IMG/VR virus record: IMGVR_UViG_3300025840_000011
Reading direction: 5' to 3' (one strand)
Length of the DNA: 64,000 bases
Source of the DNA: a virus
Shown here: positions 1 to 64,000 of the stretch, piece after piece
How positions within the stretch are numbered: the first letter of the stretch is position 1
Layout: every line of letters starts with the position of its first letter
Notes under the pieces: generated by a model
The model's database searches: none
What the model was told of the DNA's origin: nothing
Seen by the model: only the letters and a program-made list of their open reading frames with translations
Program-made: the position numbers and the translations under genes

Positions 1-2
1 TC

Positions 3-560
3 CTGATTAAGACAGAACTCTCTATAGAGACGTGGAGAGAGGTATACAAATTATTTGCACACCCTGCGGGAATGTATCTTGGGGGTGAGGTACAGATCGT
101 TACCTCCGTGGATATGGATATTGAAGATCAACCAAATCCGGGCGTATTCGATGTACCGCCATTTATTATCGAAACAGAGGCTGCAATAACTCCGATTGCG
201 AGAACAAGTGCAACTGGTCTGTTCGATTTCAACGCACCAGACGGGACAACGCAATTGTTTAGAACGACACTGGGTAACCAGACAACACAACCGAATCAGT
301 ACGGTAACGATCTTAGTGACGTTAAGGATGCGACTCTCGAAGAGGTCGCCAACTTGTACACCAGTATCGCTGAGATGATCGAAGTCGATTCTCCGACTCT
401 TGATGAAGATTCGGATGGTAACACTGGTGCAGTTTCACACAGTGGTTTCGATATCAGTTCTACAGAAACTATCGACCAAGACAAGTTTGATTGGAAGGAT
501 TCGGACGATATCAGTAACCTTGACGAATTATTTGATTCAGATTACAACAACAATCTGTAA
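3..560 (+). CDS. Baseplate wedge protein (gp7-like), 5'-truncated by the window edge
   Basis: Frame is open from position 3 (LIKTELSIETWREVYKLFAHPAGMYLGGEV). The HPAG motif is typical of marine T4-like gp7-like wedge proteins, and it precedes gp9/gp8. Confidence 0.6.
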   Translation: MIKTELSIETWREVYKLFAHPAGMYLGGEVQIVTSVDMDIEDQPNPGVFDVPPFIIETEAAITPIARTSATGLFDFNAPDGTTQLFRTTLGNQTTQPNQYGNDLSDVKDATLEEVANLYTSIAEMIEVDSPTLDEDSDGNTGAVSHSGFDISSTETIDQDKFDWKDSDDISNLDELFDSDYNNNL

Positions 561-566
561 TACTAG

Positions 567-574
567 TATAAATA
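567..574 (+). promoter_or_regulatory. T4-type late promoter TATAAATA
   Basis: Exact gp55 consensus in the intergenic gap upstream of 603. Confidence 0.8.
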
Positions 575-602
575 GACGTATAGGATTTTAGGGTAACTAA
601 AG

Positions 603-1646
603 ATGACAAGACAACTTCTTAATAGAGGGACTACCGCCAACGATGGTACAGGTGATACACTTCGTGCGGCAACCCTAAAGATAGAACAAAACCTTACCGA
701 ACTCTACCTCAAACTGGGTGGAGACAGTACCGTTTTGATGCCACAAGTCTCGTTTGATAGTAACCACTTAGTTTTTGATAGTGCAACTTATGAAGTAAGG
801 TTGGGACCACCTACACCGACTTCAAATCAAATTTTGACACTACCAGATCATACTGGTGTGTTGATTTCAGACTCGGCGACACAGACCCTCACAAACAAAA
901 CTTTAGTTACTCCGTATTTCAAATCATTGGGCCCGGACTCTTCGGCCGCAATTAAAATTTGGGACACAGACTCAAGTCACACATATGATCTGGTGTCTTC
1001 GAACATTGCGGCAAGTCGTACAATCACATTACCCCCATTGACTGATAGTGATGAGTTTACGTTCAACAATCACCAACAGACACTAACAAATAAAGAACTT
1101 CACGCACCCGTCATCGAAAATGCGAAGATTGGTGGTGTTTCGGGAGGCGGTAACTTCCAAGACAGTAATGGTAATGAGTATCTGGAATTTGCGAGAACTG
1201 CTGGGGCGATTAACCACGTTAAGATTCAGAACAACACAAACAACAACCCACCCACAATTTCTGCCGTTGGAGATGATAACCACATCGATCTGGATATTCA
1301 GTCCAAGGGATCAGGTGCAATTAAGTTGTCTACCAGACTGCAACTTGGGTATGAAAACTTTACTACCGCAACCGGAGGATCTGTAAACACAAACGTTCCT
1401 TTAACTTGGTTTAACTTGGGTAGTGGTATCACGTGTGGTATGGGGGATCTATCAAACGACGATAAAGGTACAATTAAGTATCTTATAAATCAGAATAGTG
1501 GATCGGCGGTAATCACACCAACTAATTTGCAAAATTATTCGACGATTACATTACTCGTAAATCAATCTGCTACATGTCTTTGGGACGGAACGGAATGGAT
1601 TGTGTTGAACGTTGGTGGTGATTCTGAAGGCGCTATATTGGCATAA
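603..1646 (+). CDS. Baseplate tail-fibre connector, gp9/gp10-like N-terminus
   Basis: N-terminal GTTANDGTGDTLR motif; repeated QTLTNK motifs; position in the baseplate cluster. Confidence 0.7.
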   Translation: MTRQLLNRGTTANDGTGDTLRAATLKIEQNLTELYLKLGGDSTVLMPQVSFDSNHLVFDSATYEVRLGPPTPTSNQILTLPDHTGVLISDSATQTLTNKTLVTPYFKSLGPDSSAAIKIWDTDSSHTYDLVSSNIAASRTITLPPLTDSDEFTFNNHQQTLTNKELHAPVIENAKIGGVSGGGNFQDSNGNEYLEFARTAGAINHVKIQNNTNNNPPTISAVGDDNHIDLDIQSKGSGAIKLSTRLQLGYENFTTATGGSVNTNVPLTWFNLGSGITCGMGDLSNDDKGTIKYLINQNSGSAVITPTNLQNYSTITLLVNQSATCLWDGTEWIVLNVGGDSEGAILA

Positions 1647-1661
1647 AATAGGACGAGATAA

Positions 1662-3074
1662 ATGGCTGCGGTTATTACAGATAAATTAAAAAAACAACTC
1701 CTTGTTGACATATATAAGGATTTTAAAGATTCCGATAATTACTATTATGCGGGAATTGGTCGTTCTCAGGATTGGAATGATTCTGATGTTGCACCTGTTC
1801 CTCATAATACTGTTCGGGATGAAAGAAACCTTCGTCTTGATTTACAGTCAGTAAAAAATATCACAGACATTTCCTTTGTCGTTCCTCGTGAGAACTGGGT
1901 ATCTGGTGCGGTTTATTCTGGATACAACGATAACCAAGACGGTTATCCCACAAACTCCTATTACGCCATGAACGATAACCAACAGGTTTATATCTGTCTG
2001 CAACAGAGTAGAACAAACGCCAACCCGCCTCAGGTAATCGCATCTACAATTCAACCAACAGGAAACACTGAGGGTACTCCGTTCCGAACTGTGGACGGTT
2101 ACATGTGGAAATTCCTGTACTCTATTGGTGCATTGAAGGCGTCTAAGTTTATTTCGTCTGCGTACATTCCCGTTGCGAAAATGCAAGACAGTTCAGGTGC
2201 GACACTTCTGTTAGATCAAATTGGAGTTGACTCCGACTCTCCTGCGGAAGACGTAGAACAACAACTGATTCAACAGGCTGCGGTTGGTGGACAGATTTTG
2301 GGTTACACTATTGTAAATGGTGGAACCGGATATACAAGTGCACCTACTGCCACAATAGTTGGAGACGGTACAAACGCAAAGGCGGTTGTTGAGACTGCGG
2401 GTAACACAATCACTAAAGTTTATGTCAAGGATAGTTCCGATGGTTCTATCGCATTCGGTCAAAACTATACTTACGCAAACGTAACCTTGACTGGTGGTGG
2501 TGGCGCCGGTGGGTCAATCAGACCCATCATTGGACCCGAAAAAGGACTTGGTTTTGATGCACGTAATGACCTCAAGTCTTCTGCAATTATGTTTAACACT
2601 AAACCAGATGGTGGTGAGGCGGTAAATGGTAAGAACACATTTGTTGTGTCACAAGATTTCCGTCAAATCGGATTGTTCAAGAACATCATGAAATCTCAAT
2701 TGGTGGATTCTGCATTTACAGAAGAGACCGGACTTGCACTCAACTCTCTAGACTTAACTTCAATTACGGATGGTCCTTTTGTAAACGACCTCGTAATTCA
2801 AGGTGGTACTTCTGGTGCTAAGGCATACATTGTCGATACAGACTCGAACAGTGTGTTTATCTCACAGAACGAATACACCGGATTTACGGTATTCGATTCT
2901 GGCGAAACTATCTCTATCGTAGAGGGTGGTGGTGCAACTACTGCTACAGTGGACAAGGTTCTTACGGGAGTTGTAGATAAACACTCCGGAGAACTTCTAT
3001 ATATTGATAACCGCGCAGCGGTCTTTAGGTCTAACGATCAGACCGAAGATATTAAAATAGTAATTCAACTCTAA
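1662..3074 (+). CDS. gp8: Baseplate wedge subunit gp8
   Basis: VVPRENWVSG, VYICL, DGYMWKFLY and C-terminal SGELLYIDNR...EDIKIVIQL motifs. Confidence 0.85.
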   Translation: MAAVITDKLKKQLLVDIYKDFKDSDNYYYAGIGRSQDWNDSDVAPVPHNTVRDERNLRLDLQSVKNITDISFVVPRENWVSGAVYSGYNDNQDGYPTNSYYAMNDNQQVYICLQQSRTNANPPQVIASTIQPTGNTEGTPFRTVDGYMWKFLYSIGALKASKFISSAYIPVAKMQDSSGATLLLDQIGVDSDSPAEDVEQQLIQQAAVGGQILGYTIVNGGTGYTSAPTATIVGDGTNAKAVVETAGNTITKVYVKDSSDGSIAFGQNYTYANVTLTGGGGAGGSIRPIIGPEKGLGFDARNDLKSSAIMFNTKPDGGEAVNGKNTFVVSQDFRQIGLFKNIMKSQLVDSAFTEETGLALNSLDLTSITDGPFVNDLVIQGGTSGAKAYIVDTDSNSVFISQNEYTGFTVFDSGETISIVEGGGATTATVDKVLTGVVDKHSGELLYIDNRAAVFRSNDQTEDIKIVIQL

Positions 3075-3086
3075 GGTTGTGAAGAA

Positions 3087-6000
3087 ATGGTAAAACCGTA
3101 TACAGAACAGATTTTTAGAACTTCCTATAAGGATGATTTTAAAGATAGTGATAACTATCATCGAATCCTCTTTAACAGTGGACGTGCACTTCAGGCCCGT
3201 GAGTTAACTCAACTTCAAACCATAATCCAATCGGAGATTGAGAGGTTTGCAAGTAACATCTTTGTTGATGGTGCACCTGTAAATCCAGGCGGTATGTCAC
3301 ACTATAATGACCTACCGTTTATTAAAATTGCAGCGACTACCCCTTTACCCGCAGATAAAACAACTCTGAGAAACGTAATTCTCACAGGTGGTCAATCAGG
3401 ACTGAAGGTAAAGGTAGTACATGCTATTGCCGCAGATACCAATACGGGTGATCCCGAAACACTTTACGTTCAATATCTGGACGCTGGAGACCAAGCGGAT
3501 TCTGATGGGTTCGGTGGACCAGTTTTAGCAACCAACCCAAGAGTAACGCCCGGCGAAACGTTGACTGGTAATATTGGACTGTCAGCAGTAGCCTTTGACG
3601 TACAAACAACCAACACTTCAACAAACCCCGCAATCGGATTGGGTAACCTTTTTGAAGTAAACGCTGGTAGTTTCTATGTTCAGGGACACTTCGTGTTCAA
3701 CGAAAATCAAATTATTGTCACACAGAAGTATGCACAAAACTTTACTGGAGAGGTTGGATTTAAGGTTACGCAAGACATTGTAACTTCTTCTGATAACGAG
3801 GCGTTGTTTGACAACCAAGGTGCGACTCCAAACAGATCCTCGCCCGGCGCTGATCGATACAGAATTAGATTAACTCTTATTAAGAAAACAGATCTTGCGG
3901 CAGACGAAAACTATGTACGTGCGGCGAATATTTACCTTGGTGTGATTACCAGTCAGGCGAAGAAGGTTGATGGTTTCAATTCGGTAAAAGATTTTGTCGC
4001 TGTACGAAATAAAGAGATTTCTGGTAACTTCATTAAGAAGTATTTCAAGGCGAACTTTACACCCAATGATGATGACACATTCAAATTAAAGGTAACGCCT
4101 GGCACCGCATACATTAATGGTTATCGTGTTGATATCAGAGCACCTTCTACACTTCTGGTAGACAGACCAAAACAGACGTATACCTTTAACAACGAAAGTG
4201 TGCCGGTTGATTACGGTAACTACTTTGTGGTATCTAATACGGCTGGTGGTCAAGGTATGCCCGATTTCGGTTCGTGTGAAGAGATGACTCTTTATGATTC
4301 CGCAAATCTTGGTGGTACTGCAATTGGTACATGTAGAGCCCGTGCAATTACAGAGTGGCAGAACGGTCTCTATAAGTTACACGTGTTTAACATTCGAATC
4401 ACCACAGCGAACAAGAGTTCGAGAGATGTTCGTTCGTTCGGTAGTGCGGGAACATACTACAACAACTATGTAGCGAACAACCAGACTCTTTTTGATACCA
4501 AGAAAAAGAAACTGATGTTTGACCTTCCCTTCCCAAGACCTCAGTCTTTCAGTGATATGTCTGTCACGGGTCAAAGGGTAAAGAGTGGTACAGCAGATGG
4601 TTCAGGTAACGTTACAATAACATTAACCAGTCTTGACGAAGCGTTTACAAATACTGGTGATTGGGTAATCGCTAGTTCAACTGATGCGTTTGTTACGGGT
4701 TGGACTGTATCTGTTGGTGGAGGAGGAAACACTGCTACGATTAGTGGTCTGAGCAGCGGTACTATCTACGAGATTGCAACTTACGTTCGAAAGAGTAATG
4801 CAACTATTCGATCCAAGACTTTGCAAGAGACAACGACAACAGCGACTCTGGATTCGGATGGAAACGGAAACAAGTACATCGAACTTGGTAAGTCCGATAT
4901 CTATCAACTTTTGAGAGTCCGAAAATACGACTCCGATGGTGATAACATCTTCGGTAACTTCATTCTCGACACGGGTTTGAAAGACACTCACTACGATGAC
5001 GGTAGACTCATCTACAAAAACACTGGTCTTGACTCAGATCAGGAACCAGTATTCGTTCGATACAAATATTTCGAACACGGTAACGGTGACTTCTTTGCTG
5101 TAAACTCCTATACAGGACAGGTAAACTACAGAGATATTCCGGTACACAGAACAGATGATGGAAGACTTGTCTCACTTAGAGACGTAGTTGACTTCCGTCC
5201 TGCAACTAACGGTTCTGGATCTTTTAACGTTGTCAACGAACTACCACAACCTTCGGATCTAGTTTCCGCTGACGTGGCGTATTATGTTGGACGTAAAGAC
5301 AAGTTGATTCTCTCTCAGAACGGTGAGTTGAGATACTTGCAAGGTGTTCCTGAGTTGGATCCTTCTTTCCCAACAACACCCGTTGACTGTATCGATTTGT
5401 ATAAGTTCCACCTCGAACCTTTCACTCTTCACACCAAGGACTTGAAATCGCGTCTTCTTCCCATGAAGGGATACACAATGGAAGACATTGGTAAACTGGA
5501 TAAGAGGATTGATAAGGTAGAAGAGATGGCGACACTCTCTCTATTGGAGTTGTCAACCCTAAGTTTACAGGTACAAGACTCCAATGGTTTGAGTAGAACT
5601 AAGTCCGGTTTCTTTGTGGACAACTTTGCAAATCACCTATTCTCAGATACAAAGAACGTAGAGTATCGTGCGTCACTTGACCCACAAGAAAAACTTTTGC
5701 GTCCTTCACACAGAACACACAACATCGATTTGTTCTGGGATTCTGCACAGGCTGCACAAGATGCGGTGACTAAGAAAGGTGACTTGATATTACTTGATTA
5801 TACCGAAGTTAATTGGTTAGAACAACCTGTTGCGTCTAGGACAGAAAACCTAAACCCCTTCCACATCGAAAAGATCGAAGGACACATCGACTTGTCTCCC
5901 GCATCTGATCACTGGAGGGAGACGGAAATTGCAGCGCCTCACGTTATTGATCAGGGTGCGGTACTTGATACTTCTCAGGCGGTTCTTTGGAACTCGCACC

Positions 6001-8804
6001 AGTGGGATTGGGGTGGAGTAGACATTAACGATCTTCAAGTTGGTGCAACTTCATCTCAGGTAACAGGTACAAATACAACCACAACGGTAGATGTTAGTAC
6101 ACCTCGTATTACAGGTGTATCAGTAAACGTTTCTCAGGGGGAATGGGTTGTAACTGGTACTACTTCAAATACAGAGTCTTTGGGTACACAGTCCGAAATT
6201 GTTTCGCAAGGGACAGAAGAATTTGTGACTACTGAAGTGAACGGTTGGGAAATTGTACCTTGGGGGCCGGGCGATGTATGGGAATTTGGTCAAGGTGGTA
6301 GAGACACGTTTGTTCGTGCGGGTGTGGGAGGTGCGTTTGGATCTATCGTAACTACGACTGATACTGTGACTACAACTGATATCGAAACAAGAGAACAGTT
6401 CGAGACCGTCACAAACACCAGTTTGGCACAAACAACTACGACATCTACTGATACTGAGTGGACCACAGATACAACTACCACAACATCAACTAGTACAACC
6501 ACAACGGTTAACCGTGTGGCTGGTGAACATACAATTAGAGAAACTGTGGGTACTAACGTTATCGACGTTCTTACTATTCCTTTCATGCGTTCTCGTGTGG
6601 TAAGTTTCCGTGGTACTGGTCTCAGACCGAACACTCGTTACTTCCCATTCTTTGACCAAACTTACGTTGGTACATTCATCAAAGGAACTACAGATTTCGA
6701 AAGAATTTCGCAACGTAATCCTGAGTTCCGTAGAACTAACCTAATTCCTTCGGTTGGTCACAGTGAAGATGTCGCCGATGCACTTCTTCTTTCTGATGCA
6801 AACGGTACAGTAACAGGTGAGTTTGAGATTCCTAATAACAGTGCTATGCGATTCCAATGTGGTACAAGAGAATTTGCATTGATCGACATTAGTGTGTATA
6901 ATAAGGATGAGTCTCTCTCATTCGCAACGGCGTTGTATGATGCGGTTGGTCACATCGATGTAATGCAAGACACGGTTCATAGTACACGTGTATTGGAGAT
7001 TGTCGGTGAGTCCACTACAGTAGAAGACGTGAATTCAAATACAGAATCTACTGTTACGACAAGTAACGCTATTACGTCAAGTACTGCTACAGACATTCAG
7101 ACAGAATCTACTATCACCGAAACTGTAACGAACACAACAGAAACGGATACGGTAACGGACGTAACAGTCGTACCAATTCCACCTCCTGTCTATAGTGACC
7201 CTCTCGCACAGACGTTCTCTATTGACGAACAGAACGGTATATTTGCGACTGAGATTGAAGTTTACTTTGCAACTAAGGATGCGGGAGACATTCCGGTTCA
7301 ATTGCAACTTAGACCAGTTGTGAATGGTGTACCTAGTGCACATACTATTGTGCCTGGATCTACTGTATTCAAAACTCCCGCTCAGGTTACTGCGATCAAA
7401 GATCCGGATGATGTAAATATTCAAGATCCAACTACTGCGGAAATGTTGGCGAATGGAACGACATTTAAATTTGATGAACCGATCTTCCTGAAAGGTAGGA
7501 CAGAGTATGCAATCGTTCTTATCTCTGCCTCGATGGAATACAAGGTGTTCATCTCACACGTGACCGATTTCGAACTTGGATCTACAGAGAAGAGAATTGC
7601 GAAACAACCATACTTGGGATCGTTGTTCAAGTCTCAGAACTCTACGTTGTGGGAACCTTCTCAGGACGAAGACCTTGCATTTAAAATCAAGAGGGCGGAC
7701 TTCGTTTCTCAGGGTAACGCATATCTTGAAAACGTTAATGTACCCCCATTGGTTCTGTCGAAGAATCCCTTCCGTAGTTACAACGGTAGTAATACAATCA
7801 CCGTTATCAACAAGAACCACGGTTTGAGGTATGGTGACAAGACTAAGATTTTTGGACTTGACTCTTCGACAACTTACAACGGTATTCTTGGTTCGGACAT
7901 TATGGGTGAAAGACTCGTTACCCGTGTAGACGGAACTGCATTCCAGTTCGCCGCTGACTCATCTGCAAATGCGGACGGAAGGTTTGGTGGTGGTAAGTGT
8001 ACTGCACATACTAACATGACTTTTGAAATTGTCAACCCCACAATTATGACAATGAAACCTGAGACAACTAACATTACTATGGTTGGTAAGTTCTTGTCAC
8101 AATCTTCTCTGGTTGACTCTGCCGATGGTAGATTTAGTCAGTCCGCAGCTTGGCAACCATTGAAGAATGGTTCGAACTATTACTTTGATGCACCTAGGAT
8201 GATTGCGAATAGAATGAATGAGGCGGACGAATTGGGTGTCTATTCATATCCCAAGTCTTCGGTAATCAGGATGTACATGACTACAACTGACAGTAGGGTT
8301 TCTCCGGTAATCGACATGCAACGTGCGGGTCTGACTCTTGTTGGTAACTTGATTGACAAACAAGATTCTGCTGCTACGAATGGTTTCAACGTACCAATTA
8401 GTTGGGTTGATGAAAGACACCCATTCGCCGGTACGCACCTTGCAAAACACGTTACAATTCCAGTAACTCTGGAACAGGATGCAATTGGACTTAAAATCAT
8501 ACTGGCTGCAAACAGACACCCCTCAACAGATTTCGATGTCTATTACAAGACTACTGATGCGGAAAGTGGACTGTTGAACAGTTCTTGGGTTCCTGCATAT
8601 TCGGACAATACAATGCCTACCGATACCAACCCGTCAATCTATCGTGAGTATCGATACACGATTGGTGGTTTTGGGGATACCAACAATACAGGTGGTACTG
8701 ACTTGACTGCGTTCCGGAAGTTCCAAGTAAAGATTGTTTTCAAATCAACAAATAGTGCGAAGGTTCCAATCGTTCGAGACTTGAGGGTCATCGCTGTAAT
8801 TTAA
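3087..8804 (+). CDS. Large virion structural protein (VrlC/DUF4815-like)
   Basis: YHRILF..GRALQARELTQLQ, PGADRY, GFFVDNF and DPLAQTF motifs typical of this family in marine T4-like phages. Confidence 0.8.
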   Translation: MVKPYTEQIFRTSYKDDFKDSDNYHRILFNSGRALQARELTQLQTIIQSEIERFASNIFVDGAPVNPGGMSHYNDLPFIKIAATTPLPADKTTLRNVILTGGQSGLKVKVVHAIAADTNTGDPETLYVQYLDAGDQADSDGFGGPVLATNPRVTPGETLTGNIGLSAVAFDVQTTNTSTNPAIGLGNLFEVNAGSFYVQGHFVFNENQIIVTQKYAQNFTGEVGFKVTQDIVTSSDNEALFDNQGATPNRSSPGADRYRIRLTLIKKTDLAADENYVRAANIYLGVITSQAKKVDGFNSVKDFVAVRNKEISGNFIKKYFKANFTPNDDDTFKLKVTPGTAYINGYRVDIRAPSTLLVDRPKQTYTFNNESVPVDYGNYFVVSNTAGGQGMPDFGSCEEMTLYDSANLGGTAIGTCRARAITEWQNGLYKLHVFNIRITTANKSSRDVRSFGSAGTYYNNYVANNQTLFDTKKKKLMFDLPFPRPQSFSDMSVTGQRVKSGTADGSGNVTITLTSLDEAFTNTGDWVIASSTDAFVTGWTVSVGGGGNTATISGLSSGTIYEIATYVRKSNATIRSKTLQETTTTATLDSDGNGNKYIELGKSDIYQLLRVRKYDSDGDNIFGNFILDTGLKDTHYDDGRLIYKNTGLDSDQEPVFVRYKYFEHGNGDFFAVNSYTGQVNYRDIPVHRTDDGRLVSLRDVVDFRPATNGSGSFNVVNELPQPSDLVSADVAYYVGRKDKLILSQNGELRYLQGVPELDPSFPTTPVDCIDLYKFHLEPFTLHTKDLKSRLLPMKGYTMEDIGKLDKRIDKVEEMATLSLLELSTLSLQVQDSNGLSRTKSGFFVDNFANHLFSDTKNVEYRASLDPQEKLLRPSHRTHNIDLFWDSAQAAQDAVTKKGDLILLDYTEVNWLEQPVASRTENLNPFHIEKIEGHIDLSPASDHWRETEIAAPHVIDQGAVLDTSQAVLWNSHQWDWGGVDINDLQVGATSSQVTGTNTTTTVDVSTPRITGVSVNVSQGEWVVTGTTSNTESLGTQSEIVSQGTEEFVTTEVNGWEIVPWGPGDVWEFGQGGRDTFVRAGVGGAFGSIVTTTDTVTTTDIETREQFETVTNTSLAQTTTTSTDTEWTTDTTTTTSTSTTTTVNRVAGEHTIRETVGTNVIDVLTIPFMRSRVVSFRGTGLRPNTRYFPFFDQTYVGTFIKGTTDFERISQRNPEFRRTNLIPSVGHSEDVADALLLSDANGTVTGEFEIPNNSAMRFQCGTREFALIDISVYNKDESLSFATALYDAVGHIDVMQDTVHSTRVLEIVGESTTVEDVNSNTESTVTTSNAITSSTATDIQTESTITETVTNTTETDTVTDVTVVPIPPPVYSDPLAQTFSIDEQNGIFATEIEVYFATKDAGDIPVQLQLRPVVNGVPSAHTIVPGSTVFKTPAQVTAIKDPDDVNIQDPTTAEMLANGTTFKFDEPIFLKGRTEYAIVLISASMEYKVFISHVTDFELGSTEKRIAKQPYLGSLFKSQNSTLWEPSQDEDLAFKIKRADFVSQGNAYLENVNVPPLVLSKNPFRSYNGSNTITVINKNHGLRYGDKTKIFGLDSSTTYNGILGSDIMGERLVTRVDGTAFQFAADSSANADGRFGGGKCTAHTNMTFEIVNPTIMTMKPETTNITMVGKFLSQSSLVDSADGRFSQSAAWQPLKNGSNYYFDAPRMIANRMNEADELGVYSYPKSSVIRMYMTTTDSRVSPVIDMQRAGLTLVGNLIDKQDSAATNGFNVPISWVDERHPFAGTHLAKHVTIPVTLEQDAIGLKIILAANRHPSTDFDVYYKTTDAESGLLNSSWVPAYSDNTMPTDTNPSIYREYRYTIGGFGDTNNTGGTDLTAFRKFQVKIVFKSTNSAKVPIVRDLRVIAVI

Positions 8805-8812
8805 GGTACGTA

Positions 8813-9037
8813 ATGAGTAAATTGACGAAGATAGAAGACGCTGATGGTTTTTTCCGAAATCAGTCTGGGGTTGTGGTTAATATAAATAAAGAAGACGTTG
8901 CATTAACACAACAAAGAAGACAGAAACGAAAAGACCAAGAAGCGGAACATGTTCACATGGTCGAAACTGTAAAATCATTGGAAGAGGAGATGAGTGAAAT
9001 TAAATCCCTTCTTTCGCAACTAGTAGAGAAATTATAG
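8813..9037 (+). CDS. Small coiled-coil hypothetical protein
   Basis: Packed ORF after the VrlC-like gene; C-terminal EMSEIKSLLSQL helix. Confidence 0.7.
   Translation: MSKLTKIEDADGFFRNQSGVVVNINKEDVALTQQRRQKRKDQEAEHVHMVETVKSLEEEMSEIKSLLSQLVEKL
8881..8888 (+). promoter_or_regulatory. Late promoter TATAAATA (intragenic, upstream of 9038)
   Basis: Exact consensus. Confidence 0.5.
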
Positions 9038-11644
9038 ATGGCACGCCCTATTACACTCATAACAGATACGTTTAAGGTACTTAGAGATAACATCAATACT
9101 ATCTCTAATAACGTTGGCGATCCGGATCTTCTAACCACAACGACGAGAGCGTTCACTCTAGGAAACACTGGGGTCGCGCAAAGATCAGACTCTTCTGATG
9201 TTGTTAGTGCGTTAAACGAACTCGACTCTGACCTTCACGGTGCAGGCGGTGGTGATGTAAAGAATGATCTGAACTACATCTCCTACGCAATCAATCGTGT
9301 CCGTGATAGTGGTATGACGGGTGCAATGAACGCTATCGATGCATATATCGGTGGTGACTCAGATACTCTAAATGTTGAAGCGAACACGATCAAAGATGCG
9401 ATCAACGAGATCGAAGCGGTCTTTGACGCAAGTACACTCAAGATTAATGCGGGAGGTGACTTCCGATTTGATGGTGCGGGTGACCTAGAGGTTAACTTAG
9501 ATGGAGGGGATGTTACCTTCCTCAGTGACTCCGATCAGTACGCACATTTTAATCTTAGAGACAGTGCCGCCGATTTTGTACAAACATACACCCACAGTCT
9601 CAGGATTAGAACTGCGGACTCTGCGGCCGGTAACGTATACTTAGATGCGGGGGGAGACATTACTCTCGACGCAGACGGAGGTAACGTATATCTTAAGGAC
9701 GGTGGTGCAACGCATTTTGACTACTCTCTGGGTTCAACCAACACGGTAACAGTAACCGGAAACTTGACACATGATGTTTCTGGTGATATAGTACTGGACG
9801 CCGGTACTCTTAACATAGATTTCTTAGGGGCGGGGACAACACGTTTCGCCTATGGTCTTGGTGCATCTAACACACTAGATGTCACAGGTAATCTTTCCGA
9901 AGTGGTTTCAGGAACCTACACAGAGAGTGCGGGTGGAAACTATCATGTCGGAAACACTGGGACATACGAAGTAGTACCTACCGGAAACGCTACTGTGGAT
10001 GCGGGTGGAGATATCATCCTTGACGCAGATGGTGGTAACGTCACACTCAAAGATGACGATAGTGCGGCATTTGATTTCAGTCTCGTAGACGGTATTGTCT
10101 CTAGAACTGGTCACACTACACTTGATGTTTCTGGTAACATTACTCTTGACGCTGATGGTGGTAACACCTACATCAAAGACGGCGGTACTACTCAGTTCCA
10201 GTTCATTGCGGGAACCAACAAAGAGATTGACGTTCCGGCTGGCAACTTGACAGTTGACGTTGCGGGTGATATAGTACTCGACGCAGACGGCGGAGACATC
10301 GACTTTAAAGATAATGGAACTGCAAGGTTCTCTTATGGTCTAGGTGCAACGAATACACTTGAGGTTAACGGTAATCTGACTCAGACAGTATCGGGTAACG
10401 TAATCGATAGTGCTAATGGGACATATACTGTAACTTCTACAGACGATATGTCACATACTACTCTTGGTAGATACACTCTATCAGCAGATAGTGCTGTTAT
10501 TATAACATCTGATTCTGCAATTGTCAATAGTGCCATTGGTTTTGCTGTAAACACAACTAACGGTTATATTGATCTTAATGCTTCTGGTGCATACGGAACA
10601 GTAAGAGTTGATGCCGATCATGCTATTGTCCTTGATGCTGACGATGGTGACATCTATATTAATGATGGAGGAATCACTGCTTACCACATTATGTCATCTG
10701 GTACAATTTCTCGTGACGGAGACTTGACACTAGACATTTCTGGTGATATAACACTAGATGCAGATGGCGGAGACGTATTCCTCAAAGACGGTGGAACTCA
10801 GTACGGTGCGTTAACCAACACATCCGGTAACCTCATCGTCAAGTCCGGTACGACTACTGCACTGACATTCTCTGGTGCGAACGTTACTACGGGTGGCAAC
10901 ATCACGGTAGGTGGGAACACCATTAGTAGAACAGGTGCATTGACACTAGATGTTTCTAGTGGTATTAGTCTTGACGCTGGTACTGGTATCGTATACCTGA
11001 AAGACAATGGTATCACTTACGGATCGTTAAGAAATCCTGCCGGTGCAAAAACCCTTGACATCTATAGTAATACGACCAAGGCAATCGGGATCGATAGTTC
11101 TTCGAACGTCACGATTACCGGAACGGTCACTGAGGGTACTACACTTGGCACAACATCAACTCACTTGGGTGGTGCGATCAACGAAATCCACACTGAGTTG
11201 GATTCCGCTACTACTGATCTTCAGACAACCAAGGGTAGGGTAACTAATCTCGAATCTCAGATGGATTCTAATGAGGGAATCATTGGTGTCTCAGTAGAAT
11301 GGAATGCGGACAATACCTACAGTTGGATTCACTCAACGTCTAACAGGGCCGCAATCAACGATCTCGACTCTGCGATTGGACATCTTGCAGACTTAGACAA
11401 TACCACTTTCGCTGGTGCAAATGATAAAGACAATGTTGTGACTGCATTGAACGTACTTGCGGGTGACGTGCAAGACGTTCAGGGTGATGCGGGAACACTA
11501 GATAGTAGAATCGGTTCACTTGCAAACCTGGCCGCCTTCTTCGATAGTGCGGGGGCGACATCAAGTATTGTAAACGCCCTAAATCACATGGCAAGTAGAG
11601 TGGTCAATGTGTATGACGAAAATGGCACTCTGTTAAACACTTAA
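9038..11644 (+). CDS. Tail fibre-like protein with D(A/V/I)xGDIxLDADGG repeats
   Basis: About 9 GDIxLDA(D)GG-like repeats; AINE/ALNE coiled segments; Gly/Asp/Thr-rich. Confidence 0.7.
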   Translation: MARPITLITDTFKVLRDNINTISNNVGDPDLLTTTTRAFTLGNTGVAQRSDSSDVVSALNELDSDLHGAGGGDVKNDLNYISYAINRVRDSGMTGAMNAIDAYIGGDSDTLNVEANTIKDAINEIEAVFDASTLKINAGGDFRFDGAGDLEVNLDGGDVTFLSDSDQYAHFNLRDSAADFVQTYTHSLRIRTADSAAGNVYLDAGGDITLDADGGNVYLKDGGATHFDYSLGSTNTVTVTGNLTHDVSGDIVLDAGTLNIDFLGAGTTRFAYGLGASNTLDVTGNLSEVVSGTYTESAGGNYHVGNTGTYEVVPTGNATVDAGGDIILDADGGNVTLKDDDSAAFDFSLVDGIVSRTGHTTLDVSGNITLDADGGNTYIKDGGTTQFQFIAGTNKEIDVPAGNLTVDVAGDIVLDADGGDIDFKDNGTARFSYGLGATNTLEVNGNLTQTVSGNVIDSANGTYTVTSTDDMSHTTLGRYTLSADSAVIITSDSAIVNSAIGFAVNTTNGYIDLNASGAYGTVRVDADHAIVLDADDGDIYINDGGITAYHIMSSGTISRDGDLTLDISGDITLDADGGDVFLKDGGTQYGALTNTSGNLIVKSGTTTALTFSGANVTTGGNITVGGNTISRTGALTLDVSSGISLDAGTGIVYLKDNGITYGSLRNPAGAKTLDIYSNTTKAIGIDSSSNVTITGTVTEGTTLGTTSTHLGGAINEIHTELDSATTDLQTTKGRVTNLESQMDSNEGIIGVSVEWNADNTYSWIHSTSNRAAINDLDSAIGHLADLDNTTFAGANDKDNVVTALNVLAGDVQDVQGDAGTLDSRIGSLANLAAFFDSAGATSSIVNALNHMASRVVNVYDENGTLLNT

Positions 11645-11661
11645 GTTAAGGGACGGTAGTA

Positions 11662-14256
11662 ATGCCAATTGCGAAGAGTAAGCCATTAAAACTCAACAGT
11701 CCCGATCAAGGCGATCTAAAGAGACTTAGTAGTACAGAAGAAAATTACCTATCATATCTGATTGGGCAACACTTCTGTGCGGATAGTGATGGCGACAATG
11801 AGATTGGAAATCTAACACTTACTAGTACTAATGCAAACACCGTAGGTTCGTTTGTTGATACCCTCATAAACGAACCAAGTGGAACGCATCCAACTTCTGC
11901 AATTACGTCAACATCAACTACGACTACTCTGTACCAAAAATACGGTACAGCGGACGAGACTGATTCCGACTTCACAAAACCTATTGCATACTACAACCCT
12001 CTCACAGACGGTAGTACCGATCTTGGTGCGGAAGGTGTTTATGAGATGGCGGATTCTGACATGAATCGTTTAGTCGATAGACTAAATGGTCGAATCGCGT
12101 TGTCCGATTATCTTGGATCTTTTAAACTCAGTAATAGTACGACATCGCCTGGGGCAGGATATGTCAAATTCATAGAAGACGTTTTTACAGATAATATCGA
12201 AGTCGATACGAATACTACAGACAATTTTTCTATCTGGAGAAGAGAGAGTCAGACTGCACCTTCGTCTATTACAGACAGTGATGGTAACACAACACTCCTA
12301 TCCTGCATAAACAGAGACAGTGGTGGTAACTACCTCGGCATTGGTGTGATGTCGGATCGTGCGATAAAAGTTTCTCTTGGACAACGTGCAAAGACTAGAC
12401 GTTCTGCTTCTGATGGGATTGGTTCATATGTTTTGAGATCAAGTTCTCAGGGTGCACCTTCTGGTAGTGGTAGTTGGAGAGCAGTGGGTTCTGCGACAAA
12501 CCGTAGAAGAGACCTAATTCAAACTTCGTATACTCGTACCAGAAACTCCACGTATACCAGAGACAGACAGTCAACCTATGCGGGAATTTATAACAGAACT
12601 AGAGTATCGAATTACACTAGGAATAGAACGTCCACATATTCTAGAAATTTCGTAGGCGACTTTGTTGCGACTTATCAAGGCAACTACATTGCAAACTTTA
12701 TAGGTAACTATTCTCGTGGTTTCGTAGGTAATTACTCACGTAATTTTGCGGGTAACTATATTGGAGACTTTATTGGTAACTATCAAAGAGGGTTTGTCGG
12801 TAACTATACCGGAGACTTTACTGGTAACTACGCCCGTAACTTTCTTACGGGGTATTCCCGAAACTTCACTCGTGATAGGACATCAAATCAGACCGCTGTA
12901 AGAACGCAGACTCGTACCTCTTCATATTCTAGAACTTTCTCTAGGGTAAGAAGTTCAGCGTATACCAGAACGAGGACTTCTTATTACTCAAGAAATAGTG
13001 TTGCAAATAGAAACTCTCAGTACAACAGAACCTCTACACGTACTAGGTATGAATACTACTCTCGTTCTTTTGCGGGTAACTACGCACGTGCGTATACCAG
13101 AGATCGTCAACAAACTAGACACTCGACTTATAATAGAACCTTTATAGGTAACTATTCCCGTAACTATACACGGTTCTTTACTGGAGACTACACAAGAAAC
13201 TCTTTTTATAACAGAACGGCATATTACAATCGGTTTCGTCCGAATCCAAACTGGGATCCTTGGAATGCAGCTCAAGGCCCCATATATTACTTAGGAGTCT
13301 ACTCCCGAAATATCGCAACGGAAGGGCCTCTGTCATATAGTAGATCGTTTACCGGAAACTATTCAGGTAATGCACCGAACTACAGTAGAACTATTGTTTC
13401 GATTGGTCCACCTTGGCAGTGGAACTGGATTGCGGGCGAGTTCCCATCAGTCTATACTAGAACTTCACAATATACAGCGGCTTTCCAAAGAGTTCGTGTA
13501 GAAACTTATAACGCGAATTTTACCAGAAACCGAACCTCGAATTACGCAAGAGCGTTTACGAGAGATCGGATCTCATCGTATGCAAGACTTTTTGTCGCCA
13601 ACTATATTGGAAACTATCAGCGAGTATTTACAAGAAGTCGGTCCTCAAATTTCTCACGTAATTTTGGGGGGAACTTTATAGGTGACTATGCGAGAACTTT
13701 CATAGGTGACTTCACTGGTAATTACTCACGTGATTTTGGGGGTAATTACTCACGTAACTTTACACGAAACAGGAATTCTGCATACAGTAGAAATTTCATT
13801 GGTAACTACACTGGGGACTTCTTAGCGAATTATATTGGTAATTACGCACGTAACTACTTTAGAGTAACACGGACATCTACATATACTAGAAACTCAACTA
13901 GAGATTCTCAGAGAACTATAGGTAGTGATTACACTCGAAATTCTACAAGAGACTCGACTAGAGTAAGATCAAGTACTTACACTAGAACTCGAAGTTCTAC
14001 GTATACTAGAGACAGTACCGTTGGTCCTTATACAAGAAACAGGAACTCAAATTTCACGGCAACTAGAACGTCCTCATATTCTAGAGATTTCATAGGCGAT
14101 TATACTAGAGGATTTTTAGGAGATTATATTGGCGATTATGCAAGAGGGTTTATTGGAAATTACTCTCGAACCTTCACTGGTAACTACACAGGTGAGACTG
14201 TCGGCAGTTCAACGGAACTTATCGAAACGTATACCTTGTATGTTAAATATGCATAA
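11662..14256 (+). CDS. Mirror-repeat (predicted giant beta-hairpin) fibre protein A
   Basis: Globular N-domain paralogous to 14278; YxRx/RxSx/FxGx tetrapeptide repeats at 12529-14196. Confidence 0.75.
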   Translation: MPIAKSKPLKLNSPDQGDLKRLSSTEENYLSYLIGQHFCADSDGDNEIGNLTLTSTNANTVGSFVDTLINEPSGTHPTSAITSTSTTTTLYQKYGTADETDSDFTKPIAYYNPLTDGSTDLGAEGVYEMADSDMNRLVDRLNGRIALSDYLGSFKLSNSTTSPGAGYVKFIEDVFTDNIEVDTNTTDNFSIWRRESQTAPSSITDSDGNTTLLSCINRDSGGNYLGIGVMSDRAIKVSLGQRAKTRRSASDGIGSYVLRSSSQGAPSGSGSWRAVGSATNRRRDLIQTSYTRTRNSTYTRDRQSTYAGIYNRTRVSNYTRNRTSTYSRNFVGDFVATYQGNYIANFIGNYSRGFVGNYSRNFAGNYIGDFIGNYQRGFVGNYTGDFTGNYARNFLTGYSRNFTRDRTSNQTAVRTQTRTSSYSRTFSRVRSSAYTRTRTSYYSRNSVANRNSQYNRTSTRTRYEYYSRSFAGNYARAYTRDRQQTRHSTYNRTFIGNYSRNYTRFFTGDYTRNSFYNRTAYYNRFRPNPNWDPWNAAQGPIYYLGVYSRNIATEGPLSYSRSFTGNYSGNAPNYSRTIVSIGPPWQWNWIAGEFPSVYTRTSQYTAAFQRVRVETYNANFTRNRTSNYARAFTRDRISSYARLFVANYIGNYQRVFTRSRSSNFSRNFGGNFIGDYARTFIGDFTGNYSRDFGGNYSRNFTRNRNSAYSRNFIGNYTGDFLANYIGNYARNYFRVTRTSTYTRNSTRDSQRTIGSDYTRNSTRDSTRVRSSTYTRTRSSTYTRDSTVGPYTRNRNSNFTATRTSSYSRDFIGDYTRGFLGDYIGDYARGFIGNYSRTFTGNYTGETVGSSTELIETYTLYVKYA
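12529..14196 (+). repeat. Tetrapeptide repeat array with 56 mirrored units per arm
   Basis: Manual parse: arm 1 is 12529-13200, arm 2 is 13519-14196. Confidence 0.85.
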
Positions 14257-14277
14257 ATACTCACAACAGGAGTAAAT

Positions 14278-17200
14278 ATGTCATCTAACATACCATTGAA
14301 ATTAGAGGGAACCGCAGGCGATCTGCAAGAGATGACCTCTGGTGAGGAGAACTACATCTCTTATATCGTCGGTAAGGATAACCTTGCCGCGACTACTGGT
14401 GTGTCGGATTTAACTCTAACATCTACTGGTAACACCTCTATTGGATCGTTCGTTAACACCTTCTACAACGAAGCGGTGGGAACTCACCCAGCGTCTTCAA
14501 TTACTTCGGGGTCAACGACTACAACAGTATATCAGGTTGCGGGAACAGAATCTCCGGACACTGGTAGTCTTCGTCCCATAGGTTACGCAACAGATGGCGG
14601 TTCCACTCCTAGTTTTTATGAGATGCCTGATTCTGATCTGAACGTTCTTGCGCGTCGAGTAAACTCACGTATTGCAACTTCGGACTATCCGGGCATCTAC
14701 AAGTTAGCGACTGCCGCACCTAGTGGTGACTATGCAGTAAAAGTTTCTAACGTATTTACGGATACACAGACAGACGGTACTACAACACAATATAACATCT
14801 ATCAAAGAACCGCAATGACCGCACCCACCACAGTCAGACCCGTTGGTCTTAGTGGTGGCGATCTTAAAGAGATGGCGGACAGTGACATCTCAGACTTGAT
14901 AGGATCTTTTGTGCGTACACTTCGTGCAACGTCTGGAGAAATAGGATCATACCAACTGAGATCCTCATCACAAGGTGCACCAACAGATGCGGGTACTTGG
15001 ACTTCGGTAGGAACTGCAACAGATACGAAGAAAAATATTGTTGAAACAAACTACACCCGAAACAGGAATTCTGCATACAGTAGGACTCGAAGTTCGAACT
15101 ATACACGGACACGGGGTTCTACGTATACTCGCACGTCTCTTAGAAGCCGTGTCTCGAATTACGCTGGTGATTATGTTGGTAATTATACCAGAAACTTTAT
15201 TGGTGATTACACCCGCGATTATCTGGGTAATTATATTGGCGACTTTATCGGGAACTACTCTCGCACCAGAGTATCAACATACTCTCGAACCAGAATAACA
15301 GACTACGCCGGTAACTTTATTGGTAACTACTCCAGAACTAGAGTATCCAATTATACAAGGGATAGTCAAAGGACTTCGGTTCGCACCAGAGTCTCTGCGT
15401 ACTCCAGAACCAGACCTTCTACTTACCAAAGGGATAGAGTGACCAACTTTGTCGGTGACTTTATTGGTAACTACACTCGCAATAGAATATCCAACTACAC
15501 AAGAACTCGTGTGTCATCTTACGCTGGGGACTATGTTGGTAACTACGCACGTAACTTCCTTGGTAACTATAACAGAAATTTCTTGGGTAACTATCAGAGA
15601 AGTTTTGCCGGTGATTACGTAGGTAACTATACTAGAAACTCAACTAGAGATTCTCAGAGAACCAGAACTTCTACCTACACTCGAACGAGTACACGTACAA
15701 GACTTTCAACATATACTCGAACGAGTACACGTACAAGAAGTTCAGCGTACACACGAAACAGTACCAGAAACCGTGTATCTAACTATCTGGGTAACTACAA
15801 CAGAAACTTCGCTGGTAATTACGTAGGTAACTATAACAGAAGTTTTGTGGGTAACTACGTAGGTAACTTCCTTGGTAACTACGTGGGTGATTTTGTTGGA
15901 GACTATACTCGACAAGGTGCATACGCTCGCGCATATGCGGGTGACTATCTGGGTAATGTCAACTACGTAGGTAACTACGCAGGAACCGTAAACTATCAAC
16001 GTACTCGTGCAACCAATTATCAGAGGACTAGTACTGCGCCTCTTGATTATACTCGTGCACGTCCCGCAACTTTAGATTATACACGTACTCGTGCAACCAA
16101 CTACGCAAGAACTGTAGCATACACTCGTGCACGTCCTGCAACTTTAGATTATACAAGGACCAGTACACGTACAAGTACTGCAACTGGTAACTATACTAGG
16201 AACCGTGTAGCTACACTGGACTACACCAGAGATCGTCAGCAAAACTATGCACGTACTTTGTATTACACTAGAACCAGTACTGGATCGGCCTCATATACCA
16301 GAAACAGAGTTGGTTCACAAGGATACAGTAGAACACTTAACTACACACGTGATGTCTACTATTACAGATCGACTCCGGCTCCGTATGGTTCGGTGTATGG
16401 TAGAACCCAAAACTTCTCTCGTACACTTACGTACTACAGAAACGCAACGTTCACCGGAAACTACAGTCGTAACCTCAGTTATACGGGTGACTATTTCCGT
16501 CTCGTATACTACTTGGCGAACTTCGTAGGTAACTACACTCGTAACGCTACATATACCGGAGATTATACTCGTACATTCAGTTACGCTGGTAACTTTACAG
16601 GTAACTACACTCGTAGCGTAACCTATACTGGTAACTACGCTCGTACCATAAACTATACGGGTGACTTCGTTGGTAACTACACTCGTAACGTAACCTATAC
16701 TGGTAACTATTTAAGAACCGGATCATATTTGGGTGACTACGTTGGCAACTTCGTGGGTGACTATGTTAATGAAAATGCGGTTGCCTATGCGGGAGACTAC
16801 ATCAACGAAAACGTAAATTACGTTGGTAACTATGCACGAAACTTCTATCGAACACTCAACTATCAACGTACCCGTGTAACCGACTATCAACGTACCCGTG
16901 CAACTGATTACACACGTACTCGCGTGTCTGCTTACAGTAGAACAAGTACCCGAACCAGAGTATCCGCTTATTCTCAAAACTACGCAAGGACTTTCGTAGG
17001 GGACTTCACTGGTAACTATGCGAGAAACTTCGCCGGTGACTATGTGGGTAACTACTCAAGAGGTTTCGCTGGTGACTATGTGGGTAACTATGCACGTAAC
17101 TTCCTTGGTAACTATACTGGGGACTTTATTGGCAACTACACAAGAACTTCTTTGAGGACTCGTTATTCACAATATACAAGAACTCGCGTATCGTCCTATA

Positions 17201-17784
17201 CTAGAAACAGATCGTCAACCTACGCAAGAACCTCTACACGTACTAGTAACAGAGATTTCATTGGTGACTACACTCGTGGGTTCCTTGGTAATTACACACG
17301 GAACAGCGTCAATACCTTTGCGGGTAACTTTATAGGTGACTACGCCAGAAACTTTATTGGTAACTATACACGCAACTTCGAAGGTAACTACCTTGGTAAC
17401 TATGTCGGAGACTATACACGTGACTTCGTGGGTAACTACTCAAGAGACAGAGTAACTATATTCACGGGTGACTTTATCGGTAACTATGCGAGAAACTTCA
17501 TTGGAGAGTATTCAAGAAACTCAACCAGAGATTCGCAGAGAACCAGAACCTCAGCGTTTACTAGAACCCGAAATTCTGCGTACACTCGTACATCAACAAG
17601 AACAAGTACACAAACCTTCGCTGGAGATTACGTGGGTAACTACGCACGTGACTTCATTGGAGACTACAGTCGTGGGTTCATTGGAAACTATCAAAGAACT
17701 TTCGTTGGTAACTACACAGGTACAACCATCGATTCCGGTTCGTCCACAATCCAAACATACACGTTATATGTGAGATCCGCTTGA
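14278..17784 (+). CDS. Mirror-repeat (predicted giant beta-hairpin) fibre protein B
   Basis: Paralog of 11662 (PLKL...EENY(L/I)SY, GTHP, EM.DSD, Y.LRSSSQGAP, C-terminal TYTLYV). Confidence 0.75.
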   Translation: MSSNIPLKLEGTAGDLQEMTSGEENYISYIVGKDNLAATTGVSDLTLTSTGNTSIGSFVNTFYNEAVGTHPASSITSGSTTTTVYQVAGTESPDTGSLRPIGYATDGGSTPSFYEMPDSDLNVLARRVNSRIATSDYPGIYKLATAAPSGDYAVKVSNVFTDTQTDGTTTQYNIYQRTAMTAPTTVRPVGLSGGDLKEMADSDISDLIGSFVRTLRATSGEIGSYQLRSSSQGAPTDAGTWTSVGTATDTKKNIVETNYTRNRNSAYSRTRSSNYTRTRGSTYTRTSLRSRVSNYAGDYVGNYTRNFIGDYTRDYLGNYIGDFIGNYSRTRVSTYSRTRITDYAGNFIGNYSRTRVSNYTRDSQRTSVRTRVSAYSRTRPSTYQRDRVTNFVGDFIGNYTRNRISNYTRTRVSSYAGDYVGNYARNFLGNYNRNFLGNYQRSFAGDYVGNYTRNSTRDSQRTRTSTYTRTSTRTRLSTYTRTSTRTRSSAYTRNSTRNRVSNYLGNYNRNFAGNYVGNYNRSFVGNYVGNFLGNYVGDFVGDYTRQGAYARAYAGDYLGNVNYVGNYAGTVNYQRTRATNYQRTSTAPLDYTRARPATLDYTRTRATNYARTVAYTRARPATLDYTRTSTRTSTATGNYTRNRVATLDYTRDRQQNYARTLYYTRTSTGSASYTRNRVGSQGYSRTLNYTRDVYYYRSTPAPYGSVYGRTQNFSRTLTYYRNATFTGNYSRNLSYTGDYFRLVYYLANFVGNYTRNATYTGDYTRTFSYAGNFTGNYTRSVTYTGNYARTINYTGDFVGNYTRNVTYTGNYLRTGSYLGDYVGNFVGDYVNENAVAYAGDYINENVNYVGNYARNFYRTLNYQRTRVTDYQRTRATDYTRTRVSAYSRTSTRTRVSAYSQNYARTFVGDFTGNYARNFAGDYVGNYSRGFAGDYVGNYARNFLGNYTGDFIGNYTRTSLRTRYSQYTRTRVSSYTRNRSSTYARTSTRTSNRDFIGDYTRGFLGNYTRNSVNTFAGNFIGDYARNFIGNYTRNFEGNYLGNYVGDYTRDFVGNYSRDRVTIFTGDFIGNYARNFIGEYSRNSTRDSQRTRTSAFTRTRNSAYTRTSTRTSTQTFAGDYVGNYARDFIGDYSRGFIGNYQRTFVGNYTGTTIDSGSSTIQTYTLYVRSA
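15052..17724 (+). repeat. Tetrapeptide repeat array mirrored about TPAPYGSV (16372-16395)
   Basis: Arm 1 is 440 aa and arm 2 is 443 aa; the 2-residue stutters are mirrored. Confidence 0.9.
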
Positions 17785-17809
17785 CACGAATGATCTAGTG
17801 TTGTATAAT
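17781..17809 (+). promoter_or_regulatory. sigma70-type promoter TTGACA-N17-TATAAT
   Basis: Perfect consensus overlapping the stop codon of the 14278 gene. Confidence 0.8.
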
Positions 17810-17853
17810 AACACACTATATACTATTAATTTCGCCAATTAGGAGATTATGAA

Positions 17854-18321
17854 ATGAGTTATAGGAAATGGCTTGACAACGCCTTCTGGGAAACCAGTGA
17901 AAAAGAAATGTTAAACTGCATCCTTGAGATGGAGGATGATGTTGGTCGAGTAACTCGACAAGTAATGAAGTTAAAAAAGACTGACTCCGAAGGAAACGAG
18001 AATCCGGACTTCGTTGAGGTTGTTGAATTCTTGGGTCAAGAACTCATTGACGAGAACACCGAAGAACGCAACGTTCGCAAGAAGAGAGAATCTGAAGAAG
18101 AGAAACAACGACAACTTGAACACGCTAAGGCGAGAAAGTTGGAAGAACTCTTCAACTACAAGTTGGAAGCCTTTGAGGTTCCGGAGATCAAAGACTCTAA
18201 AAACCGTCCTCTAAAATCTAAACTTCGTCGGGCAAAGAATAAGGTCGAAGTGAACCTATATGCAATTATGATCCTGATGGATGAACTCAAGAAGGCGGAA
18301 GAGAGTGACGGAGAAGAGTAG
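17854..18321 (+). CDS. Hypothetical protein (possible fibre assembly chaperone)
   Basis: AGGAG RBS; charged helical protein directly after the fibre genes; function is inferred only. Confidence 0.6.
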   Translation: MSYRKWLDNAFWETSEKEMLNCILEMEDDVGRVTRQVMKLKKTDSEGNENPDFVEVVEFLGQELIDENTEERNVRKKRESEEEKQRQLEHAKARKLEELFNYKLEAFEVPEIKDSKNRPLKSKLRRAKNKVEVNLYAIMILMDELKKAEESDGEE

Positions 18322-19039
18322 AGGTTTTGTAATTGTCGCATCTAAGAAAATTAATTTCTATAGGTACGCAATCAATCTGGCAGAGTCTATCCTTGACTAT
18401 TACGAGGATGCGAAGATCACACTCTTTTGTGAAGAGTGGATGTTCGAAGAGATCCATCGTGAAATCTTTGATCAAGTAATCTGGTGTTCCGATCACTATC
18501 GTGCAAAGTTATGGGGTATGGCGAAAACCCCATATGATCAAACGATGTACCTTGATGCGGATATGGAAGTCGAACATGAAGACATCCTAACCTGTTGGGA
18601 CGAATTCGATAAGGGTGATGTAGTATTCTCCAAACTCACCGAAGAAAGAAGTTACACCTATGCAGAGTGGGAGTTCGACACACCGGAAGGAAAGACAGCG
18701 TTTACTTTGTGTGGTGGTATATGTCTCTATGATATGACCGTCCCTCTGGTAAAAGAATTCATGGATGACTGGTGGGATTTGACAAGGCGTCAAATGGATC
18801 ATGAATGGTGGCCAAAAGGATACGCTGAGTCTCTTCGTTCTTGGGATCAGTTCTCACTCTGGTGGTTGACCACCAAAGAAGAGAAGTACAAGGACTTGAA
18901 GATCGGTGTCTTTGAAGACGATGTTCGTTGGAATTATTATAACGCATGGAACTGGGCAAGGACAAAACCCGAATCGGGTAAACCAGTAATCATTAGACAT
19001 TACTCATGCGGTCTTGATAAGGATGGATATATTTTATGA
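18305..19039 (+). CDS. GT-A fold glycosyltransferase (GT8-like)
   Basis: KLWGMAKTPYDQTMYLDAD (DxD), GG and DQFSLW motifs, C-terminal IIRHY; likely GTG start at 18305 (ORF track gives 18281). Confidence 0.7.
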   Translation: MTEKSRGFVIVASKKINFYRYAINLAESILDYYEDAKITLFCEEWMFEEIHREIFDQVIWCSDHYRAKLWGMAKTPYDQTMYLDADMEVEHEDILTCWDEFDKGDVVFSKLTEERSYTYAEWEFDTPEGKTAFTLCGGICLYDMTVPLVKEFMDDWWDLTRRQMDHEWWPKGYAESLRSWDQFSLWWLTTKEEKYKDLKIGVFEDDVRWNYYNAWNWARTKPESGKPVIIRHYSCGLDKDGYIL

Positions 19040-19743
19040 TGACAGACATACCTCTCCGGAACTCTGAGTTCCTAGAGATGTTGGAAAACTGTAGAAAACT
19101 GTTAACCGATGACGTAGAGGGTTTTCAAAAAAATCTTAGATATCACTGTGAGTCCGAACTTGATGACACCGAAGGTCAACGAGAGAAGTGGACCAGCGAA
19201 GATTATCTCAAGTATGTGGTTGAGGTTGAAGGTGATAAACATGAAGGGTTTCCTGATCACCTAGTTGGGTATGGTTTCAAACCACACCAACCAGATCAAA
19301 ATGTCAAGTTGTTCAAACCTGGCCACGATCCAGTGTGGACTAATGAGTTCATCACTAAACTCTACGCGCACAATACAGATCTGGTAAATTTTCTTGGTGC
19401 AAAGAACAATGCGTTGTTCTGTTACTATCCGCCAGGCGGGTACATCTCATGGCATAACAATTGGAATGCGTCTGCATACAATTTGATATGTTCTTGGTCT
19501 GAGACTGGAGATGGGTGGTTCAAGTATCTTGATCCCAAAACAAGAGAGATAGTAACCATTCCGGACGAATCTGGTTGGCAGATCAAGGCCGGATACTTTG
19601 GTGGTCAACACGAAAAGGATAGGGTGTGTTATCATGCAGCGTCTACGGACTGTTGGAGGTTAACGGTATCCTTTATCTGGAACCACATGGAGAACTCACA
19701 AAACCTTCAGGACGATCTGTTATACGAAATTAGTTCTGAATAA
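19036..19743 (+). CDS. 2OG-Fe(II) oxygenase-like (DSBH) protein
   Basis: YYPPGGYISWHNN...YHAA...RLTVSF; H-x-N replaces H-x-D. Confidence 0.6.
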   Translation: MMTDIPLRNSEFLEMLENCRKLLTDDVEGFQKNLRYHCESELDDTEGQREKWTSEDYLKYVVEVEGDKHEGFPDHLVGYGFKPHQPDQNVKLFKPGHDPVWTNEFITKLYAHNTDLVNFLGAKNNALFCYYPPGGYISWHNNWNASAYNLICSWSETGDGWFKYLDPKTREIVTIPDESGWQIKAGYFGGQHEKDRVCYHAASTDCWRLTVSFIWNHMENSQNLQDDLLYEISSE

Positions 19744-19747
19744 TCCG

Positions 19748-19810
19748 ATTTCCAGTTTCCCGTTTATATAAATAAAAACATAGTATTCATCTAGGTTGGA
19801 AACTGGGAAT
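19748..19810 (+). promoter_or_regulatory. Late promoter (19767-19774) flanked by a 13-bp inverted repeat that sequesters the RBS/start of 19809
   Basis: atttccagtttcc / ggaaactgggaat with one G-U pair. Confidence 0.7.
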
Positions 19811-20168
19811 GGCACACTACGAAGATATTATAATTGATCAGGGTGCAGACGTTGCAATCGAGTTAAATTTGGTGGAACAAGATGGTTCCAAAAAGAATTT
19901 GACTGGGTACAGCGCTGCCGCCAAATTGAAACGAAATTACAACTCTACAGATAGTGCAGACGTTATCGACTTCACATCTGTAATTGCAGATCCCGCAACT
20001 GACGGGGTTCTCATACTTTCCCTCACCAATAGTCAAACCGATGCATTGAGTTCTCGTGGTAGATATGTCTATGACGTAGAAATCTCGCATCAAGACTCCA
20101 ATTCCAACACACTTATAGAAAGAGTACTACAAGGTAAAATATCAGTTTCACCATCTGTTACAAGGTAA
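19809..20168 (+). CDS. Conserved virion protein (BppU-like Ig-type adaptor)
   Basis: IDQGAD...LTGY...GRYVYDVEI...RVLQGKI.VSPSVT pattern common in marine T4-like phages. Confidence 0.65.
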   Translation: MAHYEDIIIDQGADVAIELNLVEQDGSKKNLTGYSAAAKLKRNYNSTDSADVIDFTSVIADPATDGVLILSLTNSQTDALSSRGRYVYDVEISHQDSNSNTLIERVLQGKISVSPSVTR

Positions 20169-20175
20169 TTGATCG

Positions 20176-20559
20176 ATGGCTATAAGAATACGTACAGGAT
20201 CAAATACTGTAAACGTTGATAATGTTGCAACAAAAAATGTCACGATTGTAAAAAAGGTAACGGTTGGTAAACCTGTAAGAAAAGTTGATCCAAGGATAAT
20301 CAACATTGATGAAATCCGTGGTATTGATACTTCAGGTAAAGTAGACGGTGACTCTCTCGTATGGAACGCAACTGAAGGACTTTGGAAACCTCAAAGGGTC
20401 GAATCCGCCGAGGAGGGCGCATTAACTCTCGACGAGTTGTCGGATGTAGATACATCCTCAAAAGTCAATGGAAGTGTGTTAATATACAACTCGACATCTG
20501 AGAATTTTGAAGCGAGTACGTCACTGGAACAACAGACTATTAACGGAGGCCAATACTAA
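20176..20559 (+). CDS. Short fibre-associated protein
   Basis: Two I/LDE..(G/D)(I/V)DTS.KV.G..L.(W/Y)N repeats; C-terminal NGGQY. Confidence 0.6.
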   Translation: MAIRIRTGSNTVNVDNVATKNVTIVKKVTVGKPVRKVDPRIINIDEIRGIDTSGKVDGDSLVWNATEGLWKPQRVESAEEGALTLDELSDVDTSSKVNGSVLIYNSTSENFEASTSLEQQTINGGQY

Positions 20560-22571
20560 TGGCATCAATTATAAGAATAAAACGTTCTGGGACTAGTGGT
20601 AATCCCACAACGCTCGCGCAAGGCGAACTCGCGTATTCCTATTTTAATGGTGCCGGAGGGGATAGACTTTACGTAGGTACAGGGACAGAAACAAACGGAG
20701 ATGCCGCAAATCATGAAGTGATCGGTGGTAAGTATTACGTTGATCTTCTTGGTGGTACAGGTAACGCTCCTTTCGGTACACTCACTGCGAATACCGCATT
20801 AATTGCAGACTCGAATTCAAAACTAGATCACCTGATTGTAGATAATATCGACCTAAACGGTGGTGCGATCACTACCACTACGGGCGGTCTGTTAATTGCA
20901 CCAGACAACAGTAACATCAATGTTAGTGGTTCACGTATCCTTAATGTCGCAACTCCGATTGCGGATAGTGATGCGGTCAACAAATCATACGTTGATACAC
21001 AGATTGCTAATGTATCGTTTACTATTGCGGATGACGCTTCAGACTCAGATTCGTTCTCTTCTGTATCGGGTGTTCTCACGTTTGCAAGTGGGGTCGGTCT
21101 AACCAGTGTTGTAACTAATGACACGATAACCTACACCCTAGACGATACTGCGGTAACGCCTGGCAGTTACGGATCCGCAACCACAATACCAACGTTCACG
21201 GTAGACCAACAAGGCAGACTAACCGCTGCGAGTACCGTTGCGGTTGCAACAACACTTACCGTCAACAACCATGCGATTTCTATACTAGATTCAGATTTGA
21301 CTCTGGCGGCGTCCGGTAATCTGACGGTCAGTTTAGATTCTGCGTCCAACACGTTTACGTACAATCTTCCGGACGGAGGTATCTCTACCAAGGGTGCGGT
21401 CTCTCTAGATTCAGCTGACTTCGATGTTTCTTCCGGACACGTCACACTAGAAGACACCGTAGTCAAAAACATTGGTACAGACGGTAGTGACGTAGGTGTA
21501 AGTGGTCACAAGTTTGACATTGTTGGTAATAGTATTCAAGGTACGAGTACCTCTGCTTCGGGTTCTACACTAACCGTTACCGTTGCGGATGCGGACTCTA
21601 ATCAGAAGGGTGTTGCATCGTTCTTGGTGGATGACTTTACCGCAAACGGTGGAGACATATCTCTTGTTCAGTCCGTAATTAAGTCAGTACAGACGGACAC
21701 TGGTTCTATAGTACCGAATAACCATACCATCGCCATCTTTGGTGGAGAGGGTATGGATGTCACCCACAGTGGTACGATTATCACAGTTGCGGGTGAGGAT
21801 GCGAACGACTCAAATAAAGGTATTGCATCGTTCGATGCGAACGACTTTACTGTCACTGCGGGTAACGTGGTTATCGCTGCTGGTGGTGTTGACAATGCAC
21901 AACTTGCAAACGATGGAATTAATATTGGTTCCACGGATGTGAGTCTTGGTGACACGATCACCGATGTGGTTGGGTTAACTTCTCTTGTAGTAGACAACAT
22001 CAAAATCGACGGTAATACCGTTAGTACTACAGACTCTAATGGTATCATGTATCTTGACCCGAACCCGACTGGGGATTCTGGGGACGTATACATTCTTGGA
22101 AATTTAACCGTCCAAGGCACCACTACAACCATCAACTCAACAGAGTTGACCATTAATGATCTTAAGATCACACTTGCGGACTCCGCTGCAAATGCAGCTG
22201 CCGCTGACGGTGCGGGTATCGCAATTGGTGGTGCAAACGCAGAATTCACTTATGCCGCTACGGGTGATAAGTGGGTTGCAAACAAACCTCTAGATGTTAC
22301 AGGTGCACTTACTGTTGCGGGTAACGTAGAGGCAACGTCTCTCACTATTAACGGTGTCACATTTGAACAACTGGTTGATAGTGAAGTTGCAAACCTTCTG
22401 ACTGCTGGAGAAGGTATTGATTTAACATATAACGATGGTACAAATGAACTAACCATCGCAGCAGAACTCGCCACGGTAAGTAACCTTGGCGTTGCGTCAT
22501 TTGATTCGGATCAGTTTACTGTCACGTCTGGTGCGGTAACTATCTCCACGTTGGATGGCGGTACATATTAA
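20559..22571 (+). CDS. Tail fibre protein
   Basis: N-terminal IRIKRS...GELAYS; KG(V/I)ASF...DF repeats; GNLTVQGTTTTINST; C-terminal DGGTY. Confidence 0.75.
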   Translation: MASIIRIKRSGTSGNPTTLAQGELAYSYFNGAGGDRLYVGTGTETNGDAANHEVIGGKYYVDLLGGTGNAPFGTLTANTALIADSNSKLDHLIVDNIDLNGGAITTTTGGLLIAPDNSNINVSGSRILNVATPIADSDAVNKSYVDTQIANVSFTIADDASDSDSFSSVSGVLTFASGVGLTSVVTNDTITYTLDDTAVTPGSYGSATTIPTFTVDQQGRLTAASTVAVATTLTVNNHAISILDSDLTLAASGNLTVSLDSASNTFTYNLPDGGISTKGAVSLDSADFDVSSGHVTLEDTVVKNIGTDGSDVGVSGHKFDIVGNSIQGTSTSASGSTLTVTVADADSNQKGVASFLVDDFTANGGDISLVQSVIKSVQTDTGSIVPNNHTIAIFGGEGMDVTHSGTIITVAGEDANDSNKGIASFDANDFTVTAGNVVIAAGGVDNAQLANDGINIGSTDVSLGDTITDVVGLTSLVVDNIKIDGNTVSTTDSNGIMYLDPNPTGDSGDVYILGNLTVQGTTTTINSTELTINDLKITLADSAANAAAADGAGIAIGGANAEFTYAATGDKWVANKPLDVTGALTVAGNVEATSLTINGVTFEQLVDSEVANLLTAGEGIDLTYNDGTNELTIAAELATVSNLGVASFDSDQFTVTSGAVTISTLDGGTY

Positions 22572-22601
22572 AATCCCTTTATAGGGTCTAAAGGATGACA
22601 A

Positions 22602-23957
22602 ATGTCAAATACTACGTTCCGGCTTAAAAGGAGTGCCGTAGCGGGTAAAATACCAACTGTAGGTCAGCTTGCGCTGGGTGAAGTTGCGATTAACACATAC
22701 GATGGTAAACTGTACATCAAGAAAGATGTCAATGGAACAGAGTCCATTGTAACAGTAAATCCATCCGCAACTACTACCGCCCTAACCGAATTTTACTATG
22801 AAGCAGCTGATTCTGGACAGACGGCTTTTACTGGCGCGGATGAAAATGGGTTAACCTTAACGGTTACCCCCGCTCTAATAGATTTGTATCTCAACGGTGT
22901 TCTACTTGATCCTAATGTAGACTACGCCGTTGATAGTGACAGAACCACAGTCACGTTGACAGCGGGAGCGGATTCTGGTGATAAGGTCCAGATCGTTAGT
23001 ATTACGAATGACATCCAGATCCAAGAATACAACTATACTGCGACTGCTCTCCAAACAACATTTACTGGTTCTGACAACAATACAAGAACTCTTAATTATG
23101 CGGCAGGATATCTTCAGGTCTATAACAACGGTGTCTTACTTGACCCCAACATAGACTACACTGCCTCGAATGGTACAAGTGTTGTTTTGACAACAGGAGC
23201 GACTGTAGGTGACTACCTTCAGATTTTCGCATTCCCTCAGTTCAATACTTCATCAAGTACCTTTAACGAATATTTCTTCGAACCGACTGAAGGTCAGACG
23301 GTTCTTAGTGGTGTAGACACAGAAGGTAACACACTACAATATAACGCCGGTTCTATCAAGGTGTTTAACAACGGTGTGTTGATGAATCCGGATACGGATT
23401 ACACTGCAATAAACGGAACTTCGGTGACGTTTACTGTAGGACTTTCGGGTACAGATGAAGTACAGATAAACTCTTACCCGACACCAGACGCAAGACCGTC
23501 TTACGAGGATGTAAAGGTTGATGCGGGTATTTACATTGGGGGAACAACAGACGCCTACCTGATGGAAGAATACAAGACCGGAAGTTTCACTCCGGTTATT
23601 GCGGGTTCTACATCGGCAGGAACAGGAACATACGCTACGCAAGTTGGACGATATAACCGAATAGGGGATACCGTCAACTTTACATTACAACTTGTGTGGA
23701 GTGGACATAATGGTACAGGAGACATCAAGGTTACGGGACTACCCTATACCTCAGAGGACTCTTCGGGACAACATTATGTATTTTCGGCGGCAACTGATGG
23801 GGGACTATCATATACAGACGGGGACACATTGGTTGCACGATTACAGGCAAATTCAAGTGAAATAACATTGGAGACAGAGGACGGCGCTGGTAACAACAGT
23901 GGAGTAACGATGGATTCAAGTGGTCGGGTTAATATCACCGGCCTGTATTTCATTTAA
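22602..23957 (+). CDS. Tail fibre-associated protein with three VxxNGVL..DY repeat domains
   Basis: N-terminal RLKRS...GEVAINTYDGKLY; three QT.FTG.D...NGVL.DP..DY.A modules; C-terminal GRY.RIGD.V domain. Confidence 0.7.
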   Translation: MSNTTFRLKRSAVAGKIPTVGQLALGEVAINTYDGKLYIKKDVNGTESIVTVNPSATTTALTEFYYEAADSGQTAFTGADENGLTLTVTPALIDLYLNGVLLDPNVDYAVDSDRTTVTLTAGADSGDKVQIVSITNDIQIQEYNYTATALQTTFTGSDNNTRTLNYAAGYLQVYNNGVLLDPNIDYTASNGTSVVLTTGATVGDYLQIFAFPQFNTSSSTFNEYFFEPTEGQTVLSGVDTEGNTLQYNAGSIKVFNNGVLMNPDTDYTAINGTSVTFTVGLSGTDEVQINSYPTPDARPSYEDVKVDAGIYIGGTTDAYLMEEYKTGSFTPVIAGSTSAGTGTYATQVGRYNRIGDTVNFTLQLVWSGHNGTGDIKVTGLPYTSEDSSGQHYVFSAATDGGLSYTDGDTLVARLQANSSEITLETEDGAGNNSGVTMDSSGRVNITGLYFI

Positions 23958-23958
23958 G

Positions 23959-23966
23959 TATAAATA
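23959..23966 (+). promoter_or_regulatory. Late promoter TATAAATA
   Basis: Exact consensus upstream of 24018. Confidence 0.8.
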
Positions 23967-24017
23967 GAAGAGAATGTTGGATATGACCAACACGAAATGA
24001 GTTAAAGGGAACGACTA

Positions 24018-27000
24018 ATGGCACAATCAAAAGCGAGATATTTGTCAAGTCTTCTGACAACATCTGGTTTTGTAAAAGACGATAGGTCGCAACTGGCGGG
24101 TTCGGATGGTACGATTGATGTAATCAATCTACCCACAATACCCAATAGTTCGCTAGAGAACTCTACTACGACCATCAACGGAACGTCCATATCATTGGGG
24201 GACTCCAATTCCTTTACAACAGATGCGTTTTCAGAGGGTAACAATAATCTATACTACACGTCAGTAAGAACAGATTCGGATGCGAAGAATGCGATATCGG
24301 GTGGAACTGGTATCACATACAACGCTTCGACTGGTATTATTGAAGTTACGGCTACAGGGGTTACCGCTGGGACTTACGGTAGTGCAACACTCGTTCCCGT
24401 TGTCACTGTCGATTCTCAGGGTCAAGTTACCTCTATCACAACCGCTACTGCCGCGACCCTAGACTCATTTGGATATAATCCGACTAACGCAAAACTTACA
24501 ATTACTGCAAGTGATACGACTACGTATGAAGCAGACGTTACTCTTGCACCTTTTAGTACTGCGGATCTTCAAGAAACCACAAACCTGTACTACACACAAT
24601 CTCGTGTAGACAGTGCTTTCGATGCAAGACTCGCCCAGAAAAATACCGGCGACATTTCGGAAGGTAGTAATCTTTACTACACAACGAATCGTTTTGATAG
24701 TGACTTCTCTGATAAGTCAACCACAAATCTGTCCGAAGGGACCAATCTGTATTATACGGACGCTCGGTTCGATAGTGCATTTGGAACTAAAACAACGACG
24801 AACGTTGCGGAAGGAACTAACCTTTATTATACAGACACTAGGTTTGATACAAGACTCGCTACAAAAACGACTTCGGATATCTCTGAGGGAACCAACCTGT
24901 ACTACACAAACGGTAGGTTCGACTCAGACTTTGGACTGAAGACAACCAACTCTTTATCTGAAGGTAATACCAACCTATACTTCACGGACACCCGTGCACG
25001 TAACGCAATTGGTGCACAACAGAATGGTGGAGATGGAACGTTCTCCTATGACTCCGCCTCCGGTAGATTTACCTTTATTGGTCCTTCTGCAACAGAGGTT
25101 CGTGCACACCTTGTACAGGGTACGGGATTAACGTATGACTCCGCTTCGGGTGTATACTCTATTACTGCGAGTGGTGTAACTAGTGGTACGTATGGTGGTG
25201 ACTCTTCTGTTGTTCAACTTTCGATCAACGCACAGGGTCAGATAGACAGTGCGAAGGCCATTACACTCAACACCAGTAACATGACAGAAGGGACAAATCT
25301 CTTCTACACGGATACTAGGGCCCGTAACGCACTCAACGTTGGTGGTGATCTGACATACGACTCAAGTACAGGACAACTTACTTTCACAGAAAGAACAGAC
25401 GCAGAAGTAAGAAATCTTCTGTCAGTATCAGGTGACTTAACGTATGACAGTGCAACCGGACAATTCTCTTTCACAGAAAGAACGGACGCAGAAGTCCGTG
25501 GTCTTATCTCTGCAAGTGGTGGTGTAAACTACAATAGTTCTACTGGTAACATCTCTATCGATTCTTCGGAAACTAGAGCATTGTTCTCTGGTGGTACTGG
25601 AGTCACAATCACAAACGGTTCTGTCGCAATCGGACAGGCTGTTGCAACAACAAGTGACGTAACGTTCGCCAAGATCACAGGTGACTCTGCATCTATTGGA
25701 CAGATTAACTTCAAGACTAACTGGGCAGACAGTCACATTGGATTCGCTGAAGGTGCAATGTGGTATGATCCACATCACAAGAATCTAAATTTCTACACAG
25801 ACGTAGACGTAGCAATTGAACTTGGTCAACAGGTCATGGAACGAGTGTACAATGACACTGGTTCTACGATCTCAAAGGGTAAACCCCTCTACTACAGTGG
25901 TAACAGAACAGCAGATGATGGTAGGGAATGTCCTACCGTTGCACTTGCAAATGCAACAGATGACTCCAAGTATAACGTACAAGGTCTCGCTGCAGAAGAC
26001 ATTGCGGATGGTACGTATGGTATGATCTGCGTTGCGGGTGTACTGAATGACTTCGACACCTCGCATCTAACCGCTGGTCAAAACTTCTTTGCGGGTCTGA
26101 CAGATGGTGCAACTCAGAATGCATCTCCCACATACCCGAACTATCCAATGTGTTTGGGTTGGGTTATTGAATCCTCTGTCACAAACGGTAAGGTTATTAT
26201 AAACCAACAGAACCACTCTGTCAATAGTTTCCGTGTAAGAACTTCTGCACACATTGGTGATGACCTACAGGTCGATGGTAACCTCACAGTATTGGGTACT
26301 CAGACTATTGCGTCTTCGGAGAACGTCTCTATCGGTGCGGCGTTTAACTACCTCAACGCTGGTGACACAATCGGTGAGACCAACACCGCCTTTACGGGTA
26401 GTGGTCTGGACGATGCGTACTTTGCAGGACACTTCTCTGGAACTGCATCTACAAACTTCTATGTGAAGATTGGTACAACAGGGACACCCGATCAGTTTGA
26501 ATGGGGTTATGATTCCGCATCACCTCAGGCAACCGGAATCAATATCACGGGTGGTGATCAGTTACTTGACGCCGGTATCTCTATCAACTTTGGTGCGACA
26601 ACTGGTCACACCACAGGTGATAAGTGGACTGGTACTGCCGCTCCTACAGACGTAGACACTGGTTTCTTCTCTAACAGAAACACGGGTGGTACGGGTGTTG
26701 GATATACCCACGTGGGTATGTTCTACGATGTGTCCGCAAGTAGATGGAGACTGGTTGACGAATACTATCCAGAACCTTCTGGTTCAATCGATATCACGGA
26801 CTCTTCTTTCTCCGCCGGTATCCTTGTAGTTGACACATTAGAAGGTAATGTGACAGGTAATGTGACAGGTACGGTGTCAGGTAACGCTGGGTCTGCAACC
26901 ATTCTACAGAACTCACGTAACTTCTCTATTACGGGAGACGTGACTGCGAGTGCGGTTTCGTTTAACGGAAGTGGTAACGTAACCCTCACTGCAACTATTG

Positions 27001-27470
27001 ACAGTGATGGTATCAACCACCTGAAGACCGACGATCTTCCTGAAGGGTCAACCAATCTGTACTACACAGACACAAGGGCCCGTAACGCTCTGAACGTTGG
27101 TGGTGACTTAACTTACGATTCTGCAAGTGGACAATTAACATTCACTCAGAGAACAGACGCTCAAGTTCGTGGACTGATCAGCGCGGGTGGTGACCTAAGT
27201 TACAACTCTGGTACTGGTGTGATGAGTTTCACTGAACGTACCGATGCAGAAGTAAGAGGGTTGGTAAGTGCAGGTGGAGACTTATCCTATAACTCTGGGA
27301 CGGGTGTGTTCTCATTCAGTGAGACATACTCTACCGCAAACGAACTCTTGACTGCAATCAAAACTGTGGATGGTGCAACATCCGGCCTAGATGCAGACTT
27401 ACTTGATGGTCAACACGGTTCTTACTACAGGATCAACGTGTATAATTCTAGTGGAACTTTGTTGAACTAA
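24018..27470 (+). CDS. Long tail fibre-like protein with EGTNLYYT repeats
   Basis: About 10 T..(L/I/V)xEGxNLY(Y/F)T repeats; GDLTYDS.TG..TFTERTDAEVR repeats; SGLDADLLDG near the C-terminus. Confidence 0.75.
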   Translation: MAQSKARYLSSLLTTSGFVKDDRSQLAGSDGTIDVINLPTIPNSSLENSTTTINGTSISLGDSNSFTTDAFSEGNNNLYYTSVRTDSDAKNAISGGTGITYNASTGIIEVTATGVTAGTYGSATLVPVVTVDSQGQVTSITTATAATLDSFGYNPTNAKLTITASDTTTYEADVTLAPFSTADLQETTNLYYTQSRVDSAFDARLAQKNTGDISEGSNLYYTTNRFDSDFSDKSTTNLSEGTNLYYTDARFDSAFGTKTTTNVAEGTNLYYTDTRFDTRLATKTTSDISEGTNLYYTNGRFDSDFGLKTTNSLSEGNTNLYFTDTRARNAIGAQQNGGDGTFSYDSASGRFTFIGPSATEVRAHLVQGTGLTYDSASGVYSITASGVTSGTYGGDSSVVQLSINAQGQIDSAKAITLNTSNMTEGTNLFYTDTRARNALNVGGDLTYDSSTGQLTFTERTDAEVRNLLSVSGDLTYDSATGQFSFTERTDAEVRGLISASGGVNYNSSTGNISIDSSETRALFSGGTGVTITNGSVAIGQAVATTSDVTFAKITGDSASIGQINFKTNWADSHIGFAEGAMWYDPHHKNLNFYTDVDVAIELGQQVMERVYNDTGSTISKGKPLYYSGNRTADDGRECPTVALANATDDSKYNVQGLAAEDIADGTYGMICVAGVLNDFDTSHLTAGQNFFAGLTDGATQNASPTYPNYPMCLGWVIESSVTNGKVIINQQNHSVNSFRVRTSAHIGDDLQVDGNLTVLGTQTIASSENVSIGAAFNYLNAGDTIGETNTAFTGSGLDDAYFAGHFSGTASTNFYVKIGTTGTPDQFEWGYDSASPQATGINITGGDQLLDAGISINFGATTGHTTGDKWTGTAAPTDVDTGFFSNRNTGGTGVGYTHVGMFYDVSASRWRLVDEYYPEPSGSIDITDSSFSAGILVVDTLEGNVTGNVTGTVSGNAGSATILQNSRNFSITGDVTASAVSFNGSGNVTLTATIDSDGINHLKTDDLPEGSTNLYYTDTRARNALNVGGDLTYDSASGQLTFTQRTDAQVRGLISAGGDLSYNSGTGVMSFTERTDAEVRGLVSAGGDLSYNSGTGVFSFSETYSTANELLTAIKTVDGATSGLDADLLDGQHGSYYRINVYNSSGTLLN

Positions 27471-27481
27471 AGGAATAACAA

Positions 27482-28243
27482 ATGGCGACACCAAATACTA
27501 GAGACGAGTTTATAGATTATTGTTTACGTGCACTTGGACATCCGGTCATCGAAATCAATATAGATGACGAACAACTGGATGACAGGGTTGATGAGTCTTT
27601 GCAATGGTTTCGGGAACATCATCCGGATGGGTCTCGCCGTTTCTACGTGTCTCATCAATTGTCACAGACGGACATCAATAATGGATATCTGGATCTGGGG
27701 AATACAGACATTAACACTGTGGTCCGTATGTTCCCTGTTAATACTGTGTCACAAACAACCAACTTCTTCGACATCAAATATCAGATGATGTTGAACGATA
27801 TCACCGATCTAAATAATTATGCCGGTGATATTGCGTACTACGAAATGTTGCAACAACACCTGTCTCTACTTGATATGAAACTAACGGGTATGCCCGAAGT
27901 GACATTTTCAAAACAAGAGAACCGACTCTACTTCTATATGAGTAGCGAGAAGGTGAGTGTGGGTGACTATGTTGTTATTGAGGTTTACGGTATTCGAACT
28001 CCGTCTTCTGGTAGTTCGGACTACTTGTCTCTGTGGAACCACAAGTTCCTAAAAGAATACACAACTGCAATCATCAAAAAACAGTGGGGACAGAATTTAT
28101 TGAAATTTGAAGGGATGCAACTTCCTGGCGGTGTCACCATATCTGGGCGACAAATCTACGAGGATGCACAAACTGACATCGAAAGAATCTTAACTAAGTT
28201 TAGGGAAGAGGAAGATGTTGGACCTATGTTCTTTATAGGATAA
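27482..28243 (+). CDS. gp13: Neck protein gp13
   Basis: YCLRALGHPVIEINI, KKQWGQNL.KF.GMQLPGG. Confidence 0.9.
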   Translation: MATPNTRDEFIDYCLRALGHPVIEINIDDEQLDDRVDESLQWFREHHPDGSRRFYVSHQLSQTDINNGYLDLGNTDINTVVRMFPVNTVSQTTNFFDIKYQMMLNDITDLNNYAGDIAYYEMLQQHLSLLDMKLTGMPEVTFSKQENRLYFYMSSEKVSVGDYVVIEVYGIRTPSSGSSDYLSLWNHKFLKEYTTAIIKKQWGQNLLKFEGMQLPGGVTISGRQIYEDAQTDIERILTKFREEEDVGPMFFIG

Positions 28244-28247
28244 CAGT

Positions 28248-29993
28248 ATGCCAACCAACCCATATATCAGTCAGTCTGTAAAGAGTGAACAGAACTTATA
28301 CGAAGACTTGGTGATTGAGTCACTGAAGTTTTACGGACAAGACGTATACTACATTCCACGAGAGATCGTCAATAAAGATAAAGTCTTTCTTGATGACGTT
28401 CCGTCACGCTTCACTGATGCGTATAAGGTGGAGATGTATATTGAGAACGTGGAAGGATGGCAGGGTGAGGGTGACTTGTTTACGAAATTCGGTATTGAGT
28501 TGCGTGACCAAGCTACCTTTGTTGTTGCACGTAGACGTTGGAAGAAACTGATCGGTGACTATCTGACCGAAAATAACTTCCGTCCACGTGAGGGTGATGT
28601 AATCTACACACCATTGTCAGAGTCTATCTGGCAGATCACTAAGGTAGAAACCGAAACTCCTTTCTACCAACTCAGTCAACTACCTACGTTCAGACTTCAG
28701 TGCGAACTCTTCGAGTACAGTGACGAAGACTTTGACACGGGTATCGACGATATTGACATCATCGAATATGAGGGTGCATATCAGTATGCACTGACAATGC
28801 ATCCTAATGATACTACGGGTAGTATCGCCACCGCAACCGTTGATGGATTGGATTTCAACGGAGGTATTACAGGACTTACAGTTACTCACGCCGGTGCGGG
28901 ATATGATAGTGCGGGTGCGGTTGTTGCAACATTCTCTGGTTTCGACTCGGCCGGTAACACCGCTAAGTTCGGTGAAAACTCTATCAACATGTCCCTCTCT
29001 AGAGGTATTGAAGGTAACGATCTTAAACTCATCGACAGTAGTGGTTTTGTCGAATACTTCCTGAGACTCAATGCATATCCGACTTCGGGTCAAGGTGCCA
29101 TGTTCACCATTGGTGGTGGACAAGACGGAGGTACTAAACAGTATATCTTTGGTGTCGGTTCAGGCGGAGGTATTGTATACTCTCGTGCAGACAATGAGGG
29201 AGACTCTGCACAAATTGTTGGTGGTGTCACTCTCAGTTTGGGATCTTGGAACCACATAGGTATCGGTCAAGACAGCGATACCATGTACATGTTCATAAAC
29301 GGAAGTAGAGTCACACCAAACGTTACCCTTCCAAATACTGCGGACTTTATCAGTGGTACGTATTCGTTTGGTGCGGTTGCCGCCCGTGATCTGGATGGTA
29401 TATCTTATGGTGGTCTCTCCGGTCACATCGATGAGATCAAGGTTTCTGCGGGTACAGAAAATCAGATTCTCGCAAGTCGTTATTCCGGAGACTCCGACAC
29501 AATCACTGTTCCTACTGTAGAACATGATAGTGACTCAAGAACATCTCTACTTGAACACGCTAACGGAACTCTACCTACGGTTACTGCGGTGTTGAACTCT
29601 TCGGGTGGAATTGGATCTTTAACAGTAGACACTGCTGGTTTCAACTACAACGGTACACCTACTGTATCTTTCAATACACCTGTAAACGGAGGAAACTTCG
29701 CTACGGGACAGATCGTTACTCAGGTATTCCCTACATACACAATGAAGGGCGAGGTAACAGACTGGTCAGATTCAGATCGTGTACTGCAACTCGCACACGT
29801 AGGTGCGACAGACGGGAAGTTCCACGAGTTCAATACAACACGCATGGTTACTAGTGGTTCGGTGCAACACGTTCCTTCATTGGTGACTGAGTTACAGGAG
29901 ATTCAGAATACCGCACAGAATAAGATATTCGATGACTTTGAGGGCGACTTCTTAGACTTCTCAGAAAGTAACCCGTTTGGAGATATGAGTTAA
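28248..29993 (+). CDS. gp14: Neck protein gp14 with an inserted LamG-like domain
   Basis: EQ.LYEDLVIESL..YG.DVYYIPR, RPREGD, CELFEYS, C-terminal DFSESNPFG; central WNHI...MFING...GHIDEIKVS. Confidence 0.85.
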   Translation: MPTNPYISQSVKSEQNLYEDLVIESLKFYGQDVYYIPREIVNKDKVFLDDVPSRFTDAYKVEMYIENVEGWQGEGDLFTKFGIELRDQATFVVARRRWKKLIGDYLTENNFRPREGDVIYTPLSESIWQITKVETETPFYQLSQLPTFRLQCELFEYSDEDFDTGIDDIDIIEYEGAYQYALTMHPNDTTGSIATATVDGLDFNGGITGLTVTHAGAGYDSAGAVVATFSGFDSAGNTAKFGENSINMSLSRGIEGNDLKLIDSSGFVEYFLRLNAYPTSGQGAMFTIGGGQDGGTKQYIFGVGSGGGIVYSRADNEGDSAQIVGGVTLSLGSWNHIGIGQDSDTMYMFINGSRVTPNVTLPNTADFISGTYSFGAVAARDLDGISYGGLSGHIDEIKVSAGTENQILASRYSGDSDTITVPTVEHDSDSRTSLLEHANGTLPTVTAVLNSSGGIGSLTVDTAGFNYNGTPTVSFNTPVNGGNFATGQIVTQVFPTYTMKGEVTDWSDSDRVLQLAHVGATDGKFHEFNTTRMVTSGSVQHVPSLVTELQEIQNTAQNKIFDDFEGDFLDFSESNPFGDMS

Positions 29994-30766
29994 TGTTTGG
30001 TACTTGGTTTTACAACAAGAGAGTGAGGACTGCGGTATCCGTATTCGGATCGTTGTTCAATAACCTTTATGTCCTAAGACAGAACGCAAGTGGACAGACT
30101 ATATCTACCGCTAAGGTTCCTCTGTCCTATGCACCCCGAAGAGACTTTATCGAAAGACTTGAAGCCATGCAGAGAGGTGAAGAGGCAGAACGTAGAGTTG
30201 CAGTCAAACTACCTAGAATGTCTTTCGAGATCACCAACATGCGGTATGACTCACTCAGACAGTTACCCAAGGTAAACTCTTTCTACGAAAACGTAGCGGG
30301 AGATGATTACAAACGTAAACGGGTGTACACATCTGTACCCTACGACATCGACTTCCAACTCAGTGTGTTTGCAAAGACACAAGATGATGCACTACAGATT
30401 GTAGAACAAATCATTCCATACTTCAACCCACAGTATTCAATTACTGTAAAACCCTTTGCGGATGAGATGAATATTAAAGAGGACGTGCCAATCGTCCTCA
30501 CAGGAATAACCTTTCAAGATACCTACGATGGACCTTTAGAGACAAGAAGGACAATCGTTTATGATCTAACCTTCACCATGAAACTGTCTTTCTATGGACC
30601 GGAGAAAACTCAGAGTATTATTAGAGAGGTTAATAACAATCTGTATCTCATGGGTGCAGACAGTGACACCTTTATTCATAACATAAATATTACACCGGAT
30701 CCAATTGATGTGAGTCCGGATAGTGACTATGGTTTTAATGTACAGTATTTGGATAGCGCCGGATGA
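29993..30766 (+). CDS. gp15: Tail sheath stabiliser gp15
   Basis: FGSLFN, VPLSYAP, LPRMSFE, QIVEQIIPYFNP. Confidence 0.9.
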   Translation: MFGTWFYNKRVRTAVSVFGSLFNNLYVLRQNASGQTISTAKVPLSYAPRRDFIERLEAMQRGEEAERRVAVKLPRMSFEITNMRYDSLRQLPKVNSFYENVAGDDYKRKRVYTSVPYDIDFQLSVFAKTQDDALQIVEQIIPYFNPQYSITVKPFADEMNIKEDVPIVLTGITFQDTYDGPLETRRTIVYDLTFTMKLSFYGPEKTQSIIREVNNNLYLMGADSDTFIHNINITPDPIDVSPDSDYGFNVQYLDSAG

Positions 30767-31110
30767 GTGAAGACAACAAGAATATAAAGACAGACTACGA
30801 GTATTCTAGGGAGACGTATTACGACATCCTTGAGAAGGGACGTGAGTCTATGGATCTGATGATTGAGGTCGCTCGACAGAGTGAACACCCTCGTGCGTTT
30901 GAAGTCCTGTCCACCATGATGAAGAACATGGCAGACATCAACGACAAGTTGATGGAACTGAACAAGAAGAAAAAGGACGTAGAGAAAGAGGAACCCAAAC
31001 AAGTCGGTACTACAAACAACAATCTCTTTATCGGGTCTACGACTGAACTCCAAAGATTTCTACAGAATGAACAAAAGGTGATTGATGCAGAGCCCATACG
31101 AGAAGAATAA
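30763..31110 (+). CDS. gp16: Terminase small subunit
   Basis: DYEYSR, HPRAFEV, NNNLFIGSTTELQ. Confidence 0.9.
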   Translation: MSEDNKNIKTDYEYSRETYYDILEKGRESMDLMIEVARQSEHPRAFEVLSTMMKNMADINDKLMELNKKKKDVEKEEPKQVGTTNNNLFIGSTTELQRFLQNEQKVIDAEPIREE

Positions 31111-32686
31111 TTACCTTGGTAATCCTAACGTTAAAAAGGATGGGGTTAACGAGGAATGGGATTCTCACAAGGTTTCGGAATATCAGAAATGTATGCAAAA
31201 TCCCGCATACTTTGCGAAGACCTATGTCAAGATTATATCACTTGATAAGGGACTTGTCAACTTCGACTTGTATCCATACCAAGAGAAAATGTTCCGACAC
31301 TTCAACGAGAACAGATTTTCTATTGTACTCGCTTGTAGACAGTCCGGCAAATCTATTTCGTCTGTGGTCTACCTTCTATGGTATGCAATCTTTCATCCCG
31401 AAAAGACTATTGCAATTCTTGCAAACAAGGGTTCAACTGCAAGGGAGATGTTAGCGCGTGTTACACTCGCCCTTGAAAATTTACCTTTCTTTCTCCAACC
31501 GGGCTGCAAAGCACTCAACAAAGGTAGCATCGAATTTTCCAACAATAGTCGTATTATCGCTGCTGCTACCAGTGGCAGTTCTATCCGTGGTATGTCTGTT
31601 AACCTTCTATTTCTTGATGAGTTTGCTTTCGTTGAACGGGCTTCTGAATTCTATACTTCTACCTACCCTGTCATCTCTTCTGGAAAGGACACAAAGGTTG
31701 TCATCACATCTACTGCAAACGGTATCGGAAACACTTTCCACAAGATATGGGAAGGGGCGGTACAAAAAGTTAATGAGTATCAGGCATTCACAGTAAACTG
31801 GTGGGATGTGCCAGGCCGTGATGAGGAGTGGAAGAAACAGACTATATCAAATACATCTCAACTCCAGTTTGATCAGGAGTTCGGGAACACATTTTTCGGG
31901 ACGGGTGATACTTTAATCAATGCAGAGACTCTGCTTGACTTTCGATCAAAACCGCCAATTGAAGTTCTCGAAGGTGGGAACTTCTTGGTATATCAGACCC
32001 CTCAAAAGGGTCACGAATACATCACCTTAGTAGATGTATCAAAAGGTAGAGGGCAGGATTATTCTACGTTTAACGTAATCGACATATCGGTCCAACCTTT
32101 TAAACAGGTTGCGGTTTATCGCTGTAACACTATATCTCCAATTCTCTTACCCAACTTTATCTATAAGTATTCGAATCTCTACAACAACGCATACGTAGTA
32201 ATTGAATCAAATGATGCGGGTTCGGTGGTATGTAATGGATTATATCATGACTTGGAGTATGAGAATGTTCACGTTACCAGTTCAGTAAAAGCGTCTGGTA
32301 TTGGTATTGAAATGAACCGTAAGGTCAAACGTCTGGGCTGTTCTGCAATCAAGGACATCCTTGAAAACCGCAAGTTGGAAATTGTTGATGAGAATACCAT
32401 ACTAGAGATATCGACGTTCGTATCGAAGGGTCAGTCTTATGAGGCGTCTGAAGGAAACCACGATGATCTCATGATGAACTTAGTACTGTTTGGGTATTTT
32501 GTCTCAACGCAATTCTTTGCAGATATGACCGACATCAACATCAAACAGATGTTATTTGAAAGAAGAATGAAGGAGATCGAAGACGATGTACCCCCATTCG
32601 GTTTTGTTGATACTGGATTAGAAAATATAGTTGAGGAACCGATTATAGAAAATGAGTGGCAAGTCTGGAAACAGGATAACTGGTGA
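31085..32686 (+). CDS. gp17: Terminase large subunit
   Basis: RQSGKS Walker A, LDEFAF Walker B, STANG, HDDLMM. Confidence 0.95.
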   Translation: MQSPYEKNNYLGNPNVKKDGVNEEWDSHKVSEYQKCMQNPAYFAKTYVKIISLDKGLVNFDLYPYQEKMFRHFNENRFSIVLACRQSGKSISSVVYLLWYAIFHPEKTIAILANKGSTAREMLARVTLALENLPFFLQPGCKALNKGSIEFSNNSRIIAAATSGSSIRGMSVNLLFLDEFAFVERASEFYTSTYPVISSGKDTKVVITSTANGIGNTFHKIWEGAVQKVNEYQAFTVNWWDVPGRDEEWKKQTISNTSQLQFDQEFGNTFFGTGDTLINAETLLDFRSKPPIEVLEGGNFLVYQTPQKGHEYITLVDVSKGRGQDYSTFNVIDISVQPFKQVAVYRCNTISPILLPNFIYKYSNLYNNAYVVIESNDAGSVVCNGLYHDLEYENVHVTSSVKASGIGIEMNRKVKRLGCSAIKDILENRKLEIVDENTILEISTFVSKGQSYEASEGNHDDLMMNLVLFGYFVSTQFFADMTDINIKQMLFERRMKEIEDDVPPFGFVDTGLENIVEEPIIENEWQVWKQDNW

Positions 32687-32699
32687 AATTCTCCCTTTT

Positions 32700-32707
32700 T
32701 ATAAATA
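32700..32707 (+). promoter_or_regulatory. Late promoter TATAAATA
   Basis: Exact consensus upstream of gp18. Confidence 0.8.
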
Positions 32708-32772
32708 AAAGTGTTGAATAGACCCGTATCATGTTAAACTCATAATTTGTAAACGAAAAAAGGAAAACAGTC

Positions 32773-34611
32773 ATGGCATTAACCACACCGTCTGCTTCTC
32801 CTGCAATCACAGTCAAAGAGATCGACCTCTCAGGATTCGCTCCTAATGTCACAACTTCGACTGGTGCGTTTGTAGGTAAGTTTCGTTGGGGCCCGGCAGA
32901 GGAACGCACACTAGTAGCAGATGAAGCTGGTCTAGTGCAAGTTTTCGCCGCACCTAATGAAGATCATGCGACAGACTTTTTGTCTGCCGTGTACTTTTTA
33001 AAGTACTCAAACTCGTTGTTTGTTGTACGTGGTCACAATGGTTCTAAAAACGCACATTCCGGTTATGCCGCGGATGTGAACACCAGTGACTCCGGAGACA
33101 ACATCGTAGTAAAAAACACTAATCACTTCGATACCACAGTCAAGAGTTCTCTCAATGCATCCACCAATAACTCTGGTGCATTCATTTCGAGATTCCCTGG
33201 CGCTTTGGGTAACGGACTTTCAGTAACATTCTGTCCTGCCGACAGTGCAGATCGTTACTTTAATCAATGGGACTATCGTGGTTCCTTTGACCGTGCACCC
33301 ACTTCAAGTTCTTGGGCGACAGATCGTTCAGGTACTTTGGATGAAATCCACGTTGCGGTTATTGACCGCAAGGGTGAATTCACAGGTACGCCTGGCTCGG
33401 TACTCGAAACCTTCCCACACCTTTCAGTTGCAAAAGGTGCGGTATCTACAGAAGGTGAACCACAGTACGTGGTAGACGCCATCAACCAGTCTTCTGGATA
33501 TATCAGAATGTCTGGTTACTTTGATGGTGACTCTGCATTCTCTTCCACTCTTGCTGGTGGACAGGGTATTGGTCAGTACTGGGGAACCACTCCTGAAGTA
33601 GATTCCGCTACTAACTTTAGTACAGGAACTTCTGGATGGTTGAATTGGGACTCAGACAATAACGCACTCATCAAACTTTCGAATGGTGCAGATGACACTG
33701 ACTTCACCGCTGGTGATATTGGTACTGCATTCGACTTGTTTGAAGATACAGAGAACGTCACAGTAGACTTCCTGATCTCACCTGTAGGTAACGGATCAGT
33801 GAATGACAGTGACGCTGTTACTATTGTCAATGATCTTAACGGTATCGCACAACAGACTCGTAAAGACTGTGTTGTCGTGACTTCACCTAAGCGTAATGAT
33901 ACTGTTGGTGTCGCCGCTGGCACTGCGGTTTCCAATGCGGTTACGTTTGCAAATAGTTTGACAAACTCATCGTACCTAGTAGTCGATAACAACTACCTCA
34001 AGGTTTTCGACAAGTACAATGACAAGTATGTCTTCATTCCTGCTGCATCATCTACTGCTGGTCTTATGGCTGCAACAGATGCGGTGGCCGCTCCTTGGTT
34101 CTCCCCTGCTGGTCAACGTAGAGGTAATTATGTCGGTGTAACCGATCTTGCAATTACTCCTAACAAGACTCAGAGAGATACATTGTATAAGGCGGGTATT
34201 AACCCCATCGCCAACATTCCTGGCGCTGCAATCGTACTCTTCGGGGATAAAACCCATGAGAACAGACCTTCTGCATTCGACAGAATCAACGTTCGTAGAT
34301 TGTTCCTTGCACTGGAGCGTTCAATCGCTGCCGCTGCGAAGAACATCCTGTTTGAATTCAACGACGAGTTTACTCGTGCAGAATTCGTGAACGTTGTCGA
34401 ACCTCTGTTGCGTGAGATCAGGGGTCGAAGAGGTATCACAGACTTCCGTGTTGTATGTGACGAAACAAACAACACGCCCGCTGTGGTCGATAGAAACGAA
34501 TTTGTCGCTTCCATCTTTATCAAACCCGCACGTTCAATCAACTACGTAACACTGAACTTTGTTGCAGTTAGAACGGGTGTCCAGTTTGATGAAGTTGTGG
34601 GTGCGGTCTAA
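32773..34611 (+). CDS. gp18: Tail sheath protein
   Basis: SP...VKEIDL, WFSPAG, FDRINVRRLF, KPARSINY. Confidence 0.95.
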   Translation: MALTTPSASPAITVKEIDLSGFAPNVTTSTGAFVGKFRWGPAEERTLVADEAGLVQVFAAPNEDHATDFLSAVYFLKYSNSLFVVRGHNGSKNAHSGYAADVNTSDSGDNIVVKNTNHFDTTVKSSLNASTNNSGAFISRFPGALGNGLSVTFCPADSADRYFNQWDYRGSFDRAPTSSSWATDRSGTLDEIHVAVIDRKGEFTGTPGSVLETFPHLSVAKGAVSTEGEPQYVVDAINQSSGYIRMSGYFDGDSAFSSTLAGGQGIGQYWGTTPEVDSATNFSTGTSGWLNWDSDNNALIKLSNGADDTDFTAGDIGTAFDLFEDTENVTVDFLISPVGNGSVNDSDAVTIVNDLNGIAQQTRKDCVVVTSPKRNDTVGVAAGTAVSNAVTFANSLTNSSYLVVDNNYLKVFDKYNDKYVFIPAASSTAGLMAATDAVAAPWFSPAGQRRGNYVGVTDLAITPNKTQRDTLYKAGINPIANIPGAAIVLFGDKTHENRPSAFDRINVRRLFLALERSIAAAAKNILFEFNDEFTRAEFVNVVEPLLREIRGRRGITDFRVVCDETNNTPAVVDRNEFVASIFIKPARSINYVTLNFVAVRTGVQFDEVVGAV

Positions 34612-34630
34612 GATAACAGGAGCTTAAGAA

Positions 34631-35158
34631 ATGGCAATTTTAGGAGTAGATGACTTCAAGTCGAAGTTAAGAGGTGGTGGCGCTCGCGCCAACATGTTCA
34701 AGGCGACTGTTAACTTCCCCGCATATGCAGGGGGAGATGTGGAACTCACATCTTTCCTATGTAAGGCGGCACAGTTGCCCGCATCCGAAATGGGGGTTGT
34801 TACAATCCCGTTTCGTGGTAGACAGTTGAAGATCGCCGGTGACCGTACCTTCGGTACGTGGACCGTGACTATCATCAACGATACGGACTTCTTGGTACGT
34901 AACTCACTCGAACAGTGGATGAATGGTATTAATTCTCACCAAGCAAACACTGGTCTTACCAACCCCGTTGACTATCAGGCTGACCTGATCGTTGAACAGT
35001 TGGACAAGGATGGGTCAACTATCAAGACATATAATTTCCGTGGGTGTTTCCCAACTAACGTTGCGGCCATCGACGTGAATTATGAAACAGTAGATGCGAT
35101 TGAGGACTTCACTTGTGAATTCCAAGTCCAGTACTGGGAGTCTAACACTACCAATTAA
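34631..35158 (+). CDS. gp19: Tail tube protein
   Basis: GGARANMF, FRGRQLKIAGDRTF. Confidence 0.95.
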   Translation: MAILGVDDFKSKLRGGGARANMFKATVNFPAYAGGDVELTSFLCKAAQLPASEMGVVTIPFRGRQLKIAGDRTFGTWTVTIINDTDFLVRNSLEQWMNGINSHQANTGLTNPVDYQADLIVEQLDKDGSTIKTYNFRGCFPTNVAAIDVNYETVDAIEDFTCEFQVQYWESNTTN

Positions 35159-35175
35159 TGGTGGTATAAGTATAG

Positions 35176-35206
35176 GGTACGGAGGGGTAACTCTCCGTAC
35201 CTTCTT
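35176..35206 (+). terminator. Hairpin, likely intrinsic terminator after gp19
   Basis: ggtacggag...ctccgtacc followed by ttctt. Confidence 0.55.
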
Positions 35207-35228
35207 ACTATAGTAGAGTTTGGAATAT

Positions 35229-36746
35229 ATGGCAGAGAACAACGGTATCAAACTTTTTGGATTCGAGTTAAAGAGGATCCAGAAGAAAGATAAAGAACAG
35301 GAAAAACTCCCCTCTATTGTCCCAAAACAGGATGATGATGGCGCGGGGTATGTAACTGCCAGTGGAGCCCACTTCGGTCAATATATTGACATGAATGGGA
35401 ACGAAGCGAAAGACAATGCAGAACTCATCAAAAAATATCGTGGTATCGCAGAACATCCTGAAGTAGATGCCGCCATCGAAGATATTGTTAATGAGTCTAT
35501 CAGTGCATCTGATGCAGAGTCATCCGTTGAAATCGTTCTTGATAAGGTAGAGGCACCCGACAGAATTAAGAAACTGATTGTTGAAGAATTTGACAATGTA
35601 TGTTCTATGATGAACTTCAATGATCACGCCCACGATATCTTTAGATCGTGGTACGTTGATGGTCGTATCGTACACCATCTAGTAGTAAACGAATCAAACC
35701 TCAAGGCGGGTATTCAAGAGATCCGGTCAATCGACTCCTCTAAGATCCGCAAAGTAAAAGAGGTCAAATACAAAAAGGATCAAAAGACAGACGCCAAAAT
35801 CGTTGATAGTGTAAATGAGTTTTACATCTATCAAGAGAAGGCGGGTGCGAACCAAGGCATCAAATTGTCTCCGGATTCTGTTTCGTATGTGACTTCGGGT
35901 CTACTTGACCCCTCTCGCAAACGTGTAGTGTCTTATCTACACAAGGCAATTAAACCCGTCAACCAGTTAAGGATGATGGAAGACTCTCTGGTGATCTATC
36001 GTCTCGCACGTGCACCTGAGAGAAGAATTTTCTATATCGACGTTGGTAACCTACCTACGGGTAAGGCAGAACAACACATGAAAGACATCATGTCTCGTTA
36101 TAGAAATAAGTTAGTCTACGATGCAAACACTGGACAGATCAAAGATGATCGTAAACACATGTCCATGTTGGAAGACTTCTGGTTACCTCGTAGAGAGGGT
36201 GGACGTGGTACAGAGATCAGTACCCTGCCTGGCGGGGAGAACCTTGGACAGATAGATGACATCATCTACTTCCAGAAGAAACTGTACCGTTCATTGAATG
36301 TACCTATCAATAGACTGGAACAAGAAGCCCAGTTCTCGTTAGGTCGTTCAACAGAAATCAATAGGGACGAAGTAAAGTTCCAGAAGTTTGTTGATAGACT
36401 TCGCAGACGTTTCTCTATGATGTTCTTGGGCATCATCAAGAAACAACTTGTCCTCAAGGGTATCATCACCGATGAGGATTGGGATGAGTGGAAGAACGAT
36501 ATCGTCATCGACTTTATTCGTGACAACCACTTCACCGAACTTAAGAACGCTGAGTTGTTAAGGGAACGTCTGGATACTATGGACAGAATTACACAGTATG
36601 TTGGTGAATACTTCTCGCGTGAATGGGTAATGAAAAATGTCATGATGATGTCAGATGATGACATCGAACAGATGAAAGATGAGGTCGAATCCGAAAACGA
36701 TAAAGGTGACGGAGGAGAGGCGGACGATGGCGACGAATTCCAGTAA
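35229..36746 (+). CDS. gp20: Portal vertex protein
   Basis: WYVDGR, YRLARAPERRIFYIDVGNLP, EDFWLPRREGGRGTEI. Confidence 0.95.
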   Translation: MAENNGIKLFGFELKRIQKKDKEQEKLPSIVPKQDDDGAGYVTASGAHFGQYIDMNGNEAKDNAELIKKYRGIAEHPEVDAAIEDIVNESISASDAESSVEIVLDKVEAPDRIKKLIVEEFDNVCSMMNFNDHAHDIFRSWYVDGRIVHHLVVNESNLKAGIQEIRSIDSSKIRKVKEVKYKKDQKTDAKIVDSVNEFYIYQEKAGANQGIKLSPDSVSYVTSGLLDPSRKRVVSYLHKAIKPVNQLRMMEDSLVIYRLARAPERRIFYIDVGNLPTGKAEQHMKDIMSRYRNKLVYDANTGQIKDDRKHMSMLEDFWLPRREGGRGTEISTLPGGENLGQIDDIIYFQKKLYRSLNVPINRLEQEAQFSLGRSTEINRDEVKFQKFVDRLRRRFSMMFLGIIKKQLVLKGIITDEDWDEWKNDIVIDFIRDNHFTELKNAELLRERLDTMDRITQYVGEYFSREWVMKNVMMMSDDDIEQMKDEVESENDKGDGGEADDGDEFQ

Positions 36747-36850
36747 TGAATTACTTGGAGTGGTTGGCACAGTTCTTTGATTTAAACCATGATGGTCAAG
36801 AAGACCGTCACGATGACTATGAGAAAATAGGAGAACCTGAAGATGAGTGA
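36746..36850 (+). CDS. Putative 34-aa peptide (MNYLEWLAQFFDLNHDGQED...)
   Basis: ATG overlaps the gp20 stop (TAATG) and the ORF fills the gap to the next gene; not in the ORF track. Confidence 0.35.
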   Translation: MNYLEWLAQFFDLNHDGQEDRHDDYEKIGEPEDE

Positions 36851-37187
36851 TAACGAAACAGTTGAAGACGTAGTTGATCAAGAGATCCCTACATCTATGC
36901 AACAGGATTTTATTGACATGGTGCAGGCTGGTAACTTCAACAAAGCGAAGGAACAGTTTGACACCATGATGGCGGACAAGATGACTGCACGTCTTGACGC
37001 CGAGAAAGCGGCAGTCGCATCTAGTATCTTTAACTCTGACGAAGACATCGATCTAGAAGACGATGATTTCTTCGATGTAGAAGATGAAGATGAACTGGAT
37101 GAACTCGACGAGTACGAGTTAGAACTCGAAGATGAGGACACCGCTGAACAAGAGGGTAAAGAAATTTATTCTGGTGCAGAAATCTAA
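36843..37187 (+). CDS. Acidic prohead core protein (gp67-like)
   Basis: Lies between gp20 and gp21; very acidic C-terminus. Confidence 0.65.
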   Translation: MSDNETVEDVVDQEIPTSMQQDFIDMVQAGNFNKAKEQFDTMMADKMTARLDAEKAAVASSIFNSDEDIDLEDDDFFDVEDEDELDELDEYELELEDEDTAEQEGKEIYSGAEI

Positions 37188-37192
37188 ATTTG

Positions 37193-37200
37193 TATAAATA
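37193..37200 (+). promoter_or_regulatory. Late promoter TATAAATA
   Basis: Exact consensus. Confidence 0.8.
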
Positions 37201-37217
37201 ATAGTCAAGGGAAACTT

Positions 37218-37427
37218 ATGCAAACTTTTTTAGAACTTCGTGAGAAGTTGGGACGAAAACCAACTGGTACTATCGTCTACGATAAAAAAATTAATAAGAT
37301 CCCTGTACAGATTTATAAGGACAATAAAGGGTTCACCGCCTATGTTGATGGCGATAGATTGGACACCTTTAAGTCGCAGAAAGATGCACAGAGGTCCGCA
37401 GAGAACATCGTCAAGGAATTAACCTAA
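37218..37427 (+). CDS. Small head-cluster protein
   Basis: MxTFxELRE N-terminus; directly before gp21. Confidence 0.65.
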   Translation: MQTFLELREKLGRKPTGTIVYDKKINKIPVQIYKDNKGFTAYVDGDRLDTFKSQKDAQRSAENIVKELT

Positions 37428-38086
37428 TGAAGTTAATCAGCGAATACGTAGAAAACGATCTACAATGTATTGTAGAGAAGAAAGAAGATGGCGCAAAGAA
37501 ATACGTCATCGAAGGTATTTTCGCGCAGGCGGACGCAAAGAATAGAAACGGACGTATCTACCCCAAACCAATTATGGAGAATGCGGTAGGTAAGTACGTA
37601 AAAGAACAAGTATCTAAGAAACGTGCGGTTGGTGAATTGAATCACCCTGAAGGACCGACAGTTAACTTAGACAAAGTTTCTCACCTCATCACTGACCTCA
37701 AGTTTGAGGGGAATGATGTGGTAGGAAAGGCACAAATATTGGATACTCCTATGGGTAAGATCGTTCAAGGTCTTCTTGAGGGTGGTGTTCAACTAGGTGT
37801 GTCAACTCGTGGTATGGGTAGCCTTGAACAACGGAACGGCGCAATGTACGTCAAAGACGATTTTATTCTTAGTACGGTTGACATCGTACAAGATCCATCC
37901 GCACCGGATGCCTTCGTTAATGGAATCATGGAAGGTGTTGATTGGATCTGGAATAACGGCGTTCTAGAAGCTCAGGTAATTGAAAAAATGGAGACTGAAA
38001 TTAAAACTGCTCCGAAGGCGTTTCGTCCTGAAACGCAAATTCGAGAGTTTAAGAATTTCCTCTCGTTAATTAAATCACAATTGTAA
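37427..38086 (+). CDS. gp21: Prohead protease
   Basis: MKLISE, NRNGRIYP, GELNHP, GVSTRGMGS, DIVQDPSAP. Confidence 0.95.
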   Translation: MKLISEYVENDLQCIVEKKEDGAKKYVIEGIFAQADAKNRNGRIYPKPIMENAVGKYVKEQVSKKRAVGELNHPEGPTVNLDKVSHLITDLKFEGNDVVGKAQILDTPMGKIVQGLLEGGVQLGVSTRGMGSLEQRNGAMYVKDDFILSTVDIVQDPSAPDAFVNGIMEGVDWIWNNGVLEAQVIEKMETEIKTAPKAFRPETQIREFKNFLSLIKSQL

Positions 38087-38096
38087 GGAGTCAATA

Positions 38097-39152
38097 ATGA
38101 CTGAAGAAACTAAAGTCGAAGTTGAACTCCACGATGAAGAAATTAACGATATCGTGGAAGAGACTCTCGAAGAGGCGGCTCCTGCTGCTAAGGGTGCAAA
38201 GGGTGATGAAGGGGCCGTAACGGAACCTGAGTCAATCGCATCTGTAGACAAGGCTGCAGACGCCGTTAAATCGCAAGCTCCTGTTCCGAAAACTAAGGCA
38301 GGTATGATCAATGCTATGTTCACTAAGATGAACGGTATGTCTAAGGCAGAAATGTCTAAGATGTATGCATCATACATGGGTGAAGGTGTTGAAGTTGAAG
38401 AAGGTGCGGAAGAAGTGGTTGCTGAAACCATTGACACTACCGCAGAACTGAACGCATTGGTCGAGTCTGAGGCAACACTCAGTGATGAGTTCAAGGCCAA
38501 GACTGCCGTAATTTTCGAAGCTGCTGTGAAGACGAAACTCTCTGAAGAAGTTGAGAGAATCGAAGATCAGTATAAGAGCGAACTTGCCGAAGAGGTATCC
38601 TCTATTAAAGAAGACCTCGTAGGTAAAGTAGACAGCTACCTCAACTACGTTGTTGAGACTTGGATGGAAGAGAACAAAGTTGCAGTTCAGAACGGTCTCC
38701 GTACTGAAATTGCAGAGACGTTCATGAACAAGATGAAGGATCTATTCGTAGAGTCTTACATCGAAGTTCCTGAGTCCAAGTTGGATCTAGTTGACGAACT
38801 GGCTGAACAGGTTGAAGAGTTGGAAGGAAAACTCAACACTCAAACTGGAGACAACATCAAACTTGCAGAACAACTGGAAGTACTCCAACGTGACGCGATC
38901 ATTGCAGAAGCAACTCGTGGAATGGCAGAGACTCAAGTTGAGAAACTGCGTGGTATGGTAGAGTCTGTAGATTTTGATGACGAAGAGTCTTTCAAAACTA
39001 AAGTTCAGACAGTTAAAGAATCTTTCTTTAAGACAGAAAAACCCGTGGTTAGTGAGGAACTCACCGCCGAAGAACCTGAGACTGAAATCGAAGTTTCTTC
39101 TGTGATGGAACAATACCTCGCTGCCATTAAGAAAACTACTCAATCACAGTAA
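38097..39152 (+). CDS. gp22: Prohead scaffold
   Basis: LSDEFK.K...IFEAAV, VDSYLNYVVE.W. Confidence 0.9.
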   Translation: MTEETKVEVELHDEEINDIVEETLEEAAPAAKGAKGDEGAVTEPESIASVDKAADAVKSQAPVPKTKAGMINAMFTKMNGMSKAEMSKMYASYMGEGVEVEEGAEEVVAETIDTTAELNALVESEATLSDEFKAKTAVIFEAAVKTKLSEEVERIEDQYKSELAEEVSSIKEDLVGKVDSYLNYVVETWMEENKVAVQNGLRTEIAETFMNKMKDLFVESYIEVPESKLDLVDELAEQVEELEGKLNTQTGDNIKLAEQLEVLQRDAIIAEATRGMAETQVEKLRGMVESVDFDDEESFKTKVQTVKESFFKTEKPVVSEELTAEEPETEIEVSSVMEQYLAAIKKTTQSQ

Positions 39153-39163
39153 GGAATATCTAA

Positions 39164-40498
39164 ATGAACACTAACTCTTACGATCAATTGATCGAAAAGT
39201 GGAGTCCGGTACTGAACGAAGAGTCTGCTGGTGTGATCGCAGATCGTCACCGCAAGGCCGTTACTGCCGCGATTCTTGAAAACCAAGAACGTGCAATGCG
39301 GGAAGACCGCGCTGCATCCGCTGGGTTCCTCACGGAAGCCGCTCCTGCCAACAACACTACCAGTGCATCGAACTGGGATCCTATTCTGATCTCTCTCGTT
39401 CGTCGCGCTATGCCTAACCTCATGGCATATGACGTATGTGGTGTTCAGCCTATGTCTGGACCTACTGGTCTTATTTTCGCCATGAAGTCTCGTTACGGTG
39501 GTGGTTCTACCTCTAACCGTGAAGCACTGTTCAACGAAGCAGAAACCACATTCTCTGGTGACTCTTCTGGTGTTGCTGCTCACGATAGTGACAACGTATC
39601 TGGTTTCAACGGAATCGCACCTTCTGGTGACTCCGCTGATACTCTTCGTGGTACTAATCTCACTGGTCGCCCAATGTCTACTGCTGATGCAGAAGCCCTT
39701 GGTTCTTCTGGTGCAGGTGCTTTCGAAGAGATGGGTTTCACCATCGAAAAGGCCACGGTGACTGCGAAGTCTCGTGCGTTGAAAGCCGAGTACTCACTTG
39801 AACTCGCACAAGACCTGAAGGCGATTCACGGTCTTGACGCAGAGACAGAATTGGCGAACATTCTGTCAACGGAAATCCTCGCGGAAATCAACCGTGAAGT
39901 TATCCGTACCATCAACTCTCAGGCGAAGACGGGTTGTCTTCAGGCAAACGTTACTAAGAACGGTATCTTTAACCTTTCTTCGGACGCTGATGGTCGTTGG
40001 TCTGCTGAGAAGTTCAAGGGTCTGGTTGTACAACTTGACCGCGAAGCGAACGTAATCGCAAAAGAAACTCGTCGCGGTAAGGGTAACGTAATCATCTGTT
40101 CTTCAGATGTTGCGACTGCTCTGTCTGCTTCTGGTATGTTGGATTACACTCCTGCAATGTCTACTCAACTTCAGGTTGATGACACAGGTAACACCTTCGC
40201 TGGTACATTGAACGGACGCATCAAGGTCTACATCGATCCTTATGCACAAACCGACTATGTAACTGTTGGATATAAGGGTACTAACCCTTATGACTCTGGT
40301 GTTTTCTATTGTCCTTACGTTCCTCTGACTATGGTCAAGGCCGTTGGGGAAGACACTTTCCAACCGAAGATCGGTTTCAAGACTCGTTACGGCATGGCTT
40401 CGAATCCTTTCGTGGGTGCAACACCTGCTGACGGTCTCGCTGCTGCTAAGAGTAACCAGTACTACCGTATCTTCCGTGTGGACAACATCCTCACATAA
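39164..40498 (+). CDS. gp23: Major capsid protein
   Basis: LISLVRRAMPNL, VQPMSGPTGLIFAM, KSRALKAEYS, YCPYVPL, FQPKIGFKTRYG. Confidence 0.97.
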   Translation: MNTNSYDQLIEKWSPVLNEESAGVIADRHRKAVTAAILENQERAMREDRAASAGFLTEAAPANNTTSASNWDPILISLVRRAMPNLMAYDVCGVQPMSGPTGLIFAMKSRYGGGSTSNREALFNEAETTFSGDSSGVAAHDSDNVSGFNGIAPSGDSADTLRGTNLTGRPMSTADAEALGSSGAGAFEEMGFTIEKATVTAKSRALKAEYSLELAQDLKAIHGLDAETELANILSTEILAEINREVIRTINSQAKTGCLQANVTKNGIFNLSSDADGRWSAEKFKGLVVQLDREANVIAKETRRGKGNVIICSSDVATALSASGMLDYTPAMSTQLQVDDTGNTFAGTLNGRIKVYIDPYAQTDYVTVGYKGTNPYDSGVFYCPYVPLTMVKAVGEDTFQPKIGFKTRYGMASNPFVGATPADGLAAAKSNQYYRIFRVDNILT

Positions 40499-40536
40499 GA
40501 TAAAAAATAAAAAGAAACTCGAAAGAGTCATTTTTT

Positions 40537-40564
40537 GGGGGGACGCTGCAGTCCCCCCTTTTTT
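40537..40564 (+). terminator. Intrinsic terminator after gp23
   Basis: ggggggac...gtcccccc followed by a T-run. Confidence 0.85.
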
Positions 40565-40636
40565 ATGCATATATAATAATGGTACGACATGGTAGTCTCC
40601 TAGTGAAAGGAAGCATAACTTAAAGGAGCATGTAGT

Positions 40637-41011
40637 ATGAAATGGTTAATACTAGCGCTAGTGTTGATTCCGTTTTCTGCCCATTCTGAAACGGTAATCA
40701 ATTATGATGATGGATCGACATACACTCTATCCGAAGGCGAGAAAATTTACATCGCCAAACGTAAGTTGTTCACACAGAAAAACTACAATAACGGTAATGT
40801 GTATTTTACACTTCAGAAAGAACATACCAAGAGAGATTATGTTCCCGATCCAGACGGAACCGATGATATGGTAGTGGGTTCTCATGAATGGTGCAAAGCA
40901 TATGTACCGTGGCATGAAGGTCTAACTTTTGATATGATTGCGTGGCAACGTTTCTGTGACACCGATAATGATGGTGACTATGACGAAGACGATGATCGTT
41001 GGAATGAGTAA
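40637..41011 (+). CDS. Secreted/periplasmic hypothetical protein
   Basis: Signal peptide MKWLILALVLIPFSAHS; AGGAG RBS. Confidence 0.7.
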   Translation: MKWLILALVLIPFSAHSETVINYDDGSTYTLSEGEKIYIAKRKLFTQKNYNNGNVYFTLQKEHTKRDYVPDPDGTDDMVVGSHEWCKAYVPWHEGLTFDMIAWQRFCDTDNDGDYDEDDDRWNE

Positions 41012-41012
41012 T

Positions 41013-41042
41013 AAAAAGGGGACTTAACGTCCCCTCTTTTTT
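41013..41042. terminator. Bidirectional terminator
   Basis: A-run, aggggac/gtcccct stem and T-run between convergent genes. Confidence 0.75.
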
Positions 41043-41061
41043 AACCAACTGTTGGTTAAAT

Positions 41062-42300
41062 TTAACCAACTGTTAATTGTTGTTTCTGATCTTGTAACAG
41101 TTTCAAACCAACTTCTTTGAATTCGAAACCAGACTTTTCAAAGAAGAACTCTATCATGTTACGGTCTGCAATATACTTTGGCGAACCGATCCATTGATCA
41201 TGGTCAGAGATTTTTGGGTGATAGACGATACACACTGCCTTCGTGTATCCGTGTTCTTGGTGTGCCTCGAAAAAGTTAGACATGAAGGTCTGAAGCGAAC
41301 CACCAGAACCACTTGTGATAACTTCAACAAATGTCTTGCCGTCTTGGTAAGATGGAATGATCTCTTCGTAAAGTTTTTTCTTGTTGGCACCCTCTCTCCA
41401 CTTGATGTGCTTCTGGCCTAGCAAACTCAGTTCTTCGTTCTCGATTGCTTTCTTCGCCTTGTTGATAGCAGAGTTGATTTGACGTTTGGTGATATTGAAC
41501 TTCTCAAGTGCAAGGATCATTGCATCCGAATCAAGATCGATGTTGTGGTTATAGTAGAGACTCTGTGCAATCTTGGAGAAATCGTCAGATTGGTTTACCT
41601 TTGGTTGAATCTTACCTTCCTGAACATTCAACATCATGCCCAAATATTCGATCTCTGAATCTGTCAGACCTTCCCACATTGACAGGGGAACACGAACTAC
41701 CTCAAGAGTAACACCGTGTTTTGAGTCGTTGGTCGCACGGGTAGAGTGGTTACCACCAATACCAGCAGAACCATCAACACCAAAGTCTCGATCACCTTCT
41801 TCAAAATATCCTTCTAAAAGAACCGCCTGAAGTTTTAACTTCTCTGTGTTCCCGTGTTCCTCATCGATAGCGTTCTGGATATTCTGTTTGTGCGTCCAGT
41901 CATCTTCTGCACGTACTTGAATGAAGGTTGTCTTGACAACCTCAGACGCCATCTCCTGTTCACCCTTCATGTTCTTGATCTCTTCTGCGAGAGTCAGAAC
42001 ACGATCCATATCGAACTTCTTACTGGCGGGTGACCCGTTAGACTTATTAAAAAACATCACATTGGATTTTGCATTTGCTTCACTTAACACTCTATATTCC
42101 TCATTTTGCATTGCACCCCAACTACCAGTACGTAGTATCTCGTAGTCAAAGTCATTATAACTCTCTCTCAAGAGTTGGTTAAATTCTTCACATTTGGAAG
42201 AATGGTTATACCCATCTGAGATCAGACCCTTATGGATGCCAACATACATACGTCCGGTTGGACGGTGCGTATATTGGTATAGGTATGCTTCGTATTTCAT
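41062..42300 (-). CDS. GIY-YIG-like N-terminal domain plus ParB/Srx-like domain protein
   Basis: YLYQYTH...MYVGIH; IQVR...GGNHSTRA resembles the ParB-like DGxHR motif. Confidence 0.5.
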   Translation of the reverse strand: MKYEAYLYQYTHRPTGRMYVGIHKGLISDGYNHSSKCEEFNQLLRESYNDFDYEILRTGSWGAMQNEEYRVLSEANAKSNVMFFNKSNGSPASKKFDMDRVLTLAEEIKNMKGEQEMASEVVKTTFIQVRAEDDWTHKQNIQNAIDEEHGNTEKLKLQAVLLEGYFEEGDRDFGVDGSAGIGGNHSTRATNDSKHGVTLEVVRVPLSMWEGLTDSEIEYLGMMLNVQEGKIQPKVNQSDDFSKIAQSLYYNHNIDLDSDAMILALEKFNITKRQINSAINKAKKAIENEELSLLGQKHIKWREGANKKKLYEEIIPSYQDGKTFVEVITSGSGGSLQTFMSNFFEAHQEHGYTKAVCIVYHPKISDHDQWIGSPKYIADRNMIEFFFEKSGFEFKEVGLKLLQDQKQQLTVG

Positions 42301-42306
42301 GTTTTA

Positions 42307-42335
42307 ATAATAACAAACTGGACACTATTTGTCAA
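42307..42335 (-). promoter_or_regulatory. sigma70-type promoter TTGACA-N17-TATTAT, probably giving a leaderless mRNA
   Basis: The -10 element ends 6 nt before the ATG at 42300; no SD sequence. Confidence 0.55.
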
Positions 42336-43308
42336 GGGCTTTATCCATCTTTTTTGCGAATTCCTCGAAATACTGGTCTTCACTCAGAAGAACCTTGGAG
42401 TAGTTGTTGCGGTACTCTTCCAACTTGTTATCAAAGAAAGTAGGGTCTCGTAACTCTAGGATCTTTTCCTCAAGTTCCTCAAACGTCTGGACTCTCTGCC
42501 AAGGGTCTATGTTATACGTGTTGTCTATGTCATAGTCCTGCCACACAAAGGGGACGATACCAATAGACAACGCCTCTGGATATCGTGACGTAGTGGCGTG
42601 TGGGTCTAACCAGTTGAAACATAGAGTAGACCGTGCGGGTTCTAGTAGAGGATAGAGTTTTCTCCAGTCCTTGATCCACTTGGATTGTCTCTGCACACCC
42701 GAAGGGAATCCGCCGATCATGACGGTAGACAACTGAGACCTATAGATTTTACGGATGGTCTTCTCTCTATCGTTTCCATGTTTCATCCTACCCCAATACC
42801 CAAAGTCCACAGACTTACCTTCGAACATCAAATCGGAGATGGGGTTCTTCAACCTCTGAATGAAGTGATACTTCATACCGTGAATATTTCCACTGAAGTC
42901 TATCTCATCTATGGTCACAAACTTCTTGATGTTTGGCAGGAAACTGCGGTACAGTTCTTCGGTGTCTCCCCTGTCACTACGGAACATCACTACAGTCTTG
43001 CCTTCGAAGTAGGGTGCAATCTTATCAATGTGAGACTGACTCTTCGCCAAGTCTTTGGGGTTCATCTGTAACTCACCGTGATACCGAAACTCACTGTCAC
43101 TTGGTATGACAATAACATCTGCGGACTCAATGGTTTCGGGTGTACGTTTAGGGCGTGTCCCATCAAAGGAACAATTGTACGTATCGTAGTTGTGTTCGGG
43201 GTGCGCCTTCATCCACTTGACGTAGTTCTCGAAGAAACTGTCCAGTACGGTTTCGAGTGGTCCTTCATACTTAACAAAGGATCTCAGTCTTGCGATGGTA
43301 ATGTTCAT
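42325..43308 (-). CDS. T4 beta-glucosyltransferase-like GT-B protein
   Basis: Motif spacing and length resemble T4 BGT as recalled: DFGYWGRMKHGNDRE, TSRYPEAL...DYD, VQTFEELEEKILELR. Confidence 0.6.
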   Translation of the reverse strand: MNITIARLRSFVKYEGPLETVLDSFFENYVKWMKAHPEHNYDTYNCSFDGTRPKRTPETIESADVIVIPSDSEFRYHGELQMNPKDLAKSQSHIDKIAPYFEGKTVVMFRSDRGDTEELYRSFLPNIKKFVTIDEIDFSGNIHGMKYHFIQRLKNPISDLMFEGKSVDFGYWGRMKHGNDREKTIRKIYRSQLSTVMIGGFPSGVQRQSKWIKDWRKLYPLLEPARSTLCFNWLDPHATTSRYPEALSIGIVPFVWQDYDIDNTYNIDPWQRVQTFEELEEKILELRDPTFFDNKLEEYRNNYSKVLLSEDQYFEEFAKKMDKALDK

Positions 43309-44417
43309 CGTATAATATCAATCTCGTTCATGGTGTCCTGATTCCAGACCTCTAGTTCTGTACGGACACGATTTTCATTTTTCAACTTGTCGTAACGTTT
43401 ACTGGCGAGTTTCTTCCACCACGCGATCACGTTATCTAGTTCAAACCTATCAAAGTTTTCTGCCTTGATCAGGTTATCGGTCCTACCCAATAGAACGTCC
43501 CGCACATTAGAGTAACCATACTCACCCATATAAAAACGTTTCTGTGTAGTCACATCACCCGCAGTCGATATCTTATCAACAAATTTGTTGTACGCCTCCG
43601 TGTCATGATGTTTCAGTGATGCCTTGACGATACTCACCATCTTGGTTTGCATCTTTAGTTTACGGGATGACGCACCCTTGTGCACTAACTCCTCACCACC
43701 GTTCTTCTCAGTAAACCAATCCCTCATCTCTGGATAGAAGTCATCCCCTAGAGTCAACAGGAACTTAGATTGTGTGTCGCCCTTGTACCGTAGATAAGGA
43801 CGCATACCATCATACATCGATGCACCCTTGAGGTTACCATACAACGAGGTGGTTTCAAAGAGACAGAACTCTGTATCATATTTGTCATTCAACATTCTGC
43901 GACTATCATGGGAACAACAGATGGCGGCAAGTAACTTACCACCAAGATAGTTAAACCCAAAGGGTTGGGCGGGTACGATGTTGAACCCCATGATTGCACG
44001 TTTGTTGAATATGTCAAGATCCGGTACACCCCCAAGATACTCGTTCCGTGGTTTGGAATTGATTAGAGGAGATCCAAACCGAATGAACCCACATATGGTG
44101 TTGGTGGTTGTTTCTCTGACTACCATCTTTAATGTCTTGCCAGGCGACTCATCCGGAGAGAACGAGGCAGTCTTTTCAAGTAGGGTGTCAAACAACTCGT
44201 GTGGGATTTGTTGGATACGGAAGTCCATATCTTGGGGGTGCAAATCAAACTGTTGGAACAGGTCATCCTCAACGGACATGCCTGGCAACGGTGCGGGGAT
44301 GTTCCTCACACGTTCGATCTTACGTGCACGGAAATAGTCATCGATACGTTCGAAGTCATCGAAGTAATCCATGAGTTTCCACGCTGCGTGAAATGCGTCT
44401 TTCTTTGATAAAATCAT
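43305..44417 (-). CDS. DUF4338 / DruA-like protein
   Basis: GFIRFGSP, VPAQPFGFNYLGGKLLA, ETTSLYG...SMYD motifs. Confidence 0.7.
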   Translation of the reverse strand: MILSKKDAFHAAWKLMDYFDDFERIDDYFRARKIERVRNIPAPLPGMSVEDDLFQQFDLHPQDMDFRIQQIPHELFDTLLEKTASFSPDESPGKTLKMVVRETTTNTICGFIRFGSPLINSKPRNEYLGGVPDLDIFNKRAIMGFNIVPAQPFGFNYLGGKLLAAICCSHDSRRMLNDKYDTEFCLFETTSLYGNLKGASMYDGMRPYLRYKGDTQSKFLLTLGDDFYPEMRDWFTEKNGGEELVHKGASSRKLKMQTKMVSIVKASLKHHDTEAYNKFVDKISTAGDVTTQKRFYMGEYGYSNVRDVLLGRTDNLIKAENFDRFELDNVIAWWKKLASKRYDKLKNENRVRTELEVWNQDTMNEIDIIR

Positions 44418-44439
44418 ATTGAACCTCTAATCATGTACC

Positions 44440-44468
44440 ATTATATAGCATCCAGACAAGTTTGTCAA
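44440..44468 (-). promoter_or_regulatory. sigma70-type promoter TTGACA-N17-TATAAT
   Basis: Perfect consensus on the minus strand upstream of 44417. Confidence 0.8.
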
Positions 44469-44471
44469 GTG

Positions 44472-44479
44472 TATAAATA
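44472..44479 (+). promoter_or_regulatory. Late promoter TATAAATA
   Basis: Exact consensus upstream of gp3, back-to-back with the minus-strand promoter. Confidence 0.8.
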
Positions 44480-44501
44480 GAGGTGTACATAGGAGTGACT
44501 C

Positions 44502-45023
44502 ATGGCGAAATCTACCTTAACCGCAAACAAAAACTTTTTACAACCCACAGGGTTTAGAGTAAGCATCGACAACACGTTGTTCGGTAACGTGCAGTTCTTT
44601 GCACAATCCATATCACATCCGGGCGCTTCCACGAACGCAGTCGAGGTTGGTATACCTAGAGTTACTGGAATCCCATTTTCAGGATCTAAGATAACATATT
44701 CTGACCTTACTGTCAACCTTATTCTTGACGAAGACATGCAGTCCTACACAGAACTACAGAAGTGGATGGAGCGTCTGGTCAACGAGAAAGAGGTTAGGCC
44801 AGGCGATAGGTACAGAGGACAGGTCGAGAAGGATGAAACATATTCCGACATCACGGTTACCATCTTGACCAGTCAGAACAACTCAAACTTGCGAATCAGA
44901 TACAACGATGCGATCATCACTAATCTGGGCAGTTTTGAGTTGAACGCAAACGCAAACGATATTACTTACATTCAATTCCCCGCAACCTTCCGGTTCAGGG
45001 ACTTCGAGATCGTCAAACTATAA
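44502..45023 (+). CDS. gp3: Tail tube terminator / completion protein
   Basis: NFLQPTGF, LDEDM..Y.E...W; lies before uvsY. Confidence 0.8.
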   Translation: MAKSTLTANKNFLQPTGFRVSIDNTLFGNVQFFAQSISHPGASTNAVEVGIPRVTGIPFSGSKITYSDLTVNLILDEDMQSYTELQKWMERLVNEKEVRPGDRYRGQVEKDETYSDITVTILTSQNNSNLRIRYNDAIITNLGSFELNANANDITYIQFPATFRFRDFEIVKL

Positions 45024-45024
45024 C

Positions 45025-45053
45025 TTGACACAACACGACAAAACGGGTATAAT
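45025..45053 (+). promoter_or_regulatory. sigma70-type promoter TTGACA-N17-TATAAT
   Basis: Perfect consensus. Confidence 0.8.
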
Positions 45054-45056
45054 AAT

Positions 45057-45248
45057 ATGGAAATAAACCCAATAGAACCAGCGTCTATGCCAATGAAGTC
45101 ATGGTGGAACGAGGTACAGACACAAAAGGTTCAAAAGAAATTGGTAGAGGGTGGTACTGCAATGCAATACACCATCTATACATATAACCGATATGGACAA
45201 CTGATAGAGTCTGAGGTGAGGGTTCAACAACTTGATATGAGGGCATAG
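45057..45248 (+). CDS. Hypothetical protein
   Basis: Packed ORF abutting uvsY; start codon uncertain. Confidence 0.55.
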   Translation: MEINPIEPASMPMKSWWNEVQTQKVQKKLVEGGTAMQYTIYTYNRYGQLIESEVRVQQLDMRA

Positions 45249-45695
45249 ATGCTAGACCTTGATAATATTTTGAAAGAGTGGGCAGAAGACTGTAAGATCC
45301 CCCAACACCAACTAGATGAAACATCCCGTAACACACCTAGTCTACACGCAAAGTACTTGCAGTACCTATCTTTGACTAAATTGAACCTGAAGAGGGCAGA
45401 ACACTCTCAGAAGGATCTACTCAAAGACAAGTGGTTGTACTACAACGGTAAGATGGATGAGGAAACTCTTCAGTCTAAGAACTGGCATCCGGACCCCTTT
45501 GACGGATTGAAGATTATGAAAGGTGACATGAACTATTACTATGACTCCGATCCTGAGATTCAGAAGTCCGAAGAAAAAATCGTTTACCTTAAAACGATTA
45601 TAGATACTCTGGTCGAGATAGTCGATAGTCTGAAGTGGAGACACCAGACCGTGAAGAACATTATTGAGTGGAGAAAGTTCGATGCCGGAGGTTAA
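45249..45695 (+). CDS. uvsY: Recombination mediator UvsY
   Basis: W..D..I, P.LHAKYL, YYNGK, IKN.IEWRKF..G-like C-terminus. Confidence 0.85.
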   Translation: MLDLDNILKEWAEDCKIPQHQLDETSRNTPSLHAKYLQYLSLTKLNLKRAEHSQKDLLKDKWLYYNGKMDEETLQSKNWHPDPFDGLKIMKGDMNYYYDSDPEIQKSEEKIVYLKTIIDTLVEIVDSLKWRHQTVKNIIEWRKFDAGG

Positions 45696-45697
45696 TC

Positions 45698-45847
45698 GTG
45701 GCGAAGAATTCTAACGTCATTACCAAGAAGGTTATTAATGACGTACACCGCAAGGGTACGTCTATTGGTAATGGTAAAGTCAAGCGCAGTTCCATGAACA
45801 AGGATAAGAAACGTTCCTTCAAGAAGTATCGCGGTCAAGGACGATAG
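45698..45847 (+). CDS. Small basic protein ending KKYRGQGR
   Basis: GTG start with GGAGG RBS; 49 aa; YRGQG terminus recalled from marine T4-like phages; not in the ORF track. Confidence 0.65.
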   Translation: MAKNSNVITKKVINDVHRKGTSIGNGKVKRSSMNKDKKRSFKKYRGQGR

Positions 45848-45850
45848 TTC

Positions 45851-47329
45851 ATGGAAAGTACCATTCGTATTCGGATGTTAGATCATTCGAGAATGGCGGT
45901 TGAGTCTAACCCCGCACAACAACAGGAACTAAGAGATTACTTCTCTTTCTTCGTTCCGGGCTATCGGTTCATGCCTGCATTTAAACGCAAGGTGTGGGAC
46001 GGTAAGGTGCGTCTATATAATCAAGTAAAACGAGAGATACATGTTGGTCTGTATCACCAACTCCGCAAATTTTGTGCAGACCGCATGTACCCTCTCCAGA
46101 TCGTAGAGAATAAAAAATACGGCATTCCCAATGCCAAGAATAAGATTGATCATCAAGGACTAGTCAAGTTTCTTGGGTCATTACAAACCCCGTTCGAGCC
46201 CCGTGACTATCAGTACGATGCGATAACACACGCCATCGAAAACAAGCGGGCCATTCTTCTATCCCCCACAGGTTCGGGTAAGTCGTTCATCATCTATAAT
46301 ACGATGAGGTGGTTCCTTGACAATCACGAAGGCAAGGTTCTTATTGTTGTACCAACAACGTCTCTGGTAGAACAGATGCATCAGGACTTTGCGGACTATG
46401 GTTATGAGTCAGATTTGATTCATAAAATATACAGTGGTAAAGATAAAGAAACAAATAAACGTATTATCATCTCAACATGGCAGTCTATCTACAAGTTGGG
46501 TTCAGAATGGTTCGAACAGTTTCCTTGTATATTCGGAGATGAAGTCCATTTATTCAAGGCAAAATCCTTATCCACTCTCATGGACAAGTGCAGAAATGCG
46601 GAGTATCGTTTTGGGACAACAGGTACACTGGATGGTACTGAGACTAATAAGTTGGTACTAGAAGGATTGTTTGGTCCGGTCTTCAAGGTCACCACTACAG
46701 TACAGTTACAGGAAGACAACACACTTGCAGACCTAGACATCAAGGTCATACTCATGCGTTATCACAACGATGAGTGCCATAAGATGAAGGGTAAAACCTA
46801 TCAGGAAGAAATTGAATATATAGTAACGAACGAGAAAAGAAATAAGTTCATCACGAAGTTGTCCCTTGATCAAGAGGGGAACACTCTGGTACTATTTCAA
46901 TTCGTTGAAAAACATGGAAAGGTTTTGTATGACCTTATCCGTGACTCTGCCGACGAGAACCGAAAAGTATTCTATGTGTCCGGTGAAGTGGCAGCCAATG
47001 ACCGTGAACAGATCCGTGGGATCGTCGAGAAACAGAAAGATGCAATCATCGTGGCAAGCCTTGGAACTTTTTCTACTGGGATTAATATTCGGAATCTGCA
47101 TAATATTGTATTCGCTTCTCCAAGTAAATCTCAGATTAAGGTTCTTCAATCTATCGGAAGAGGGTTACGAAAAAGTGACAATGGGGTTGCTACTAAGCTT
47201 TATGATCTATCAGATGATCTACATTGTAGAGGCTACAAGAACTTTACTCTAAAACATTCCGCCGAAAGAATAAAGATATATACTAGAGAAGGGTTTAAAT
47301 ACAAAGTGTACCCGATTAGTTTGAGATGA
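45851..47329 (+). CDS. uvsW: UvsW helicase
   Basis: WDGK, SPTGSGKS, DEVH, GTTGT, LQSIGRGLR. Confidence 0.95.
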   Translation: MESTIRIRMLDHSRMAVESNPAQQQELRDYFSFFVPGYRFMPAFKRKVWDGKVRLYNQVKREIHVGLYHQLRKFCADRMYPLQIVENKKYGIPNAKNKIDHQGLVKFLGSLQTPFEPRDYQYDAITHAIENKRAILLSPTGSGKSFIIYNTMRWFLDNHEGKVLIVVPTTSLVEQMHQDFADYGYESDLIHKIYSGKDKETNKRIIISTWQSIYKLGSEWFEQFPCIFGDEVHLFKAKSLSTLMDKCRNAEYRFGTTGTLDGTETNKLVLEGLFGPVFKVTTTVQLQEDNTLADLDIKVILMRYHNDECHKMKGKTYQEEIEYIVTNEKRNKFITKLSLDQEGNTLVLFQFVEKHGKVLYDLIRDSADENRKVFYVSGEVAANDREQIRGIVEKQKDAIIVASLGTFSTGINIRNLHNIVFASPSKSQIKVLQSIGRGLRKSDNGVATKLYDLSDDLHCRGYKNFTLKHSAERIKIYTREGFKYKVYPISLR

Positions 47330-47703
47330 GAACAATGATAAGACAAGTAAAGTTGGTTTCTGGAGAGGAACTTGTTTGCGAGGTACTTCATGATTCGGTG
47401 GATGAACAGTCCGACGAAATTATAATTCGTCACGCCTTAAAAATCGTGTCTAAAATTCATAATGGTTACAAGTATTACACCTTCAAACCATTCATGGTTT
47501 TTTCCGATACTAAGGACTCTCTGACTATGTTGCGAGACGGTGCGATCATCTCGTACACAATTCCTCATGATACCCTTATCGCGGAATACAGAGAAGCCTT
47601 GTCTCAGATTAACGACGAGGTAGAAGAGGATCTTTCGATGCCGAAGTTTTCGGGAGACTCAGACTCTAATGTTGTCGCATTCAAAAAACCTACCCATCAC
47701 TAG
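47326..47703 (+). CDS. Hypothetical protein (Sm-like fold, KLVSGEE)
   Basis: Typical gene following uvsW. Confidence 0.6.
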   Translation: MRTMIRQVKLVSGEELVCEVLHDSVDEQSDEIIIRHALKIVSKIHNGYKYYTFKPFMVFSDTKDSLTMLRDGAIISYTIPHDTLIAEYREALSQINDEVEEDLSMPKFSGDSDSNVVAFKKPTHH

Positions 47704-47754
47704 GGTATATTCCCCCCGCACTTAGTGGCTTTAGTTTAACATGAGATACGTGAT

Positions 47755-48219
47755 TTGTCAAGAAGAATTATCAGAAATTTTATAAAAGAGGAAGACCTAC
47801 CCGAAGTACTCGACTTCGCAAACTCTCTCCCTTACTATAGAGATCGTGATCTGCCTGGCGAAGCGGGTGAGGCGGTGCGTCAAGGTGTTTTTAAGTTTAC
47901 GGGAAAACGGACAGAAAGCGTCCATACAATATGTGACATAGGAACGGACATATATAACGCAACGGGATTAAGACCAACACGTCTCTACTTCCACTGGCAT
48001 GATGCGGATCCTGAGTGGACACCGAAAATCCACGCAGACCTGTCAATGAGTGGAGTGATCTACCTTATAGGTGGTGAAGGATGTGGTACGGAAATCGATG
48101 GTGTGGTTGAAGAGTTCGAAGTTGGAAAGTTGGTTATGTACGATGGCAGAACCCCACATAGACCTCAAGGGTTTCCCGTCGATAGGTTGGTAATTACATT
48201 TTTTATAGGTGAAGAATAA
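47755..48219 (+). CDS. 2OG-Fe(II) oxygenase
   Basis: HAD...SGVIYL...GTE...H...RLVITF; start codon uncertain. Confidence 0.65.
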   Translation: MSRRIIRNFIKEEDLPEVLDFANSLPYYRDRDLPGEAGEAVRQGVFKFTGKRTESVHTICDIGTDIYNATGLRPTRLYFHWHDADPEWTPKIHADLSMSGVIYLIGGEGCGTEIDGVVEEFEVGKLVMYDGRTPHRPQGFPVDRLVITFFIGEE

Positions 48220-48662
48220 TGACAGTTGGATTTACTGCATCGACATTTGATCTCTTACATGCGGGTCACGTCTCCATGTTGAGAGAGGCGAAGGAACAGT
48301 GTGACTACTTGATCTGTGGTCTACAGGTTGATCCCTCTTTGGATAGACCTGAGAAGAACAAACCCGTTCAGACCTTGGTCGAGAGGTACACGCAACTGGC
48401 GGGTATCAAGTACGTCGATGAGATCATTCCCTACCAGACCGAAGAAGACCTTGAAGACATTCTTAAGATGGTCAACATCGATCTCCGCATCATAGGATCG
48501 GAGTACAAAGACAAGACCTTCACAGGAAGAGCCACGTGCGCCGCGCGAGGGATTGAAATCTATTTTAACAAGAGGGACCATAGGTTCTCCACTAGTGACT
48601 TAAGAAGAAGAGTCAGTGCGAGCGAATATGGTCTTGACAACCCACCCCTTGATGTAATATAA
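48219..48662 (+). CDS. Cytidylyltransferase (TagD-like)
   Basis: FDLLHAGH (HxGH), ER...VDE, STSDLR. Confidence 0.85.
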   Translation: MTVGFTASTFDLLHAGHVSMLREAKEQCDYLICGLQVDPSLDRPEKNKPVQTLVERYTQLAGIKYVDEIIPYQTEEDLEDILKMVNIDLRIIGSEYKDKTFTGRATCAARGIEIYFNKRDHRFSTSDLRRRVSASEYGLDNPPLDVI

Positions 48663-48663
48663 T
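48634..48663 (+). promoter_or_regulatory. sigma70-type promoter TTGACA-N18-TATAAT for gp55
   Basis: Consensus hexamers. Confidence 0.65.
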
Positions 48664-48689
48664 ACGTTAAATTGAATTAGGAGTATTTA

Positions 48690-49292
48690 ATGGCAACCGC
48701 AAAAGTGAAACCCAAGGAAAGACCGCATTACGTGAACAACAAAGAGTTCTCTGCGGCAGTAGTCGAGTACTGTAAGGAGGTTGGAGTATGTAGGGAGAAG
48801 GGAGAAAAAGTTCCAATCGTTCCCAACTACATCGCTTCTTGTTTCCTGAAGATTGCGGAGGGGTTGTCACATAAGTCTAACTTCGTCCGTTACACCTATC
48901 GGGAAGAGATGGTTATGGACGCTGTGGAGAACTGTCTCAAGGCGATTGAGAACTACAACATTGAGACCGCAACTCGTACAGGTAACCCGAACGCATTCGC
49001 ATACTTCACACAGATTTCTTGGTATGCGTTTCTTCGTCGTATTGCACGTGAGAAGAAACAACAGGACATCAAACTAAAGTACATCTCCGAAGCGGGTGTC
49101 GAACAGTTCCTTGATCAACAGGAAGGTGACCCCGAATGGCAACACGTTGTACCTTTTATCGATGTGTTGCGTAATCGAATCGACGCCGTGAAGGAGTCGG
49201 ATGCGGAGTTCAAAGAGTACGTTGAAGAAGAGAAGAAACGTAAGAGACGGACTGTCAAGGTCGATTCAGACCTGTCGGATTTCCTTGTATAA
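48690..49292 (+). CDS. gp55: Late transcription sigma factor
   Basis: HYVNNKEF, NFVRYTYREEMVMDAVENCL, NAFAYFTQI..YAFLRRI. Confidence 0.95.
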   Translation: MATAKVKPKERPHYVNNKEFSAAVVEYCKEVGVCREKGEKVPIVPNYIASCFLKIAEGLSHKSNFVRYTYREEMVMDAVENCLKAIENYNIETATRTGNPNAFAYFTQISWYAFLRRIAREKKQQDIKLKYISEAGVEQFLDQQEGDPEWQHVVPFIDVLRNRIDAVKESDAEFKEYVEEEKKRKRRTVKVDSDLSDFLV

Positions 49293-49335
49293 AACACTTG
49301 ACATCCTTTGCATATTCTGGTAATATAGGTTAATT

Positions 49336-49455
49336 ATGTGGACATATGAATGTAGCGCAGGGACATACAGAGAAGAGTCCCTGCACAAATTACTGTGGAT
49401 AATTTTTAAACATCGTCTTCATCATCTAGTGGAAGACGGGAGGTTCTCTGATTAG
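49336..49455 (+). CDS. Putative 39-aa protein
   Basis: Follows TTGACA at 49298; stop overlaps the gp47 GTG. Confidence 0.4.
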   Translation: MWTYECSAGTYREESLHKLLWIIFKHRLHHLVEDGRFSD

Positions 49456-50513
49456 TGAAGGTTGCCATCTTAAACGATACCCATGCGGGTATTCGTAACT
49501 CATCTGATATTTTTATGTCGTACCAAGAACGCTTCTACTCAGAAGTGTTCTTTCCATATCTGCTAGAAAATGACATCAAACAGATCCTACACCTTGGAGA
49601 CTACTACGATAACCGTAAGACAGTCAACTTCAAGGCGTTGAACCATAACCGCAAAATCTTTCTAGAGAAATTGCGGGAGTATGGTATCACTATGGATATC
49701 ATTCCGGGCAACCATGACACCTACTACAAGAACACCAACGATCTGAATTCGTTGAAAGAGTTGTTGGGTCACTACATGAATGAAGTCAACGTTATCATGG
49801 AACCTACCGTGGTTAAATACGACACTTTAGATGTCGCATTAATCCCTTGGATTAACCCTGAGAATGAGGAAGCAACACTCAAGTTTCTTTCGAAGTGCAA
49901 GGCGCCTGTCGTAGGTGCACACCTAGAACTGGTCGGGTTCGATATGCAACGTGGTATGCCCTGTCACGATGGTATGTCACCTAAACACTTCGAGAACTTT
50001 GAGATGGTGTTGTCTGGTCACTTCCATGCAAAATCGTCACAGGGAAATGTTCACTATCTGGGTTCTCAGATGGAGTTCTTTTGGAACGATTGCAATGACA
50101 AGAAGTACTTCCACATTCTTGATACTGAAACAAGAGAACTTACTCCGGTACACAATCCTATCACCATCTACGAGAAGGTGTATTACGATGCCGACAAGAT
50201 GCGTAAGTTCCAAGACCTACGATATCTTGATAATAAATTCGTTAAGTTGATCGTAGTGAAGAAGGGCGACACCTATGATTTCGAACGGTTCGTAGACCGC
50301 ATCCAGAATCAGAAGATACACGAACTCAAGATCGTTGAGGACTTCAAAGAGTTCATTGGTGAGAATGTGGGTGACCACAACATCACTATTGACGATACCG
50401 AAACTTTGGTGTATAATTATATCGACAACGTGCAGACCGATCTGGACAAGTCGAGAATCAAAAGAGAGATATCTGTGTTGATGACAGAGGCACAATCAAT
50501 GGAGGTAGTATAG
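49455..50513 (+). CDS. gp47: Recombination endonuclease subunit (Mre11/SbcD-like)
   Basis: DTH, LGD..D, GNHD, SGHFH metallophosphoesterase motifs. Confidence 0.95.
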   Translation: MKVAILNDTHAGIRNSSDIFMSYQERFYSEVFFPYLLENDIKQILHLGDYYDNRKTVNFKALNHNRKIFLEKLREYGITMDIIPGNHDTYYKNTNDLNSLKELLGHYMNEVNVIMEPTVVKYDTLDVALIPWINPENEEATLKFLSKCKAPVVGAHLELVGFDMQRGMPCHDGMSPKHFENFEMVLSGHFHAKSSQGNVHYLGSQMEFFWNDCNDKKYFHILDTETRELTPVHNPITIYEKVYYDADKMRKFQDLRYLDNKFVKLIVVKKGDTYDFERFVDRIQNQKIHELKIVEDFKEFIGENVGDHNITIDDTETLVYNYIDNVQTDLDKSRIKREISVLMTEAQSMEVV

Positions 50514-50662
50514 TGGGTAAGGGATCCAAACCAAGACCTATCAAAGATCGGAAACAGTTCAATGATAACTGGGACCGCATATTCAAAGGACAGACGCAAC
50601 AACCCAAAGGCGTCGATCAAGAAAAACTCAAAGAACAGGCGCAAGATCCAAAAAACGGTTGA
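50513..50662 (+). CDS. Small conserved phage protein (GKGSKPRP...F..NWDRIF)
   Basis: GTG coupled to the gp47 stop, GGAGG RBS; not in the ORF track. Confidence 0.6.
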   Translation: MGKGSKPRPIKDRKQFNDNWDRIFKGQTQQPKGVDQEKLKEQAQDPKNG

Positions 50663-50687
50663 CAAGACCTGTTTGGGATAGTATAAT
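50659..50687 (+). promoter_or_regulatory. sigma70-type promoter TTGACA-N17-TATAAT for gp46
   Basis: Perfect consensus; ATG lies 6 nt after the -10 element. Confidence 0.75.
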
Positions 50688-50693
50688 TGACCT

Positions 50694-52418
50694 ATGATTA
50701 AATTCGAAAAGATCCGGTGGAAAAATTTCCTTTCCACTGGGAATAACTTTACGGAAATAGATTTCCAATCTACCCCTACCACTCTAGTGGTGGGTCACAA
50801 CGGCGCGGGTAAGTCAACACTACTCGACGCTCTCAGTTTTGGATTGTTCGGTAAACCACACCGTAAGATATCCAAGCCTCAACTTATCAATTCCATCAAC
50901 GGAAAGGGTACACTAGTTGAGGTCTTTTTCTCAGTCGGCTCTGTTAGGTATAAGGTACTCCGTGGTATCAAACCCAACAAGTTTGAGATATGGTGCAACG
51001 ATAACATGTTGAACCAGAGTTCTCACGCCAAGGAATACCAACAGATCCTTGAGACGAATATCCTTAAACTGAACCACAAGTCGTTCCACCAGATCGTTGT
51101 ACTGGGTTCGTCTTCGTTCGTACCGTTTATGCAACTTCCGGCAAACTCTCGTAGAGATGTAATCGAAGACCTACTTGACATCAACATGTTCTCCAAGATG
51201 AACACAATTCTGAAAGAGAAGATGTCTATACTCAAGGAAAACATCCGTGAGAATGGACACGCCATTGAGGTGGTCAAGACTAAGATCAACGCACAGAAGA
51301 AGTATCTGCGAGATTTGTCGGCGCTAAACACCGCACACCGTAAGGAGAAAGAAGAATCAATCTCAACCCTTCTTAAGGAGATTAGTGAACTCCAAGACTT
51401 TAACGATAAGAACATGCAAGATGCAATGGATCGTTCTATGTCAGTGGCTTCCAAATTGCAGAAGGTTCAGACATCACGTGAGAAGTTACTTGAGTATCAA
51501 TCAACGTTCAAGTCTCAGATCAAGTCCGTAGTGAAGGAGGCGAAGTTCTTTGAAGACAACTCTGTCTGTCCTACGTGTGATCAAGATATTGCGGATGATC
51601 TGCGTGAGACTAAAAAGAATGATGCGAACAAACGTGCAAAGGATCTCAGTGAGGCGATGGGTAAGTCTGACTCTCAGATGAAAGAGTTTGATGATCAACT
51701 CGTTGAACTGCAAAAGGAGTTGGAGTCTGCCCGTGTACTACAGAATGAGGTTAACAATAACAACCAGACCATCACCAGACTTAACCAACAGATAGAACGC
51801 ATCCGTGCAGAGATCGATAACTTGGGAGATAACACTGGTGACCTCAAGGATGCAAACGATGAACTCCAAACTCTGAACAAGGACTTAGAGTCAAAACAAG
51901 ATGAGAAGTATCGTATGCACGAGGACTACTCGTATCAACAGATCAACGCTGAACTTCTTAAGGATACGGGGATCAAAACCAAGATTATCAAACAGTACCT
52001 TCCGGTCATTAACCAACTGACCAACCAGTACTTACAAATCTTAGACTTCTTTGTTCACTTCGATCTGGACGAGAGTTTCAACGAGACTATCCGTTCGCGT
52101 TTTCGTGACAGTTTCTCTTATGACTCTTTCTCTGAGGGGGAGAAACAACGTATAGACTTGTCCCTACTATTTACGTGGAGACAAGTGGCGAAGATGAAAA
52201 ACAGTGTTGCGACTAACCTACTCATCCTTGACGAGACTTTCGATTCTTCTTTGGACGATGATGGTGTAGACAACCTAATGAAGATCATACACACTCTGGG
52301 TGAAGAGACCAACGTGTTTGTTATCTCACACAAGGCGGAACTGGAAGACGCTGCGTTTCAACGCAGGATTGAATTCGTCAAAGAGAAGAACTTCAGTAAG
52401 ATGAAAGAAGCCGCATGA
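50694..52418 (+). CDS. gp46: Recombination endonuclease ATPase subunit (Rad50/SbcC-like)
   Basis: NGAGKST, CPTC zinc hook, FSEGEK, LDETFDSSLD. Confidence 0.95.
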   Translation: MIKFEKIRWKNFLSTGNNFTEIDFQSTPTTLVVGHNGAGKSTLLDALSFGLFGKPHRKISKPQLINSINGKGTLVEVFFSVGSVRYKVLRGIKPNKFEIWCNDNMLNQSSHAKEYQQILETNILKLNHKSFHQIVVLGSSSFVPFMQLPANSRRDVIEDLLDINMFSKMNTILKEKMSILKENIRENGHAIEVVKTKINAQKKYLRDLSALNTAHRKEKEESISTLLKEISELQDFNDKNMQDAMDRSMSVASKLQKVQTSREKLLEYQSTFKSQIKSVVKEAKFFEDNSVCPTCDQDIADDLRETKKNDANKRAKDLSEAMGKSDSQMKEFDDQLVELQKELESARVLQNEVNNNNQTITRLNQQIERIRAEIDNLGDNTGDLKDANDELQTLNKDLESKQDEKYRMHEDYSYQQINAELLKDTGIKTKIIKQYLPVINQLTNQYLQILDFFVHFDLDESFNETIRSRFRDSFSYDSFSEGEKQRIDLSLLFTWRQVAKMKNSVATNLLILDETFDSSLDDDGVDNLMKIIHTLGEETNVFVISHKAELEDAAFQRRIEFVKEKNFSKMKEAA

Positions 52419-53017
52419 GTGTTAACATAATCGATGACTTCTATGATCCGGAAACTCTGAACGAGATTTCCAGTTACCTCAATGGGATCCTGTATTCAAA
52501 ACAGGATGAAGTCCATCTGTTCTCGTGTAACATGGTTTTATGGGATGATGGACTATACAGACACCAGAACGGTAGTGATCTTGAAGCGCCTCCTTTAGTA
52601 CTCATTCACTACCCCCAAGCACATGGTGAAAGAGGTAAAATAATCCATGACCTCATAAAAGAAAAGACTAATGAAAGGGTCAAAGAGTTTGGGTTGAGGT
52701 GTCAAGACGTAACAGGTCCAATGTTTCATATCTGGACCCCACAGTCTTACATCAACTGGCATAACGACTTTAGGCCTGGGGTTGAATCAGAACAGAGACA
52801 TGGGGCGGCAACAATTTATTTAAATCGTGAATGGGCCCTTGACAAAGGGGGTGAGTTTTTGTATAATGATGATGCAGCTGACTTGAATAACGTTAAACGT
52901 GTCACGCCCGCAGAAAATCGTGCAGTTGTATTGGACGGTTGGGCGAGACACAAAACAACTCCGGTTGCACCGGAAAACATTAGGAAGTCATTACAAATTT
53001 GGTTAACCAAAATCTAA
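52415..53017 (+). CDS. 2OG-Fe(II) oxygenase (prolyl-hydroxylase-like)
   Basis: WHND, TIYLN..W....GGEF, H...RKSLQIW. Confidence 0.8.
   Translation: MSVNIIDDFYDPETLNEISSYLNGILYSKQDEVHLFSCNMVLWDDGLYRHQNGSDLEAPPLVLIHYPQAHGERGKIIHDLIKEKTNERVKEFGLRCQDVTGPMFHIWTPQSYINWHNDFRPGVESEQRHGAATIYLNREWALDKGGEFLYNDDAADLNNVKRVTPAENRAVVLDGWARHKTTPVAPENIRKSLQIWLTKI
52839..52867 (+). promoter_or_regulatory. Intragenic sigma70-type promoter TTGACA-N17-TATAAT upstream of gp45
   Basis: Perfect consensus inside the oxygenase CDS. Confidence 0.65.
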
Positions 53018-53029
53018 GCGGAGTATATA

Positions 53030-53707
53030 ATGGAACTAACTGATCGTACTATGCAAGTACTTAAAAATTATGCAAACATCAACCCGAACATTGTGATCAG
53101 TGCGGGTAAACAATTGAAGACTGTTTCTATTGCAAGGAACGTCTTCTCTAAGACTACCCTTGAGGAAGAGTTTCCCCAAGAGTTTGGTATCTACGATTTG
53201 AATGAGTTTCTTGGTGTTCTCTCTCTGGTAGAGAAACCCAACATCAAGTTCGAGAAGGATTACCTTGTCGTGGGCGATCACACTGGTCGTTCTCGTATCA
53301 AGTATTTTCTTTCCGATCCGGATCTATTGACTACTCCTTCCAAGGACATCATTATGCCCGAAGCGGAAGTTAAGTTTTCACTAGATAATGACACGTTGAA
53401 TCGAATCAAACGTGCTGCTGCGACATTGGGTCACAATGAGATTTCTATCACACCACAGAGTGGTTCAGTACAAATCTCTGTTGTTGATTCTAAGGACGCA
53501 ACCTCGAATGCGTTTTCGATTGACGTGGAAGGTTCGTATCAAGAAGGAGTTGATTTCAACTTTATTCTGAATGTGAACAACCTCAAGATTGTTAGTGAGG
53601 ACTATGATGTCAGTATCTCTTCGAAACTGATCTCACGGTTCGCATCAAAACAGTCAGAGATTGAGTACTATATTGCACTTGAAAAATCATCTAACTACGG
53701 AGCTTAA
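53030..53707 (+). CDS. gp45: Sliding clamp
   Basis: LKNYA.IN, FGIYDLNEFL, YYIALE. Confidence 0.93.
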   Translation: MELTDRTMQVLKNYANINPNIVISAGKQLKTVSIARNVFSKTTLEEEFPQEFGIYDLNEFLGVLSLVEKPNIKFEKDYLVVGDHTGRSRIKYFLSDPDLLTTPSKDIIMPEAEVKFSLDNDTLNRIKRAAATLGHNEISITPQSGSVQISVVDSKDATSNAFSIDVEGSYQEGVDFNFILNVNNLKIVSEDYDVSISSKLISRFASKQSEIEYYIALEKSSNYGA

Positions 53708-53710
53708 AAG

Positions 53711-53935
53711 ATGGCAAAGACAGAGACCGCCGCACCGGCACAAGACCACTCTCAGGTCTATGAATTGAGTAATCGGGTCGCACGATCCACTATCGCAGTG
53801 ATTGATACTGTGGTTCAACGTGGGGGTTTTAAGGGTGAAGAACTCTCAACCATTGGTCAGTTGCGTGACCAAGCGGTTCAGGTTATTCAACTTGCAGAGG
53901 CGTTTCAGTCAGAAGAGACTGGTGAAACGAAGTAA
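53711..53935 (+). CDS. Hypothetical protein
   Basis: ID...QRGGFKGEELS.IG.LR motif; packed ORF. Confidence 0.65.
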   Translation: MAKTETAAPAQDHSQVYELSNRVARSTIAVIDTVVQRGGFKGEELSTIGQLRDQAVQVIQLAEAFQSEETGETK

Positions 53936-53941
53936 CCCTCT

Positions 53942-54018
53942 GGGATCGTAGCTCAACTGGATAGAGCGACGGCCTTCTAAGCCGTAGGTTAAAGGTTCGA
54001 GTCCTTTCGGTCCCGCCA
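53942..54018 (+). tRNA. tRNA-Arg(UCU)
   Basis: GGGATCG/CGGTCCC acceptor stem, ACGGC-CTTCTAA-GCCGT anticodon arm, GGTTCGAGTCC T-arm, encoded CCA. Confidence 0.95.
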
Positions 54019-54031
54019 ATTTGAAAGGAAG

Positions 54032-54721
54032 ATGATGGACACGGTGATCTTTATTCCTGCAAGGCTGGGGAGTAAAAGACTCATCCATAAACCACTTACC
54101 AAATTGGGGGGTGTACCTCTGGTAAGACGTGTTGCGGAGGCTTGCGAAAAGTCTGGATATCCGGTTGTGGTATTGACAGACAGTAAAAGAGTCGCGGATT
54201 GTGTAAAGGGTTTTGAGGTTGTAATTGATAGTCAACACTATCATAACGGTACGGAAAGATGTGCCTCCGCTTCATACTTTCCTATGTTGGAACCCTACAA
54301 GTACATCATCAATGTCCAAGGAGACATGCCTGATGTTACCACTAACATGATTGAGACTCTGGCGCATGGTCTTCGTAACGATGAGTGGGATGTCTGTACT
54401 CTTTACACCAAGATGACAGAAGAGGAACAGTCGAACCGTAACAATGTGAAGATGGTACATAACCAAGAACTCGCACACTGGTTCGCTCGTGACATAACTT
54501 ACGGTGTACGTCACCTTGGTGTATATGGATACTCTCAACCAACCTTAAGAGAGTATGGAAACTGGGATGTTAGTCTGTATGAAGAAATTGAGAGTTTGGA
54601 ACAACTTCGATGGATTGAAAATGAAGTTGAGATTGGTGTATACGAAACTCAGTTTGATGGTATGGAGATTAACACAGTGGGTGACGTACATTCTTGGCAT
54701 ATGAGGAATAAGTTGGTATGA
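54032..54721 (+). CDS. kdsB: CMP-KDO synthetase
   Basis: IPARLGSKRL..KPL, GTER, INVQGD.P, HLGVYGY, ESLEQLRW. Confidence 0.9.
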   Translation: MMDTVIFIPARLGSKRLIHKPLTKLGGVPLVRRVAEACEKSGYPVVVLTDSKRVADCVKGFEVVIDSQHYHNGTERCASASYFPMLEPYKYIINVQGDMPDVTTNMIETLAHGLRNDEWDVCTLYTKMTEEEQSNRNNVKMVHNQELAHWFARDITYGVRHLGVYGYSQPTLREYGNWDVSLYEEIESLEQLRWIENEVEIGVYETQFDGMEINTVGDVHSWHMRNKLV

Positions 54722-55500
54722 GAATTATTGCAGGCCCATGCCAGTTCGAGTCGTTCGATATGGCACGTGAAGTTGCAGAACACTGCAAAGGTATCTGTGA
54801 CGAATATGGTATTGAGTACTACTTCAAGGCGTCCTTTGACAAAGCGAACCGTAGTAAAGGGACGAGTGCAAGGGGTGTAGGACTGAAACAATGTATGGAT
54901 CATTTCTGGAGATTGAAGGCAGAAATTCCTGAGTTGAAGACACTAACCGATGTACATGAGACTCATCAAGTCTATAACATCGCGTCAGAACATGATGAAT
55001 GTGTGGATGTCCTACAGATCCCTGCCCTCTTATCAAGACAGACGGATTTGATCAAAGCCGCATCTCTCAGTGGTAAGATCGTTAATATCAAGAAGGGTCA
55101 GTTCATGTCTCCCTATGATTGTCAAGATGTCTTGGACAAGGCGTCCGGTGCAAGGGAAGTTTGGTTGACAGAACGGGGAACTTCTTTTGGTTACAACAGA
55201 TTGGTGGTGGACTTCGTGGGTCTCAACTACATGATCAATAACTACCCCGATGTGGTGTTTGACGTGACTCACTCTATCCAAAACCCCGCAAAGGTGGAGA
55301 CTTCGGATAGGTCCGCCATCACCCCTCTCGCCTGCGCGGCCGCCGCAATGGGGGTCCAGAACTTCTTTTTTGAGGTACATCCGGACCCCGATAACGCAAA
55401 ATCTGATGGACCCAACTCTCTCCATCTATCTGATTTTAAACAACTTGTCTGTTCTCTTGAAAAAATTTCAAAAAAACGCTTGACTTTTCTTGCGGAGTAG
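54718..55500 (+). CDS. kdsA: KDO-8-phosphate synthase
   Basis: IAGPC, FKASFDKANRS, LQIPA, NIKKGQF, ERG..FGY, EVHPDP...SDG. Confidence 0.93.
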   Translation: MRIIAGPCQFESFDMAREVAEHCKGICDEYGIEYYFKASFDKANRSKGTSARGVGLKQCMDHFWRLKAEIPELKTLTDVHETHQVYNIASEHDECVDVLQIPALLSRQTDLIKAASLSGKIVNIKKGQFMSPYDCQDVLDKASGAREVWLTERGTSFGYNRLVVDFVGLNYMINNYPDVVFDVTHSIQNPAKVETSDRSAITPLACAAAAMGVQNFFFEVHPDPDNAKSDGPNSLHLSDFKQLVCSLEKISKKRLTFLAE

Positions 55501-55508
55501 GTTATAGT
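55480..55508 (+). promoter_or_regulatory. sigma70-type promoter TTGACT-N17-TATAGT with an A-rich UP element
   Basis: Near-consensus hexamers. Confidence 0.6.
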
Positions 55509-55539
55509 GTATATGTAATTTGGTGAGAGAGGACTGGTT

Positions 55540-55707
55540 ATGAAACCGATGCACATGGTGAAGTCAATATCTGAGAAGGAGCTCGCGATGCTCCAACGGA
55601 TCTGGACTCAGAATGAGAAGAAGATCAACGAACTTCTTAATCATCAACAAGAGATCGATAAGTTGTTTGACAAGATCGATCAAGGTAAAGTGTTAATCGG
55701 AGGCTAA
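55540..55707 (+). CDS. Hypothetical 55-aa protein
   Basis: GAGGA RBS; fills the gap before 55710; not in the ORF track. Confidence 0.55.
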   Translation: MKPMHMVKSISEKELAMLQRIWTQNEKKINELLNHQQEIDKLFDKIDQGKVLIGG

Positions 55708-55709
55708 TT

Positions 55710-56201
55710 ATGAAACTTGTAATCTTCACCCAAATCAAAGAGAACTACGGCGCCCATGCATGGGACGGTAAGGGCGAATGCCCGCAGCGCTGGAAGTTCA
55801 AGGGTGGTAACACCATTATAGTCCGTGATATCACTGTAGATCAGGCGATGAAATTGAGAACGGGTATCCCTACTCTGACGGCTCTCATCGAAGAGAACAA
55901 TGAGTACTTCGAAGAGTACATCTTGGACTGGGATATCATGGACGATTGCGTGGGAGATCCAATCGAAGATTGGGATTCACCCATCGAATACTCGTGGGGT
56001 GGTGACCGTTGGTTGGCCCAGCGGGTAGTTGATAACACCAAAGACGGTGGTTACTATCGTTATGAGATTGCGTCCGCAAAAGAGACGTGGATCCCAATGG
56101 AAGGTGGCGAAAAGTCCGACTTCAAGGTCGAGTACACCATGCGTAATGGTGATGTTCTAAACTACGAGGAGTTGCAACAGTTTTTTAGTGAGGCATCGTG
56201 A
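55710..56201 (+). CDS. Hypothetical protein (ENYGAH.W......WKFKGG)
   Basis: GGAGG RBS; N-terminal motif recalled from other phages. Confidence 0.65.
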   Translation: MKLVIFTQIKENYGAHAWDGKGECPQRWKFKGGNTIIVRDITVDQAMKLRTGIPTLTALIEENNEYFEEYILDWDIMDDCVGDPIEDWDSPIEYSWGGDRWLAQRVVDNTKDGGYYRYEIASAKETWIPMEGGEKSDFKVEYTMRNGDVLNYEELQQFFSEAS

Positions 56202-56212
56202 AGGTTTGAAGT

Positions 56213-56836
56213 ATGCGAACTGGTTATCAAGTAGCTACCGTGGGTGCACTATTTGCATCTATACTGAGTTTTGAATATTATTTAATAGATTCGGTTTCGA
56301 CTAGACTGGATAGTCTGGAAGAAGTCATCTCCACTAATGCGGCTTCCGCATCCTCACTCTCTCTCGAAACGGAGGCGATTGGTGGAGATGACATTTATTC
56401 TGAACGAGACCTTGAGTGTCTCGCACTCAACGCTTACTTTGAGTCGTTGAATGAACCCACCGCTGGTAAGATTGGAGTGACACACGTTGTCTTAAATCGT
56501 GTAGAGAGTGCACGGTTCCCCAACACAGTTTGTGGTGTGATCTATCAAGGTCAGACATATACGACACCGGACGGGAGACGTATGCCTCTCCGCAACAGGT
56601 GTCAATTCAGTTGGTATTGTGACGGTAGATCCGACATACCAAGGGCATGGAAAAGGTACACTGAAATATACCAACTTGTCGCAAAGGTCGCAACAGATCG
56701 TGCACAAGGTGTTGGTAACGACATCACGAAGGGTAGTTTATTCTACCATGCTGATTACGTTGATCCCCACTGGAACAGACGTATGAACCGTGAGGTCCAA
56801 TTGGGTAGACATATATTCTACACAATGGACAGTTAA
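56213..56836 (+). CDS. Cell wall hydrolase (SleB/Hydrolase_2) with an N-terminal membrane anchor
   Basis: CLALNAYFE, V.LNRV...FP.TVC.VIYQ, CQFSWYCDG, FYHADYV.P.W, GRHIFY. Confidence 0.9.
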   Translation: MRTGYQVATVGALFASILSFEYYLIDSVSTRLDSLEEVISTNAASASSLSLETEAIGGDDIYSERDLECLALNAYFESLNEPTAGKIGVTHVVLNRVESARFPNTVCGVIYQGQTYTTPDGRRMPLRNRCQFSWYCDGRSDIPRAWKRYTEIYQLVAKVATDRAQGVGNDITKGSLFYHADYVDPHWNRRMNREVQLGRHIFYTMDS

Positions 56837-56875
56837 CCCAAGACTATATACACACACAAACTAAGGAGGTTTGAT

Positions 56876-57139
56876 ATGGAACTAAATGCTCTCGGCATTA
56901 TCGCAATCGTGTTTGTTGCAGTCGTATTTGTCCTTGTTACGAAAGCCGCAAATAATGCGGAAGATCGACTTGAAGAGGTAGATGGTGAACCAGCTTTTGA
57001 TTTACCACCTAAACCCTTAGAAGATATGACGAAGGCCGAACTTCTGGAGGTTGCAGATGAATGCAACATCGCAGGAGTCAGATCCCGAATGCGAAAAGCA
57101 GAAGTATTCGAACTCGTTCGCAAAAATTTTGGTGTTTAA
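56876..57139 (+). CDS. Membrane-anchored protein with a Rho-N/HeH-like domain
   Basis: TM helix followed by LEDMTKAELLEVA...I.G...MRKAE. Confidence 0.6.
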   Translation: MELNALGIIAIVFVAVVFVLVTKAANNAEDRLEEVDGEPAFDLPPKPLEDMTKAELLEVADECNIAGVRSRMRKAEVFELVRKNFGV

Positions 57140-57167
57140 GAAAGGGGGCGAATGCCCCCTTCTTTTT
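57140..57167 (+). terminator. Intrinsic terminator
   Basis: aagggggc-gaat-gccccctt followed by a T-run. Confidence 0.8.
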
Positions 57168-57168
57168 C

Positions 57169-57197
57169 TTGACAGATTGTACCGTATGGTGTACAAT
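57169..57197 (+). promoter_or_regulatory. sigma70-type promoter TTGACA-N17-TACAAT for gp44
   Basis: Near-consensus hexamers. Confidence 0.7.
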
Positions 57198-57223
57198 GTG
57201 ATTTTTATTATGGAGAAACCTAT

Positions 57224-58162
57224 ATGCGTGATGAATTCCTCTGGGTTGAGAAGTATCGTCCTCGAACTGTCTCTGACACGATCCTTCCGTCTGAACTCAA
57301 ACAAGTATTTACCAAGGTAGTTGCGGGCGGTGAAATTCCTAACATGTTGTTCTCTGGCACTGCTGGTACTGGTAAGACCACTGTCGCACGTGCAATATGT
57401 GATGAACTTGGACTCGATTACATCGTCATCAATGGTAGCGAGGAGGGGAACATCGATACCCTTCGTGGGAAGATTAAACAGTTTGCATCTTCCATATCTC
57501 TGAGTGGTGGGTACAAGGTTGTCATTCTAGACGAGGCAGATTACCTCAATCCTCAATCAACACAACCCGCACTCCGTGGGTTCATCGAAGAGTTCTCTTC
57601 TAACTGTCGGTTCATCCTGACCTGTAACTTCAAGAACCGTGTCATCGAACCCCTACACTCTCGTTGTTCTAATTACGAGTTTAACTTCAACAAGAAGGTT
57701 CAGGCGCAACTCTGTTCGGAGTTCATGAGACGTGCGGATGATATCCTCAAGACTGAGGGTGTCGCCTATAACAAGGATACTCTCGCACAAGTTATCATGC
57801 GTCACTCTCCAGACTGGAGACGTGTACTCAATGAGTTGCAACGTCACTCTATCTCTGGTCAACTGGAAACTACAGTTATCATTAATGACGCAAATGAGAA
57901 CTACAGTCTCTTGTTCCGTTCCCTCAAAGAGAAGAACTTCAAGACCATGCGGTCATGGGTGGTCAACAACATGGACGTAGAACCCGCCGCAGTGTTTCGT
58001 GGGATCTATGACTTGATGAACGAATATGTTGCACCACAGTCTATTCCACAACTCGTATTGATCCTCGCTGATTATCAATACAAGAATGCGTTCGTGGCAG
58101 ATCATGAACTTAACCTAGTCGCCTGTATGACTGAGATCATGGCAAACGTGGAGATTAAATGA
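57224..58162 (+). CDS. gp44: Clamp loader large subunit
   Basis: LWVEKYRP, GTGKTT, DEAD, PLHSRC. Confidence 0.95.
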   Translation: MRDEFLWVEKYRPRTVSDTILPSELKQVFTKVVAGGEIPNMLFSGTAGTGKTTVARAICDELGLDYIVINGSEEGNIDTLRGKIKQFASSISLSGGYKVVILDEADYLNPQSTQPALRGFIEEFSSNCRFILTCNFKNRVIEPLHSRCSNYEFNFNKKVQAQLCSEFMRRADDILKTEGVAYNKDTLAQVIMRHSPDWRRVLNELQRHSISGQLETTVIINDANENYSLLFRSLKEKNFKTMRSWVVNNMDVEPAAVFRGIYDLMNEYVAPQSIPQLVLILADYQYKNAFVADHELNLVACMTEIMANVEIK

Positions 58163-58419
58163 TGAGTAAAGATCGATTTGATTTAGAACAATCTATCATG
58201 GAATGTTGGAATGTCACCGAAGATATTAATATGGTGACCGAACATTTTATGGACAGTCCTAAGTGGGAACATATACCACCTGATGTTGCGGATGCTATGT
58301 GTAACAAGTATCTTGGTATCAAGGAACTTTATGAGATTCGTTTTCAAAGGTTGTGGGATACCTTTACAGAATGTTTCGATCTAGATAGGAATTCTAGAGG
58401 AGAGAATCTACGTGAGTAA
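58159..58419 (+). CDS. Hypothetical protein (DRFDLEQ.IM.CW)
   Basis: Translationally coupled ORF. Confidence 0.6.
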   Translation: MMSKDRFDLEQSIMECWNVTEDINMVTEHFMDSPKWEHIPPDVADAMCNKYLGIKELYEIRFQRLWDTFTECFDLDRNSRGENLRE

Positions 58420-58834
58420 GTTTGATAGAAATTTGCACTGGACAACGGAGTGGAGTGAGAAAGTCTTATTGGGTATTATAGGTACACTCACCTTTGGCGC
58501 TGCAATACAATACCTGTATGGTATGTACATGAACCTGTCAATTGAACTGTCAGATCTGTTCATGTTGTTTATCTACGCAGAGGTTCTAGGTATGGTTGGT
58601 GCGTTCTATAGTACTACACGTATTCCCGTAACCCTACCTATCATTATTGCGATTACCGCACTGTGTCGATTAATCATCCTACATAGTAAGGAGATGCAGG
58701 AGATGCAACTACTCGCTGAGGGTGGGGCGATTCTAATTCTATCTGCTGCGGCATACTTGATGTCACTAAAGGACAAACTCAGTTTAGAAAAGATGAGGAT
58801 TCGTGATGGACAAGATGAAGAGAATTTGGTTTAA
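58412..58834 (+). CDS. PsiE-like membrane protein
   Basis: Four TM segments; LFIYAEV..M...Y...RIP....IAITAL.RLII. Confidence 0.7.
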   Translation: MSKFDRNLHWTTEWSEKVLLGIIGTLTFGAAIQYLYGMYMNLSIELSDLFMLFIYAEVLGMVGAFYSTTRIPVTLPIIIAITALCRLIILHSKEMQEMQLLAEGGAILILSAAAYLMSLKDKLSLEKMRIRDGQDEENLV

Positions 58835-58964
58835 GGCTCTTGGAGAAAAGTCTGGGAGTACAGACGAAGAATCGGATGCAGTCGCTTGGGTGAGAACCAT
58901 CCTAATACTGCAAGCCGTTGCGACTAACTGTTTCATTATAAGTGGAGTGTTAAGACATTGGTAG
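58815..58964 (+). CDS. Small conserved membrane protein (W.KALG.K...D...VRT...N.FI..GV.RHW)
   Basis: Motif recalled from marine T4-like phages; not in the ORF track. Confidence 0.6.
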   Translation: MKRIWFKALGEKSGSTDEESDAVAWVRTILILQAVATNCFIISGVLRHW

Positions 58965-59386
58965 AAGATAAGAAAGGGTTTAGTCCCCAAGAAGACGTTG
59001 ATGTCTTCATGATGGCGGCAGAACAACCCATGCGGTATGAGTTACCCCAAAACCCTGAGATGATGTTCGAAGAGGATCAGTCTAGACTCTACATGGATCT
59101 GGTTGAAGAAGAGTTCAATGAAATCAAAGAAGCGTTTGCGAATCAAGACATCGTTGAGGTTGCGGATGGTATCGCAGATACGGTGTGGGTATTGATGGGT
59201 TTATCCAGTACTCTGGGTATAGATTTCTATAAAGTGTGGGAGGCGGTATTCCAATCCAACATGAGTAAAGTGGTCGAAGGTAAGTTGATTAAAAATCCCG
59301 AAACTGGTAAAGTCATGAAACCGGATAGTTACTTCCCCCCGAAGATAAGGGAGGCGTTGGGTCTTGAAGAAGAGACACCTGACTAA
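58958..59386 (+). CDS. MazG-like NTP pyrophosphohydrolase
   Basis: EEEFNE...EVADGIAD, V..SNMSK, GKVMKP. Confidence 0.8.
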   Translation: MVEDKKGFSPQEDVDVFMMAAEQPMRYELPQNPEMMFEEDQSRLYMDLVEEEFNEIKEAFANQDIVEVADGIADTVWVLMGLSSTLGIDFYKVWEAVFQSNMSKVVEGKLIKNPETGKVMKPDSYFPPKIREALGLEEETPD

Positions 59387-59567
59387 GGCAGTAACTTGGA
59401 GGATAATCGCTAGTACTACAACCGCATTGATTGCATGGATGTTCGGTCTACCCCCGTCCGCAATCGGAGCGGTATTCTTTGTAGACCTAGTATTAAAATT
59501 CGGATTGTACTACGGACACGAACGTGTTTGGTATAAGTACATAAGATATGGAGTGGAAGAAAAATGA
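59364..59567 (+). CDS. DUF2061-like membrane protein
   Basis: KAVTWRI...YY.HERVW. Confidence 0.75.
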   Translation: MKKRHLTKAVTWRIIASTTTALIAWMFGLPPSAIGAVFFVDLVLKFGLYYGHERVWYKYIRYGVEEK

Positions 59568-59986
59568 ATAAGTGGGATGCTGCTCATATGACCTCTGCGG
59601 AAGTCTACGCAAACCTTTCGTCTGCAAGACGGGCGAAGGTTGGTTGTGTTATTGTGAAGGACAACCGCATCGTGTCTATCGGGTATAATGGTATGCCTAG
59701 TGGTTGGGATAATAACTGTGAGTATGGTCTTGATGCAGAACCGACGATCCTGAGAACCAAACCCGAAGTGTTACATGCAGAGACCAATGCAATTGCAAAG
59801 GTCGCCCGTAGTAACGAGTCTTGTGAAAACGCATCCTTGTATACTACGGTTGCCCCCTGTTTGGACTGTGCAAAACTTATCTACCAGTCTGGAATATCGA
59901 AAGTGTTTTGGAGAAACGAGTATCCACGTGGAGAACTGGGTCTAAAGTTTCTTTCAAAGTGTGATATAGAAGTAACCCAAATATGA
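59564..59986 (+). CDS. cd: dCMP deaminase
   Basis: VGCVIVK, GYNG, HAE.NAI, PCLDC. Confidence 0.9.
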   Translation: MNKWDAAHMTSAEVYANLSSARRAKVGCVIVKDNRIVSIGYNGMPSGWDNNCEYGLDAEPTILRTKPEVLHAETNAIAKVARSNESCENASLYTTVAPCLDCAKLIYQSGISKVFWRNEYPRGELGLKFLSKCDIEVTQI

Positions 59987-60744
59987 CAACCGCAGATGAT
60001 TTATATGCAAAAGAACTGAGAAAGGTTCTGCGGCATCGCCTCAGGGGAACGATGACCCCCATAGAAAATGTCTTGTACTTCCCAAACAACATCGATGTTA
60101 GGATATGTCCTAAGAATGGTATGAGTAGTTTGAAGTGGGCTATGTTGTATGTCTACGGTGTCCCACAAGATCAGTCTGATCGTGTGAGTCTGACTATGGG
60201 TACGAAAGTTTGGAGGATGGAAGATATTAAGAAACATGGACATAAACCAGACTTACCTTTTCGTAAGGACAGTTACAAAACTTGTGTTTCAAGAGATCCC
60301 ATCAAAAGGTTCATGTCCGCATGTGAGTATATCAAGACTGAGTATGCGAGCTCGGCGGAGATGTTGTCAACTTCGAAGTCATTAACTGTCGAACAACTAG
60401 AACGTTTGTCGAGACTCTCAGATGTAAACCCACTTCCAGATTCTTTGGATGATATTATAGACGGTGTGTGGACTGGTGAAATACATAACTCACACTTCTT
60501 TACGCAGACATACTTTCACGGTAACCGTGGTCAGTATAACAAGATTTGGAGTATGAGTGATTTCAAACGGATGATGGAATGGCTCAGAACCGAAACCAAG
60601 TGCAGTAGAAAGATTGATAAGATACATTCGAACTATACATCCGGTCAATGGTTTGGAGGCGTTGAACTCTTGACACCAGACCAGAAAAAACGTATAATGC
60701 GTATTTACGAAGAGGATTATGATTATGGATGGACAGAAGATTAG
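59983..60744 (+). CDS. Sulfotransferase family 2-like protein
   Basis: PKNGMSSLK (5'-PSB-like), RDPIKRFMS (3'-PB-like), HF..Q, Y..DY...G. Confidence 0.7.
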   Translation: MTTADDLYAKELRKVLRHRLRGTMTPIENVLYFPNNIDVRICPKNGMSSLKWAMLYVYGVPQDQSDRVSLTMGTKVWRMEDIKKHGHKPDLPFRKDSYKTCVSRDPIKRFMSACEYIKTEYASSAEMLSTSKSLTVEQLERLSRLSDVNPLPDSLDDIIDGVWTGEIHNSHFFTQTYFHGNRGQYNKIWSMSDFKRMMEWLRTETKCSRKIDKIHSNYTSGQWFGGVELLTPDQKKRIMRIYEEDYDYGWTED

Positions 60745-61117
60745 TCCGTTTGATTTCTTGAATAGTATCAACACTACCAAGAAAAACCTCATGATAGGAA
60801 CAGACGAAGAGAAGCAGTACGTACCCTTCGTAGTAAACCGTACACTGTCGTACTTTCAAGACACGGTTGGTCTTGCGAATGCGATGAACATTCACCATCA
60901 TATTGACAACCGTCTACAATATGACTTTTTTATAAATATCGTTAGGAAACGAAAACGTTTCTCTAAGTGGGTTAAACCAACCACTTACAATGACGTGGAA
61001 GTAATCAAAGAGTATTATGGCTACAACGATGAGAAAGCCCGCCAAGTAATACCCTTACTGTCTTCCCAACAACTAGAGTTTATAAAAAATAAGGTGAATA
61101 AAGGTGGAAGAAAATAA
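60719..61117 (+). CDS. gp62: Clamp loader small subunit
   Basis: PFDFLNSIN, Y.PFVVNR.LS, RKRKRFSKW, KEYYGYN..KA. Confidence 0.9.
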   Translation: MIMDGQKISPFDFLNSINTTKKNLMIGTDEEKQYVPFVVNRTLSYFQDTVGLANAMNIHHHIDNRLQYDFFINIVRKRKRFSKWVKPTTYNDVEVIKEYYGYNDEKARQVIPLLSSQQLEFIKNKVNKGGRK

Positions 61118-61514
61118 GTTAGTCGAATGGAATCCAACGAAAATGTTGGAAGTCACTCTGAGGGAACCAGATGACTTTTTGAAAGTGAGAGAAACCTTGA
61201 CCCGCATTGGAGTAGCGTCTCGTAAAGAAAAGAGGTTGTTTCAGTCCTGCCACATTCTACACAAACAGGGTAGGTACTTTATCGTACATTTCAAGGAACT
61301 GTTTATGTTAGACGGTAAGAAGTCTAATCTAGAGTTGACAGACGTGCAACGAAGAAACACAATCGCAACTCTATTGCAGGACTGGGGACTCGTAGATATT
61401 CACAACAGGGAAGTCGCACAAGATTGTGCACCAATGAGACAGATCAAAATTATTGGTTTTAAGGATAAGGACGAATGGGAGTTGTGTCCTAAGTACAATA
61501 TCGGAAACAAGTAA
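61104..61514 (+). CDS. regA: Translational repressor RegA
   Basis: DDFLKVRETLTRIG, QSCHILHKQG.YFIVHFKELF. Confidence 0.95.
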   Translation: MEENKLVEWNPTKMLEVTLREPDDFLKVRETLTRIGVASRKEKRLFQSCHILHKQGRYFIVHFKELFMLDGKKSNLELTDVQRRNTIATLLQDWGLVDIHNREVAQDCAPMRQIKIIGFKDKDEWELCPKYNIGNK

Positions 61515-61627
61515 TGGGATTAGTTGGCCTGTTGGCGGTGTTCATGTGTCCTATGGTGTTTGGTGGAATAACCTTCTACTACTCATGGAAGGTCGTACAT
61601 GAAAGAGAGTATGGTAATGAAAGTTGA
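61514..61627 (+). CDS. Putative 37-aa membrane peptide
   Basis: ATG coupled to the regA stop; hydrophobic. Confidence 0.4.
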   Translation: MGLVGLLAVFMCPMVFGGITFYYSWKVVHEREYGNES

Positions 61628-62156
61628 TATATTTGAGGGTAAGGATGAGTACATTGCATCTAAAACCCCGTTCTTTGGTAAGTTGGATGAGGGTCTCGCT
61701 GAGGCGTATGACTGGAACCAACATATGGATCTGTTAGACTGGCATCCTCAAGAAATGATAGATTCTAACAGTACGAAGTTCCGTATTGGTCTTAACAGTT
61801 TTCATCTGAGACCTTCCGCTCCTGAATTTGCAAAAGAGATTGTCGATCAGATGACTGAGACTTTCTCTCTGCATGGAGACAAAAGAAAAATCACCAACAT
61901 TGCGTTTACTGGATTCGGTCAAGAGTCGGATAGTTATCCTTGGCATAAGGATTCTATGGACGTGTTTTTAGTACAAGTTATTGGAACCGTGGGACTTCGT
62001 GTCGAAGGACACAACAACGATGAGGAGTTCGACTTCTCGCCTGGCGATTACGTCTGGTTACCAAGAGGAACCCATCACCAAGTTCTTCCAAGAACAAGTC
62101 GTTGTACGTTCTCGTTCGGTGTAGAAGGGGATCCGGACCCAGCGATATACTTTTAG
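61599..62156 (+). CDS. JmjC/cupin oxygenase-like protein
   Basis: WHKD..DVFLVQVIG, PGD.VWLPRGTHH; start may be 61617. Confidence 0.75.
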   Translation: MKESMVMKVDIFEGKDEYIASKTPFFGKLDEGLAEAYDWNQHMDLLDWHPQEMIDSNSTKFRIGLNSFHLRPSAPEFAKEIVDQMTETFSLHGDKRKITNIAFTGFGQESDSYPWHKDSMDVFLVQVIGTVGLRVEGHNNDEEFDFSPGDYVWLPRGTHHQVLPRTSRCTFSFGVEGDPDPAIYF

Positions 62157-62722
62157 TAATCCGATCCGTCTGGGTTTATCGTTTTGTGAACAAACGCGAT
62201 AGACGGTACTACTACCCTATCTAGTACACGAAGTCTGACTGTATCCGTGTCGGTGTCCGAATCGTTGACGGGAGTTGTTGGTATACTGTGTGTACTATCC
62301 GAATCGACTAATGTCAATAAGTGAGGCGCTCCAACAATAGTGAAGTCCGAATCGGTAGTAGTAATATAAACTGCACCGTCTACTATATTTGTCAAAGAAT
62401 CATATCCACCACCCTGTAGAGTAAGCGTTCCACCATTCTCGTCTTTTGTTCCCGTTATAATGGTTCCTGTCTTACCACTAAAGGTTATTGTATCGGATAT
62501 CACCTGAACACCATTAATATCGACATTGACCCAACCCATTTGACGGGGTACTGCAACTTGGATGGGAGGATTTTGCCAAGACATAGTTCCCTTGTCAGAA
62601 TCCCACATAAGAGACTTACCTTTACCAGTTGAGCCCGGACTACTGTCTAGTGCGTAAAGGGATGCACCACTATCCACTAGACCATGCATGTTATTGAATG
62701 TATATTTTTTCGGTTGGGGCAT
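62153..62722 (-). CDS. Hypothetical protein, possibly virion-associated
   Basis: ATG at 62722 with GAGGA upstream; Thr/Asp/Gly-rich. Confidence 0.6.
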   Translation of the reverse strand: MPQPKKYTFNNMHGLVDSGASLYALDSSPGSTGKGKSLMWDSDKGTMSWQNPPIQVAVPRQMGWVNVDINGVQVISDTITFSGKTGTIITGTKDENGGTLTLQGGGYDSLTNIVDGAVYITTTDSDFTIVGAPHLLTLVDSDSTHSIPTTPVNDSDTDTDTVRLRVLDRVVVPSIAFVHKTINPDGSDY

Positions 62723-62750
62723 TGACAAAAAATCCTCGTTGTGTTATAGT
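62722..62750 (+). promoter_or_regulatory. sigma70-type promoter TTGACA-N17-TATAGT for hsp20
   Basis: Near-consensus hexamers. Confidence 0.6.
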
Positions 62751-62778
62751 TTTGCAATACTATTTAGTATATATAGCA

Positions 62779-62837
62779 GTGTACATGCGGATAGTCCGGT
62801 GTACATTAGTCTTGCTTAAAAAAGGAGATACAACATG
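62779..62837 (+). promoter_or_regulatory. ROSE-like RNA thermometer
   Basis: Upstream hairpin plus UCUUGCU pairing with the SD AGGAGA through a bulged G. Confidence 0.6.
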
Positions 62838-63251
62838 ACTAATCTTAAAGCGAATACGCTCTTCCCTCGTGCATCTTTTGTGGGGTTTGACCACCTGTTT
62901 CAAGAACTTGATTGGGTTGCCAAACACGCTACTGATACGTACCCACCTCACAATATAGTGAAGGTATCTGATGACGATTATCTAATCGAAGTCGCATGTG
63001 CAGGGTTTACTTTGGACGATTTGGAGATCGAACAGGACGAACGGACATTGACCGTAACTGGTCAACAGGAAGTTCCTGCTGAACGTGAATACCTACATAA
63101 AGGTATCTCGCAGAAGAAGTTCAAGAGAGTGTTTAGACTGTCAGAATACGTCTTTGTTGACGGTGCTTCTTTGACGGACGGAATCCTGTCTATCCAGTTG
63201 AAGTTTGAACTTCCCGAAGAGAAGAGACCTCGTAAGATCGATATTTCATAA
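62835..63251 (+). CDS. hsp20: Small heat-shock protein (IbpA-like)
   Basis: GFD.LF, YPPHNI, EVA.AGF, YLHKGI, DGILSI.L...PEEK.PRKI. Confidence 0.93.
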   Translation: MTNLKANTLFPRASFVGFDHLFQELDWVAKHATDTYPPHNIVKVSDDDYLIEVACAGFTLDDLEIEQDERTLTVTGQQEVPAEREYLHKGISQKKFKRVFRLSEYVFVDGASLTDGILSIQLKFELPEEKRPRKIDIS

Positions 63252-63270
63252 ATCTAACGAGGAGAAAATT

Positions 63271-63363
63271 ATGAAAACTGACCTAGTAGAACGGGTCGGT
63301 GAGGCAGTGATGTGTTTGTGGGTAGTCGCAATCATGGTCACGGCTTTCCAGCCCCTAGTATAA
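63271..63363 (+). CDS. Putative 30-aa membrane peptide
   Basis: GAGGAG RBS; hydrophobic; followed by a hairpin. Confidence 0.45.
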   Translation: MKTDLVERVGEAVMCLWVVAIMVTAFQPLV

Positions 63364-63400
63364 AAAGACAGGGGGGTGAAAGTCCCCCCACTCGTGAGGA

Positions 63401-64000
63401 ATGATGAAGGTATACCAAATTGTAATGAAGGGTGATGAGAGATCGGAGAAGTACGCCGAACTCAGTAAGTTATCTTTTCAGAACCTTATAGATGATGGCA
63501 CGTTGGACTGGAACGTGTTTGATGCGATCACTCCAGAACACCCTGACTTCGAAGAACACGTTGCGAAGTACGATTGGAGACCATCCCTCGCCAGACTGGA
63601 TGCGGGGAAACAACCTCAAGATCATTCCCCAACAGAGAAAGCGGGAATGTGTTCTCACTGGGAGTTGATGCGTCAACAAGGTGCAACCGGAGAACGGTTC
63701 CTAGTTATGGAACATGATACGTATCTATGGCCTCAACATGAAAACGAATTCCGCAACCTACTCACGTACATTCACGCAAAAAATATAATCTACGCAAACA
63801 TAGGTTTGTTCATGGGGTGTTATACCTTCAAACCGTTTTGTGCAGCGTGGCAGTACAGACTACTAACCGAACAAAAGTTCTGGATTAACTGTGGTCCTTA
63901 TGGTGTACTAGAGAGACTATTCAAGAACTACGTTGATCACTTCTTGTCAAAACAAGATAAGAGTCGTATACCTGAGAACTACATCATCCACCCTTGGTCT
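63401..64000 (+). CDS. Glycosyltransferase family 25-like protein, 3'-truncated by the window edge
   Basis: Manual translation: VFDAITP...TEKAGMCSHWELM...FLVMEHD; GAGGA RBS; not in the ORF track. Confidence 0.65.
   Translation, partial: MMKVYQIVMKGDERSEKYAELSKLSFQNLIDDGTLDWNVFDAITPEHPDFEEHVAKYDWRPSLARLDAGKQPQDHSPTEKAGMCSHWELMRQQGATGERFLVMEHDTYLWPQHENEFRNLLTYIHAKNIIYANIGLFMGCYTFKPFCAAWQYRLLTEQKFWINCGPYGVLERLFKNYVDHFLSKQDKSRIPENYIIHPWS

What the first reader, a model, noticed from the sequence alone, without database searches (positions are those of the whole stretch)
12529..14196. Second paralog follows the same mirror code, is half as long and has a two-loop Trp-rich tip
Seen: 56 units in arm 1 (12529-13200) pair with 56 in arm 2 (13519-14196) by the same rule (RNST/FTGN, RQST/FIGN, FVGD/RTSS, even FVAT/FTAT), with two 1-residue bulges. 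The unit order differs from paralog B, so each gene maintains its complementarity independently. The 106-aa centre has two aromatic/Pro loops (RPNPNWDPWNAAQGPIYY and IVSIGPPWQWNWIAGEFP). Inference: a ~75 nm needle with receptor-binding or membrane-inserting tips.
Basis: partly seen in the sequence, partly recalled or inferred. Interest (0 to 1): 0.85.

Follow-up and report, generated by a model that had tools for sequence, protein, structure and literature searches.

The report
Self-pairing fold-back phage fibre protein
A gene of an uncultured marine T4-like phage encodes a protein whose two 224-residue repeat arms match each other in reverse order under a simple residue rule, so the chain most likely runs out, turns at a unique Trp/Pro-rich tip and zips back on itself as a very long thin beta ribbon, a design I found in no described protein family.

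Summary
ORF 11662-14256 (864 aa) has an N-domain, arm 1 (aa 290-513, 56 four-residue units), a 106-aa centre, arm 2 (aa 620-845, 56 units plus two one-residue bulges) and a conserved C-terminal strand. Read in mirror order, Gly-type units face Arg/Ser-type units and YxRx faces YxRx in 46 of 56 pairs. Shuffles give 17.5 +/- 3.3, and other registers give 28 or fewer.

The neighbouring paralog obeys the same rule (64 of 71) with a different unit order. Each protein fits itself and not its relatives. There is no DNA inverted repeat.

Across 82 complete family members the Gly density of the two arms is anticorrelated, and the two arms are equal in length (r = 0.94).

The best reading is a fold-back, two-stranded antiparallel beta ribbon of up to about 75 nm, carried on a base made of the N-domain plus the C-terminal strand. 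The unit order acts as a barcode that fixes the register. The distal tip has no detectable relative elsewhere. The gene lies in the baseplate/tail-fibre module.

AlphaFold modelled only the base, so the ribbon, its oligomeric state and receptor binding are all inferred.

No Pfam, PHROG, NCBIfam or PDB match was found. This scan has already met the same family on other genomes.

The parts
11662..14256 (+). Whole gene, 864-aa fold-back fibre protein (P0001)
   Evidence: Open frame with an ATG start. The exact product is found on at least 22 metagenome contigs.
11662..12528 (+). N-terminal base domain, aa 1-289
   Evidence: AlphaFold2 pLDDT of about 85-94. Conserved in 281 clusters at 50% identity. 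No Pfam, PHROG, NCBIfam or PDB sequence match.
12529..13200 (+). Arm 1, aa 290-513: 56 tetrapeptide units with no indel
   Evidence: Net charge +29, no Lys, Trp or Pro.
13201..13518 (+). Centre / distal tip, aa 514-619 (106 aa)
   Evidence: Falls out of the pairing alignment. Holds 5 Trp and 9 Pro. No relative found in 5.8 billion proteins or among family tips.
13237..13290 (+). First Trp/Pro-rich stretch, aa 526-543 (RPNPNWDPWNAAQGPIYY)
   Evidence: Read from the translation. Its loop status is inferred.
13393..13446 (+). Second Trp/Pro-rich stretch, aa 578-595 (IVSIGPPWQWNWIAGEFP)
   Evidence: Read from the translation. Its loop status is inferred.
13519..14196 (+). Arm 2, aa 620-845: 56 units plus two one-residue bulges (T736 at 13867-13869, P789 at 14026-14028)
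   Evidence: the register sum i+j goes 1134 -> 1133 -> 1132. Net charge +22.
14197..14253 (+). C-terminal strand, aa 846-864, with the family motif ETYTLYV(K/R)xA, which returns to the base domain
   Evidence: Modelled as a strand (834-862, pLDDT of about 90 at the end) beside strand 272-298. The motif ends 115-117 of 171 retrieved relatives of 404-2282 aa.
14278..17784 (+). Paralog B (P0002, 1168 aa): same code, different unit order
   Evidence: 64 of 71 unit pairs obey the rule. Self score 218 against cross scores of 94 or less. Orthologous gene pairs occur in a sister genome.
17854..20168 (+). Conserved downstream genes (155, 252, 235 and 119 aa) that accompany the hairpin genes in all four genomes examined
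   Evidence: Same order in Phage C48C1, L005 and L007, at 40-81% identity. The 119-aa protein hits the PHROG 'L-shaped tail fiber protein assembly' at E = 1e-16. The other three have no significant family hit.

Best explanation
P0001 is a virion fibre protein built as one giant hairpin.

The N-domain and the last ~19 residues fold together into a base. In between, the chain runs out along arm 1, forms a small Trp/Pro-rich distal tip, and returns along arm 2.

The two arms pair as a two-stranded antiparallel beta ribbon of 223 residue pairs, at most about 75 nm long.

Every fourth residue is aromatic or Arg. Where one strand carries a Gly-type unit (F/Y-x-G-N/D), the other carries an Arg/Ser-type unit (R-x-S-x or S-x-R-x), and YxRx faces YxRx. 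This places a bulky or cationic side chain opposite a small one (Gly with Arg or Ser, Phe with Ser, Tyr with Arg).

The irregular order of unit types acts as a barcode. It allows only one register in an otherwise highly repetitive sequence.

The base is inferred to attach to the baseplate or fibre apparatus, and the variable tip to contact the host surface.

Shown here: mirror complementarity, its uniqueness of register, co-variation between the arms across relatives, equal arm lengths, a conserved base with a variable tip, and a location in the tail module.

Inferred: beta conformation, intramolecular pairing, exact residue register, virion location and receptor binding.
For: - Mirror rule: 46 of 56 unit pairs, against 17.5 +/- 3.3 in shuffles. 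Only one register stands out, and parallel order does not. The same holds in paralog B, 64 of 71.
- Pair matrix trained on this protein: it scores paralog B at 218 against cross-protein scores of 94 or less. With the same matrix, self ranks first of 162 cross comparisons in 12 of 82 complete relatives, where 0.5 is expected by chance.
- Ortholog P0006 and P0001 each fit themselves (94.5 and 249) better than each other (36.9 and 67.1).
- Independent of that matrix: the Gly density of arm 1 and of mirrored arm 2 is anticorrelated within proteins (mean r -0.26) and not between proteins (-0.05), with Mann-Whitney p = 3e-11.
- The non-repeat tip sits in the middle whatever the arm length (0-261 aa): r = 0.94, median difference 12 aa against 54 for random placement.
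- No DNA inverted repeat is present.
- AlphaFold2 places the C-terminal strand 834-862 beside strand 272-298 at high confidence. The strand ends sum to 1132-1134, the same register in which the arms pair.
- The C-terminal motif is conserved in relatives of 404-2282 aa.
- Single-residue indels are rare. Two-residue insertions occur at matched places on both arms in P0162, as expected for beta strands.
- Gene context: the gene follows gp6-, gp9/10- and gp8-like baseplate genes and the DUF4815 giant, and precedes tail-fibre-like genes and gp13-15. A tail-fibre-assembly-like gene lies nearby. This order is conserved in four genomes.
- The tip has no relative.
Against: - No structure model supports the ribbon. 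AlphaFold2 gave pLDDT of about 25 for the arms in the full-length run and 29.5 for the tip fragment. The ESM Atlas model has pLDDT 0.28.
- Neither face of the ribbon is clearly hydrophobic. Stability of a solitary 75-nm ribbon is therefore unproven.
- Many divergent relatives do not score with the matrix trained here. Their code, if they have one, uses other residues.
- There is no evidence that the protein is in the virion.
- The tip shows no population-level variation: the sequence is identical on at least 22 contigs.
- The residue register is not resolved. Position 1 facing position 3 of the unit is only slightly favoured, and by a biased test.
Confidence: 0.58

Rival explanations
1. Same fold-back chain, but three chains assemble into a six-stranded antiparallel needle like the tip of the T4 long tail fibre protein gp37. 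The mirror code would then describe one of two strand interfaces.
For: - Phage fibres are usually trimers.
- The gp37 needle is a six-stranded antiparallel beta structure made by three chains, with the receptor-binding head at its end (PMC9659904, read).
- Covariation cannot tell intra-chain from inter-chain pairing.
Against: - Only one register stands out in A and in B. Other unit shifts reach no more than 52% and behave as the two-unit periodicity predicts, so a second sequence-coded interface is not seen.
- The base is modelled confidently as a compact monomer, unlike intertwined trimeric fibre domains.
- The arms lack the His-x-His iron sites of gp37: they hold one His in total.
- There is no sequence similarity to any solved chain.
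Confidence: 0.25
2. The arms pair between molecules. Arm 1 of one chain would pair with arm 2 of another, giving swapped dimers or a mesh around the baseplate rather than solitary hairpins.
For: The mirror complementarity and covariation are equally satisfied by a swapped dimer.
Against: - The C-terminal strand docks on its own N-domain in the monomer model.
- An intramolecular partner is always at the highest local concentration.
- The arms of A and B do not fit each other: cross scores are 94 or less, against self scores of 218-249.
Confidence: 0.07
3. The tip inserts into, or perturbs, the host outer membrane rather than binding a receptor.
For: The alternating Trp motif WQWNW and a second Trp/Pro stretch lie at the distal end. 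Interfacial Trp clusters are common in membrane-active segments (my own knowledge).
Against: - There is no hydrophobic stretch long enough to span or embed.
- The outer leaflet of marine Gram-negative hosts is glycolipid, where aromatic residues more often stack on sugars (my own knowledge).
- Nothing was tested here.
Confidence: 0.07
4. The arms are a disordered Arg/Tyr/Gly/Ser low-complexity region with no stable structure, for example a sticky tether or an assembly factor. The mirror pattern would then have no structural meaning.
For: All structure predictors give very low confidence. The composition resembles Arg/Tyr 'sticker' regions (my own knowledge).
Against: Disorder does not explain any of the following:
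- the strict 4-residue period over 224 residues without an indel;
- the single mirror register;
- compensatory divergence between orthologs;
- equal arm lengths;
- the abundance of beta-branched Thr/Ile/Val.
Confidence: 0.03

Closest known systems
Needle domain of the T4 long tail fibre tip protein gp37 (Bartual et al. 2010, as summarised in PMC9659904)
   Same: The phage fibre chain runs out to a receptor-binding head and folds back, giving antiparallel beta strands. The specificity region sits at the distal turn. The gene lies in a T4-like tail module with a nearby assembly factor.
   Different: - gp37 is a trimer with six strands, roughly 70-100 residues of needle, and iron-binding His motifs. 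It is the C-terminal end of a longer fibre.
- Here the fold-back is the whole protein, with 223 residue pairs (up to about 700 in relatives), no His motifs and no sequence similarity.
- Here an explicit Gly versus Arg/Ser unit code sets the register.
- The oligomeric state is unknown.
SMC / Rad50 arms (intramolecular antiparallel coiled coil; PMC4255302 abstract)
   Same: Same topology: the N- and C-terminal parts come together as one globular module, the chain runs out tens of nanometres, carries a domain at the far end and returns. The two halves pair antiparallel within one chain.
   Different: SMC arms are alpha-helical coiled coils with heptad logic and an ATPase head. Here the period is four, the composition favours beta strands, and the base has no recognisable enzymatic fold. 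This is an analogy only, with no homology.
Stalk-and-knob of bovine ultralong CDR H3 antibodies (PMC5994613, PMC8602281)
   Same: A solvent-exposed two-stranded stalk presents a small binding module far from the body. Aromatic residues alternate along the stalk (my own knowledge).
   Different: The cow stalk has roughly a dozen residues per strand and a disulfide-rich knob. Here there are 224 residues per strand, no Cys, and a coded register. Foldseek ranked such antibodies first, but at E = 0.4, which is not significant.
Uncharacterised homolog of Phage C48C1 (OQ984149.1, WJE88074.1, 3347 aa, annotated 'hypothetical protein')
   Same: Same N-domain (43% identity), same C-terminal motif, same repeat vocabulary, and the same downstream genes.
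   Different: It is four times longer, with several self-complementary stems that appear nested (868-1295 with 1373-1798, inside 614-853 with 2128-2367) and several non-repeat domains.

Membership tests
T4 gp37-type fibre tip (needle plus head) | Sequence similarity to the gp37 C-terminal region or to any solved fibre chain | tested here: not met
   phmmer of the whole protein and of arm 1 against all PDB chains gave no relevant hit at E <= 10. There is no Pfam or PHROG family.
T4 gp37-type fibre tip (needle plus head) | The chain folds back at the distal end so that ascending and descending strands run antiparallel | tested here: met
   Shown by sequence statistics only: mirror complementarity in one register, covariation and equal arm lengths. 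No structural model exists for the arms.
T4 gp37-type fibre tip (needle plus head) | Trimer forming a six-stranded needle | not testable with these tools
   No usable oligomer model was obtained. No second coded register is seen, which is only indirect.
T4 gp37-type fibre tip (needle plus head) | His-x-His motifs that bind iron along the needle axis (my own knowledge of PDB 2XGF) | tested here: not met
   The two arms contain a single His (unit RHST) and no HxH.
Phage tail fibre / baseplate-attached fibre (functional class) | Encoded within the tail/baseplate module next to fibre assembly genes | tested here: met
   The order is gp9/10-N-like, gp8-like, DUF4815 giant, variable protein, hairpin 1, hairpin 2, three small genes, then a tail-fibre-assembly-like gene. 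It is conserved in four genomes.
Phage tail fibre / baseplate-attached fibre (functional class) | Present in the virion and needed for adsorption | not testable with these tools
   No proteome or isolate is available.
Known beta-solenoid or short-repeat families (pentapeptide, RTX, antifreeze-type repeats, collagen-like) | Match to the family profile, with contacts between successive repeats in parallel order | tested here: not met
   No Pfam hit at E <= 0.01. Parallel order scores at background (18 or fewer of 56), while mirror order scores 46 of 56.
MABP / perforin-2 P2-type beta-prism (for the base domain) | Shared fold well above background | tested here: inconclusive
   Best VIA-align Z was 6.2-7.0 over 114-124 residues. 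That is within the range the tool reports as common for unrelated models. Foldseek PDB and BFVD gave nothing at E <= 0.001.

The most novel reading that the evidence does not exclude
These proteins use a true pairing code for beta strands, the protein counterpart of nucleic-acid hybridisation. An irregular sequence of Gly-type and Arg/Ser-type tetrapeptides on one strand specifies its partner strand and its register. This lets evolution build two-stranded ribbons of any length (arms of 0 to more than 400 residues in the family) and even nested or branched stems, as the 3347-aa C48C1 protein suggests. The stems carry interchangeable tip domains. If so, this is a new class of protein architecture and a ready-made rule set for designing long, addressable beta-ribbon rods.
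Probability: 0.45. Interest if true: 0.92.

Novelty: categorically new. Interest (0 to 1): 0.8.

Why it matters
If the inferred structure is right, this is a way of building long protein rods that is not in the textbooks. It would be a single chain zipped on itself over hundreds of residues, with its register written in a simple two-letter unit code that co-evolves between the strands as an RNA stem does.

It would also give an abundant group of about 150-kb marine T4-like phages a new kind of host-recognition fibre. The length and the tip could change independently while the attachment base stays fixed.

The rule (Gly opposite Arg/Ser, aromatic opposite Arg/Ser) can be tested directly by disulfide mapping. 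It could also be reused in protein design.

The family has at least 281 clusters at 50% identity and is entirely unannotated.

Tried and rejected
- AlphaFold2 on the full protein with a 22-row family alignment modelled only the base. The arms had pLDDT of about 25.
- AlphaFold2 on the tip fragment 470-664 without an alignment gave pLDDT 29.5, which is unusable. The Atlas's own model has pLDDT 0.28.
- Complex prediction with three copies of the base domain (75-row alignment) scored 0.00. The verdict was 'no answer', so it counts neither for nor against a trimer.
- Fold searches with the full model found nothing significant:
  - Foldseek PDB gave no hit at E <= 0.001.
  - BFVD's best hit was E = 0.009 at TM 0.05.
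  - VIA-align wide gave Z <= 7 to MABP/perforin-2 P2 domains.
  - The Atlas shape search returned only unnamed viral proteins.
- I tested DNA-level inverted repeats as a source of the mirror pattern. Only four short chance pairs were found, so this is rejected.
- I looked for sub-hairpins inside the 106-aa centre (a 'forked' tip). No stem scored above 12, so this is not supported but not excluded.
- I looked for a second, offset register as a sign of a six-stranded assembly. None was found beyond the two-unit periodicity.
- The exact residue register is unresolved. Leave-one-out transfer slightly favours position 1 facing position 3 of the unit, but the alignments were made with a matrix of that register.
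- Population microdiversity of tip versus stem could not be read.
- Seven literature searches found no description of this family or design.
- The first-stage idea that the downstream genes are a glycosyltransferase and a 2OG oxygenase is not supported. Pfam gave only a faint Glycos_transf_2 hit (E = 0.11) for the 252-aa protein and nothing for the 235-aa protein.
Full report
**What is there**

The window is part of an 82-kb IMG/VR contig of an uncultured T4-like myovirus. Baseplate wedge genes, a DUF4815 giant protein, neck genes, terminase and sheath are all recognisable.

The nearest deposited genome is Phage C48C1, with 46% identity in the sheath protein. Next come Pelagibacter and Methylophilales myophages and then cyanomyoviruses. 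The host is therefore unknown.

The finding lies in ORF 11662-14256 (864 aa, P0001). It is followed after 21 bases by a paralog, ORF 14278-17784 (1168 aa, P0002).

**Check of the observation**

Arm 1 is 56 four-residue units without a single indel. Arm 2 is 56 units with two one-residue bulges, T736 and P789.

The unit has this make-up:
- Position 1 is Tyr, Phe or Arg.
- Position 3 is Arg, Gly or Ser.
- Position 4 is mostly Asn, Asp or Thr.

I sorted the units into Gly-type (xxGx), YxRx and Arg/Ser-type. In mirror order, 46 of 56 pairs obey 'Gly-type faces Arg/Ser-type, YxRx faces YxRx'. The controls were:
- Free shuffles give 17.5 +/- 3.3, maximum 33 in 200,000.
- A shuffle that keeps all YxRx positions gives 32.7 +/- 2.6, maximum 43.
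- Shifting by 1-8 units gives at most 28.
- Parallel order gives at most 18.

There is no inverted repeat in the DNA, so the pattern is not a nucleic-acid artefact.

The paralog obeys the rule in 64 of 71 units (shuffles 23.3 +/- 4.0) and has a different order of unit types.

The centre (aa 514-619) contains both quoted Trp/Pro-rich stretches. It holds 5 Trp and 9 Pro, while the arms have no Trp, one Pro and no Lys.

**Evidence that the two arms touch**

I trained a residue-pair matrix on P0001 alone.
- It scores the untouched paralog at 218, against 94 or less for any arm 1 / arm 2 combination taken from different proteins.
- Among 82 complete relatives anchored on conserved base motifs, the protein's own arm pair ranks first of 162 cross combinations in 12 cases. 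Chance would give about 0.5.
- The ortholog P0006 (62% identical in the base) and P0001 each fit themselves (94.5 and 249) better than each other (36.9 and 67.1). The unit order has therefore diverged while the two arms changed together.

Two tests do not use that matrix.
- The Gly density along arm 1 and along mirrored arm 2 is anticorrelated within proteins (mean r -0.26; 38 of 82 below -0.3) but not between proteins (mean -0.05). Mann-Whitney p = 3e-11.
- In the 28 relatives with one non-repeat segment, that segment sits in the middle whatever the arm length. Arm lengths run from 0 to 261 aa, r = 0.94, and the median difference is 12 aa against 54 for random placement.

Together these results show an antiparallel association of arm 1 with arm 2 in one register, maintained by selection.

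**The base**

AlphaFold2 with a family alignment models aa 1-289 at pLDDT of about 85-94. It lays the C-terminal strand (834-862, pLDDT of about 90 at the end) next to strand 272-298. The ends of these strands sum to 1132-1134, the same i + j at which the arms pair.

The C-terminal motif ETYTLYV(R/K)xA closes about 115 of 171 retrieved relatives. Complete members run continuously from 404 to 2282 aa, and the C48C1 homolog has 3347 aa.

So the N-domain plus the last strand is a constant module, and everything between is an excursion of variable length. This is the topology of SMC/Rad50 arms, but with strands in place of helices.

**What could not be shown**

The arms were not modelled by any predictor (pLDDT 25, 29.5 and 0.28). 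Beta conformation is therefore inferred from several indirect points:
- the period of four, with alternating faces;
- the richness in Thr, Ile, Val, Tyr and Phe;
- the rarity of odd indels;
- matched two-residue insertions on both arms in a relative.

The exact register is open. Tyr opposite Arg, Phe opposite Ser and Gly opposite Arg or Ser is slightly favoured and agrees with the base model.

The oligomeric state is also open. No second coded register is visible, and the base looks like a self-contained monomer. I take both as mild support for a solitary ribbon over a gp37-like six-stranded needle.

**Function**

In all four genomes examined the gene order is the same: gp6-like, wedge, gp9/10-N-like, gp8-like, DUF4815 giant, a variable protein, hairpin gene 1, hairpin gene 2, three small conserved genes, then a gene of about 120 aa matching a tail-fibre assembly PHROG. 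This is the place where T4-like phages keep baseplate-attached fibres.

The stem is strongly cationic, at +51 with Arg only.

The tip has no relative in 5.8 billion proteins. Tips across the family are mostly unrelated to each other, while the base is found in 281 clusters. A constant attachment end with a replaceable distal end is the usual signature of host recognition.

I therefore read P0001 as a thin adsorption fibre whose tip binds a surface structure. Membrane insertion is possible but has no support. At strain level the protein does not vary: it is identical on at least 22 contigs.

**Comparison with what is known**

There is no Pfam, PHROG, NCBIfam or PDB sequence match and no significant fold match. 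Seven literature searches found no description.

The nearest known design is the fold-back needle of T4 gp37 (PMC9659904). It is short, trimeric and held by iron-binding His motifs, none of which is found here.

The stalk-and-knob of cow antibodies and the SMC arm are analogies.

Earlier notes of this scan report the same family on other genomes, with the same reading. I treated them as leads and repeated the tests on this gene.

**Verdict**

The hairpin reading is well supported by sequence statistics. The length, stiffness, oligomeric state and tip function remain inferences.

Noticed in passing
window 53942-54018 (+), with 11662-17784: The only tRNA in the window is tRNA-Arg(TCT). The two hairpin genes are 11-12% Arg and together hold 113 AGA codons (55 and 58). 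AGA makes up 0.42-0.56 of their Arg codons, against 0.29-0.34 in the sheath, terminase and gp14-like genes. The tRNA may serve these genes.
   Followed up: partly
window 17854-19743 (+): Three small genes (155, 252 and 235 aa) follow the hairpin genes in all four genomes examined. They are better conserved than the hairpin bases: 57-81%, 53-72% and 40-52% identity, including Phage C48C1. None has a significant Pfam, PHROG or NCBIfam hit. The 252-aa protein has only a faint Glycos_transf_2 match at E = 0.11. They are candidate folding or modification factors, but their function is unknown.
   Followed up: partly
L004 112-10155 (Phage C48C1, OQ984149.1 141011-151054): The 3347-aa homolog contains several self-complementary stems that appear nested: aa 868-1295 with 1373-1798, inside 614-853 with 2128-2367, plus 285-413 with 483-613. 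Non-repeat domains lie between them, like a branched secondary structure.
   Followed up: partly
window 9038-11644 (+): The 868-aa protein just upstream is built of 'LDADGG'-type repeats, with weak PHROG hits to the beta-helix part of baseplate hub/tail lysozyme proteins and a helical C-terminal part. Its counterpart varies in size between genomes (794, 341 and 868 aa).
   Followed up: no
P0162 (476 aa) and P0040 (436 aa), metagenomic relatives: In P0162 two-residue insertions (TN and RN) sit at mirrored places on the two arms. Blocks of 11/5/4 non-Gly/Gly/non-Gly units face 12/4/5 Gly/non-Gly/Gly units. In P0040 only the outer six unit pairs obey the rule, and the inner part does not. This could be a deletion or an assembly chimera.
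   Followed up: no
L009, L010, L011 (JGI metagenome contigs of 87-152 kb): The same phage recurs almost clonally in many samples. The exact 864-aa protein is indexed in 33 blocks of the collection and on at least 22 contigs. Three contigs differ from the window by 1-6 bases over 8.6 kb, with no difference in this gene.
   Followed up: yes

Follow-up and report, generated by a model that had tools for sequence, protein, structure and literature searches.

A three-gene cassette linked to mirror-repeat fibre genes in T4-like phages and its possible role in fibre maturation or modification

The genome of an uncultured T4-like phage, represented by a 64,000-nt stretch of DNA (hereafter the window; IMG/VR record IMGVR_UViG_3300025840_000011), contains two long mirror-repeat fibre genes directly followed by an overlapping array of three small genes, p155, p252 and p235. 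Do the products of these genes serve the fibres, or do they act on something else? The chances seem about even that the trio is a cassette dedicated to maturing or modifying the mirror-repeat fibres in this lineage of T4-like phages.

Gene order, fibre architecture and predicted promoters

The hub gene (9038-11644, plus strand; match to phrog_430, baseplate hub/tail lysozyme) is followed, on the same strand, by the fibre genes hpA (11662-14256, 864 aa) and its paralog hpB (14278-17784, 1168 aa), and then by p155 (17854-18321, 155 aa; a charged orphan protein, candidate adaptor or chaperone), p252 (18281-19039, 252 aa; GT-A-fold glycosyltransferase-like) and p235 (19036-19743, 235 aa; double-stranded beta-helix 2OG-oxygenase-like). 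The next structural gene, p119 (match to phrog_1084/phrog_3304), starts at 19809. The overlap is 17-41 nt between p155 and p252, the likely start of the latter being the GTG at 18305 used in relatives, and 4 nt (ATGA) between p252 and p235; the three genes are translationally coupled. Hence three genes with overlapping ends do follow the two hairpin genes, as stated in the preliminary description. No informative match to any of the three products or to either fibre was found in Pfam, NCBIfam or PHROGs, and megablast gave no useful match for the fibre-cassette region among phage records. Three unannotated protein families, those of p155, p252 and p235, are defined here.

In the hpA protein, a conserved N-terminal domain (about 270 aa) is combined with 8-residue repeats that fall into two classes (Y-x-R-x-R-x-S-x and F-x-G-N/D-Y-x-R-x) and are mirrored around residue 563; a conserved ETYTLYV+A motif forms the C-terminus. 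The mirror architecture noted previously is real: the opposite repeat class occupies 95% of the mirrored positions in hpA and 92.5% in hpB, where the centre lies near residue 702 (0.46 +/- 0.13 for other centres) and a Pro-containing tip, STPAPYG, is found nearby. hpB shares 40% identity with a 3347-aa repeat protein encoded by Phage C48C1, and hpA homologs precede the cassette in every related locus. Used as a single-sequence query, the fibre N-domain retrieved no loci, and its search in the ESM Atlas gave unnamed viral clusters only.

The sigma70-type promoter noticed earlier in the hpB-p155 gap (69 nt) is indeed a perfect, 12/12 match to TTGACA-17-TATAAT (17781-17809, plus strand; predicted). 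A perfect match alone is no proof of function, since a second one lies antisense inside the hub gene (10527-10499). Matches of at least 10/12 recur in this position before p155 in approximately 13 of 45 distinct relatives, including those from clade 2 (see below), and the other near-perfect plus-strand sites of the window fall in the early small-gene region (45-61 kb). The motif CTATATAC (17816-17823, plus strand), which precedes the p155 start by about 35 nt, was found at the same position in many relatives. A pattern search identified the T4-type late-promoter-like sequence TATAAATA upstream of the hub gene (8881-8888, plus strand); this is the only such site before hpA and hpB, and therefore the hub, hpA and hpB genes probably form one late unit. 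The same sequence at 19767-19774 (plus strand) restarts the structural genes and delimits the cassette on its downstream side. The cassette lies, with a predicted sigma70-type promoter of its own, within a late-promoter cluster, in agreement with the initial observation.

Linkage of cassette and fibre in related phages

Related loci belong to three deep clades of IMG/VR contigs, with about 30-35% identity between clades (35% for clade 2). The order fibre, p155, glycosyltransferase (GT), oxygenase-like gene was found in every locus with enough flanking sequence in all three. With the GT gene as an anchor, p155, the oxygenase-like gene and the fibre gene were present in 48/48, 47/47 and 42/42 loci of clade 1, and in 18/18, 19/19 and 17/17 loci of clade 2, respectively. 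Anchoring on the fibre N-domain gave the reciprocal result: the cassette follows in all 55 loci where the fibre ORF ends inside the contig, and in each of the 23 loci lacking the cassette the fibre ORF runs off the contig end. For clade 3, the cassette follows the fibre gene in 8/8 loci, and 16 of the 18 oxygenase-like genes used as anchors have the GT gene directly upstream. Neither a trio without a fibre gene directly upstream nor a complete fibre gene without the trio was found in the three clades searched. The co-occurrence and synteny with mirror-repeat genes suggested for examination in the preliminary description are, therefore, strict in both directions, and the independent occurrence of the cassette, looked for as counter-evidence, was not encountered. 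Part of this linkage is inherited synteny, as all loci come from related myoviruses with conserved gene order.

The linkage persists despite changes in the fibre itself, which is encoded by one or two genes, varies from about 370 aa (locus L074) to 3347 aa (C48C1), reaches about 750 aa in clade 2 and is built of chemically different repeats in clade 3. In a set of 50,697 phage records, the fibre was found only in Phage C48C1, as was the pair of GT and oxygenase-like genes, in the same order; protein searches of the phage records, including those with clade 3 queries, yielded C48C1 only, and a literature search found no paper on this phage.

Additional genes are present at the cassette site in two clades: clade 3 has genes for GT25, a radical SAM/SPASM protein, a methyltransferase, GT2, a canonical PF13640 oxygenase, KdsA and KdsB, and clade 2 has four DxD GT-A-like paralogs. 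Such additions are compatible with a glycan or protein-modification role. G-X-Y ORFs are sporadic (10/272 loci), and no G-X-Y run of at least 8 triplets occurs in the window; a collagen-like protein was accordingly rejected as a conserved substrate.

Predicted properties of the cassette proteins

p155 is rich in charged residues (44% K/R/E/D), has a conserved C-terminal motif, LF..K..F..IK...K.IRRA, and shows no enzyme-like features. Its homologs are present in all three clades, and within clade 1 it is the best-conserved member of the cassette. No p155 relative was found in Pfam, PHROGs, NCBIfam or PDB, and the ESM Atlas gave unnamed viral clusters only. None of p155, p252 and p235 has a membrane or hydrophobic segment; a membrane-bound Gtr-type host-serotype system was rejected on this ground.

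The assignment of p252 to DxD GT-A glycosyltransferases, made initially from the sequence, is supported by its AlphaFold2 model (pLDDT 74) and fold searches, according to which the protein is GT-A glycosyltransferase-like and, by predicted fold, GT8-like (glycogenin/LgtC type). Top Foldseek matches were glycogenin (glycogenin-1, E 4e-7), GlyE, UGGT and LgtC. In VIA the GT8 protein glycogenin was the closest (Z 11.7, rmsd 4.1, 179 residues aligned), with cytidylyltransferases, which are nucleotidyltransferases, nearly equal (Z 11.2). Both Asp residues of the DxD motif (D92, D94) are invariant in 18 sequences that share 27-77% identity and represent all three clades. H240, the third metal ligand of GT8 enzymes, is likewise invariant throughout clades 1 and 2 and replaced, mostly by Gln, in clade 3; the pLDDT of the model in this region is below 50. 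No Pfam (PF01501 included) or NCBIfam match to p252 was obtained at E <= 0.01, PF01501 being matched only by a neighbouring paralog in locus L063, and weakly (E 0.0012); a search of PDB sequences with the family profile found nothing. The p252-type GT gene is single-copy in each genome.

For p235, the AlphaFold2 model (pLDDT 89.8) has a double-stranded beta-helix fold, and the similarity searches point to a PHD/P4H-type, prolyl-hydroxylase-like 2OG-oxygenase fold: Foldseek matched PolD, P. putida P4H and PHD2 (E 5e-6 to 1e-4), and VIA gave PHD2 (Z 11.6), P. putida P4H (Z 10.6) and FTO (about 10), AlkB and FTO (Z 9.6-10) being within about 1-1.5 Z of PHD2. Residues Y131, H140-x-N142, H200 and R208 are invariant in 104 diverse representatives of the family, and D177 is near-invariant. 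Y131 lies at -9 from H140 and R208 at +8 from H200; by spacing, these presumably correspond to the 2OG-binding Tyr and Arg of PHD2 (Y303 and R383). The oxygenase-like fold with an atypical H-x-N noticed earlier is thus borne out by the model and the relatives. Instead of the HxD/E...H facial triad, Asn142 is invariant in the 104 representatives, and HxN is present in 129 of the 150 representatives scanned; since Asn takes the place of the acidic metal ligand, ordinary Fe(II)/2OG hydroxylation by p235 appears doubtful. A literature search on H-x-N oxygenases found nothing.

The p235 family comprises 852 clusters at 50% identity and has no Pfam model. p235 matched none of the Pfam 2OG-oxygenase families, and one of the 104 family members matched PF03171, weakly (E 0.0026); the family profile found nothing among PDB sequences. 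Genomes carry three p235-type copies, two of which lie with replication or other genes; stand-alone paralogs are found between ThyX and a DnaB-type helicase gene and beside UvsY. Stand-alone homologs, with no fibre nearby, are also encoded in Halieaceae bacteria. The family is therefore not fibre-specific. The backbone of the family tree consists of cassette-linked copies, and the stand-alone paralogs make up a derived long-branch clade; the genomic contexts of distant members were taken from related loci only.

Possible roles and comparison with known systems

If the trio serves the fibres, the following scheme can be suggested. First, transcription from the host-type promoter of the cassette would make its proteins available by the time the late fibre genes are translated. 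Second, p252, a soluble GT8-like protein, would transfer sugar from a nucleotide sugar onto side chains of the Tyr/Thr/Ser/Asn/Arg-rich repeats. Third, p235 would either oxidise fibre residues via a non-canonical metal site or bind the fibre or a cofactor. Finally, p155 could be an adaptor or chaperone. The best structural neighbours of p252 and p235 are protein-directed enzymes (glycogenin, GlyE, UGGT, PHD2, EF-Tu P4H). More tentatively, the T4-like phages might have a cytoplasmic protein-decoration pathway of their own, where the H-x-N...H oxygenase family, a glycogenin-like transferase and an adaptor would produce a glycan-coated receptor-binding fibre, with add-on genes diversifying the coat. 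The fibre might then be a self-pairing beta-hairpin of hundreds of residues in an abundant, uncultured phage group, and GT25, radical SAM/SPASM and Kdo synthesis might be lineage-specific add-ons, both suggestions being as tentative as the pathway itself; the oxygenase family would possibly be new, with an obligatory His-x-Asn...His site and chemistry unlike ordinary hydroxylation.

It is rather unlikely that the enzymes act on a non-fibre target, such as host envelope glycan, LPS, a nucleotide sugar or a small molecule, their position next to the fibre gene reflecting a conserved boundary at which these phages accommodate accessory genes. Exactly at this boundary clades 2 and 3 have variable islands of sugar genes, including those for KdsA and KdsB of the Kdo pathway, typical of LPS; the GT8, GT25 and GT2 families contain many LPS enzymes, and the oxygenase-like family includes paralogs independent of the fibre as well as homologs from bacteria. 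Moreover, similar GT and Kds genes of a large cyanomyovirus were interpreted as involved in host surface/cell-wall or DNA modification (PMC12801897), the cell-wall reading being the one relevant here. However, unlike the island genes, the core trio never leaves the fibre gene in the three clades, its genes are coupled in translation, its products lack membrane segments, and p155, well conserved as it is, does not resemble an enzyme.

An aid to assembly that involves no chemistry, with p155 as a fibre chaperone and p252 and p235 as pseudo-enzymes holding the hairpin arms or the N-domain during folding, is improbable. Hairpin arms of several hundred residues must come into register, T4 requires the dedicated tail-fibre chaperones gp57A and gp38, and degenerate active sites could be seen in the substitution of Asn in the oxygenase-like family and the loss of H240 in clade 3. 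On the other hand, the DxD motif is invariant among p252 relatives that are only about 27-35% identical, and the invariance of Y131, both His and R208 in 104 divergent sequences indicates selection typical of ligand binding or catalysis; a purely fibre-folding role of p235 is also unlikely because of its stand-alone paralogs and bacterial homologs.

Phage DNA hypermodification by an oxygenase together with a GT is known. Nevertheless, AlkB/FTO/TET-like oxidation of nucleic acid by p235 followed by base glycosylation by p252 is very improbable: AlkB and FTO are among the fold matches and one p235 paralog neighbours ThyX and a helicase gene, but the distance from the distal His to Arg (8) is close to that in PHD2 (9) rather than AlkB (17), and the cassette copy is located among the structural genes and stays with the fibre gene. 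An example of such hypermodification is given by Pyle et al. (2024), as cited in PMC12619734.

Returning to modification of the fibre, few examples of post-translationally decorated phage virions are known, e.g., the capsid and tail-tube glycans of mycobacteriophages; in giant viruses such decoration determines how the host is recognised and how visible the virus is to immunity. If the cassette does modify the fibre, the host range of a widespread group of environmental myoviruses would hinge on a phage-encoded glycan, which is invisible in the fibre sequence and hence would matter for receptor prediction from genomes. The invariant H-x-N site of a large family also poses an enzymological question. 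The system is testable, as it is carried by an isolate-type record, Phage C48C1, and the cassette genes are small, with products predicted from sequence to be soluble.

Several known systems resemble the cassette in part. The T4 tail-fibre assembly chaperones gp57A and gp38 are small non-structural proteins whose genes lie near those of the fibres and which are needed before the fibres fold or while they do so; by analogy, p155 might have such a role. In T4 these chaperones are not accompanied by enzyme-fold proteins. Mycobacteriophage GTs are reported to glycosylate the C-termini of capsid and tail-tube subunits (Freeman et al., 2023, cited in PMC12619734 and PMC12801897); the shared feature is a GT of the phage that presumably modifies a virion protein made in the bacterial cytoplasm. 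The citing passages describe no oxygenase or p155-like partner, whereas here the partner is a fibre, the phages are marine-type T4-like myoviruses, and modification is proposed from genomic linkage.

Collagen is hydroxylated and glycosylated by LH3 and the GT25 enzyme COLGALT, with L230 and R699 as mimivirus counterparts (PMC5802723; PMC9546862). The common features are a virus-encoded oxygenase and a glycosyltransferase proposed to act on a repetitive structural fibre, and the GT25 that joins in clade 3. The parallel with collagen maturation drawn in the preliminary description is loose, given the lack of long G-X-Y runs in the window and closest folds of the PHD/P4H type, not lysyl hydroxylase; besides, the genes are separate rather than fused, and the facial triad is not canonical.

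Finally, in protists Skp1 undergoes cytoplasmic hydroxyproline glycosylation by the prolyl 4-hydroxylase PhyA and glycosyltransferases, including the glycogenin-like GT8 enzyme Gat1 (10.1101/764241). The cassette differs in having no sequence-level homology to this pathway (no Pfam or PDB match), in H-x-N of p235 in place of H-x-D, and in the presumed substrate, a giant repeat fibre instead of Skp1. As in the Skp1 pathway, a soluble PHD-type double-stranded beta-helix enzyme and a glycogenin-like GT8 protein would have a folded protein as their cytoplasmic target, and the best structural matches include Dictyostelium PHD for p235 and glycogenin for p252.

Gene order and transcription signals

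The window originates from a T4-like myovirus (the IMG/VR record is 82 kb, ~46% complete) and spans a structural and an early region, with genes of the baseplate wedge, gp5-like hub, neck, sheath, terminase and capsid type. Of 50,697 phage genomes, Phage C48C1 (Kyanoviridae) was the sole related record. Downstream of the hub gene (9038-11644) come two fibre genes, hpA (11662-14256, 864 aa) and hpB (14278-17784, 1168 aa), and, after a gap of 69 nt, the cassette, consisting of genes for a charged protein (p155, 17854-18321), a glycosyltransferase (GT)-like protein (p252, 18281 or GTG 18305 to 19039) and an oxygenase-like protein (p235, 19036-19743). The overlap is 17-41 nt for p155/p252 and ATGA for p252/p235. 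A T4-type late-promoter-like motif, TATAAATA, occurs after p235 at 19767, and more fibre-module genes lie beyond. The arrangement noted in the preliminary description, two hairpin genes, a promoter and three overlapping genes, was confirmed.

The promoter (TTGACA-17-TATAAT, 17781-17809) matches the sigma70 consensus in 12 of 12 positions, and is thus perfect, as had been claimed. The remaining near-perfect sites on the plus strand sit at 45-61 kb, in the small-gene region, and TATAAATA is found upstream of structural genes at 567, 8881, 19767, 23959 and 32700, in agreement with the proposed location of the cassette in a late-promoter structural cluster. Because of this distribution, the cassette resembles an early-type unit set among late genes. 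Its separate transcription is well supported, and it may be expressed earlier than the fibres. Two findings call for caution. First, a match of at least 10/12 is kept in only ~13 of 45 distinct upstream regions of relatives; many other relatives have a terminator hairpin after the fibre gene and a recurring motif, CTATATAC. The latter (17816-17823 and 56844-56851 in the window) recurs ~30-40 nt 5' of the p155 start in many loci, including relatives without sigma70-like hexamers, and may be a promoter or regulatory element. Second, another 12/12 TTGACA-17-TATAAT site, with a TG extension, lies antisense within the hub gene (10499-10527, minus strand), together with two sense 11/12 sites (9764-9792 and 10247-10275, plus strand); such sites are far above the chance expectation for 12/12, and may be internal or antisense promoters.

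Mirror-repeat fibres and their linkage to the cassette

Both fibre proteins consist of three parts and have a biased composition: T, S, R, N, Y and G abound, and K, C, M and H are very scarce. First, the conserved N-terminal domain (~260 aa; 14278-15060 and 11662-12500) is apparently duplicated internally and matches no known family; the duplicated motifs are LQEM..E...IGSF.DT...GTHP and LKEM.D.EI...IG.Y.L.S.AP..GTW. Second, 8-residue units of two classes, Y-x-R-x-R-x-S-x and F-x-G-N/D-Y-x-R-x, form a long run. Finally, the proteins end with a conserved strand, ETYTLYV.A. When residues were classed by unit type and all possible mirror centres scored, hpB showed a single sharp optimum at residue 702, with the opposite class at 92.5% of 187 mirrored positions (other centres 0.46 +/- 0.13, maximum 0.72), and hpA an optimum at residue 563 (95%; other centres 0.42 +/- 0.19). 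Given these sharp optima, the term "hairpin" used earlier describes a true sequence property. The rare Pro and Trp residues are concentrated around the mirror centres, the presumptive distal tips. Fibres of all three clades of related IMG/VR contigs have in common regularly spaced Tyr/Phe beside Asn/Asp and Gly, whereas Arg and Pro are not shared in this way; should there be a conserved acceptor, Tyr or Asn/Asp would be a better candidate than Arg.

Anchoring on the GT gave 70 IMG/VR loci, which separate into clade 1, closely related (60-81% identity), and clade 2, distant (35%). Wherever the flank sufficed, p155 lay upstream of the GT (48/48 in clade 1, 18/18 in clade 2) and the oxygenase-like gene downstream of it (47/47 and 19/19); a repeat fibre gene ending in the conserved C-terminal strand was likewise present upstream (42/42 and 17/17). 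Anchoring on the fibre N-terminal domain recovered 78 loci, and the cassette follows the fibre in all 55 whose fibre ORF ends inside the contig. In the other 23 (L173, L180, L210, L214, L215 and 18 more) the contig ends within the repeat region, the ORF remaining open up to 2752 aa: metagenome assemblies break at these fibre genes, so that the sampling of their true length range is incomplete. A third clade, more distant still, came to light with an alignment of one sub-family (WHHNGNA type) of the oxygenase-like protein. A GT homolog lies directly upstream of the oxygenase-like gene in 16 of the 18 clade-3 loci. Flank permitting, this GT is preceded by a homolog of p155 and by a fibre that shares the N-terminal domain; anchoring on the fibre gave 8/8. 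The linkage holds despite one or two fibre genes of ~370 to 3347 aa, the different chemistry of the clade-3 repeats (Y-x-G-P and NYLGPG) and varying inserted neighbours. The co-occurrence and synteny proposed as a check are therefore seen in all three clades. Inherited gene order accounts for some of this co-occurrence, since every locus belongs to a related myovirus.

Cassette proteins and accessory genes

No annotation exists for any of the three cassette families, and none of the proteins has a membrane-like segment. p155, rightly described as charged (44% of residues), has no detectable relatives outside these phages, and is homologous across the three clades through the C-terminal motif LF..K..F..IK...K.IRRA. 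One homolog (L073:8577-9272) is 231 aa long vs ~155, with C-terminal tandem SANTVVENV-type repeats.

The model of p252 is moderate (pLDDT 74). Its best matches are GT8 enzymes, with glycogenin (Z 11.7) followed by GlyE, LARGE1, UGGT and LgtC, other GT-A proteins and nucleotidyltransferases scoring close behind. D92-x-D94 is invariant in all three clades, and the fold and this motif together bear out the predicted GT-A glycosyltransferase-like protein with DxD; H240, a candidate third ligand, is retained only in clades 1-2. The GT is single-copy in four near-complete genomes.

The AF2 model of p235 is confident (pLDDT 89.8). Protein prolyl hydroxylases match it best, PHD2 (Z 11.6) ahead of the PHDs of Trichoplax and Dictyostelium and the EF-Tu P4H of P. 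putida (Z ~10.5); FTO and AlkB trail by ~1-1.5 Z. Strand positions assign H140-x-N142, H200 and R208-x-T210, with Y131 upstream; the spacings agree with those of PHD2, except for Asn in place of Asp. A full HMMER search of 1.84 billion representatives yielded 852 clusters (E <= 1e-3), 133 of them with E <= 1e-30, and no Pfam family covers them. Exactly Y131, W139, H140, N142, W181, H200 and R208 are invariant in the alignment (104 members, 24-42% identity). The DSBH oxygenase-like assignment with an atypical H-x-N is hence upheld, and the family makes up a large branch of the 2OG-oxygenase fold that is mostly viral and lacks annotation.

Each near-complete genome (those behind L001, L010, L026 and L028) has three copies of the oxygenase-like gene: one in the fibre cassette, one between ThyX and a DnaB-type helicase gene, and one flanked by UvsY and a tail-tube-like gene. 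At the UvsY-side site (45023-45249) the window lacks a gene. Loci L159:10001-10669 and L249:5208-5858 hold such paralogs, and clade-3 phages (L087, L088) also have similar stand-alone copies. Bacterial homologs with a WHTNAN motif are single genes on Halieaceae MAG contigs of up to 514 kb, so the H-x-N family is not purely viral. One of them (L260:7578-8273, on the 514-kb contig, 231 aa, YPPNGYMGWHTNAN...WH...R.S; also L257 and L258) adjoins a LysR-type regulator. The maximum-likelihood tree unites the ThyX-linked paralogs in a single clade on a long stem (100/99), next to the cassette copies of clade 1, and cassette-linked clades 2 and 3 fall outside that grouping. This topology, with a midpoint root only, points to cassette linkage as the ancestral state in these phages and to a derived origin of the stand-alone copies.

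Accessory genes adjoin the cassette in clades 2 and 3. An opposite-strand six-gene block (L063:11350-15712, minus strand) follows the cassette in clade 2. Four of its genes encode paralogous DxD proteins of ~240 aa, one weakly matching PF01501 (GT8); the remaining two encode a charged coiled protein and what may be a methyltransferase-like protein. The same position in clade 3 (L078:10704-12360; L081:7299-8719 and 10669-13104; L084:13612-15558) is occupied by GT25 genes (PF01755, E 4e-14), a methyltransferase, a GT2, a canonical PF13640 oxygenase, KdsB and KdsA of Kdo synthesis, and a radical SAM/SPASM protein (E 2e-16) whose 72-75% conservation between loci far exceeds that of its neighbours. 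These are sugar-activation, glycan-building and maturase-type genes.

Function of the cassette and comparison with known systems

The best-supported reading, which we hold at about even odds, is that the cassette is a dedicated maturation or modification unit for the mirror-repeat fibre. Linkage to the fibre, both enzyme folds and the promoter support this part of the preliminary interpretation. The accompanying collagen analogy is loose, since collagen-like ORFs are sporadic among relatives and the window contains none, with no run of at least 8 G-X-Y triplets. Some clade-3 phages encode collagen-like proteins a few kb from the cassette, e.g., with GNPGNPGNN repeats and 36% Gly; such ORFs (L086:2867-4732, the same gene in L090 and L268-L270; L078:246-1445; L264:1802-; L026:19212-) are a possible extra substrate of a prolyl-hydroxylase-like enzyme.

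The accessory clustering fits a glycan or protein-modification role and by itself names no acceptor; the stand-alone paralogs and bacterial homologs weaken the fibre-specific reading. The chief alternative, less likely given the conserved fibre linkage, is accordingly that the enzymes act elsewhere, for instance on the host envelope or on a small molecule. A recent cyanophage paper assigned comparable GT and Kds genes to host-surface or DNA modification and did not consider virion proteins (PMC12801897). That the cassette proteins are non-catalytic assembly helpers is rather improbable: the non-canonical Asn could point that way, but the altered metal site is under selection and therefore not decayed. 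Nucleic-acid modification is very improbable.

A fibre-modifying cassette would find its nearest working analogy in protists, in the cytoplasmic Skp1 pathway: there, a PHD-type prolyl hydroxylase makes the attachment site of a glycan that a glycogenin-like GT8 completes (10.1101/764241). Viral parallels include the collagen hydroxylase and glycosyltransferases of mimivirus (PMC5802723, PMC9546862) and mycobacteriophage virion glycosylation, as cited in PMC12619734. No published description of a fibre-plus-trio module was found. In kind, the module would be virus-encoded structural-protein modification, in a new version, one component of which belongs to a large oxygenase-like family whose non-canonical H-x-N site is invariant.

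Follow-up and report, generated by a model that had tools for sequence, protein, structure and literature searches.

Can a polypeptide carry, in the order of its own short repeat units, the pattern that pairs its first half with its second? The question is raised by a gene in the 64,000-nucleotide window analysed here, a stretch of viral DNA (IMG/VR record IMGVR_UViG_3300025840_000011). The gene encodes a protein of 1168 residues, P0001, in which residues 259-1149 (positions 15052-17724) are 891 residues of four-residue units. An initial inspection of the letters (the sequence-only reading) had described these units as two mirror-complementary arms on either side of a turn, arm 1 being residues 259-698 (440 aa) and arm 2 residues 707-1149 (443 aa). 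Its coordinates and unit parsing proved exact when the open frame, repeat region, turn and arm lengths were rechecked. The features are as follows.

11662..14256, + strand: paralog P0002, 864 aa, same architecture with its units in another order, central region of 114 residues (mirror alignment)
14278..17784, + strand: gene for the probable fold-back fibre protein P0001, a single open frame with stop codon included (410 homolog clusters share its N-terminal domain)
14278..15051, + strand: conserved acidic N-terminal domain, residues 1-258 (AlphaFold2; homologs)
15052..15915, + strand: outer part of arm 1, residues 259-546, 72 stutter-free four-residue units (periods 4 and 2; mirror score)
15916..16371, + strand: inner part of arm 1, residues 547-698, 14 two-residue stutters (hand parse checked against the sequence)
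16372..16395, + strand: Pro-rich turn TPAPYGSV, residues 699-706, the probable fold point (centre of the best mirror alignment)
16396..16860, + strand: inner part of arm 2, residues 707-861, 14 stutters (hand parse)
16861..17724, + strand: outer part of arm 2, residues 862-1149, 72 stutter-free units (periodicity; mirror score)
17725..17781, + strand: C-terminal linker and conserved strand ...IQTYTLYVRSA, residues 1150-1168 (homolog alignment; AlphaFold2)
17854..19743, + strand: conserved trio of small genes (155, 252 and 235 aa) after the fibre genes, given for context only

Our results support a model in which P0001 is probably an intramolecular antiparallel fold-back fibre shaft whose unit order serves as a register "barcode". 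In the genome of this uncultured marine T4-like myovirus the gene is part of the baseplate/fibre block, between the baseplate-wedge genes and the neck and sheath genes, in an order that is conserved. The trio of small genes recurs behind the homologs of Phage C48C1 and of contigs L005/L006; a Pfam search with the three proteins gave no match below E = 0.007, and for the 235-residue protein there is an Atlas lead to Asp/Asn beta-hydroxylase-like clusters. The N-terminal domain of P0001 (pI 4.4) is 47-69% identical to its homologs. Profile searches of Pfam-A and PHROGs v4 found no family for the whole proteins or for the N-terminal domains alone, and a PDB sequence search with residues 1-258 and 259-1168 returned no chain at E ≤ 1.

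The repeats draw on a restricted alphabet. Unit positions 1 and 3 are Tyr/Phe, Arg, Gly or Ser and positions 2 and 4 are Thr, Asn/Asp or Val/Ile/Ala; Cys, His, Lys, Met and Trp are absent from the whole region, and the shaft is Arg/Tyr-rich with a net charge of +80. In the outer arms the two-residue alternation is strict over 288 residues per arm (periods 4 and 2), and one 52-residue stretch alternates strictly without any Gly or Pro. Position 2 of the Gly units is Val/Ile/Leu/Ala, which leaves one unit face semi-hydrophobic; an aromatic residue always stands two positions from the Gly, and the facing units contain no aromatic. Inner units are mostly YxRx and R/S-initial on arm 1, and YxRx and aromatic-x-Gly-x on arm 2. 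A collagen-like or polyglycine-II fibre was rejected because Gly recurs at multiples of 4, not at every third residue, and the aromatics keep a strict period of 4.

The central observation is that the two arms mirror one another. We compared arm 1 read forward with arm 2 read backward, ungapped, over the outer 72 unit pairs, taking as complementary YxRx opposite YxRx, and R- or S-initial units (RxSx, SxRx) opposite aromatic-x-Gly-x. Between 63 and 66 of the 72 pairs were complementary (63 with strict classes). Where the sequence-only reading had counted 43 R/S units facing aromatic-x-Gly units, 23 YxRx-YxRx pairs and 6 deviating pairs, our recount gives 41 strict R/S-initial units plus the S-initial STQT and SVNT (also opposite Gly units), 22-23 pairs and 6, respectively. 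When arm 2 was permuted 100,000 times, the mean was 23.0 complementary pairs (sd 3.9) and the maximum 40 (observed z = 10); a first-order Markov null reached at most 45/72 (z = 8.3). All other registers of the antiparallel reading gave no more than 37/72, and the parallel orientation no more than 42/72. A gapped token alignment of the whole region scored 60.5 for the mirror; shuffles averaged 18.0 ± 3.3 (z = 13), and the parallel arrangement reached 28. The comparison with shuffled controls, which had been named beforehand as a check, therefore places the mirror score far above shuffled, shifted and parallel controls alike. Across the outer and inner parts together, about 17% of unit pairs are non-complementary and ~83% are complementary.

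Such a pattern could in principle be a by-product of composition or repeat expansion without structural meaning. The region is of low complexity and repeat-rich at the DNA level, and periodic sequences give many partial matches, with shifted registers reaching the 37 pairs noted above. However, the composition-preserving and Markov nulls are exceeded (z = 8-13), diverged homologs keep the pattern with compensatory changes and equal arm lengths, and we know of no DNA mechanism that copies a peptide in reverse order. An inverted repeat in the DNA was also rejected as the cause, since an inverted-repeat search of the region found just two short overlapping palindromes. The by-product explanation is thus contradicted on several counts, and we regard it as extremely improbable.

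The inner part of the arms extends the mirror in a different form. The automatic tokeniser loses frame there, and we parsed it by hand, recovering residues 543-865 exactly. Each arm contains 14 stutters, and the blocks that they delimit have identical sizes on both arms (1, 1, 1, 2, 2, 3, 2, 3, 2, 3, 2, 4, 2 and 3 units), bearing out the proposal that each inner stutter has a mirrored counterpart; among 200,000 block-order permutations none matched 14 of 14, and the best matched 12. In the inner third the stutters fall every 4-16 residues, again mirrored, and 24 of the 32 inner unit pairs are complementary. The bulges NAVA and NVN, suggested earlier as the source of the difference in arm length, each face VN and account for the 3 residues. 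Complementarity reaches right up to the 8-residue Pro/Gly turn.

Relatives of P0001 carry the same signature. The family that shares its N-terminal domain comprises 410 clusters at 50% identity, among which 15 homologs built of the same units have mirror z-scores of 3.5 to 13; in 8 of these, the mirror alignment begins at a constant offset from conserved anchors. Arm lengths match within 5 aa across the 15 relatives, although the arms range over 98-436 aa and the loops over 8-361 aa. The stems of relatives carry a central region of 68-361 residues at the far end, whereas the P0001 stem ends in a bare turn. A pair matrix learned leave-one-out from 141 family members recovers the same pairing rules (log-odds 2.5-2.8) and scores mirror above parallel in 135/141; the other repeat "dialects" of the family are weaker, with a median z of 2.4 and z > 3 in 44/141.

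The two arms also change together. In the ortholog P0229 (1144 aa), 61/72 pairs are complementary within the protein, whereas cross-pairing with P0001 gives 43/72 and 46/72. The two proteins differ at 22 unit positions on arm 1 and 25 on arm 2; 18 positions are changed on both arms (hypergeometric P = 5e-8), and 17 of these 18 are complementary in both proteins. The sequence-only reading had held that homologs with indels on one arm only would speak against it; instead, the two arms of homologs change in concert. Variable linker lengths and dominant periodicity made mutual information too noisy: computed per protein at fixed offsets from conserved anchors or pooled with a between-protein control, it peaked around the expected offset in each case without being discriminating. 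Covariation at positions 2 and 4, aimed at a residue-level register, is confounded by the classes of neighbouring units.

Complementarity is specific to the partner as well as to the register. In 13 of 15 proteins, arm 1 matches best with the arm 2 of the same chain. The neighbouring paralog P0002 has arms of 216 and 218 aa with a mirror z of 7.5, and its arms score 11-13 against those of P0001, compared with self scores of 29 and 60. Another pair of co-resident paralogs, P0013 and P0229, behaves similarly (cross 19/50; self 41/50 for P0013 and 61/72 for P0229). Heterodimer pairing of the two paralogs was rejected on these cross scores, which are near background.

Structure prediction bears differently on the ends of the protein and on the repeats. 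With a 111-sequence alignment, AlphaFold2 models the N-terminal domain of full-length P0001 at a pLDDT mostly above 90, with strands at residues 241-265 (about 90 or more) and 1140-1166 (72-98). Structural alignments of this model make the C-terminal strand part of the N-domain fold, and the fibre base is thereby closed in the model, as foreseen by the suggestion that the TYTLYV strand (pLDDT 92-98) returns to the N-terminal domain. Y1161, L1163 and Y1164 of this strand are invariant among the 111 aligned homologs. The repeats in the same run have a pLDDT of 30-40 and no secondary structure. When residues 585-820 were modelled without an alignment, arm 2 formed a self-folded meander (pLDDT 70-85) broken at the stutters into strands of 8-22 residues, arm 1 was unmodelled and the mean was 50; a strand break fell exactly at the turn (699-706), with low confidence. 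When arm 1 (275-418) and arm 2 (990-1133) were predicted as a complex, the ipSAE was 0.00 in a run without controls, to which we attach no weight either way. Monomer prediction therefore agrees with closure of the base by the C-terminal strand, but the long hairpin was reproduced by no prediction. A parallel solenoid, the fold that the sequence-only reading had set against its own proposal, was not predicted either, and the 52-residue alternating stretch free of Gly and Pro speaks against short strands. The N-terminal domain with the C-terminal strand has beta-prism-like best fold matches (Z 5.3-7.3; 8b6v 7.3, 2qp2 6.6, 3tow 5.9), of which the top one, over 123 aligned residues, lies within the tool's background for unrelated models. 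A Foldseek search of the full P0001 model against BFVD gave no match at E ≤ 0.001.

The single-sequence model could be taken to suggest a compact body, in which the arms are neighbours, either within a beta sandwich of two layers or in a ribbon coiled as a solenoid whose corners are the stutters, and no extended 145 nm filament exists. Under this explanation the closely spaced, mirrored inner stutters could be paired corners, which is where AlphaFold2 splits arm 2. However, the 288 stutter-free outer residues of each arm, including the 52-residue stretch, would be hard to wind in this way, and the supporting model has low confidence (mean pLDDT 50). We consider a compact body unlikely.

A further alternative is that pairing occurs between chains only, in an antiparallel or strand-swapped homo-oligomer without an intrachain hairpin. 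Antiparallel identical chains would give the same signature (i + j = constant), we infer, and sequence statistics cannot separate the two arrangements. Nonetheless, the 3347-residue homolog in Phage C48C1 contains, away from its middle, an internal stem in which 880-1293 faces 1378-1787 (z = 15.7; centre near residue 1335), in addition to an outer stem joining its two ends, and one antiparallel dimer cannot satisfy two fold axes. The confident AlphaFold2 closure of the base inside a single chain and the extension of complementarity to the short turn also argue against this arrangement, which we judge quite improbable.

Antiparallel fold-back topology is thus well supported, and a concrete form for it can be proposed. 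In the fold-back model, the chain would emerge from the conserved N-terminal domain, extend for about 440 residues as a beta strand, reverse at the 8-residue Pro-rich turn and run back antiparallel to itself, after which the conserved C-terminal strand would insert into the N-terminal domain. The intrachain pairing would form a beta ribbon with unit positions 1/3 on one face and 2/4 on the other, and three unit classes would pair across it (YxRx with YxRx; RxSx or SxRx with (F/Y)xGx). Because the classes follow one another without a period, just one register is fully complementary; class order would accordingly serve as a barcode, setting the register and holding two co-expressed paralogs apart. 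The sequence-only reading further envisaged one ribbon of about 145 nm at full extension, with Arg/Gly knob-hole and Tyr-Arg stacking contacts, a conjecture that goes beyond what the sequence shows. The stem would be the shaft of a predicted virion fibre, the distal central region of relatives is presumably the host-binding part, and the Arg/Tyr-rich, Lys-free shaft may itself contact anionic cell-surface polymers. To our knowledge, an isolated two-stranded ribbon with 440 residues per arm has no precedent, and for this reason, together with the net charge of +80, the stability of a monomer is doubtful.

The same topology could instead belong to an obligate oligomer, for example three chains in a six-stranded antiparallel needle like the tip of gp37, with each outward strand touching the return strands of its own and a neighbouring chain and with the Thr/Val/Asn face buried. 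This version refines the fold-back model and does not contradict it, and we give it a substantial chance, somewhat below even. The semi-hydrophobic unit face would favour burial, the failure of the monomer AlphaFold2 run on the repeats is possible for an obligate oligomer, and phage fibres are typically trimers, the gp37 tip being a three-chain needle (PMC9659904). On the other hand, neither His pairs nor any other motif known to fill a core occurs in the repeats and, more weakly, the best fold matches of the N-terminal domain are not known as trimerisation modules.

If the fold-back ribbon is real, long and thin protein fibres could be made in a hitherto undescribed manner, with pairing, register and partner all encoded in the sequence. 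We advance more tentatively, at somewhat less than even chances, the view that this is a genetically encoded, evolvable code for register-exact, partner-specific beta pairing over hundreds of residues. With such a code, phages could adjust the length of their protein "stem-loops" (arms of 98-436 residues) and even assemble chains with several stems, as in the C48C1 protein; the shaft of P0001 would be a thin ribbon of ~100-145 nm, and the folding principle would be as new as the fibre architecture. A real ribbon would matter for phage biology, as the fibre family of marine T4-like phages to which it belongs is large and unannotated, and for structure prediction, as AlphaFold2 leaves the repeats unmodelled despite a very strong sequence signal. 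For protein design, the repeats would be an orthogonal "barcode" taken from nature with which the assembly of beta ribbons could be programmed, akin in spirit to heterospecific coiled coils or nucleic-acid hybridisation. They also allow compensatory evolution between the halves of a single polypeptide to be tested directly.

Finally, the fold-back ribbon can be set beside known systems. Searches of the literature on the fibre family, on Phage C48C1 and on long two-stranded fibre ribbons found nothing relevant. In agreement with the earlier remark that no described phage fibre of this kind was known, we found none in the literature or family databases, and P0001 most likely represents a novel fibre architecture. 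Its nearest counterpart is the tip of the T4 long tail fibre protein gp37 (PDB 2XGF), where the chain extends to the far end and then turns back. P0001 resembles it in having an outward and a returning segment, antiparallel strands, adjacent segment ends and, in relatives, a distal putative receptor-binding part; the fold-back itself is found in P0001 at the level of sequence, and the base closure in the AlphaFold2 model. The gp37 distal tip is a six-stranded antiparallel needle of three chains (Bartual et al. 2010, via PMC9659904), formed as a trimer by the last ~215 residues with seven iron ions bound to His (PMC6957217). However, the arms of gp37 are short compared with 440 residues, no unit-level pairing rule is described for it, its His-x-His iron column contrasts with an 891-residue repeat region devoid of His, and PDB, Pfam and PHROG searches show no sequence relationship. 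The triple-stranded beta-helix of T4 gp5C, with VxGxxxxx octapeptides, and gp12 of the same fibre/spike class (PMC3004832) share with P0001 short Gly repeats with a period divisible by 4, as well as beta structure and a place in the baseplate or fibre apparatus. In that fold, however, the chains are parallel and in register and no mirror is expected; it was rejected because mirror exceeds parallel in P0001 (60.5 against 28) and in 135/141 family members. The MABP and MACPF C-terminal beta-prism-like domains match the fold of the N-terminal domain only, at 7-12% identity, with no functional link implied. At the level of the units, the Gly pattern is compatible with the cross-strand aromatic-glycine pairing that Merkel and Regan reportedly described in 1998 as "aromatic rescue of glycine" and that is said to stabilise antiparallel sheets. 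Another parallel, by analogy only, is the nucleic-acid stem-loop, with its antiparallel pairing rule, matched bulges, compensatory changes, variable loops and, as in the C48C1 protein, multiple stems; a stem-loop pairs bases, whereas the fibre would pair tetrapeptides by a looser rule, at ~83% complementarity.

The two arms of the proposed fold-back fibre protein P0001 are complementary when arm 1 is read forward against arm 2 read backward. The features concerned are as follows.

Putative fibre genes (window coordinates) and repeat anatomy (residues)
14278..17784, + strand: P0001 gene, a single ORF of 1168 residues
11662..14256: P0002, a paralog of P0001, 864 residues, directly upstream of it
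Residues 259-1149: repeat region of P0001
Residues 699-706: proposed turn TPAPYGSV of P0001

The outer part of each arm comprises 72 uninterrupted four-residue units. Under a rule in which YxRx faces YxRx, or an R- or S-initial unit (RxSx, SxRx) faces an aromatic-x-Gly-x unit, 63 of the 72 outer pairs are complementary with strict classes (arm 1 from residue 259 forward, arm 2 from 1149 backward). The mirror pairing described in the sequence-only reading thus scores above every control: arm 2 permuted 100,000 times (on average 23.0 complementary pairs, sd 3.9, maximum 40), a first-order Markov null (maximum 45), all other registers (at most 37) and the parallel orientation (at most 42). With the slightly looser classes of that reading its count of 43 + 23 pairs and 6 deviations was reproduced, and its coordinates for the repeat region and turn, with arms of 440 and 443 residues, proved exact on checking. 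The inner part was parsed by hand, in a parse that matches residues 543-865 letter for letter. It contains 14 stutters (2-residue interruptions of the unit series) per arm, mirrored as previously noted, and the blocks between them hold 1,1,1,2,2,3,2,3,2,3,2,4,2,3 units in both arms, an agreement attained by none of 200,000 block-order permutations; 24 of the 32 inner unit pairs are complementary. The arms differ by 3 residues because of two longer stutters, NAVA and NVN, an earlier explanation that holds in the hand parse. No inverted repeat was found in the DNA, and we know of no DNA process that reverses the order of a peptide by copying. This leaves protein-level selection as the only plausible origin of the mirror pattern.

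Gapped local mirror alignment of 15 homologs with the same three unit classes gave scores 3.5 to 13 standard deviations over Markov-shuffled tokens, with the parallel control below the mirror score in every one; 8 of them share one offset between the conserved terminal anchors (N and C) and the start of the alignment. Arm lengths range from 98 to 436 residues and central regions from 8 to 361, yet arms 1 and 2 of a homolog are equal within 5 residues, which implies that insertions and deletions have been matched on both arms; the one-arm-only indels that the earlier reading named as evidence against itself are not what the homologs have. A related 146-kb contig with the same gene order encodes a 1144-residue ortholog, P0229, whose own two arms complement each other at 61 of 72 units, whereas cross-pairing gives 43 (P0001 arm 1 against P0229 arm 2) and 46 (the reverse). 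Between these two proteins the unit class changes at 22 positions of arm 1 and at 25 of arm 2, and at 18 positions the change affects both arms (hypergeometric P = 5e-8). Seventeen of the 18 are still complementary in both proteins, although several lie in shared segmental changes, so that independent events number fewer than 17. A protein's own arm 2 was the best partner of its arm 1 in 13 of 15 cases, the two exceptions concerning relatives that are almost identical or a protein that is much longer. Within one phage, the paralogs P0013 and P0229 cross-match at 19/50, about chance, against self-matches of 41/50 and 61/72. P0002 likewise stands up to checking as a paralog of P0001 with a different barcode. 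A pair matrix learned leave-one-out from 141 members, with the rule not assumed, gave log-odds of 2.76 for Gly units opposite S.R units, 2.69 for Gly opposite R.S and 2.49 for Y.R opposite Y.R, and placed mirror above parallel in 135 of 141 members; other repeat dialects gave a weaker signal, and z exceeded 3 in 44 of 141. Three metagenome members (P0065, P0098 and P0102) use such dialects, for example 8-residue units NFxGPQPA and NFxGVRxV, and by eye GPQ-type units stand opposite GVR-type units across the mirror. The Y/R/Gly rule may be one among several in the family.

A single search with the N-terminal domain retrieved 98 proteins of 642-1758 residues and an exhaustive one 410 clusters at 50% identity, all without names. 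Neither whole proteins nor N-domains alone found sequence relatives in Pfam, PHROG or PDB. All full-length members share the conserved end ...ETYTLYVR, and an alignment of 111 sequences shows no variation at Y1161, L1163 and Y1164. Among deposited phage genomes, only Phage C48C1 has a homolog, annotated 'hypothetical protein'.

L002:1-10041 (Phage C48C1, OQ984149.1 141011-151054): 3347-residue homolog with the same N-domain and C-terminal end

Identical chains laid antiparallel would leave the same signature as a hairpin. We favour pairing within the chain, since complementarity in P0001 reaches right to the 8-residue turn, AlphaFold2 places its C-terminal strand beside a strand near the start of the repeats, and the C48C1 protein has, among at least two separate self-complementary stems, an internal and an outer one that a single dimer axis could not both satisfy. 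Its internal stem, a very strong one, pairs residues 880-1293 with 1378-1787 (z = 15.7) around an 84-residue domain, and an outer stem of ~17 units links its two ends. Several inserted globular domains are flanked by Gly-type repeats without R/S partners, and the protein looks like a multi-stem or branched form of the P0001 architecture. Residues 2008-2081 and 2083-2156 (L002:6022-6468) are identical 74-residue tandem copies with one residue between them, which reflect a duplication of very recent date or else an artefact of assembly.

With 111 aligned homologs, AlphaFold2 modelled the P0001 N-domain at pLDDT above 90 and residues 1140-1166 as a long strand (pLDDT 72-98) adjoining strand 241-265, in line with the earlier proposal that the C-terminal strand returns to the N-terminal domain; compact-domain structural alignments span residue 41 to 1168. 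The repeats were at pLDDT 30-40, and a single-sequence tip model broke exactly at 699-706 and otherwise folded arm 2 on itself (mean pLDDT 50). Along the outer arms the aromatic residues keep to a strict period of 4, and the residues as a whole to an alternation of period 2. One face carries Arg (90), Tyr (68), Gly (51), Ser (38) and Phe (33) and the opposite face Thr, Asn, Val, Asp, Ala, Ile and Leu. Gly units read (F/Y)-(V/I/A/L)-G-(N/D) and the units facing them R-V-S-x or S-T-R-T. Strictly alternating stretches free of Gly and Pro, one of which spans 52 residues of arm 1, fit long continuous strands better than short solenoid strands. The 891-residue repeat region (window 15052-17724) contains 127 Arg and no Lys, His, Cys, Met or Trp (net charge +80, pI 10.2); the N-terminal domain is acidic (pI 4.4). 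Arg at 14% with complete avoidance of Lys is an unusual combination, and some chemical constraint may lie behind it, for example modification, resistance to proteases or guanidinium-aromatic contacts. A second face that is semi-hydrophobic and a charge of +80 make a lone monomeric ribbon doubtful; a bundle of fold-back chains, like the six-stranded T4 gp37 needle (PMC9659904), is a serious refinement.

The most likely mechanism is a fold-back shaft with a barcode, closed at its base, whose three-dimensional form we infer. The aperiodic order of the three unit classes would encode register and partner, the C-terminal strand would close the base by inserting into the N-terminal domain, and in relatives the shaft would display a variable distal domain. 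Because the P0001 shaft ends in a bare turn, adhesion may fall to the Arg/Tyr-rich shaft itself. The Arg/Gly knob-hole, the Tyr-Arg stacking and the full 145 nm extension put forward in the sequence-only reading are hypothetical features of such a shaft, as is any particular number of chains.

The window is part of a viral contig of 82 kb that belongs to an uncultured T4-like myovirus. Its tail sheath shares 46% identity with the Phage C48C1 sheath and 41-44% with the sheaths of pelagimyophages and cyanomyophages. Baseplate-wedge genes and two large genes lie 5' of the P0002/P0001 pair, and neck and sheath genes 3' of it. A virion-fibre role for P0001 is suggested by gene position and conserved synteny.

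Neighbouring genes (window coordinates)
3087-8804: DUF4815 protein, 1905 residues (DUF4815 E = 2.5e-52, phrog_358)
9038-11644: beta-helix-like fibre protein upstream of P0002, 868 residues, many GGD(I/V)xLDADGG-like repeats
17854-19743: three small genes after the fibre genes, 155, 252 and 235 residues

The DUF4815 protein, which has a 1910-residue counterpart at the same position in contigs L005 and L006, is a giant baseplate-associated protein of unassigned function. The 868-residue protein weakly matches PHROGs for the baseplate hub and spike (phrog_430, phrog_9992), and its C-terminal part has a coiled coil-like appearance; a beta-helical fibre or spike of the conventional kind is its probable identity. 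The same small-gene trio follows the fibre genes in Phage C48C1, L005 and L006. Its 235-residue protein is similar to viral clusters that carry the name Asp/Asn beta-hydroxylase in the ESM Atlas (score 0.92; no more than a lead), the 252-residue protein hints weakly at glycosyltransferase family 2 (E = 0.11), and the 155-residue protein is very acidic and Lys/Glu-rich. In the basic repeats of P0001 every fourth residue is Asn or Asp, and N-x-S/T sequons number 33. The trio could be modifiers or chaperones of these repeats.

The P0001 family, with its mirror rather than parallel signal, lacks the defining features of the parallel triple beta-helix, and the P0001 repeats lack those of collagen-like and polyglycine-II fibres. 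The nearest known system is the gp37 needle, which has the out-and-back topology in common with P0001. However, the needle is without P0001's length, repeats and pairing rule, and it requires His-bound iron, which is impossible in His-free repeats. We found no paper or database family on an architecture of this type, and therefore, while its three-dimensional form is one that we infer, we rate the P0001 architecture as categorically new at the level of sequence logic.
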